Assembly: GCA_031283585.1 (NCBI GenBank)
Contig: JAITBP010000013.1
Span: 1-32,000, forward strand
DNA from: Puniceicoccales bacterium
GTDB lineage: Bacteria; Verrucomicrobiota; Verrucomicrobiia; Opitutales; LL51
Reading direction: 5' to 3'
Length of the DNA: 32,000 bases
Shown: in pieces, positions 1 through 32,000 of the stretch
How the letters are laid out: every line of letters starts with the position of its first letter
Numbering within the stretch: position 1 is the first letter of the stretch
Made by a program: the position numbers and the translations under genes
Notes under the pieces: model-generated
What the model was told of the DNA's origin: nothing
Database searches by the model: none
What the model saw: the letters and a program-made list of their open reading frames with translations, nothing else

Positions 1-1576
1 TACTGGGTTCCTCAAGTGGACTGGAATATTTGGTCATTAGGTCGCAGATTATCCAATGGATATCGTGCAATTTGATGCTATCGTTGGTTGTTTTCAAAAT
101 AATTCCATTGTGGATGTCATTGCCTTTTTGAAATATCACCAGAGGTACTTCATCCATGCTTACTCCATCGTAATCAGTATAGGACCAGTGGTCACCGTAG
201 AGAACCAGGACGGTGTCCTTTGGCATTTTTTCGTATAATTTACAAAAGCATTGATCGACGTAGTTTATGCTATTGATGTATTTTTTCCATAGGGCATCGT
301 CTTCGCCTTCTGGATATACATTTTTCGATGGAGTCATATCAAAATCACAGTGACTCGTGAGGGTTATTATGAAAATGAAATTGTGGTCATTTTTGCTAGT
401 ATTTAACCTGTCTATGGCGAAATTAAACACATCGCCATCGAGTATTCCCATCTTGGACCCCTTGAATCCAATCGATTCGAAATCTTCCAAAAAGTATGTT
501 TCCTGGAATCCCATTTTTGTGTAGGGAATTTTCCTTGAGAAAAAGCTACCAGTGCAGCCGTGATATGATACGGATTTGAATTTTTTAAACTTCCTTGGCA
601 AAGTTTCAAATTTGGAGAAATCCAGTTTAGTGTGCAATGCATAGGTGTAGATTTTTGGTGATTCAGCTCCGGTCAAACACTGGTAGTCTGAGTTTGCCGA
701 CCCGCCATGGTGTCTCGAGAAGATTTTTTTTACAATGGCTGACTTTGTTACTGAATTAAGGAAAGGCATTACTTCTTTACCATTGGATTCCATGCCTAGG
801 ACCGAGTAATCCAGGCTTTCAACCTGTACCACAATGATGTTTTTGAATGGCTTTATTGGTGCATATAGCTGTGTGTCATTTCGACGGTCATTGTATAATT
901 TTTGTGTTGTTAGGCAAAAATTTTGGCCATTATTTAACATATTTAATCCACTGATGGTAAAAGCGTTCAAGTAGCCATAGGCTTCAGGTATCCTGTCGTC
1001 CATATCTAGTACATATAAGAAATTGTGCTGAAGAGTGGATTGTAATGATATTTGAATAAGAAATGACAAAAAAATCAGCGATAGAAGGATAAGAAATGGA
1101 TTGGTTTTGTAATTATTATTTTTTAACCTGCTGATTATAAAGAACTTTATAAGCAATGATAGGGTTAACATCAGGAATACCGTTGGACTTATCAATGGGA
1201 TGGCGACGTCAGATATTTTTATAAACTCGTGGATTTGAGAAATTATGACGGTCAGTGTTATTGGTACTTTGAAATATCCATAGTAGGTTAGGAATACGAG
1301 TGATAGAATAAATTCAAGTATACTAACAATATATAATAGAACTCGGCATTTCCCAAAAAACACTGAGACAAGAAAAGTCGAGAAGGATAGATTTATAAGG
1401 GCTCTTAGCAACTTTGTTGCCAGTGCGTTTGTAATATTGTTATGAAGCGAAGGAATGGTCAATTCTTGAACCACAAATGCTTCCAGAGCAAAGCTAAGGA
1501 TTAAAGAGATTGGGTAAATATGACGATGGATGAAATTTATCAGCCACTTATAAGCCGTTTGTGCATAATTGTTCAT
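1..1576 (-). CDS. LtaS/sulfatase-family (alkaline-phosphatase superfamily) membrane transferase; 3' end runs off the window
   Basis: Absent from the ORF track because there is no stop codon in the window. My hand translation of the minus strand is open from ATG 1576 to base 1. An alternative ATG lies at 1591, and the in-frame stop upstream is at 1610-1612. The N-terminal ~170 aa are hydrophobic (multi-TM). They are followed by NIIVVQVESLDY, SRHHGGSANSDYQCLTGAE and VLVLYGDHWS, motifs typical of LtaS/OpgB/EptA-type enzymes. Confidence 0.7.
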   Translation of the reverse strand, partial: MNNYAQTAYKWLINFIHRHIYPISLILSFALEAFVVQELTIPSLHNNITNALATKLLRALINLSFSTFLVSVFFGKCRVLLYIVSILEFILSLVFLTYYGYFKVPITLTVIISQIHEFIKISDVAIPLISPTVFLMLTLSLLIKFFIISRLKNNNYKTNPFLILLSLIFLSFLIQISLQSTLQHNFLYVLDMDDRIPEAYGYLNAFTISGLNMLNNGQNFCLTTQKLYNDRRNDTQLYAPIKPFKNIIVVQVESLDYSVLGMESNGKEVMPFLNSVTKSAIVKKIFSRHHGGSANSDYQCLTGAESPKIYTYALHTKLDFSKFETLPRKFKKFKSVSYHGCTGSFFSRKIPYTKMGFQETYFLEDFESIGFKGSKMGILDGDVFNFAIDRLNTSKNDHNFIFIITLTSHCDFDMTPSKNVYPEGEDDALWKKYINSINYVDQCFCKLYEKMPKDTVLVLYGDHWSYTDYDGVSMDEVPLVIFQKGNDIHNGIILKTTNDSIKLHDIHWIICDLMTKYSSPLEEPS

Positions 1577-2741
1577 ATCTGACAATGGCATTGGCCAATG
1601 TGTATTTTTTCAAGAACTCCCTATGGCCATTGGCTGATAGCTGTTCCAATTTTTCTCTATTATAGTACAATTCCAGGATTGCTGTTGCTGTATCTTGTAT
1701 TCCAGTGGTGACAATTCCGCAGTTACTTTCGGTAATGGTCTGTTCAATTTCAGAACCCTTTGGTGCCATTGCAATTACAGCCCGGCCCGCGGCTAAGATT
1801 CCATACAGTTTACTTGGTACGGCATAGCCGAGCATGCTTTCTCGAAGCGAAACAAGGCCGACGTGACAGGCCGCAAGGGTTTCGGCCAGATGGGCTTTGG
1901 ATTGCTGGGGCAGCCAGGTTATGTTTTTCATTCTGGTGGATAATTTTTGGGCATTCTTTTTGCGCTTCCCACTGCCAATGAACAGGAAGTGGATTTGCTC
2001 ATAGCTTGCCAATGTTTTTGCCACGAGAACGAATGAGTCCATATCGTGCAGCAATCCCATGTTGCCTGAATACTGGACCACGAATTTTGACCTGAGATTT
2101 AACCTATTGATTAGGTAGGTATCTTCGAAGTTTATTAGCTTTCCGTTGGTTTGGCTCCAGTGTGGGAAATAATAAACGGTTTCACCTAGGCCATAGGAGG
2201 TTTTCAGCACGTTTTCCATGTCTCGACCAAGAACAAATATTCTATCTGCATGATAGAATGCCTTTTTATTCAAATACTTCCATACTTTTATTAAAAAAAT
2301 ATTTGGTTTAAAAATTTTTGATCCTGTCAATATTTCTGGGTATAGGTCGAGAATGAACAGGCTGTATTTGAACTTGAATAATTTTTGTAATATATAGATC
2401 CAGGCCGGTAGAAATGGTGGTGCTGTAAGCGCTATCACCTTGTTATGGCGGTACTTGAACATATGGGTCCCGAGGCACAGCGAAAACGCAAGGTAATGAT
2501 ATAGTCTGCATAGTATATTTTTCTTCGATGGCTTTTTTGGTCCAATGCGGGTGATTTTTACTTTCCCAAGTGGCTGAGTTTCATCGAATTTGCATTCCGA
2601 GGCCATGGGATATCCGCATATCACAGAAATATGGTGACCTTTTTCGGTGAGATGGTAGATCAGATCGGAAAATAATTGGCTTGTGGCCTGGGTGTCGGGC
2701 CAAAAATCCTTGCAGACCAACACTATCTCAGCTGGACACAT
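1548..2741 (-). CDS. Glycosyltransferase family 4 (GT-B fold, WcaI-like)
   Basis: The ORF track gives 1548-2777 from a TTG start. The internal ATG at 2741 gives MCPAEIVLVCKDFWPDTQATSQLFSDLIYHLTEKGHHISVI, matching the usual GT4/WcaI N-terminus. The C-terminal half has a GT1/GT4-like layout (YSGNMGLLHD..., GLVSLRE...PSKLYGILAAGR). Confidence 0.75.
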   Translation of the reverse strand: MCPAEIVLVCKDFWPDTQATSQLFSDLIYHLTEKGHHISVICGYPMASECKFDETQPLGKVKITRIGPKKPSKKNILCRLYHYLAFSLCLGTHMFKYRHNKVIALTAPPFLPAWIYILQKLFKFKYSLFILDLYPEILTGSKIFKPNIFLIKVWKYLNKKAFYHADRIFVLGRDMENVLKTSYGLGETVYYFPHWSQTNGKLINFEDTYLINRLNLRSKFVVQYSGNMGLLHDMDSFVLVAKTLASYEQIHFLFIGSGKRKKNAQKLSTRMKNITWLPQQSKAHLAETLAACHVGLVSLRESMLGYAVPSKLYGILAAGRAVIAMAPKGSEIEQTITESNCGIVTTGIQDTATAILELYYNREKLEQLSANGHREFLKKYTLANAIVRYEQLCTNGL

Positions 2742-2821
2742 GGTGTTATAATATAACCATTTTTTGACAATTTTCAAAATTTTTCGATAGTAATTTCCTG
2801 GTTATTCCCTAGTGGTATGCC

Positions 2822-3421
2822 ATGGCCCTAGAAGATGCATACCTTGTGATAGACACGGCAACGCAAAAAAGTTTTGTTTTCGTCGTTGTCAGATGGCAGG
2901 TTGTGGATTCATTTGTCTGCGATGAACCAATGATGATTTTCGATTTTTTGAAATCTGTGCTGGAGAAGTATTTTTTTAGCAAAATGGTCTTTTGCGAAGG
3001 TCCTGGCCGGGTGGTTGGCCTCCGCATAGCTATGCTATTTTTGCGAGCTTATTCATCTCTGATGGAAGGAGTTAGTACGTTTTCATATACAAGTTTGGGC
3101 TTTGCAATGGAGACAAATGGTGCCTATGATAGGGTGGTATGTCCCAAAAGTATGGGTGATTTTTTTACCATGACAAAGGGTTCCGATGTTATTGATTCTA
3201 TTAGTGTTGAGCAGGTTAAGCTTTTGGACCCGGAGCGAACTATTTTTCTGCAAACAAAACCTGTTGTGCCGAAGCATATGCCAGGGTTTAGTCTTGCCAA
3301 GTATGATCCGATTGGTGGTTATATCACCGCGTTACGGTCGACGAGGTCCAATTGCATGGCTCGCAGTCTGTTCGATTCAGCCGGAAAATTTACCACCTGG
3401 AGCGGCGAGAGACATCGCTGA
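2822..3421 (+). CDS. Divergent TsaB/YeaZ-like protein (t6A biosynthesis accessory, Peptidase_M22 N-terminal fold), tentative
   Basis: ATG start. LVIDTAT near the N-terminus and FCEGPGRVVGLRIAMLFLRA resemble the TsaB motifs AIDTS and GPGSFTGLRIG. The rest is poorly conserved. Confidence 0.45.
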   Translation: MALEDAYLVIDTATQKSFVFVVVRWQVVDSFVCDEPMMIFDFLKSVLEKYFFSKMVFCEGPGRVVGLRIAMLFLRAYSSLMEGVSTFSYTSLGFAMETNGAYDRVVCPKSMGDFFTMTKGSDVIDSISVEQVKLLDPERTIFLQTKPVVPKHMPGFSLAKYDPIGGYITALRSTRSNCMARSLFDSAGKFTTWSGERHR

Positions 3422-3433
3422 TTTTGATAAACT

Positions 3434-4120
3434 ATGAGCGACGATGATATCATTAGGGTCAATGCGATTTCTCGGCGTTTTGGGACCGGAGCCGAGGCCC
3501 TATCGGTCATCGGTGGTGTGAGTTTTAATGTACTGCGCGGCAAGAGCATGAGTATTATCGGTGAGTCCGGTTGCGGGAAAACCACATTGCTGAGTCTGGT
3601 GGCTGGACTGGATAGGCCAGATGAGGGAACCATAATCTGGAACGGCTTTGATATAACCAGCTTGTCAGATAGTAAGTTAGCCATTTTTAGGTCAAAATTT
3701 TTGGGATTTATATTCCAGGACTTCTGTCTAATCAATGAGATCAGCGTATTGGCCAATGTGCTGTTACCTTCTAGATTGGCCGGAAAGAACTTGCCTAGTG
3801 CTAAAATCCGGGCCCTGGAGCTATTGGAAATACTAGGAATGGCAAATAAATGTTATAGTTTGCCGAGTTTATTGTCCGGCGGCGAACGCCAACGGGTGGC
3901 CATAGCAAGGGCTATGATAAACAATCCAGCGGTGATTGTGGCCGATGAGCCCACCGGTAATTTGGATGAAAAAACCGGAGCCTCTATCATGAAAATGATC
4001 TTGGATTTATGTGATTCAGACGGGGTTTCTCTGATATTGGTCACCCACAATGATAGGTTTGCAAAAATGACTAACAGGATTTATAGATTGGGCAATGGGT
4101 CATTGGCAATTGTTAGTTGA
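3434..4120 (+). CDS. ABC transporter ATP-binding protein, LolD/MacB/FtsE-type
   Basis: Walker A GESGCGKTT, Q-loop region, signature LSGGERQRVAIARA, Walker B VIVADEPTGNLD and H-loop LVTHN. The ~228-aa size is typical of the LolD/MacB clade. No permease gene is adjacent. Confidence 0.8.
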   Translation: MSDDDIIRVNAISRRFGTGAEALSVIGGVSFNVLRGKSMSIIGESGCGKTTLLSLVAGLDRPDEGTIIWNGFDITSLSDSKLAIFRSKFLGFIFQDFCLINEISVLANVLLPSRLAGKNLPSAKIRALELLEILGMANKCYSLPSLLSGGERQRVAIARAMINNPAVIVADEPTGNLDEKTGASIMKMILDLCDSDGVSLILVTHNDRFAKMTNRIYRLGNGSLAIVS

Positions 4121-4582
4121 TTTAAAATGGGTCTTTATGGCGTAATAAATCACGCCGATGCATATGGCGCTGTCTGCTACGTTAAACGTTGGCCATCTAT
4201 ATACTTGCAGATTTACGTCTATGAAATCTGTGACGCATCCAAACACCAGTCTATCGATGATATTGCCGATGATGCCTCCACATATGGCACCAAAGACGTA
4301 TTGATTGGTAAAAAGTTCCAGCCTTTTTCTTGCTAAAAAAATTGCCACCAAAGCCAGGCATCCAAGCATACCAAGAGCCCGGGCGTTTTTACTGAACATT
4401 CCCCAGGCGGCACCGGTATTAAACGATGGTACGAAATATATCCAATTCTCCAAGATAGTGATAGGAAACGCACATTGGCCAAAACATTGGGTCCTGGCTA
4501 GGTATTTAGTGGTTTGATCTAAGGTACATAAAATGAGCAATGTCGTCCAGAATTTGCAAAAATTATTCCTCTGTGGTTTCAT
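4100..4582 (-). CDS. lspA: Lipoprotein signal peptidase (signal peptidase II)
   Basis: NTGAAWGMF, GGIIGNIIDRL and FNVADSAICIGV are LspA hallmark motifs. The ORF extends to ATG 4630. ATGs at 4588 and 4582 give a length (~160 aa) like E. coli LspA. All candidate starts overlap the 3' end of the upstream gene. The 3' end overlaps the convergent ABC ATPase gene by 21 nt. Confidence 0.85.
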   Translation of the reverse strand: MKPQRNNFCKFWTTLLILCTLDQTTKYLARTQCFGQCAFPITILENWIYFVPSFNTGAAWGMFSKNARALGMLGCLALVAIFLARKRLELFTNQYVFGAICGGIIGNIIDRLVFGCVTDFIDVNLQVYRWPTFNVADSAICIGVIYYAIKTHFKSTNNCQ

Positions 4583-5306
4583 TATCATAAAGATTAAATC
4601 CACCATCGATGTCTTCTGCAAATGCTCCATTGTACTGTATTTTTTCTTTCACTGCAATTTGCCGTTCATGTTCCTTTTTCCCTTCAACCGAATATCTTGT
4701 AAAGGGGAAAATCGCCAACCTTTCGTCTGATATGGGTTCGCCGGTTATTTCGCAGATGCCGAATGCATTGTTTTCTATTCTGTCCAAGGCTGCGTCAATT
4801 TCGTGTAAAGCCTCGATGCCCGGTGGTAGCATCGTAAAAGCAAACTCTGGATTGAATCCACCATTTTTCCGTAATAGTTTGCTTGGAATTTCATTATTAT
4901 TCAATTTATGTTGTATTATTTCTTTGAGTATCAACAGGTTATCATAATGGATCTTTAGTTTTGCCGGCACATTTTTGGCTTTTTTATCTTCGGGTTTGCT
5001 TTTTTGTGTCGAAGGATTGAAGCCCAATATATCTGCGATGCCGGCGGCGGACACAACGATGTTTTTGCTTTCTTTCCTGATTTTTTCCACAATTTTTTGT
5101 TTATTCTGTACCTTTACATTGTTGACCGTTCCGGTACCTTCCTTGGATCTGTTTTGTATAATGTCCATCACATCCTCCATCGAAAAATAGTTGGACCCAC
5201 GGTTATCGTGTTTGATTATAGAACTGCGTCGGTTCTTAACCATCTCGATAATAGCATCACGGTTTACGCCTCTAGACTTTTTTGGTGAAAATTTTTTGTT
5301 AGCCAT
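4563..5306 (-). CDS. DksA/TraR-family protein, divergent, with a long Lys-rich N-terminal extension
   Basis: The C-terminal IEALHEIDAALDRIENNAFGICEITGEPISDERLAIFPFTRYSVEGKKEHE aligns by eye with E. coli DksA ...[29 protein letters not shown]. Only 1 of the 4 zinc-finger Cys residues is retained. Confidence 0.55.
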   Translation of the reverse strand: MANKKFSPKKSRGVNRDAIIEMVKNRRSSIIKHDNRGSNYFSMEDVMDIIQNRSKEGTGTVNNVKVQNKQKIVEKIRKESKNIVVSAAGIADILGFNPSTQKSKPEDKKAKNVPAKLKIHYDNLLILKEIIQHKLNNNEIPSKLLRKNGGFNPEFAFTMLPPGIEALHEIDAALDRIENNAFGICEITGEPISDERLAIFPFTRYSVEGKKEHERQIAVKEKIQYNGAFAEDIDGGFNLYDNETTEE

Positions 5307-5322
5307 AATAGAAAATTATAGG

Positions 5323-8127
5323 TTAAAATTCTTCCATGTATTTATCCTTAAGTGCTTTTAGGCAACGCTCAGACACCCTGCCAAACCTACCAGCATATAC
5401 AAACTTTGCGACTCTCCTCCAGCTTCTTGGACATCTCTCGAGCTTACTTGGTTCTGCCTTTACAGAAAACACATCACTTTCTTCCAAATATACTTCTGAA
5501 ACGATGAAATATTCTTCCAATTCATCAGTATGTTTTTGAAGCAATTCGAAATTCCAACCATTGCAATATATACTGACCTTTGCATCCAGGGATTGTCCTA
5601 TTTTTTTTTCTTTTCTGAGCAACTCTAGCTGCTCATTAACCCTATCTCGGATTTGCATTATGGAGTCAACCTCGGCGGATTCATCGGAAAAATCCAGCCA
5701 ATCATCACATTTTGGCCAGTCGGCAAGATGTATGGATATGTCGGAAAATTCGCAACTATTTATCATAAAACTCAAGGCCTCGTCGGTGGTAAACATAAGA
5801 ATTGGTGCTAATAATTTCAATAACGAATTTAGTACGTAATGAATAGCTGTTTGAGAAGACCTTCTGGTGGACCAACTTGGACCATGAGTATAGAGTCTAT
5901 CTTTCAGGATATCGTGGTACTTGGCGGACAATTCTATCGAGCAAAAATTGTTGATTAGTTGGTAGACTTTGTGAAAATTGTAGTCATTGTAACATTCGGT
6001 ACATTGCTCTATTAGAATCCTAGTTTTATGCATGATCCATTTGTCAATCGATGTCATATCTTTTTGGTCGACAGCATGTTTTGGTGCATCGAAATCGTAA
6101 AGATTTCCTATTTGAAACCTTATGGTGTTCCTCAGGGATCGGTAGCTGCTGATAACATTGGTAAATATGTCATCGGATAATGGCACATCATTTCTAAAAT
6201 CTTCGGAGGCAATCCATAGCCGCAGAATATCCGTGCCAAATTTATTAACATAGTCGTCTGCCGTTTGTGGTTTACCATCACTTTTAGAGATTTTTTTCTT
6301 GTCTTCACCAACGACGAATCCGTGGGTTAGGACTTCCTTATAGGGGGCGCAGCCGCCATTGACAACCACACTGGTAAGCAGCGAAGATTGGAACCAACCT
6401 CGATGTTGGTCGCTGCCTTCCAAGTACATATCGGATGGAAAGGAGAGAACATCTCTGTTGTGAAGCGCCGCTCTGTGGCTCACACCGGAATCTATCCATA
6501 CGTCCAGTGTATCGGTGCTTTTGATCAATTGTTTACCCTGCCATGGCGGCGGTAGATCAATCCCGGATAGAATTTCTTCTGTCGAGGATTCAAACCAAAA
6601 GTTCGATCCATATTTGGATATTTTTTCGGCCAGGGCCCGGATTAGCTTGGCATCTAGCAATGAGTTGCCGGTTTCATCAAAAAATACTGGTATGGGGATT
6701 CCCCAGGTTCTTTGTCGGCTTATGCACCAGTCTGGCCGTGATGTCACTGCACCGATGATACGATTTTCACCGTAGCTTGGTATCCATTTTACGGTCTTTA
6801 TGGCTTTCAATGCCATTTCTTTTACCCGGCCGTCGACTTCGATGAACCATTGGTCCATGGCTCTGAATATCACTGGTGTTTTTGACCTCCAGCAGAACGG
6901 GTATTGATGCTCGACAATATGGAATCCAAGCAGTGCGTTGGCAGCCCTGAGTTTTTCGATGACGGCGTCATTTGCTTGGCACTTGCCATCAATATCTAGA
7001 ACGCTTAGGCCTACAAGATCCGAAGGGATTTGCCCATCATCCACATAGCAGCCATCGTCATCCAATGGACTATAAACATCAATTCCGTACTTTAGGCCGG
7101 TCACATAGTCTTCCAATCCATGGCCAGGAGCAGTATGAACACAGCCTGTTCCTGCATCATCCTTGACATAATCTGCCAGAATCACTTTGCTGTCTCTTTC
7201 TATCAACGGATGTTTTGCTACCACACCTTCGAGGCCTCTGCCGGGCAGTGTGAGGATTTTTTTGAAATTTTTTATTTTTATGTCACAGGCTGATGCGAAT
7301 TGATCAACCAATTTTTCAGCAATTATAAATGTTTCATCGTCCTTGGTTAGAGCCAGGTAATTAAGATCTGGATGTACAGCTATGGCCATATTGGACGGTA
7401 TGGTCCAGGGCGTTGTTGTCCAAATCACCACATAGGAGTTGCTTGGCAATGCTAACCTTTGGGTACATTGGTCGCTGACTTTAAATTTAACGTAAATAGA
7501 TGGGCTTTTGTGATCTTTGTATTCTATTTCTGCCTCGGCCAGAGCTGTTTTACATGGAATGGACCAATATACCGGTTTCTTTTTTCTATATACAAGCCCA
7601 TTTTCGACGAAGTCTGCAAAGCAATTCAGGACAACAGATTCGTAGTCCGGATCCATGGTTTTGTATTCATTTTCCCAGTCAGCCAATATGCCTAGCCGGA
7701 TGAATTGCCTGCGCTGCTTTTCTATAAACGATTTAGAAAAATTCGCACATTCCCGGCGGAGATGTACAATATCGAGACTGCGGTTTTCATCTTTTAATTT
7801 TTTACTGACTTTGTGTTCGATTGGTAAGCCATGGCAATCCCAGCCTGGAATATATGGAGTACTAAACCCGTTCATCGATTTGTATCGTAGGATGATATCC
7901 TTGAGTATCTTATTCAATGCTGTACCTATGTGCACGTCGCCATTGGTAAACGGTGGTCCATCGTGGAGAATAAACCTTTGCCCCTGGGCATTCTTTTTTT
8001 GAATTTTATTGTATAAATCCATGTTTTCCCAATGAGCTATTCTAGCCGGTTCTCGTTTGGTAAGATCCGCTTTCATCGGAAATTTCGTGACCGGCAAATT
8101 TAATGTATCTTTTAATTCCGTTGACAT
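5323..8127 (-). CDS. ileS: Isoleucine--tRNA ligase (type 1)
   Basis: 934 aa. HIGH-type motif (PFTNGDVHIGTALNK), KMSKS-type motif (KKISKSDG), a CP1 editing region and a C-terminal zinc-knuckle-like tail. Confidence 0.97.
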   Translation of the reverse strand: MSTELKDTLNLPVTKFPMKADLTKREPARIAHWENMDLYNKIQKKNAQGQRFILHDGPPFTNGDVHIGTALNKILKDIILRYKSMNGFSTPYIPGWDCHGLPIEHKVSKKLKDENRSLDIVHLRRECANFSKSFIEKQRRQFIRLGILADWENEYKTMDPDYESVVLNCFADFVENGLVYRKKKPVYWSIPCKTALAEAEIEYKDHKSPSIYVKFKVSDQCTQRLALPSNSYVVIWTTTPWTIPSNMAIAVHPDLNYLALTKDDETFIIAEKLVDQFASACDIKIKNFKKILTLPGRGLEGVVAKHPLIERDSKVILADYVKDDAGTGCVHTAPGHGLEDYVTGLKYGIDVYSPLDDDGCYVDDGQIPSDLVGLSVLDIDGKCQANDAVIEKLRAANALLGFHIVEHQYPFCWRSKTPVIFRAMDQWFIEVDGRVKEMALKAIKTVKWIPSYGENRIIGAVTSRPDWCISRQRTWGIPIPVFFDETGNSLLDAKLIRALAEKISKYGSNFWFESSTEEILSGIDLPPPWQGKQLIKSTDTLDVWIDSGVSHRAALHNRDVLSFPSDMYLEGSDQHRGWFQSSLLTSVVVNGGCAPYKEVLTHGFVVGEDKKKISKSDGKPQTADDYVNKFGTDILRLWIASEDFRNDVPLSDDIFTNVISSYRSLRNTIRFQIGNLYDFDAPKHAVDQKDMTSIDKWIMHKTRILIEQCTECYNDYNFHKVYQLINNFCSIELSAKYHDILKDRLYTHGPSWSTRRSSQTAIHYVLNSLLKLLAPILMFTTDEALSFMINSCEFSDISIHLADWPKCDDWLDFSDESAEVDSIMQIRDRVNEQLELLRKEKKIGQSLDAKVSIYCNGWNFELLQKHTDELEEYFIVSEVYLEESDVFSVKAEPSKLERCPRSWRRVAKFVYAGRFGRVSERCLKALKDKYMEEF

Positions 8128-8229
8128 TTTTATAAAATCTCGCGCAGTCTTTAGTTCTTAACTAAACTGTCAATAAGAAGAATTCCAAACCGTGATAATG
8201 TTATATATTAGACTAGGTAACAAGGTGAT

Positions 8230-9450
8230 CTAATTTGTCATTGTTTCCATGCAACGCTTTGCTACGAAAAATTTCATGTGATCCTTCAGGTTATGTATGC
8301 GCAGGTAATCTGCAATGCCGTCAACGAAGTTTGAAACGGCGATGGTTTCGATATCACGGTCACTGGCCTGGGCACTGGAAAAAAGCGTCATGAACGATTT
8401 CCGTGAGTGGCCATACAAAATGTCACAGCCAAATTCTTTGATCCTAGAAAGATTTTTTGTGATTTCTACGTTCTGTAATCTGGTTTTGCCGAACCCTATA
8501 CCCGGATCTATAATGATGTTTTCTCGGTTCAATCCGAGGTTTTCCAGATAGGCCAGTCGCTGGGCGAACCAGTCCACATCCATATGCTGAAGCATGGTTA
8601 CAAATTTAGCGCCACTGGCTGCGATTAGCTTCAATGTCTCATCGCTAAGCCTAGATTTTTGATCATTTATCCATTTAAATTTGTAATTTTTCATCAAAAC
8701 TTTCAACACATCATCCTGGTAAGAATCCAAGCCCAGGCAGTCAATATAACCACAGCGTTCCAGTATTTCAGAAAGTCGCGAAATCTCTTCCGAGGCAGAA
8801 ACTTCTTTGTACCCAGGCCTTGTTGATTGGGCACCTAGTTCTATTACCTGGGCACCGTTGTTATATAGGTCATTTATGTGAGCTTCGGCCCTATCCACGG
8901 CCAGGAAATTTCCACCATCGGAAAAGGAATCCGGCGTTACATTTACAATCGCCACCATTTTTGGCTCAAGAACAAAATGGTTCAAAGCCATATATTGGTC
9001 CGAATAGGTTTTTATATTTTGTGGAATTTCGTAACCGATCTCATTTAGTAGAAACTGAATAAAATCCCGATTTTTGATTTGCCTGTGCGGAATAGACAAC
9101 TTTTCAGTGTTTATATGTTCATCGTTATAAAAAAGTATGTCTATGTCTATGATTCTTGGAGACCAAACTTCAGCATTTAGGTTACGTCCTAATTTGGCTT
9201 CGATGGTTTTTATTTTATCAAGAAGTTCCGTTGGTGGACAGTGAGAATTCCCTGCCACTATCATATTTAAATATGGGATATTCCATTCGGGCGGAGCACC
9301 TTCTGGTAATATTGCCTCGGTTTCTATTATATGTGATGTTGTTTTAACATCAAAAAATTTCGATAATTCCGCCAGAGCCGATCTGAAATTTTCGAATCGG
9401 TTACCCAGATTGCTGCCCAATGCTAGACATATCATGCCATGGTTTCCCAT
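8230..9450 (-). CDS. folKP: Bifunctional HPPK (FolK) / dihydropteroate synthase (FolP)
   Basis: The N-terminal ICLALGSNLGNR...RIIDIDILFY is HPPK-like. The C-terminal VAIVNVTPDSFSDGG...DPGIGFGKT is DHPS-like. The ORF track starts at TTG 9465. ATGs at 9450 or 9435 are more plausible. Confidence 0.85.
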   Translation of the reverse strand: MGNHGMICLALGSNLGNRFENFRSALAELSKFFDVKTTSHIIETEAILPEGAPPEWNIPYLNMIVAGNSHCPPTELLDKIKTIEAKLGRNLNAEVWSPRIIDIDILFYNDEHINTEKLSIPHRQIKNRDFIQFLLNEIGYEIPQNIKTYSDQYMALNHFVLEPKMVAIVNVTPDSFSDGGNFLAVDRAEAHINDLYNNGAQVIELGAQSTRPGYKEVSASEEISRLSEILERCGYIDCLGLDSYQDDVLKVLMKNYKFKWINDQKSRLSDETLKLIAASGAKFVTMLQHMDVDWFAQRLAYLENLGLNRENIIIDPGIGFGKTRLQNVEITKNLSRIKEFGCDILYGHSRKSFMTLFSSAQASDRDIETIAVSNFVDGIADYLRIHNLKDHMKFFVAKRCMETMTN

Positions 9451-9579
9451 TTTAATCAAAATCAATACCTATGAGACTGATTTATGACTATCAGTGGACT
9501 ATATGTCAATTCAGATGATAGAACTTGGGATAGAATGGTTACCGTGACTGCTTGTTTATTATTGTTTTAGGAAAGCCCG

Positions 9580-9598
9580 ACGGCGCCTGGGGCGCCGT
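9580..9598 (-). terminator. GC-rich hairpin, probable terminator of the 9627-11489 gene
   Basis: acggcgcc-tgg-ggcgccgt forms a perfect 8-bp GC-rich stem in an AT-rich intergenic region. It lies 29 nt downstream of the stop of the minus-strand gene. The flanking T/A tract is weak, so intrinsic termination is not certain. Confidence 0.45.
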
Positions 9599-9626
9599 GG
9601 TATATCAACGAATTTATTTGACCGAT

Positions 9627-11489
9627 TTATTCGGTCTTTTCTGCTTCTGCGTTTTTTATCTCGTTCCTTTTCTTTCGATAGTCATCCAGGTCTTTACCAT
9701 GTAGAGCAAAGAACATTTTCATGGCATTTTCTGATGGTATAATGGTTTCAATTCCCTGATCACGTAATTCTTTTATGCGTAATAAGGTATATCTGTGAAA
9801 GTATTTACCCACTTGCCCCTGTTTTTTTATCGTTTTTTGATTCTCTAAATCATTTTTGAAATTATCGACAAAATTTTTAATTTTTTTAATTTTCTTGTCT
9901 GTCATGGTGGCATCTTTTATACAATGATTAGGGTTGTTCACAGCATAGACTGCTCTGAATGGATAGTCATTGTAAACATCGTAGTCAAAGTCACTTAGAC
10001 GGTTTACGAATATGATGGTTTCACGTGATTCATTTTTGGCAGTTGCCAATCCCAGGACCTGGGCCATTTCGGCAGAGCTACCAAAAATATAATTATAACA
10101 CATCGTATTTAATATATCGCGACAATCGTAGGGATTTTTGTTGATAAAGATATTTATGTCCTCGGTACTGAGATTACTTTCAGCCCAAATGTTCTTGCAC
10201 CAATAACATAGTGATTTGGAGCTATTGTTCGATGTTTTTAGACTCGATATGACATTGAGCATGTCATCACCTACGAAATTATCCACTATTGGGAACATAT
10301 TTTTTAAAAATGTTGATGATTTTAACCCATGAAAACATTTTCTTAATTTATCTATATGTTTAGCGTAGGATTTTCCGCAAAAAGATTGTATTAAATACAC
10401 ATACCAAGCATGGCCGAATTCGTGTGGCATGGCACTGAAGTAACTTGTAAATGGCGATAGTCCCAGAAAAATATTTAGCTGCGAGTTATCAGAAAATTCC
10501 GGATATGTTAACATCCGATCACAGTAAATATCCGAGTGGTTTAAATTAATATCGGTCTTAGACTTGGTTACAAGGGCCGATGGATTATCGCTAAAAATAA
10601 AGTTAAGTTTATAATTTTCATCTAGCTCCGATCTCAACTTATTTATGGCTAAAAATGTTACAAAATGCTGCCTCAGAACGTCGTTATTTTTTATTCTGTC
10701 CGAATTGATTTCCTCCATCATCTGTTTGATGCATTTTATTCTAATCGAATATTTATTGGGATTGGATTTGTCTTCTTTACTAAATGTTACAGTGCCTTCG
10801 GTGGTTTTTAGGATACTGTCCGGTATGCCTGAATAGTCTTTCGAGCTTTTTGAGCTTTTTGAGTCTTTTGCCACGGATGGTGCCTGGTATTCTTGTTGAT
10901 CTAACGCACTATCATCTTTTGCCTTACCAGGTTCTGGTTTGTACTTATTTTTGTTAGCTTCTTTCTCTTCAAGTTTTTTGAGCAATTCTTCGGTATTTAA
11001 AAAAAACATTTGTAATTCATGGGTCCAGGCCTGGTTATTGGCGTCTGTTGCGAGGGCTTTGTAATACTCCACACGACCTTTTCCAAGTTCTTCATTAAAA
11101 GCATTGAGCACTGATTCATAGTCTATTATTCTGACATTATATTCATTAAGACCAAAGCTGTTTGGCAAATTGCTTATTTGATTTATTTCTTCGGTGTTTA
11201 ATTTTCTGGAAACTTTCATTAATGAATTATATTCAAATTTTTTGTAAACCTGTAGATAGCTTTTGAGATAGTCTAAATATTTATCAGAATCCGTGTTTGT
11301 CTTACTTAGTTCACTGATCTTTTTAAGGTTGCTTTTGGCGAACTCCAGTGATTTTTTATAAAACTCTGGGTCATTCAATCCCGGTGGCTGTGGTATGATG
11401 TCATAGGCAGTAATTTTTGGTACATTAATGACGCAGCCAAATACACTAGCGGCTATTAAAATTGTGGTTTTGATTATACCTGTTTTCAT
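9627..11489 (-). CDS. Exported (signal peptide, possible lipoprotein) protein with an HEXXH zincin motif; otherwise uncharacterised
   Basis: N-terminus MKTGIIKTTILIAASVFGCVINV is a signal peptide with a borderline lipobox (VFGC). There is a single HEFGH motif (SAMPHEFGHAWYVYL), a low-complexity KDSKSSKSSKD linker and several Cys pairs in the C-terminal half. I recognise no other family motif. Confidence 0.5.
   Translation of the reverse strand: MKTGIIKTTILIAASVFGCVINVPKITAYDIIPQPPGLNDPEFYKKSLEFAKSNLKKISELSKTNTDSDKYLDYLKSYLQVYKKFEYNSLMKVSRKLNTEEINQISNLPNSFGLNEYNVRIIDYESVLNAFNEELGKGRVEYYKALATDANNQAWTHELQMFFLNTEELLKKLEEKEANKNKYKPEPGKAKDDSALDQQEYQAPSVAKDSKSSKSSKDYSGIPDSILKTTEGTVTFSKEDKSNPNKYSIRIKCIKQMMEEINSDRIKNNDVLRQHFVTFLAINKLRSELDENYKLNFIFSDNPSALVTKSKTDINLNHSDIYCDRMLTYPEFSDNSQLNIFLGLSPFTSYFSAMPHEFGHAWYVYLIQSFCGKSYAKHIDKLRKCFHGLKSSTFLKNMFPIVDNFVGDDMLNVISSLKTSNNSSKSLCYWCKNIWAESNLSTEDINIFINKNPYDCRDILNTMCYNYIFGSSAEMAQVLGLATAKNESRETIIFVNRLSDFDYDVYNDYPFRAVYAVNNPNHCIKDATMTDKKIKKIKNFVDNFKNDLENQKTIKKQGQVGKYFHRYTLLRIKELRDQGIETIIPSENAMKMFFALHGKDLDDYRKKRNEIKNAEAEKTE
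10843..10869. repeat. 9-bp tandem repeat x3 (gagcttttt gagcttttt gagtctttt) inside the HEXXH gene
   Basis: Read directly from the sequence. It is in frame and encodes KDSKSSKSSK on the minus strand. Confidence 0.8.
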
Positions 11490-11643
11490 GTAAAAATTAT
11501 GTGAAATATCCTATGATCGTCAACGACAAAAGATTCATTGTTATGGTCTCCAGTCAGATGGTAGTTTATTCTTTTATTAAACTAAATTACCTTCTTGTAA
11601 AATAATGATTTATTGTTGAAATGAAGAATCCTTGTTCATATTT

Positions 11644-12711
11644 ATGGATTACGACCGTTATATAGCAGATGTATTATCTAGGTGTGCATTGGCCTTTTCG
11701 TTCTCTCTGATTATCGCCGGGGTTTTAGCCGGTGGCCTTATTGAGAAACTAAAGCAGTTTAAAATAAAGCAGATTTTCAGGAAAAAGGAAGAGGTTAAAA
11801 AGTTAGCAGACCTCCATTCGTCGAAAAAGAATACTCCGACCATTGGAGGGTTCATAATTTTGATACCTGCTTTGATTTGTTCGATGGAATTTACTGCTAA
11901 GAATTATTTGACCTGCACCGCACTCTTTTCCTATGTTTGTTTTTCAATTCTAGGATTTTTAGATGATTATTTAAAGATTATAAAAAAGAATACCAAAGGT
12001 GTATCCGGCCGACAAAAGCTACTATTTCAATTGGTTATGACGTTATTTATCATCGCCATTATGGCATATAATAATGACTGGCGTAATGTTGAAAATACCA
12101 TATACATTCCACTGATACATGATGAATACACCATATCACTGGCATTAATAGTCATACTTTTTTTCTTTGTATTAGCCGGTAGCAGTAACTCTGTGAATCT
12201 AACCGACGGCATGGATGGATTGGCAATAGGTTGTGTGATTTCATCGTTGGTATTTTTAGCAGTGGCTTCTATAGTAGCTGGAAATGAAACATTAGCCAGG
12301 AAGTATTGTGTACCACATTTGGATGGGGCAGGGGAGATTGCTGTGCTATGCTCGTCAATAATTGGTGCATCCCTCGTGTTTCTCTGGTATAATTCCTATC
12401 CTGCGGCGGTATTCATGGGAGATACTGGTTCGCTGGCGTTGGGCGGATTGATCGGCACAATTGCGATTCTGATAAATCAGTATATTGCCTTTGTACTGGT
12501 TGGAGGCGTATTTGTTATCGAGGCCCTGTCTGACATACTTCAGGTTGGCTATTTCAAGCTAAGCCGAGGAAAACGTATATTTAAGATGGCGCCATTACAC
12601 CATCATTTTGAGCTTAGTGGAATACATGAATCGAAAATTGTTACCAGAGTCTGGATCATTTCTATTGTATTGGCTATTTTTGGAATTTGTTCTATTTTTA
12701 TAAAAGTATGA
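11644..12711 (+). CDS. mraY: Phospho-N-acetylmuramoyl-pentapeptide transferase
   Basis: NLTDGMDGLA, FMGDTGSLALGG and APLHHHFE motifs in a multi-TM protein. The ORF track starts at TTG 11632. I prefer ATG 11644. Confidence 0.95.
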   Translation: MDYDRYIADVLSRCALAFSFSLIIAGVLAGGLIEKLKQFKIKQIFRKKEEVKKLADLHSSKKNTPTIGGFIILIPALICSMEFTAKNYLTCTALFSYVCFSILGFLDDYLKIIKKNTKGVSGRQKLLFQLVMTLFIIAIMAYNNDWRNVENTIYIPLIHDEYTISLALIVILFFFVLAGSSNSVNLTDGMDGLAIGCVISSLVFLAVASIVAGNETLARKYCVPHLDGAGEIAVLCSSIIGASLVFLWYNSYPAAVFMGDTGSLALGGLIGTIAILINQYIAFVLVGGVFVIEALSDILQVGYFKLSRGKRIFKMAPLHHHFELSGIHESKIVTRVWIISIVLAIFGICSIFIKV

Positions 12712-14039
12712 AGTACTTCGGCACAGATGGTATTCGCGGTAAATTTGGCGAATTTCCTGTAACCCTGGATGTTGTTAGCCGGGTGATACTTGCACTTCGT
12801 ATTTGTTCCGAAAGTCCTTCGCTGAAGATAGTTATTGGCCGTGATCCACGAGAGAGCGGTAGGATAATCGAAAAGACCCTATTAGACAATAGCATAGCCG
12901 CTGATGGCATTTTTTTGTGTGGAGTAGTACCTTCGCCGGCTGTGCCAATGGCTGTATTGGTTGAGGATGCTGATTTTGGCATTATGATAACGGCTTCTCA
13001 CAATCAATTTGACGACAATGGTATTAAGTTTTTTGACAAAACCGGAAAGGTTTCCGTTGAATTTGAAGAAAGATTGGAAAAATGTATAGAGTCCTGCCAG
13101 CGCAATGCCCAGGGAGGCAAGGCGAATATTATAATAGATATTTCTAAAAAAGTATCGAAGCTGTTCCTGGAGTCCATGGCATCTCGAATCAATGCCCATG
13201 GCGAAATAAAAAAAATAACAGTGGATGCGGCGAATGGGTCTCTATCTAGTTTTGTCAGAAAATGTTATAAAAATGTCTGCGGCAAAGTTATTGTGATTGG
13301 TGACGATTTGACGAAAAAAATAAATCATAGGGTTGGAAGCGAATATCCTGAAGTTATCTCGGCTGCTGTTTTGGCAAATGGCTCGGACCTTGGTATTTCC
13401 CATGACGGAGATGGAGATAGGGTAGTCATTTGCGACGAGAATGGTATTGTGATCGATGGAGAGAAGATTTTTGCATTGATTTCTGATTATTTTATGAAAA
13501 GCAAAAAAATGAGCCAGAATAGGACCATTGTCACGACGGTTATGAGCAACATGGGACTTGATGTGGCGCTGAGGAACCTTGGTGTGGTGGTCGAGCGAAC
13601 AGCTGTTGGTGATAGAAATGTGGCCAGAAGGATGTTGGAAATTGGATCAAACTTTGGTGGAGAATGTTCCGGTCATATGCTGTTTAATGACCTAGAAAGT
13701 ACAAGCAATGGCGTGCTTTCAGCGATCATGGTTATCAATGCCATGTCATTTTTAGGAATCAAAGCAAGTGATGTGCAAAAACTTGTAAAAATGTACCCAC
13801 AAAAAAAATGCAGCCTTGGTGTGAAAAAAATAATTCCCATCGAGGAGATTCCTTTTTTGGCCGGTGAATTGAAAAATATTTCCGATTACCTGTCGAAGTT
13901 TAATGGTAGGTTGGTCATAAGATACTCTGGCACAGAGCCTAAGCTTAGGATTTTAGTCGAATCCGAGTCCGATGATGTGTCAAATGAATGTTTGATAATG
14001 GCGAAAAATATTATCGCAAATAGCCCGATTATGCATTAG
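12708..14039 (+). CDS. glmM: Phosphoglucosamine mutase
   Basis: MKYFGTDGIRG, active-site loop ITASHNQFDDNGIKFF, the metal loop HDGDGDRV, and GECSGH. ATG 12708 overlaps the mraY TGA stop (ATGA). Confidence 0.93.
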   Translation: MKYFGTDGIRGKFGEFPVTLDVVSRVILALRICSESPSLKIVIGRDPRESGRIIEKTLLDNSIAADGIFLCGVVPSPAVPMAVLVEDADFGIMITASHNQFDDNGIKFFDKTGKVSVEFEERLEKCIESCQRNAQGGKANIIIDISKKVSKLFLESMASRINAHGEIKKITVDAANGSLSSFVRKCYKNVCGKVIVIGDDLTKKINHRVGSEYPEVISAAVLANGSDLGISHDGDGDRVVICDENGIVIDGEKIFALISDYFMKSKKMSQNRTIVTTVMSNMGLDVALRNLGVVVERTAVGDRNVARRMLEIGSNFGGECSGHMLFNDLESTSNGVLSAIMVINAMSFLGIKASDVQKLVKMYPQKKCSLGVKKIIPIEEIPFLAGELKNISDYLSKFNGRLVIRYSGTEPKLRILVESESDDVSNECLIMAKNIIANSPIMH

Positions 14040-14061
14040 TGTATTTGTAAGGCCTTGGGCG

Positions 14062-14658
14062 ATGAGATCTTGGGAAATAAGATTTTTGGAGAAAATTGAT
14101 GACCTGTGTCAAAGTGAGGATTGGATCTATGCGAAGTTTATATGTTTGGAGGTACTATATCTCAATCCAAATTGTATAGATGCAAGGAAATCCCTGCTGA
14201 AAATAAGGCAGTATACGAAGCCTACAAAAAAAAGTAAGATATATTTCCAATTGTTGATTCACACAGTATTAGCTGTGTTTTGTGCCATTAGGATTAAAAA
14301 AAGACACCGAGAATTGTTGGCTGAATTGGAAAGTTTGCTGGATGCTTGCCCGACCTGTCAGTGGGCTCTCAGGCTATTGAGTGAAGTGGCATTTGGTTTT
14401 GGATTTGCCGAAACCGCGATTTTTTGCATCCAATGTATCCCAGAAAAAGACAGAAATATAGAGGATTGGTTGCTTGTCGGGGAATCCTACCTTGATTCTG
14501 ACGATTTTGATATGGCAGTCGAGATTGCCAACAGGGTTTTACAAACTTCCCCGGATAATGCACGCGCAAGGGATTTGCTATGGCAATCATCGGTGGAGCA
14601 ATCGATTGATGTGGACTCCAAACGCATTAGACATCAGCGGCAGGGCTTTTCTAAGTAG
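14062..14658 (+). CDS. Hypothetical TPR-like protein with one predicted TM helix
   Basis: ATG start 22 nt after glmM. It has helical-repeat-like segments (LEVLYLNPNCIDARKSLLKI; AVEIANRVLQTSPDNARARDLLWQ) and a hydrophobic stretch, IYFQLLIHTVLAVFCAI. No family was recognised. Confidence 0.45.
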   Translation: MRSWEIRFLEKIDDLCQSEDWIYAKFICLEVLYLNPNCIDARKSLLKIRQYTKPTKKSKIYFQLLIHTVLAVFCAIRIKKRHRELLAELESLLDACPTCQWALRLLSEVAFGFGFAETAIFCIQCIPEKDRNIEDWLLVGESYLDSDDFDMAVEIANRVLQTSPDNARARDLLWQSSVEQSIDVDSKRIRHQRQGFSK

Positions 14659-14669
14659 CTGTAATTTAC

Positions 14670-15953
14670 ATGTACCTAGAACGAAATATAACCGGAGCGT
14701 CTATATGTTCCTTTTTGGCCAAAATATCGTCAACATTGCCAATGCTAGTGGCTATACCGTTGGCTATAAGCATATATGGCCCCAGGTTGGCTGGATCTTG
14801 GATTACGATCAATTCCCTGGGTGTATTTTTATCATTTTGCTGCCAATCCGGCAATCGGAGTTTGACCGTTGAGATCAATAAATATGTAAATTCCATCGAT
14901 AATTTATCGGTAAAAAAAAGCATATCGTCCTGCTATTTTTTAGCATTGATTCTGGGTATTATCCAGGCGCTTATCCTGTTATTTGTTAATAACATGCTGG
15001 ACTATGAGCTGATATTTGGGTTAACAAAATTAGAATTATCCGAGCTGCGGTACCTGTCGATTTTGCTGATTTTTTACTATGCTTTTCTGCCATTTTTATC
15101 CATTGGAAGCGATGTGAGGCTTGCGGTAAACGAGAGCCATCTGGCAAGCACTTGGCAAATCTTTGGAAACCTAATCAATATTTTCGGCATATGGCTGATG
15201 GCCTCACCTGGTTCGCGGATGATATTTTTTGTGATGGCAACATTCGCAGGCACATGCATTGCTCATTTACTTAACAATTTTTTCCTTTTTAGAAAACGAC
15301 ATGGAATTTCCCCCACCATCAGGCATGTCTCATTAAATTCGATAAAAACACTGCTGGGTTCAGGTTTTTGTTATTTTTACCTGGCAACGGTTGCGATGCT
15401 GAACACCTGCTCTAACAATGTGATAATTACCTGGGCAATTGGAGTTGATCAGGTGATTTGGTATGAAATTGGGTTTAGATTGTTTACCATGGCGATGTTT
15501 ATGAGTTATGTGTTTCAACCGCTATGGTCAGTTATCGATGGCGCAATAGGCTGTGATGAGTACACAGCGTTGAGAAAAATGTTCTTCGCCGGTGTGGTAA
15601 AAACGTTGTTGGCAAGCATTGGCTTTGCTGTTTTATTAATTATGTTTGGCAATGATATCATCGCTCTATGGGCTGGTAAACAAGTTCATATGGAAAGGGT
15701 TATGTTCATTGCCTTTGGAATTTGGTATGTGTCCACAAACGTTTCCATGTTTGTTGGCGCATTTCTTGAACATGAAAAATCGATCAAATTTGTAATGATT
15801 ACAATTTCCATAACAACGCTGGTTTCTCTGGTAGCGAAAACCCTAGCCTGTGCCTATTGTGGTTTGGCGCCGATGATAGCCATCGGTGGAATAACGCAGC
15901 TGGTGTTCTGCCTTATTCCATATTGTATCTATCTTTGGCGCAAATTGTTATAG
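14670..15953 (+). CDS. MOP-superfamily oligosaccharide/polysaccharide flippase (Wzx-like)
   Basis: 427 aa with roughly 12 hydrophobic segments and a Wzx/RfbX-like layout. It lacks the MurJ-type N-terminal R..FG.G..DAF motif. Confidence 0.6.
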   Translation: MYLERNITGASICSFLAKISSTLPMLVAIPLAISIYGPRLAGSWITINSLGVFLSFCCQSGNRSLTVEINKYVNSIDNLSVKKSISSCYFLALILGIIQALILLFVNNMLDYELIFGLTKLELSELRYLSILLIFYYAFLPFLSIGSDVRLAVNESHLASTWQIFGNLINIFGIWLMASPGSRMIFFVMATFAGTCIAHLLNNFFLFRKRHGISPTIRHVSLNSIKTLLGSGFCYFYLATVAMLNTCSNNVIITWAIGVDQVIWYEIGFRLFTMAMFMSYVFQPLWSVIDGAIGCDEYTALRKMFFAGVVKTLLASIGFAVLLIMFGNDIIALWAGKQVHMERVMFIAFGIWYVSTNVSMFVGAFLEHEKSIKFVMITISITTLVSLVAKTLACAYCGLAPMIAIGGITQLVFCLIPYCIYLWRKLL

Positions 15954-15964
15954 CTACGATAGAT

Positions 15965-16996
15965 TCATTTTGTGCCTAAATGGACATTATGCAGATTAAT
16001 ATGTTGAATATTCGGTGGTATAAGTCTGAGTGGTTTATCTTTTTTCTCCCAATTGAACCATATGTCGAAAACTTCGATGCCAATGGCTGACAATGCTTCC
16101 TTTATATTTCGTAACATTACAGGGTTGTCATCTATGGCTATGACTGTGGAACAAACATCAGATAGATTCTCAACTTTTTGTACCGTAGCTGAAAATTTTA
16201 GAAACGAAATTATGACGTCACCTTTCCTTTCTCCCTGGAGGAGAAGAAAATTATCTATTAATTTCATCCGATCAGGTTGTATGAAGTTTGAAAAAATTAT
16301 GCCACCCTGAAATACAGGAACAGCTAATATTTCTGTTATTATTTTTTCAGGTGTTTCATGGAACATACGATAATCATTGGATGAGCTTTTTAAAACAAGA
16401 AGCCTTGAACCATCCTCTAGATCAAAATTATTACTAGTACCAAGGTAATTAATATCAATGTTATCTAAAATAAATGGCAACGCAATAAATGGCCCCTCGG
16501 TACTATTGCTGTTTCCAAAGGGATCCCAAAAATTTGTCTCAAGTCGATTCATGGCATCACATCTGATGGTTGCCAATGAATGTTCTAAATTAGTTCCACA
16601 TCTTATAGGCGAAATGACGGTTTTATATTTGCCGGTGGGGTTTATAGGTTCTATGCTTAGGAAATGATCAGTGGCCGAGGTCAATCCAACGGCCCTAAAG
16701 GGACATTCCATTAGATAATTAATAAACTCTTGGCTAACAGGTATCGCATTATTACTAGGACCAACTTCAGTACATTTGGTGCTATTACCATTCAAGTAAT
16801 CGCTGGAGCTACGTATGATGGTATTATCTATGTCCACGAACATTATGGTATTGAGAGGATCCGCCTGGCCTGTGGAATATAACTCATTTAGCATGTCTAC
16901 TAATTTCTGTCCACTGCGTACCTCAATTGGATCGCCTGAACAAATAACCGCTTGCATAACAAGCAAAACCACACATATATAATTTTTAAGTAACAT
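15965..16996 (-). CDS. Secreted HAD-superfamily-like hydrolase (paralog 1, catalytic motifs intact)
   Basis: Signal peptide MLLKNYICVVLLVMQAVICSG. HAD motif I is IMFVDIDNTII (DxDxT), motif II AVGLTSAT, motif III Lys in ERKGDVI, and motif IV VIAIDDNPVM. There is a ~170-aa insertion between motifs II and III (a C2-cap position). Confidence 0.6.
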   Translation of the reverse strand: MLLKNYICVVLLVMQAVICSGDPIEVRSGQKLVDMLNELYSTGQADPLNTIMFVDIDNTIIRSSSDYLNGNSTKCTEVGPSNNAIPVSQEFINYLMECPFRAVGLTSATDHFLSIEPINPTGKYKTVISPIRCGTNLEHSLATIRCDAMNRLETNFWDPFGNSNSTEGPFIALPFILDNIDINYLGTSNNFDLEDGSRLLVLKSSSNDYRMFHETPEKIITEILAVPVFQGGIIFSNFIQPDRMKLIDNFLLLQGERKGDVIISFLKFSATVQKVENLSDVCSTVIAIDDNPVMLRNIKEALSAIGIEVFDIWFNWEKKDKPLRLIPPNIQHINLHNVHLGTK

Positions 16997-17100
16997 AAAT
17001 TGTGATGTCTAACATGTTTTAAAAAAGAATCAACCAGAATTTATTGCTAAAATAATATACGAAAAATAGGCACAACCAATGCCCAGGGAATATTTTTGAA

Positions 17101-18258
17101 TTATTGGATTGCCAAATTTCTCCAGTTAAACAATATCAACCAGATATCGATATTCTCAATTCCAGGAGTGTTCCTTAATATTGTCTCAGCATTTTTTAGT
17201 TGGCGAATGTCATCATCAACAATAATAATACGCCTATAGATATTTTTGACATCATTAATATCACAGCTGGGTGTTAATGCTTTCAAAAATGAAACAATGA
17301 CATCTCCCTTTCTGTACTCATCAGGATAATCTGTAGATTCGCCAGAATCATATAATTTCCTTCTCAAATGGGAGCGTCGTACAAAATTTGAGAAAATTAT
17401 TCCGTCTCTAAACACAGGCGTAGCTGATATTTCTCTGACTGTGCCATCAGGATCTTTTTCAATAAACCATGAACTCTGATTTAGCTGGTTATATGATTTT
17501 TGCTTAAAATATTGGACTTGCTTTGCTGACATATCATTCGGTTTTGTTGTCGGACATAACATTTTCTTTGAAAGTATTTCATCAACTTCATCGACTTCAT
17601 CGACTGAAAATATGGTTTTACCTGAACCTAATTTAAAGGTTTTATGACTATATTTTTCATAATTTTCTGTATGTTCATCAAGGTAATCATACACGAATGG
17701 TAAAATTGTATCTTCTTTTATTGTATCTTCTTTTAATTTTAATAATGGCGAAAATTTTATGCCCAACTTTTCCATTGCTTTACATCTAATTTTAGAAAAT
17801 GAAAGATTTGTTTCGCTCTTACATTGTGAAATACGCATTTCATATATTGCTTCTTCAGGGTTTTTATGACCTATTTCCTTAAAGCTAATGGTATACAAAG
17901 TAGGTGATGTAAACCCAACGATTTTTGTAGAATTTTCGCCATTGGGGTTTTTAGTTATTTCTTTCAGATAATCAATCAGCTCACGGCTAATTGGTTCAAT
18001 ATTTTTCTGTGCTATAAATGCATCTTCATTTTCTGCAGTGGATTTAGAAATACCACTGATATCACTACCATTTTCTATGATAGTATCACCTATACCAATA
18101 ATAATAATTGTTTTTTCGCTTATATCACTAGTCAACATTGATAATTTATCAATCAATTCCTGAGCGTTATTTGCATGGATTATGGGCTTGACATCTCCAA
18201 AACAAAAAACCACCTGTGAAATCAGCACAGCAATACACGAAATCTTTTTATGTAACAT
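17101..18258 (-). CDS. Secreted HAD-like paralog 2 with degenerate motif I (predicted pseudoenzyme)
   Basis: Signal peptide MLHKKISCIAVLISQVVFCFG. It shares blocks with paralog 1: PVFRDGIIFSNF, RKGDVIVSFLK, IIIVDDDIRQLKNAETIL and IDIWLILFNWRN. Motif I reads IIIIGIGDTII, so both Asp positions are Gly. Confidence 0.6.
   Translation of the reverse strand: MLHKKISCIAVLISQVVFCFGDVKPIIHANNAQELIDKLSMLTSDISEKTIIIIGIGDTIIENGSDISGISKSTAENEDAFIAQKNIEPISRELIDYLKEITKNPNGENSTKIVGFTSPTLYTISFKEIGHKNPEEAIYEMRISQCKSETNLSFSKIRCKAMEKLGIKFSPLLKLKEDTIKEDTILPFVYDYLDEHTENYEKYSHKTFKLGSGKTIFSVDEVDEVDEILSKKMLCPTTKPNDMSAKQVQYFKQKSYNQLNQSSWFIEKDPDGTVREISATPVFRDGIIFSNFVRRSHLRRKLYDSGESTDYPDEYRKGDVIVSFLKALTPSCDINDVKNIYRRIIIVDDDIRQLKNAETILRNTPGIENIDIWLILFNWRNLAIQ
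17582..17608. repeat. 9-bp tandem repeat, about 2.7 copies (tcaacttca tcgacttca tcgactgaa), in paralog 2
   Basis: Read directly from the sequence. It encodes VDEVDEVDE on the minus strand. Confidence 0.75.
17705..17734. repeat. Perfect 15-bp tandem duplication (attgtatcttctttt x2) in paralog 2
   Basis: Read directly from the sequence. It encodes KEDTIKEDTI on the minus strand. Confidence 0.85.
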
Positions 18259-18328
18259 AATACCGTCTAATTAATATTTAGACAAATTATTTACGAAAAT
18301 TGACCATAACATATTCCACTCGAGCATG

Positions 18329-18637
18329 CTACAGCAACTCTTTTAATTTAGTTCCTGGCTTAAATTTTACGCTTTTCGATGCTTTTATGATTATTTTTGC
18401 ACCGGTTCTTGGGTTAACACCATTTCGCTTATCGCGCTTTGTGACACTGAAAGTGCCAAAGCCTACGACCTGCACACTGCCATCTTTTTTGATACCATTT
18501 GTTATTGCATCCAAAACCACGTTCACTGTATGTTCTGCAGATGCTTTTGTAACCTTATGATCAGATGAGCACATCCCATTACAATCACATTTATTTAATA
18601 GATTATACGTTTCATTTATTAATTCAGACTTATTCAT
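18329..18637 (-). CDS. hup: HU/IHF-family DNA-binding protein with a Cys-rich insertion
   Basis: MNKSELIN..., VQVVGFGTFSVTKRDKRNGVNPRTGAKIIIKASKSVKFKPGTKLKELL is a canonical HU beta-arm and C-terminus. About 11 extra residues (KCDCNGMCSSDH) lie between helices 1 and 2. Confidence 0.9.
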   Translation of the reverse strand: MNKSELINETYNLLNKCDCNGMCSSDHKVTKASAEHTVNVVLDAITNGIKKDGSVQVVGFGTFSVTKRDKRNGVNPRTGAKIIIKASKSVKFKPGTKLKELL

Positions 18638-18672
18638 ATTTTTAAATTTTAATATAACTTAATAATTTCCTA

Positions 18673-18688
18673 TCAATCAATTGATTGA
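18673..18688. promoter_or_regulatory. Perfect 16-bp palindrome tcaatcaattgattga in the hup/grpE divergent intergenic region
   Basis: Self-complementary as read. Its right half plus flank (ttgattgaaaagacgtt, 18681-18697) recurs as ttgattgaaaaacgtt at 18872-18887. Each copy lies ~35-60 nt upstream of one of the divergent start codons. Confidence 0.3.
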
Positions 18689-18929
18689 AAAGACGTTATG
18701 AATTATCGAAACCTATAACCACCTAGTCAATAATATAAGTTGTTTTTTTGCCAATTTATTCAATAAAATACTCAAAAATATATGGAATAATCAATTTTTA
18801 ATACATTTTAGACATATTTTTTGTAAAAAAATAACCATTTTGCTTATATTAGACACCAGTTATTACTTCGGTTGATTGAAAAACGTTGAAATTTTCTGGC
18901 TTAACTACAATCATTAGTAACCAGTGATA

Positions 18930-19484
18930 ATGACAGATTATATGAAAGAAGAACAACGCAATGTAACGGATTGTTTGGATAAAGGGCAGGATATTGAAAT
19001 GAATTTAGATGGTTCCATGGGCGATGTTGATGATGTGGACTCCGGCGAAAGCGAGGTGTCAGCTCTTGAGACCAAGATGCTTCTATTACAGGCTGATTTT
19101 GATAACTTCAGGAAACGTGTTGCCAGGGACAGGGATGAATATCAAAAATATGCCTGTGCATCTCTAATGTCTGCCATGTTTCCAGTGTTGGATGTTTTTG
19201 AGATAGGATTTAAATCTGTTGATCAAGCAGATCCGGCCGTATCCGGATTTGTTATGGCGTTTAATCAATTGAAATCCATACTGAAAAACAATGGATTGGA
19301 GGAAATATTGCCCAGTGGGGCAAAGTTTGATCCGACTATACACGAAGCTGTTTCCCATGTTCCGAGTGATCAGGTACCAAGTGACATGATAATTGAAGTC
19401 GTTCGTACAGGCTATATGCTAAATGGTAGGCTGTTAAGACCGGCTGCCGTGGTGGTCTCCAGTGGTAAATCGGAGCAGGAATAA
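18930..19484 (+). CDS. grpE: Nucleotide exchange factor GrpE
   Basis: [20 protein letters not shown], the GrpE signature helix, and C-terminal [21 protein letters not shown]. The ORF track starts at GTG 18924. The first ATG is at 18930. Confidence 0.9.
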
Positions 19485-19485
19485 T

Positions 19486-20622
19486 ATGGCTGAAAAACAA
19501 GATTATTATGACCTGTTAGGTGTTTCTAAAACCGCTACATCCGAAGAGCTTAAGAAGGCTTATCGGAAGATGGCCATGAAGTATCACCCGGATAAAAACC
19601 CAGGTGACAAAGCCGCTGAGGAAAAGTTCAAACAGATATCCGAAGCCTATGAAATTCTTGGTGATGATCAAAAACGTGCTTCCTATGATAGACATGGACA
19701 TGCGGCCTTCGAATCGGGTAGCCATAGGGCAGGTGGTAGTCATTTCGGTGGATTCCACGATCCTTTTGATATATTTAGAGAGGTTTTTGGTGGTAGCGGT
19801 GGAATTTTTGGTGACATATTTGCTAGCCGGTCCCATTCCCAATCCAGTGGATCTGATCTGCGATATGATATTGAAATATCTCTAAAAGAGGCTTTTACTG
19901 GTGTTGAAAAGCTAGTTAAATACAATCGCAATGTCAAATGCGATCGATGCAATGGATCCGGTGCGGCCGATGACTCGAAGACTATTAAGTGTAGACGCTG
20001 TGGAGGCAGCGGTGTGCTTTCTATGTCCCAGGGCTTTTTTTCCATTCAACAGACTTGTCCAGAATGTCATGGGCAGGGCATGAAGATATCCAGTCCCTGT
20101 ACCGAGTGCAATGGATCGGGAGTGGTGATGGAGAAAACAACTACTAAAGTTAGGATACCACCAGGTGCATTCTCAGGTATGAAACTCAGAATACAGGGAT
20201 TTGGTGAAGCTGGCCATCAAGGCGGTCCAGTCGGCGATCTATATGTGGTCATAAATATTAAAAATAACAATGAATTCGAGCGCGATGGCGATGATCTTCA
20301 TTGTAGGCTGGATATACCATTTACCCTGGCCGCACTGGGTGGTGAGATCAATGTCAAAACCATAGATGCCGAGGCGGTTTTAAAATTATCTCCTGGCACT
20401 CAACAGGGTACGGTAATGCGTATACGTGGCCATGGCATGAAGAAGCTGAAAAGTGATGATCGGGGAGATCAATATGTTCATATAGGTATAATTGTTCCTA
20501 AGAAGCTTACCCAGGAGCAACGTGAAAAACTAGAGGCATTTGCGATGACATTCAGCGACGATGCCCATAAAGCCATTAAGAGCTCCAGTTGGTTTAATAA
20601 AATAAAGGATAGCTTTAAGTAG
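19486..20622 (+). CDS. dnaJ: Molecular chaperone DnaJ (type I)
   Basis: J-domain DYYDLLGV...YHPDKN, a G/F-rich region, and four CxxCxGxG repeats ([32 protein letters not shown]). ATG 19486 lies 1 nt after the grpE stop. Confidence 0.95.
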
Positions 20623-20631
20623 TTGTGGTAA

Positions 20632-21252
20632 TCACTCTTCGGTGATAGCGTTTAGCAAAGTGTTTATTTCAGGCAAGAGCTCTTGGAATATATTGTTAGA
20701 TGGTTCTTTTTCACAGAGCTCTTTTGCATGGGTTAGAGATTTAACGGCCTTTTCCGGTTGCTCTGCATCAAAAAAGCATTCAGCGGCGTTCATCAATATC
20801 AGTGGATGGTGTGGGAAAAGTGTAAGCAGAAAATCATACATTTTTGTTCCTGCCTCCAGGTTTGTGTCGGCTACATTCTCTGCTAGCATCATATAGGCGT
20901 AGGCATTAGGGTTTCCATCGGGTATAACCAATGTTAGTAGTTGCCATAATTTAACCTGGTCTTCGGTTGTCGCATTTTCGGCAAAATTTTCCAACACAGA
21001 CACATCGGGTTCGCTTATTTTGGTCAAAGCCATGCTTATTTTGTCCTCTTTGGCGAAATCTATTAATTTATTTATTATCACCGAACAGGTTTCGTCTGCT
21101 GCGAACATTTTTATGGCATCTGAATACATGGAGAGCATAAAATCAGTTGCACTGCTCATCCCCTCGGGAACCACAAGGTTTTCTTTGGAAGTTTTTAATA
21201 CCATGTCACTTAGCTCGTTTATCAACCAATTTAATCTGTCAGCCGGAACCAT
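20632..21252 (-). CDS. Hypothetical acidic helical (TPR-like) protein
   Basis: ATG start, 206 aa, acidic, with no signal peptide or TM. The C-terminal half looks TPR-like (YAYMMLAENVADTNLEAGTKMYDFLLTLFPHHPLILMNAAECFFDAEQPEKAVKSLTHAKELC). No family was recognised. Confidence 0.4.
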   Translation of the reverse strand: MVPADRLNWLINELSDMVLKTSKENLVVPEGMSSATDFMLSMYSDAIKMFAADETCSVIINKLIDFAKEDKISMALTKISEPDVSVLENFAENATTEDQVKLWQLLTLVIPDGNPNAYAYMMLAENVADTNLEAGTKMYDFLLTLFPHHPLILMNAAECFFDAEQPEKAVKSLTHAKELCEKEPSNNIFQELLPEINTLLNAITEE

Positions 21253-21329
21253 AACCTAGGAATTTTATCCTTTATTGAAAAATTAGAAAGCAAAATCTCG
21301 ATGTATATTGCAAAATCGATTGGCTAGAG

Positions 21330-21698
21330 CTAAATCTTGGCTGTAAATGTGTACTCCGGAGTGTTATTGTCTATTGTAATCTTCGCAGAGTCTTTATCTG
21401 GCCGAGATTTGTCCCAATTGGTGACGTGGATGATTTGCTCCTTCTTTGGGACAGATATGTCATTACCAAGCCGTATGCGAAGATAATTTGGTGTTTGCAT
21501 CTGGGCTATTTTTGAAACCAGCGACAGGTTCTTGTCCTCGATGCGTCTACATTCTGATTCCAAGCTGTTTACTATGCCTGCATGGATGAATATCTTTTGG
21601 CGAAGGACCAGTGTACCGAGTGCCGATAAAAACATTACCGTGGCGGAACATAGTATAAGTGCCGCCAACATTCCTTTGTTTATAAACCTATTATTCAT
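21330..21698 (-). CDS. FtsL-like cell-division protein (bitopic, coiled coil), tentative
   Basis: Its position immediately (2 nt) after rsmH is the canonical ftsL slot. It has a short cytoplasmic N-terminus, one TM (MLAALILCSATVMFLSALGTLVL), then a heptad-like segment. Confidence 0.5.
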   Translation of the reverse strand: MNNRFINKGMLAALILCSATVMFLSALGTLVLRQKIFIHAGIVNSLESECRRIEDKNLSLVSKIAQMQTPNYLRIRLGNDISVPKKEQIIHVTNWDKSRPDKDSAKITIDNNTPEYTFTAKI

Positions 21699-21700
21699 GA

Positions 21701-22621
21701 TTAAATTTCTCGTTTTTCAATGGCACGCAGCTTGGCAGATCGGCTACGTGGATTATTTTTTTGTTCCTTTTCGGATGGCACTATTGGCTTCTTGGTGAGC
21801 AACTTAGCATAATAATGGCTTTCTCCCTTAGCCTGGTGCTTTGTATTTACTGCGGTTTGATCCGAAACTTTTTTGAAAAAATTTTTCACAATTCTGTCTT
21901 CCAATGAATGAAAACTTATTACAACTAACCGGCCGTGATTGTTTAGCATATTGAAAGCTTTTTCTATGGCCGTTTCCAATGTCTCTAGTTCATTGTTGAT
22001 CGCTATCCTTATGCCTTGAAATGTCTTAGTCGCAGGATGTATCCTTGTGTACGGAAGGTGAGGTATGATTTTTCTCAGCATGTCAGCAAATGAATCTGAA
22101 TAGACCAGCACATCGGTCCCTCGCTGTTTGATTATGGCCATGACAACGCGCTTCCAAAACCGTTCTTCGCCATAATCTTTAACGGCTTTGATCAGTTCAT
22201 CCATGGATGCACTTTCGAGGAATTCATGGGCTGTGATGCCACTCTGGTTATCCATCCTCATGTCCAGTTTTGAGTGAAATTTGAAAGAGAATCCTCGGGT
22301 CTGAGAATCGATTTGAAAAGATGATAGGCCCAGGTCAAACAGAATACCATCGAAGGTTGTCTTAAGTTGGTCGATGTTCCGGAAGTTCATCTGGTAGAAG
22401 TGGAAGCGGTCACTGTATTCCCTGTTTAACTCTATCGCTCGTGTATATGAATCTGGATCCTGGTCCACTGCCCATAGGGCGTTTGAATCCAGGGCAGAAA
22501 GTATGAGTTTTGAGTGACCGCCTCCACCAAATGTGCAGTCCAGAAATTTTGTACCTTTACTGGCTGATAGAAATTCAATGACTTCGGTGGGCATTACCGG
22601 GTTGTGTGTTGAATTTGTCAT
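21701..22621 (-). CDS. rsmH: 16S rRNA (cytosine1402-N4)-methyltransferase RsmH/MraW
   Basis: HNPVMPTEVIEFL, the SAM motif FLDCTFGGGGHS, DLGLSSFQID and ISFHSLEDRIVK. ATG 22621 overlaps the mraZ TGA (ATGA). I judge the longer ORF to 22675 to be a 5' extension. Confidence 0.93.
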   Translation of the reverse strand: MTNSTHNPVMPTEVIEFLSASKGTKFLDCTFGGGGHSKLILSALDSNALWAVDQDPDSYTRAIELNREYSDRFHFYQMNFRNIDQLKTTFDGILFDLGLSSFQIDSQTRGFSFKFHSKLDMRMDNQSGITAHEFLESASMDELIKAVKDYGEERFWKRVVMAIIKQRGTDVLVYSDSFADMLRKIIPHLPYTRIHPATKTFQGIRIAINNELETLETAIEKAFNMLNNHGRLVVISFHSLEDRIVKNFFKKVSDQTAVNTKHQAKGESHYYAKLLTKKPIVPSEKEQKNNPRSRSAKLRAIEKREI

Positions 22622-23073
22622 AGTCCCAATCCTTTCAAAATATCGCTCATCTCGTCGCTTTGATGGTCGACACATTTTATGTAGTTTTGAAACCTATTTG
22701 GTTCCCATATGTTAAATGTCATGTAACTGCCGACAAGAAGCACGTCGTTTGAGATTCCGGCATGGTCCACGATGCGCTCTTCTATTTTTATTCTACCCTT
22801 TTGATCACAGCTGAAGGTATCGGCATTGGAGAACAGCTTTGCTAGAACATATTGGCCTTTTTGGTCACCAAGGCTCACTTCGGCGACTTTTTCTTCCAGC
22901 CGAGTTATCATTTTTGGTGGGTATATTGTTATGCAACCGATGGGATTTGGTAGTGCCAGAAAAATTTCATTATCAACGGTTGATCGCCATTTTGTCGGCA
23001 GAGCAATGCGGAGTTTATCGTCCATATTTCTCTGGAATTGGCCCACGTAAAATGACTTTTCTAGTAAATTCAC
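22618..23073 (-). CDS. mraZ: Transcriptional regulator MraZ
   Basis: Duplicated SpoVT/AbrB-like halves with MDDKLRIALPTKWR and CDQKGRIKIEERI (DxxxR motifs). GTG start immediately after an in-frame TAA. Confidence 0.9.
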   Translation of the reverse strand: MNLLEKSFYVGQFQRNMDDKLRIALPTKWRSTVDNEIFLALPNPIGCITIYPPKMITRLEEKVAEVSLGDQKGQYVLAKLFSNADTFSCDQKGRIKIEERIVDHAGISNDVLLVGSYMTFNIWEPNRFQNYIKCVDHQSDEMSDILKGLGL

Positions 23074-23078
23074 TTATC

Positions 23079-23114
23079 TCCCAACGGTGGACATTCTCCC
23101 CCATTTTGTCCCAC
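23079..23114 (-). promoter_or_regulatory. Three TGGGN-type direct repeats upstream of mraZ (candidate MraZ operator)
   Basis: On the minus strand the repeats read gtgggac (23114-23108), tggggg (23103-23098) and tggga (23083-23079). Their ends are 10 and 20 nt apart, so they are helically phased. They lie 6-41 nt upstream of the GTG start. Confidence 0.3.
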
Positions 23115-23301
23115 AAGTCAATAATTTTTTCCATATCAAATGTATCAAAATTTTGTTAATTTATTGTAATGAATTGTGGTTGCATATTATTAATGGTAAT
23201 ATACATGCTGGTAATCAACGAATTACATGTTGCATATGTGCTGTACCTTAAAATAGTTAGATTGGAAAAATTTTTACAATTTATACCCGAGGGCCGGGGT
23301 T

Positions 23302-24534
23302 TTAAAGAATCGATTTGATGCTTTTGAGCACGTCGCAGCAGAAAGCTATTTCGTCGATGGTATTGTATAATCCGAAAGATAGTCTCAGCGTGCTATTCAG
23401 GTTGAGTAGTTTCATAAGTGGCTGAGCACAATGATGTCCAGCGCGGGTTGCTATGCCTTCTGTGTCCAGAATGGTGGCGATGTCGTGGGGATGGATTCCT
23501 TTCATTACTATCGATATTACTCCGGCCCGGTTTGTGGGATTTAGCACCAAATCAACCTCATCTATTTTAGTAAGTTCTTCTATGGCAAATGTTACTAGAT
23601 TGGTGGCATGGTTCGAGGCCGTGTCAAAATCGATGGATTTCAGGAATTCGAGGGCGCCCAGGGCACCGGCTATTCCGATGGTATTTGGTGTGCCGGTTTC
23701 AAATTTATCAGGTATGTCTTTAAAAGTTGCATCTTCAAAAGTTGCGTTCAGTATCATGTTGCCGCCGAATTCATAGGGTTTCATTTGGTGGAGCAAATGA
23801 CTTTTGCCGTAGAGGATTCCTATGCCCGTCGGGCCATAGCCTTTATTGCAGGAACAGAGGAAAAAATCGCAATCCAGCGCAGTGACGTCAATTGGTTTAT
23901 GCCCAAGACAATGGGCTCCGTCTAGGATAAAAATTGCGTTGGTTTTATGGGTTAGTTCAGAAATTGTTTCGATGGGATACCTGGCACCGAAAACGTTTGT
24001 GATGTAGGCCATGGACACGATCTTTGTTTTTTTTGAAAGCATTGATTTAAAATTACTTACATCAAAATCGCCGGATGGGGTAGACCTGCAAACGCGCAGT
24101 TTTGCACCGGTTATCCTGGCGACCTGCTGCCAGGGTATTATGTTTGCGTGGTGTTCTTGATCGGAAATTATTATTTCGTCGTCGGTCCCTAGGGTGTCCT
24201 TGGCATAGCACCTGGCTATTATGTTGAGGCCATTGGTAGTTCCAGCCGTGAATATGACGTTATTTTTGTCGTTGATATTGAAATAGGCGGCCATTTTTGA
24301 CCTGGTGGTTTCGTATATCAGGTCGGAGCGTTCGCTAAGGAAGTGTATGCCACGGTGGACATTAGCATTTTTGTGTGACAAAAAATCCGTTATGGCATCG
24401 ATGACACACTGAGGTTTTTGTGTAGATGCGCCATTGTCCAGATATACCAGCTGCTTGCCTCGGGAGTTCTTTTCTTCTAGTATTGGAAAGCTTTTGCGGA
24501 ATTTTTGTACATCGAAGCCAGTTTGATGGTCCAT
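23302..24534 (-). CDS. sufS: Cysteine desulfurase, SufS/CsdB-like (class V aminotransferase)
   Basis: LDNGASTQKP, EHHANIIPWQ, the PLP-Lys region LCSCNKGYGPTGIGILYG, and the catalytic loop ATRAGHHCAQPL. Confidence 0.88.
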   Translation of the reverse strand: MDHQTGFDVQKFRKSFPILEEKNSRGKQLVYLDNGASTQKPQCVIDAITDFLSHKNANVHRGIHFLSERSDLIYETTRSKMAAYFNINDKNNVIFTAGTTNGLNIIARCYAKDTLGTDDEIIISDQEHHANIIPWQQVARITGAKLRVCRSTPSGDFDVSNFKSMLSKKTKIVSMAYITNVFGARYPIETISELTHKTNAIFILDGAHCLGHKPIDVTALDCDFFLCSCNKGYGPTGIGILYGKSHLLHQMKPYEFGGNMILNATFEDATFKDIPDKFETGTPNTIGIAGALGALEFLKSIDFDTASNHATNLVTFAIEELTKIDEVDLVLNPTNRAGVISIVMKGIHPHDIATILDTEGIATRAGHHCAQPLMKLLNLNSTLRLSFGLYNTIDEIAFCCDVLKSIKSIL

Positions 24535-24554
24535 GGTTTGTTACTATCGGTAGA

Positions 24555-25478
24555 TTAGTAGAAATTGACAAGAAAAATTATAGCCACCGCGAGCAAAATT
24601 CTGTAGATGGCAAACGGGTATAATCCATATTTTTTTAGTATATATATTGACGGTTTCATGACCAATAGGGATGTGATAAATGCAATCAATGTGCCTTTGA
24701 TAATACAACCAATAGGCATTGTGCTGACTGGATTCACACTGGAAAATAATAACCTATATGTTGCGGCCAGGGCTATGGTTGCAGCGCCGAGCAGAAAACT
24801 GAATTCTATGGATATCGATCGCGATAGATTTGATAAATAGCCACCGACGATGGTGGTCATGGATCTGCTAATTCCTGTGATCAGCGCAAAACACTGGCAT
24901 AGGCCAATAAAAAATGCCTTCCTGTAGGTGATCGCATTAAAACTGCTTATTTTTTCCGATTTTTCATAAAATTTTTCGGCAAACAACATTACCAGTGATC
25001 CAGTGGCCAAAGCTGTAGCCAGGCATGGCAGAGTACAGAATTTTTCGAGTAAGTCATTGACCATCAAGCCAACAATAACGCATGGAATCAGCCCTAGTAT
25101 GAGTTTTAGTAACAGGGCTAGGCCTTCTTTATTGAAGAAAAAAATTCCGGATAGGATGATTTTGATCCTGCTAGAGCACATCAACAGCATGGCCATCATC
25201 GAGCCCAGCTGAATGATGGTGCCAAATCCATGGACTTGGTTTTCCTGGTTTGGTTTTGCATCATGGTCTCGCTCAAGGTGTTTTGGTCTAACAATCTGCT
25301 CGAATATAACCATATGTGCCGTGGATGATATGGGAAGAAATTCAGTGGCTCCCTGTATTATTCCGAGCGTCGTTGCATAGTTGTCTAGAAATCTATCATT
25401 GGCATCGGCGGCTGATAACGGCCTGACGGCCATGAGCATAATTATAACATTAAGCGTTTGCAGGGCAAATCGTTTCAT
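24555..25478 (-). CDS. uppP: Undecaprenyl-diphosphatase (BacA/UppP)
   Basis: GATEFLPISSTAHM and GISRSMTTIVGG correspond to the two BacA motifs, in a multi-TM protein. There is an extra N-terminal signal-like segment and a hydrophilic insert. The ATG overlaps the tatD TGA (ATGA). Confidence 0.85.
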   Translation of the reverse strand: MKRFALQTLNVIIMLMAVRPLSAADANDRFLDNYATTLGIIQGATEFLPISSTAHMVIFEQIVRPKHLERDHDAKPNQENQVHGFGTIIQLGSMMAMLLMCSSRIKIILSGIFFFNKEGLALLLKLILGLIPCVIVGLMVNDLLEKFCTLPCLATALATGSLVMLFAEKFYEKSEKISSFNAITYRKAFFIGLCQCFALITGISRSMTTIVGGYLSNLSRSISIEFSFLLGAATIALAATYRLLFSSVNPVSTMPIGCIIKGTLIAFITSLLVMKPSIYILKKYGLYPFAIYRILLAVAIIFLVNFY

Positions 25479-26278
25479 TGGATATCAATGGAAAAAAATG
25501 CCAGAGCATTCCTGGTGGTTACAGCACACACTTCCTGTTCCGTGGTACCCAAAATGGTTGCGCAAAATTTTGCGATTTCCCGTAGATAGGCCGGTTCATT
25601 TTGCTTACCCTGGAAAGGTGCCGGTGGAAGAAATGGACAGTCTGTTTCAATCATCAGTTTGTCAAGTCCTTGTGCTATAACAGATTCACGCACATTGTCC
25701 GCTTTTTTATAGGTTACCGTACCGGTGATCGAACCAACACCGCCGCGCTGGTTTAGTTTTTTTATTTCTGCCGGGCCTTCGGAAAAACAATGAAACACAA
25801 CCCTGTGCCAATCAACGCCACTTTTTTCAATGATGTCGACCGAATCAGCAAACGCTGCTCGGGCATGTATAATAACCGGAAGCCCTTGGGTTTTCGCTAT
25901 TAATAGTTGCTGTTCCAGTACTAATTTTTGTAGTTTTATCGTTGCATCCACATCGTCGGTTCGCTCGGATATTTTGAAATAATCCAGGCCGATTTCTCCT
26001 ATCGCCACAGGCTTTTTTTTATTATTCGAAAGATAGCGATACATCACTTCCAACGAAGATTCAAAGTTGTTGTTAACATTGGTTGGATGGATTCCAACGG
26101 TATAGTCAATGTTATTGTATCTGGAGGAAAGTTCTGCATGTACTTGCCAATCAGATTCTTCTGTTCCACATGTCACCAGATGGGTCACTTCGGCATTACT
26201 GGCCCGCTGGAGTATGTTATCGATGATATTTTTCTGACAAAATCCATCCAGATGGCAATGTGTGTCGATGAGATTCAT
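25475..26278 (-). CDS. tatD: TatD-family metal-dependent hydrolase/DNase
   Basis: LIDTHCHLD, IGEIGLDY, PVIIHAR, HCFSEG and ETDCPFL motifs. The ATG abuts the gatB stop. Confidence 0.88.
   Translation of the reverse strand: MNLIDTHCHLDGFCQKNIIDNILQRASNAEVTHLVTCGTEESDWQVHAELSSRYNNIDYTVGIHPTNVNNNFESSLEVMYRYLSNNKKKPVAIGEIGLDYFKISERTDDVDATIKLQKLVLEQQLLIAKTQGLPVIIHARAAFADSVDIIEKSGVDWHRVVFHCFSEGPAEIKKLNQRGGVGSITGTVTYKKADNVRESVIAQGLDKLMIETDCPFLPPAPFQGKQNEPAYLREIAKFCATILGTTEQEVCAVTTRNALAFFSIDIQ

Positions 26279-32000: not shown

Follow-up and report, generated by a model that had tools for sequence, protein, structure and literature searches.

Among described families, the one nearest to the proteins reported here appears to be DUF2608 (PF11019), which we take to be placed by Pfam in the haloacid dehalogenase (HAD) clan, CL0137. 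To our knowledge, no activity has been demonstrated for any DUF2608 member and no structure has been solved; a literature search found no paper mentioning DUF2608. The class B and class C acid phosphatases (AphA and the e(P4)-type lipoproteins; HAD subfamily IIIB) are extracytoplasmic HAD enzymes with Sec signals.

Caps differ greatly among HAD proteins, and phosphatase families often include dead paralogs. Mitochondrial Tim50 has an FCP1-like domain without the catalytic Asp residues, and myotubularins pair with catalytically dead myotubularin-related proteins. Lem4 and Ceg4 of Legionella leave the cell by type IV secretion and have no Sec signal. Together with Porphyromonas SerB653 and Mycoplasma MbovP0725, they belong to the HAD phosphatases that intracellular or host-associated bacteria secrete and that act on host phosphoproteins (PMC11019793).

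Here, we describe par1 and par2, a pair of adjacent genes from a bacterium of the Puniceicoccales (Verrucomicrobiota), within the 32,000-nucleotide stretch of DNA that was analysed (the window). Judged from their sequences, they are predicted to form an enzyme/pseudoenzyme pair in which par2 is catalytically dead.

The locus and its putative export signals

The pair comprises two co-directional minus-strand ORFs, preceded by a gene of the HU family:

18329-18637, minus strand: HU-family gene, directly upstream of par2 and co-directional (Pfam Bac_DNA_binding E 1e-25; synteny)
17101-18258, minus strand: par2, 385 aa, the upstream gene (ORF; paralogy E 4e-27; family HMM E 2.4e-76)
18196-18258, minus strand: signal-peptide-like N-terminal segment of par2, MLHKKISCIAVLISQVVFCFG (hydropathy heuristic 2.58)
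17067-17085, minus strand: terminator-like hairpin with T-run in the par2/par1 spacer (consensus scan only)
15965-16996, minus strand: par1, 343 aa, the downstream gene (ORF; family HMM E 1.5e-79; Pfam DUF2608 E 2.8e-4)

Gene lengths, adjacency and orientation are as given in the preliminary description of this DNA, which had also called the two proteins paralogs; BLASTP aligns them at 29% identity over about 390 columns (E 4e-27), and the four collinear blocks quoted there are all present. The spacer measures 104 bp, and because of its terminator-like hairpin par2 and par1 may be transcribed separately (three such sites were found in the region by the consensus scan, against 1.6 expected).

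The N-terminus of par1 reads MLLK + NYICVVLLVMQAVI + CSG/D, and that of par2 MLHKK + ISCIAVLISQVVF + CFG/D, with best 12-residue mean hydropathies of 3.01 and 2.58, respectively. In both, one to three basic residues are followed by a hydrophobic stretch of about 14 residues and then by C-x-G/D, a pattern that, by the same heuristic, is similar in most full-length family members and fits P0004 if translation is taken to begin 13 codons further upstream. We regard these as Sec-type N-termini and putative export signals, by which par1 and par2 would be carried across the inner membrane; by the heuristic, nothing in either N-terminus pointed to a dedicated signal for effector secretion. The lipobox consensus is [LVI][ASTVI][GAS]C; read by eye, neither protein matches it, Cys19 being preceded by Ile in par1 (AVIC) and by Phe in par2 (VVFC). 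In their putative Sec signals, par1 and par2 thus resemble the class B/C acid phosphatases and differ from Lem4 and Ceg4, whereas in having no canonical lipobox they differ from class B/C as well.

Such N-termini would also suit a housekeeping periplasmic enzyme, i.e. a non-specific acid phosphatase or nucleotidase, AphA- or e(P4)-like, that frees nutrients for import and plays no host role, with par2 as a by-product of duplication. We consider this unlikely, but the setting of the locus is in keeping with it. The locus lies on the chromosome, in synteny across three related genomes, and its neighbours (HU, glmM and a family-4 glycosyltransferase) have housekeeping and envelope functions. The HU-family gene forms its conserved left border in related MAGs, and these carry one intact copy of the gene at the same HU-to-glmM position, so the locus is not an acquired island. 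With a G+C content of 0.319 (0.254 at third codon positions), par2 is the lowest in the window, the values being 0.367 for par1, 0.402 for the whole window and 0.423 for gatB; the preliminary description had the direction of the difference from gatB right, its figure of ~47% being a local spot count.

The predicted HAD core of par1 and its relation to DUF2608

All four HAD motifs previously noted in par1 are present and in the expected order, and an AlphaFold model of alternating strand-helix units (pLDDT 84.3, pTM 0.83) places each where it would be expected, at the end of a strand or the start of a helix:

16814-16840, minus strand: motif I, FVDIDNTII, residues 53-61 (D55 nucleophile, D57 acid/base, T59), at the end of predicted strand 50-55
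16673-16690, minus strand: motif II, VGLTSA, residues 103-108 (T106), at the end of predicted strand 101-106
16232-16672, minus strand: family-specific, beta-rich insert that separates motif II from motif III, about residues 109-255 (AlphaFold secondary structure; hhalign gaps against canonical DUF2608)
16124-16231, minus strand: motifs III and IV (alignments and AlphaFold secondary structure)

Motif III is represented by K258 within ERKGDVIISFLK (ERKGD, residues 256-260), at the start of predicted helix 258-272, and motif IV by VIAIDDN (residues 285-291, with D289 and D290), at the end of predicted strand 284-289. With these four catalytic motifs intact, par1 is predicted to be an active phosphohydrolase. 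It would be a Mg2+-dependent phosphomonoesterase following the canonical HAD mechanism: D55 would attack the phosphoryl group to give an aspartyl-phosphate intermediate, D57 would act as general acid/base, T106 and K258 would hold the phosphate, and D289 and D290 would bind Mg2+. The choice of substrate would fall to the beta-rich insert.

This insert had been described as very large and at the position of a C2 cap. Its size stands, but compared with canonical DUF2608 by hhalign it is not one classical C2 cap, being split into at least three insertions that lie mostly upstream of the conserved GIIFSNF block. In par1 it holds a conserved IRCDAM helix, an LPF block and the PVFQGGIIFSNF block. 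The further statement that the cap regions of the paralogs are almost entirely different applies only to about 50-100 residues between LPF and EI, which cannot be aligned; IRCxAM, LPF and EIxAxPVFxxGIIFSNF are conserved in both paralogs and in the family.

The family profile aligns over its full length with the canonical DUF2608 protein P0037 (hhalign 98.6%, E 5e-16; 194 columns, from motif I to the last strand). Common to both are hhhDxDxTLI, LT(S/A)A, R..(A/R)(M/L)..LGI.F, P.F..G(I/V)IF(S/T)N, KG..L..FL, hhhhDD and GI.F.G, together with a signal-like N-terminal segment. The par1/par2 clade differs in its shorter segment after motif I and in three insertions, of ~35 residues after motif II, ~60-120 before the PVF block and ~17 before the motif III Lys. 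P0037 itself matches Pfam DUF2608 (1.7e-32) and, in both cases below the Pfam gathering score, HAD_2 (E 4.5e-4; 20.8 bits vs a cut-off of 23.8, positions 1-166 of 178) and Hydrolase (E 0.018).

The Pfam DUF2608 model is matched by 19-20 of the 24 family members (best E 1.2e-13), and most relatives pass its threshold (e.g. P0011 with 51.5 bits and P0006 with 41.4 bits), although the matches of most members cover the C-terminal third of the model only (about 142-218 of 244). There is no match to this model for par2, P0002, P0004 or P0010; par2 has no Pfam match at all, and par1 reaches 20.9 bits (E 2.8e-4), below the gathering score of 22.6. Given these sub-threshold scores, par1 and par2 are divergent relatives and not DUF2608 members by the Pfam definition, despite the strong family alignment. 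From sequence comparison, we would place them as tandem paralogs of a divergent clade in the DUF2608 branch of the HAD phosphohydrolase superfamily.

Every direct match to curated HAD models falls below threshold. Members with the insert excised give in-register, sub-threshold matches to nine NCBIfam HAD models, and the models matched in register by core-only constructs include HAD-IIIC, IIIA, IA (IA-v3), IB, FkbH, MDP-1 and FCP1; TIGR01681 (HAD-IIIC) is matched in 5 of the 24 core-only constructs, with a best E of 4.5e-4 (21 bits vs a cut-off of 35.75). When the whole par1 model was used as a Foldseek query, no PDB entry matched at E <= 0.001, the best HAD matches being weak (AphA, 2aut_D, E 0.077; the Lem4 HAD domain, PDB 6cgk, E 0.23, over 290 columns at a target-normalised TM of 0.40). 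Against BFVD, the same model matched an Aeromonas-phage ‘acid phosphatase’ (E 1.3e-3, probability 1.00, target-normalised TM 0.54) and proteins of Tupanvirus, Yasminevirus and Pithovirus (E 7.5e-7 to 4.9e-4). A HAD-like relationship is supported jointly by the alignment to P0037, the HAD_2 match of that protein, the in-register NCBIfam matches and the structural match to the phage ‘acid phosphatase’.

The structural likeness to AphA and to the phage ‘acid phosphatase’ is weak, as are the matches to Pfam Acid_phosphat_B (E 0.14 in 1 of 24 members) and 3pct (E 1.1), but these resemblances speak for the housekeeping reading. Against it, motif IV is of the form hhhDDN (IDDN in par1, VDDD in par2) and not the GDxxxD of class B/C, and we rejected membership in HAD-IIIB; class B/C enzymes also lack the large beta-rich insert, and E. 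coli AphA aligns with the family at motif I alone (hhalign probability 11.8%). With the secreted effectors Lem4, Ceg4, SerB653 and MbovP0725, the pair would have in common a HAD core, with DxDxT in par1, and export; the likeness to Lem4 extends to its HAD domain being among the Foldseek matches, at a non-significant E value. The insert differs, delivery to a host is claimed for the effectors alone, and sequence homology to them beyond the superfamily motifs was not detected.

Residue conservation bears on whether the family consists of phosphatases in the first place. T106, K258, G259 and D289 (par1 numbering) do not vary in the 24-sequence alignment, where D290 is conserved to at least 90%, and 32 of 33 family sequences have the motif-I nucleophile Asp. 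Catalysis is the best explanation for the conservation of exactly the HAD catalytic set across the family. It is conceivable, though in our estimation very improbable, that the HAD-like scaffold serves primarily as a binding module or for other chemistry, and that ‘enzyme plus pseudoenzyme’ overstates the case. That view can point to another tandem pair, P0013/P0010, in both copies of which Asp+2 is Gly, such that catalysis may not be the property selected in the family; to the replacement of the motif-I Thr by Val in P0013 and P0027; to the family-invariant residues S65/D66, R145, P227, G232 and N237 outside the four HAD motifs; and to the lack of a known activity for DUF2608.

Lost aspartates and retained residues in par2

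The features that distinguish par2 are the following:

18076-18102, minus strand: degenerate motif I, IIGIGDTII, residues 53-61 (nucleophile Asp and Asp+2 both Gly)
17209-17316, minus strand: motif III, YRKGD in YRKGDVIVSFLK (17281-17316), and motif IV, IIIVDDD (17209-17229), from alignments
17705-17735, minus strand: in-frame tandem duplication KEDTI KEDTI in the insert (TRF: 15-bp unit, 2.1 copies, 100% matches)
17578-17605, minus strand: in-frame repeat VDE VDE VDE in the insert (TRF: 9-bp unit, 3.1 copies)

As had been proposed, par2 has IIGIGDT at the site homologous to motif I of par1 (codons GGT ATA GGT vs GAC ATA GAT), and alignments show motifs II-IV to be kept (VGFTSP with T117; K317; D348/D349). 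A phospho-aspartyl intermediate would thereby be impossible. No alternative intact motif I aligns elsewhere in par2: its only DxDxT string, DPDGT at 269-273, was rejected because it lies in the insert, at a non-homologous and non-conserved position without a preceding hydrophobic strand. Among the 33 family sequences with motif I covered, par2 is the sole one without the nucleophile Asp, which par1 and the 31 other homologs all have. The Gly-Ile-Gly state is known from one assembly, the related contig L003 beginning downstream of that site, and homolog searches found no other par2-like sequence or par2 ortholog. Tandem pairs are common in the family; the dead copy is the unique feature of this locus.

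One could see in par2 a duplicate en route to loss, a gene without function in which the loss of the Asp residues was the first step of non-functionalisation. We find this quite unlikely, even though the low G+C, the missing Pfam match and the missing ortholog all agree with it, as do the recent slippage repeats (the two in-frame micro-duplications noted earlier and recovered by TRF, of which the VDE repeat includes an inter-strain SNP, 17598, E221K) and the fact that three of the four inter-strain SNPs in par2 are nonsynonymous, one of them (L374P) affecting the last core strand. Against this, the ORF remains open over all 385 codons although the paralogs have diverged to about 30-35% identity; at such a base composition, an unconstrained frame would close fast, at about 7.6% stop codons per random codon by our estimate, and the signal peptide, by the hydropathy heuristic, is kept too. 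Moreover, the same or a stronger nonsynonymous excess is seen in par1, so that this excess is not specific to a dying gene.

The pattern of retained residues points the same way. Conservation among the other 22 aligned members of the family reaches >=80% at 25 positions; par2 keeps 21 of them, and its four misses are the two Asp-to-Gly changes plus a conservative L-to-F and a conservative I-to-V, such that its non-conservative losses are exactly the two catalytic Asp. Essential catalytic residues lost, an intact ORF and other conserved residues kept together describe a pseudoenzyme at the level of sequence, and par2 looks like a maintained one rather than a decaying gene. The pairing of enzyme and pseudoenzyme first suggested for this locus thus draws support from the motif alignments, the family profile and the residues retained in par2.

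We suggest that par2 would be kept by selection as a non-catalytic module (for ligand binding, as a decoy or as a partner of par1), with its fold and remaining pocket retained. Tim50 and the dead myotubularin-related proteins offer a parallel, having likewise lost the nucleophile while retaining the fold and the remaining pocket, with a dead copy beside an active paralog; they are, however, eukaryotic and have documented substrate or partner-enzyme binding, whereas par2 is a tandem bacterial duplicate with a putative signal peptide.

Divergence, distribution and possible role

Within a syntenic block that is otherwise conserved, the pair evolves fastest, in line with its earlier characterisation as fast-evolving: it shares 27-37% identity with its orthologs, as against 60-87% for the flanking genes. 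In a comparison of the window with the near-identical L003 (11,301 bp collinear), 13 of 21 SNPs fall in the pair, which makes up 14% of the compared DNA (P = 7e-7), and 11 of these 13 are nonsynonymous. Many are concentrated in one stretch of par1:

16063-16191, minus strand: hot spot in par1, where nine inter-strain SNPs fall within 129 bp and eight of them are nonsynonymous (window vs L003)

The changes there are S269L, T271M, V275I, D280G, S283C, K299E, E308K and I312V. At these small SNP counts, dN/dS is about 2 and not significantly above 1.

An exhaustive profile search among 1.84 billion representative proteins returned a family of about 37 clusters at E <= 1e-3. In the phyletic survey, all named members come from Puniceicoccales MAGs, at least some of them from the guts of lower termites, and the clade of par1 and par2 has so far been found in Puniceicoccales only. 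The family expands to three or more copies in a genome, tandem pairs among them. Flagellates in the guts of lower termites are known to harbour verrucomicrobial symbionts. Among the MAGs with relatives of the pair is the isolate Gsp477_bin142, from the gut of the lower termite Glyptotermes (PMC11707648). Neither the low identity relative to the neighbouring genes, nor the concentration of mostly nonsynonymous inter-strain SNPs in the pair, nor the multiple copies and tandem pairs would be expected of a conserved housekeeping phosphatase.

Taken as a whole, the best explanation in our view, and one to which we would give slightly better than even chances, is that par1 is an exported HAD phosphatase and par2 a selected, non-catalytic companion, the two having an external target. 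This target would be a molecule of a host or partner organism and not a conserved metabolite of the bacterium itself, as suggested by the multiple copies of the family, its restriction to one lineage, its rapid divergence and its enrichment in nonsynonymous differences between strains; this is the weakest step of the proposal, and a host-directed role of the pair is conjecture.

A broader reading, which strikes us as rather improbable, would make the DUF2608-like proteins of lower-termite-gut Puniceicoccales a lineage-specific, rapidly diversifying set of effectors exported by symbionts that live in association with protists. Active members would remove phosphate from phosphorylated host targets, and crippled members (par2, with both Asp lost, and P0013/P0010, with Asp+2 lost) would be substrate traps or decoys; the fold and part of the insert would also occur in ‘putative secreted’ proteins of giant viruses that infect amoebae (Tupanvirus, Yasminevirus and Pithovirus). 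If true, the fold held in common with giant viruses would point to a shared toolkit for life inside protists.

The enzyme/pseudoenzyme pair is sound but only moderately novel, and it leaves general concepts unchanged, variation in HAD caps and dead phosphatase paralogs being already familiar. Should par1 be active, and par2 a dead copy that is maintained, the two would offer a compact natural enzyme/pseudoenzyme pair for finding the substrate of DUF2608. Being multi-copy and subject to unusually fast, mostly nonsynonymous change, the family is a reasonable candidate for proteins at the interface between symbiont and host or between symbiont and environment.

The tandem paralogs and their catalytic motifs

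As the preliminary description had it, the locus comprises two tandem, co-directional genes; their products are 29% identical (BLASTP, E 4e-27) and contain every sequence block quoted there. The features are:

18329-18637, minus strand: HU-family gene, on the same strand as the pair, 70 bp upstream of par2
17101-18258, minus strand: par2, ORF of 385 aa, upstream gene of the pair
17085..17067: terminator-like hairpin with T-run, in the par2/par1 spacer
15965-16996, minus strand: par1, ORF of 343 aa, downstream of par2 across a 104-bp spacer

Motif I of the haloacid-dehalogenase-like (HAD) superfamily, which comprises the nucleophile Asp and Asp+2, occupies residues 53-61 in both products. It reads FVDIDNTII in par1 (codons GAC ATA GAT) and IIGIGDTII in par2 (GGT ATA GGT), so that both Asp residues are Gly in par2, as first read; the Gly-Ile-Gly codons rest on one assembly, as L003, the contig of a near-identical strain, begins downstream of them and the searches turned up no further par2-like sequence. 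Par2 retains the other motifs, with Thr in motif II, Lys in motif III and Asp-Asp in motif IV. It holds no alternative intact motif I: its only DxDxT string is DPDGT (residues 269-273), and relocation of motif I to this site, which lies in the family-specific insert between motifs II and III, was rejected on the grounds that the position is non-homologous, unconserved and not preceded by a hydrophobic strand.

When aligned to the family HMM, par1 and all 31 other homologs covering motif I have the nucleophile Asp, and par2 is the sole sequence among them without it. Asp+2 is also Gly in the homologs P0013 and P0010, which read Asp-Ile-Gly at motif I and group together in neighbor joining (82% bootstrap); in P0013, the Thr of motif I is also replaced by Val. 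Across the 22 other aligned members, 25 columns reach a conservation of 80% or more; par1 matches all 25 of them and par2 matches 21, its four misses being the two Asp-to-Gly changes and conservative L-to-F and I-to-V changes. This pattern, in which only the chemistry appears to have been removed, together with the intact ORF, argues for par2 being a maintained pseudoenzyme rather than a gene in decay.

The in-frame micro-duplications reported in par2 are real, and two were found: a 15-bp unit in 2.1 copies, 100% identical (KEDTI KEDTI), and a 9-bp unit in 3.1 copies (VDE VDE VDE). The G+C content is 0.319 in par2 and 0.367 in par1 (window, 0.402; gatB, 0.423). Horizontal acquisition as the source of this low G+C was rejected because the locus is syntenic in related metagenome-assembled genomes (MAGs) and because another fast-evolving gene without a Pfam match, at 9627-11489, is likewise G+C-poor. 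This second fast-evolving gene of the conserved block (minus strand, 620-aa ORF, G+C 0.347, function unassigned) shares only 26% identity with the gene at the corresponding position of L002, a contig from a related Puniceicoccales MAG, where the neighboring gene is kinase-like.

Both N-termini resemble Sec signals and have a common putative pattern, M-L-x-K-...-C-...-Q-x-V-x-C-x-G-D, with the Cys at residue 19 lying outside any canonical lipobox. A similar hydrophobic N-terminus is found in most full-length family members. The deposited start of P0004, a homolog from a Puniceicoccales MAG, is probably 13 codons too far downstream: moving it upstream by that distance yields the hydrophobic N-terminus MFYNIIIYILVYSMWFGVSAYA. 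The upstream ATG (L002 9959-10003) adds MFYNIIIYILVYS and completes a signal-peptide-like N-terminus ending in AYA. Longer alternative gene calls also exist for the homologs P0012, P0017 and P0023.

Two neighboring genes were also noted. The HU-family protein (18329-18637) has 102 aa against a 90-position Pfam model, with a Cys-rich stretch near its N-terminus (KCDCNGMCSSDH), and orthologs of the same length occur in L002 and in the related MAG contig L001 (74% identity). Between par1 and the TPR gene, 14670-15953 (plus strand) encodes an apparently multi-pass hydrophobic protein of 427 aa, for which no Pfam match was found even at E <= 1. The gene is also found in L003 and is missing at the same position in L002, where there are ~460 bp and a 34-aa ORF.

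Relationship to the HAD superfamily

The family is HAD at the level of a divergent relative, and the HAD reading is supported by four agreeing lines of evidence: Pfam, profile-profile comparison, insert-free NCBIfam searches and predicted structure. Pfam DUF2608, a member of Pfam's HAD clan, is matched by 19-20 of 24 family members (best E 1.2e-13); par1 scores 20.9 bits, slightly under the gathering score of 22.6, and par2 has no Pfam match. In hhalign, the family profile aligns with P0037, a full-length canonical DUF2608 protein (E 1.7e-32), at 98.6% probability (E 5e-16) over 194 columns that begin ahead of motif I and extend to the final strand. P0037 further has Pfam matches to HAD_2, at E 4.5e-4 over positions 1-166 of 178, and to Hydrolase, at E 0.018. 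When constructs lacking the insert (par1 residues 24-109 joined to 254-318, and the equivalent columns of other sequences) were compared with NCBIfam, the most recurrent matches were all HAD models, all below curated cut-offs: HAD IIIC in five members (best E 4.5e-4), as well as IIIA, IA-v3, IB, FkbH, MDP-1 and FCP1. These alignments run in register from motif I onward and take in the stretch from Lys to DD.

Searches of all PDB chains with par1, the family profile and a core-only profile returned nothing significant (best E 0.12-1), and motif I alone aligned, with trehalose phosphatase and class C acid phosphatase. By hhalign, the core-only profile reached probabilities of 11.8% against Escherichia coli AphA and 2% against E. 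coli GmhB, with motif I correctly aligned in both; such single-sequence templates are too weak for this method. A tblastn search of phage records with AphA, intended for a class B profile, returned only four near-identical enterobacterial copies.

An AlphaFold model of par1 built from 24 sequences (m0876ed9506c8; pLDDT 84.3, pTM 0.83) shows strand-helix units in which D55, T106, K258 and D289/D290 fall where expected, at strand ends or a helix start. The first model, built from 4 sequences, had a pLDDT of 68 and gave meaningless Foldseek matches in PDB. For the whole 24-sequence model, Foldseek found no PDB match at E <= 0.001; weak matches include AphA (E 0.077) and the HAD domain of Lem4 (E 0.23). 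In BFVD, matches at a probability of 1.00 include an ‘acid phosphatase’ of an Aeromonas phage (E 1.3e-3, target-normalised TM 0.54) and uncharacterised proteins of three giant viruses of amoebae: A0A6N1NU56 of Tupanvirus (E 7.5e-7), A0A5K0UB50 of Yasminevirus (named ‘putative secreted protein’, E 2.6e-6) and A0A481YN40 of Pithovirus LCDPAC01 (E 4.9e-4). The best structural matches of the model are from these viruses, not from bacteria.

Compared with canonical DUF2608, the segment that follows motif I is shorter in the Puniceicoccales clade, which also has a ~35-residue insertion directly after motif II (residues 111-130, a predicted beta-hairpin), a large insertion between the ‘IR..AM..LGI.F / LP’ region and the ‘PVF..GIIFSNF’ block, and ~17 further residues separating that block from the Lys of motif III. 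The large insertion, predicted to be beta-rich, measures ~60-70 residues in par1 and ~120 in par2. The insert was earlier called a C2 cap; it does lie between motifs II and III, but hhalign resolves it as composite and mostly upstream of the GIIFSNF block. The locus belongs to a known superfamily as a divergent variant, with kinship to the uncharacterised DUF2608 family. A search for literature on DUF2608 found none, and matches to ‘PF11019’ were Plasmodium gene identifiers.

Distribution, duplication and rate of change

Word-indexed searches yielded almost nothing: P0001, a par1 homolog from a Logan assembly (98% identical), and P0002 and P0004, from Puniceicoccales MAGs (30-32% identity). 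An exhaustive HMMER search of 1.84 billion representatives with a four-sequence profile recovered only 37 clusters at E <= 1e-3, and every source-named match was ‘MAG: Puniceicoccales bacterium’. An exact look-up of par2 gave no match, and scans of JGI metagenome contigs with the four-sequence alignment and with par2 alone gave no relatives. One of the MAGs with a family member, Gsp477_bin142, bears the isolate label ‘Gsp477’, which a paper about flagellate endosymbionts in termite guts uses for a metagenome of the lower termite Glyptotermes; that paper also mentions putatively endosymbiotic Verrucomicrobiae of termite gut flagellates (PMC11707648).

The window and related MAGs have a common gene order: gatB, tatD, bacA, aminotransferase, mraZ and mraW, then dnaJ, grpE, HU, HAD-like gene, TPR gene, glmM and family-4 glycosyltransferase. 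With flanking proteins at 60-87% identity, this order places the window in a related Puniceicoccales bacterium. In L002, HU and the TPR gene flank one intact copy (FVDIDDT). The HAD-like locus is ancestral and not an island.

Further tandem pairs, recognized from adjacent accession numbers or contigs, are P0013/P0010, P0017/P0032 and P0020/P0036, and some MAGs have at least three family copies; duplication is therefore a habit of the family. The first of these pairs lies at a locus that differs from that of the window:

L006 (contig of a relative) 6756-7820 and 8001-8939, plus strand: tandem pair P0013 and P0010

An amine-oxidase-like gene, trkH, tilS and ftsH lie downstream of this pair; its MAG also carries P0014, a third and intact copy, and L005, the contig of another relative, has a single intact copy at the equivalent locus. 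For par1 and par2 themselves, the common signal-peptide pattern and a Cys pair (C133/C146 in par1, C146/C159 in par2) missing in P0002 and P0004 hint at a lineage-specific duplication. In neighbor joining, the locus clade has 96% bootstrap support, par1 and par2 as sisters 35% and par2 as basal 42%.

The earlier suggestion of fast evolution is borne out at two depths. Compared with their counterparts in L001 and L002, the HAD-like proteins show 27-37% identity and their neighbors 60-87%; between par1 and par2, at 29-35% protein identity, synonymous sites are saturated. Against L003 (11,301 bp, collinear, no indels), 13 of the 21 SNPs fall in the paralogs’ 1,629 bp (binomial P = 7.5e-7), and the remaining ~9.7 kb has only 8. 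Par1 has 9 SNPs within 129 bp (16063-16191), 8 of them nonsynonymous (S269L, T271M, V275I, D280G, S283C, K299E, E308K and I312V), and the par2 fragment covered by L003 has 4, 3 of them nonsynonymous (E221K, N369D and L374P). These changes are incompatible with strong purifying selection in these segments, but the counts are too small to claim dN/dS above 1.

The strain differences cluster at 16063-16191 and 17138-17154, which in each paralog lies in the Rossmann-like C-terminal half, at the helix following motif III and the final strand. Gene conversion was rejected as the source of the par1 cluster, as par2 agrees with only two of its first five variant residues and identity between the paralogs is only ~30%. 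The clusters could reflect import of diverged alleles by recombination or local diversifying selection, which the data do not separate.

Predicted roles of the pair

The best-supported reading, in line with the preliminary description, is that of a predicted active enzyme, par1, and a predicted dead paralog, par2, both predicted to be exported. Par1 would be an exported Mg2+-dependent phosphohydrolase using the standard HAD aspartyl-phosphate mechanism, with its specificity set by the novel insert. Par2 would be an exported, catalytically dead paralog kept as a binding, decoy or partner module. The target of par1 may be a host molecule, for which Lem4, Ceg4, SerB653 and MbovP0725 are precedents (PMC11019793). 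By analogy with AphA-like enzymes, the target may alternatively be a periplasmic nutrient. An external interface is modestly favored by the rapid change, most of it nonsynonymous, and by the copy-number dynamics. The one new angle is the structural relatives, by model comparison, in giant viruses of amoebae.
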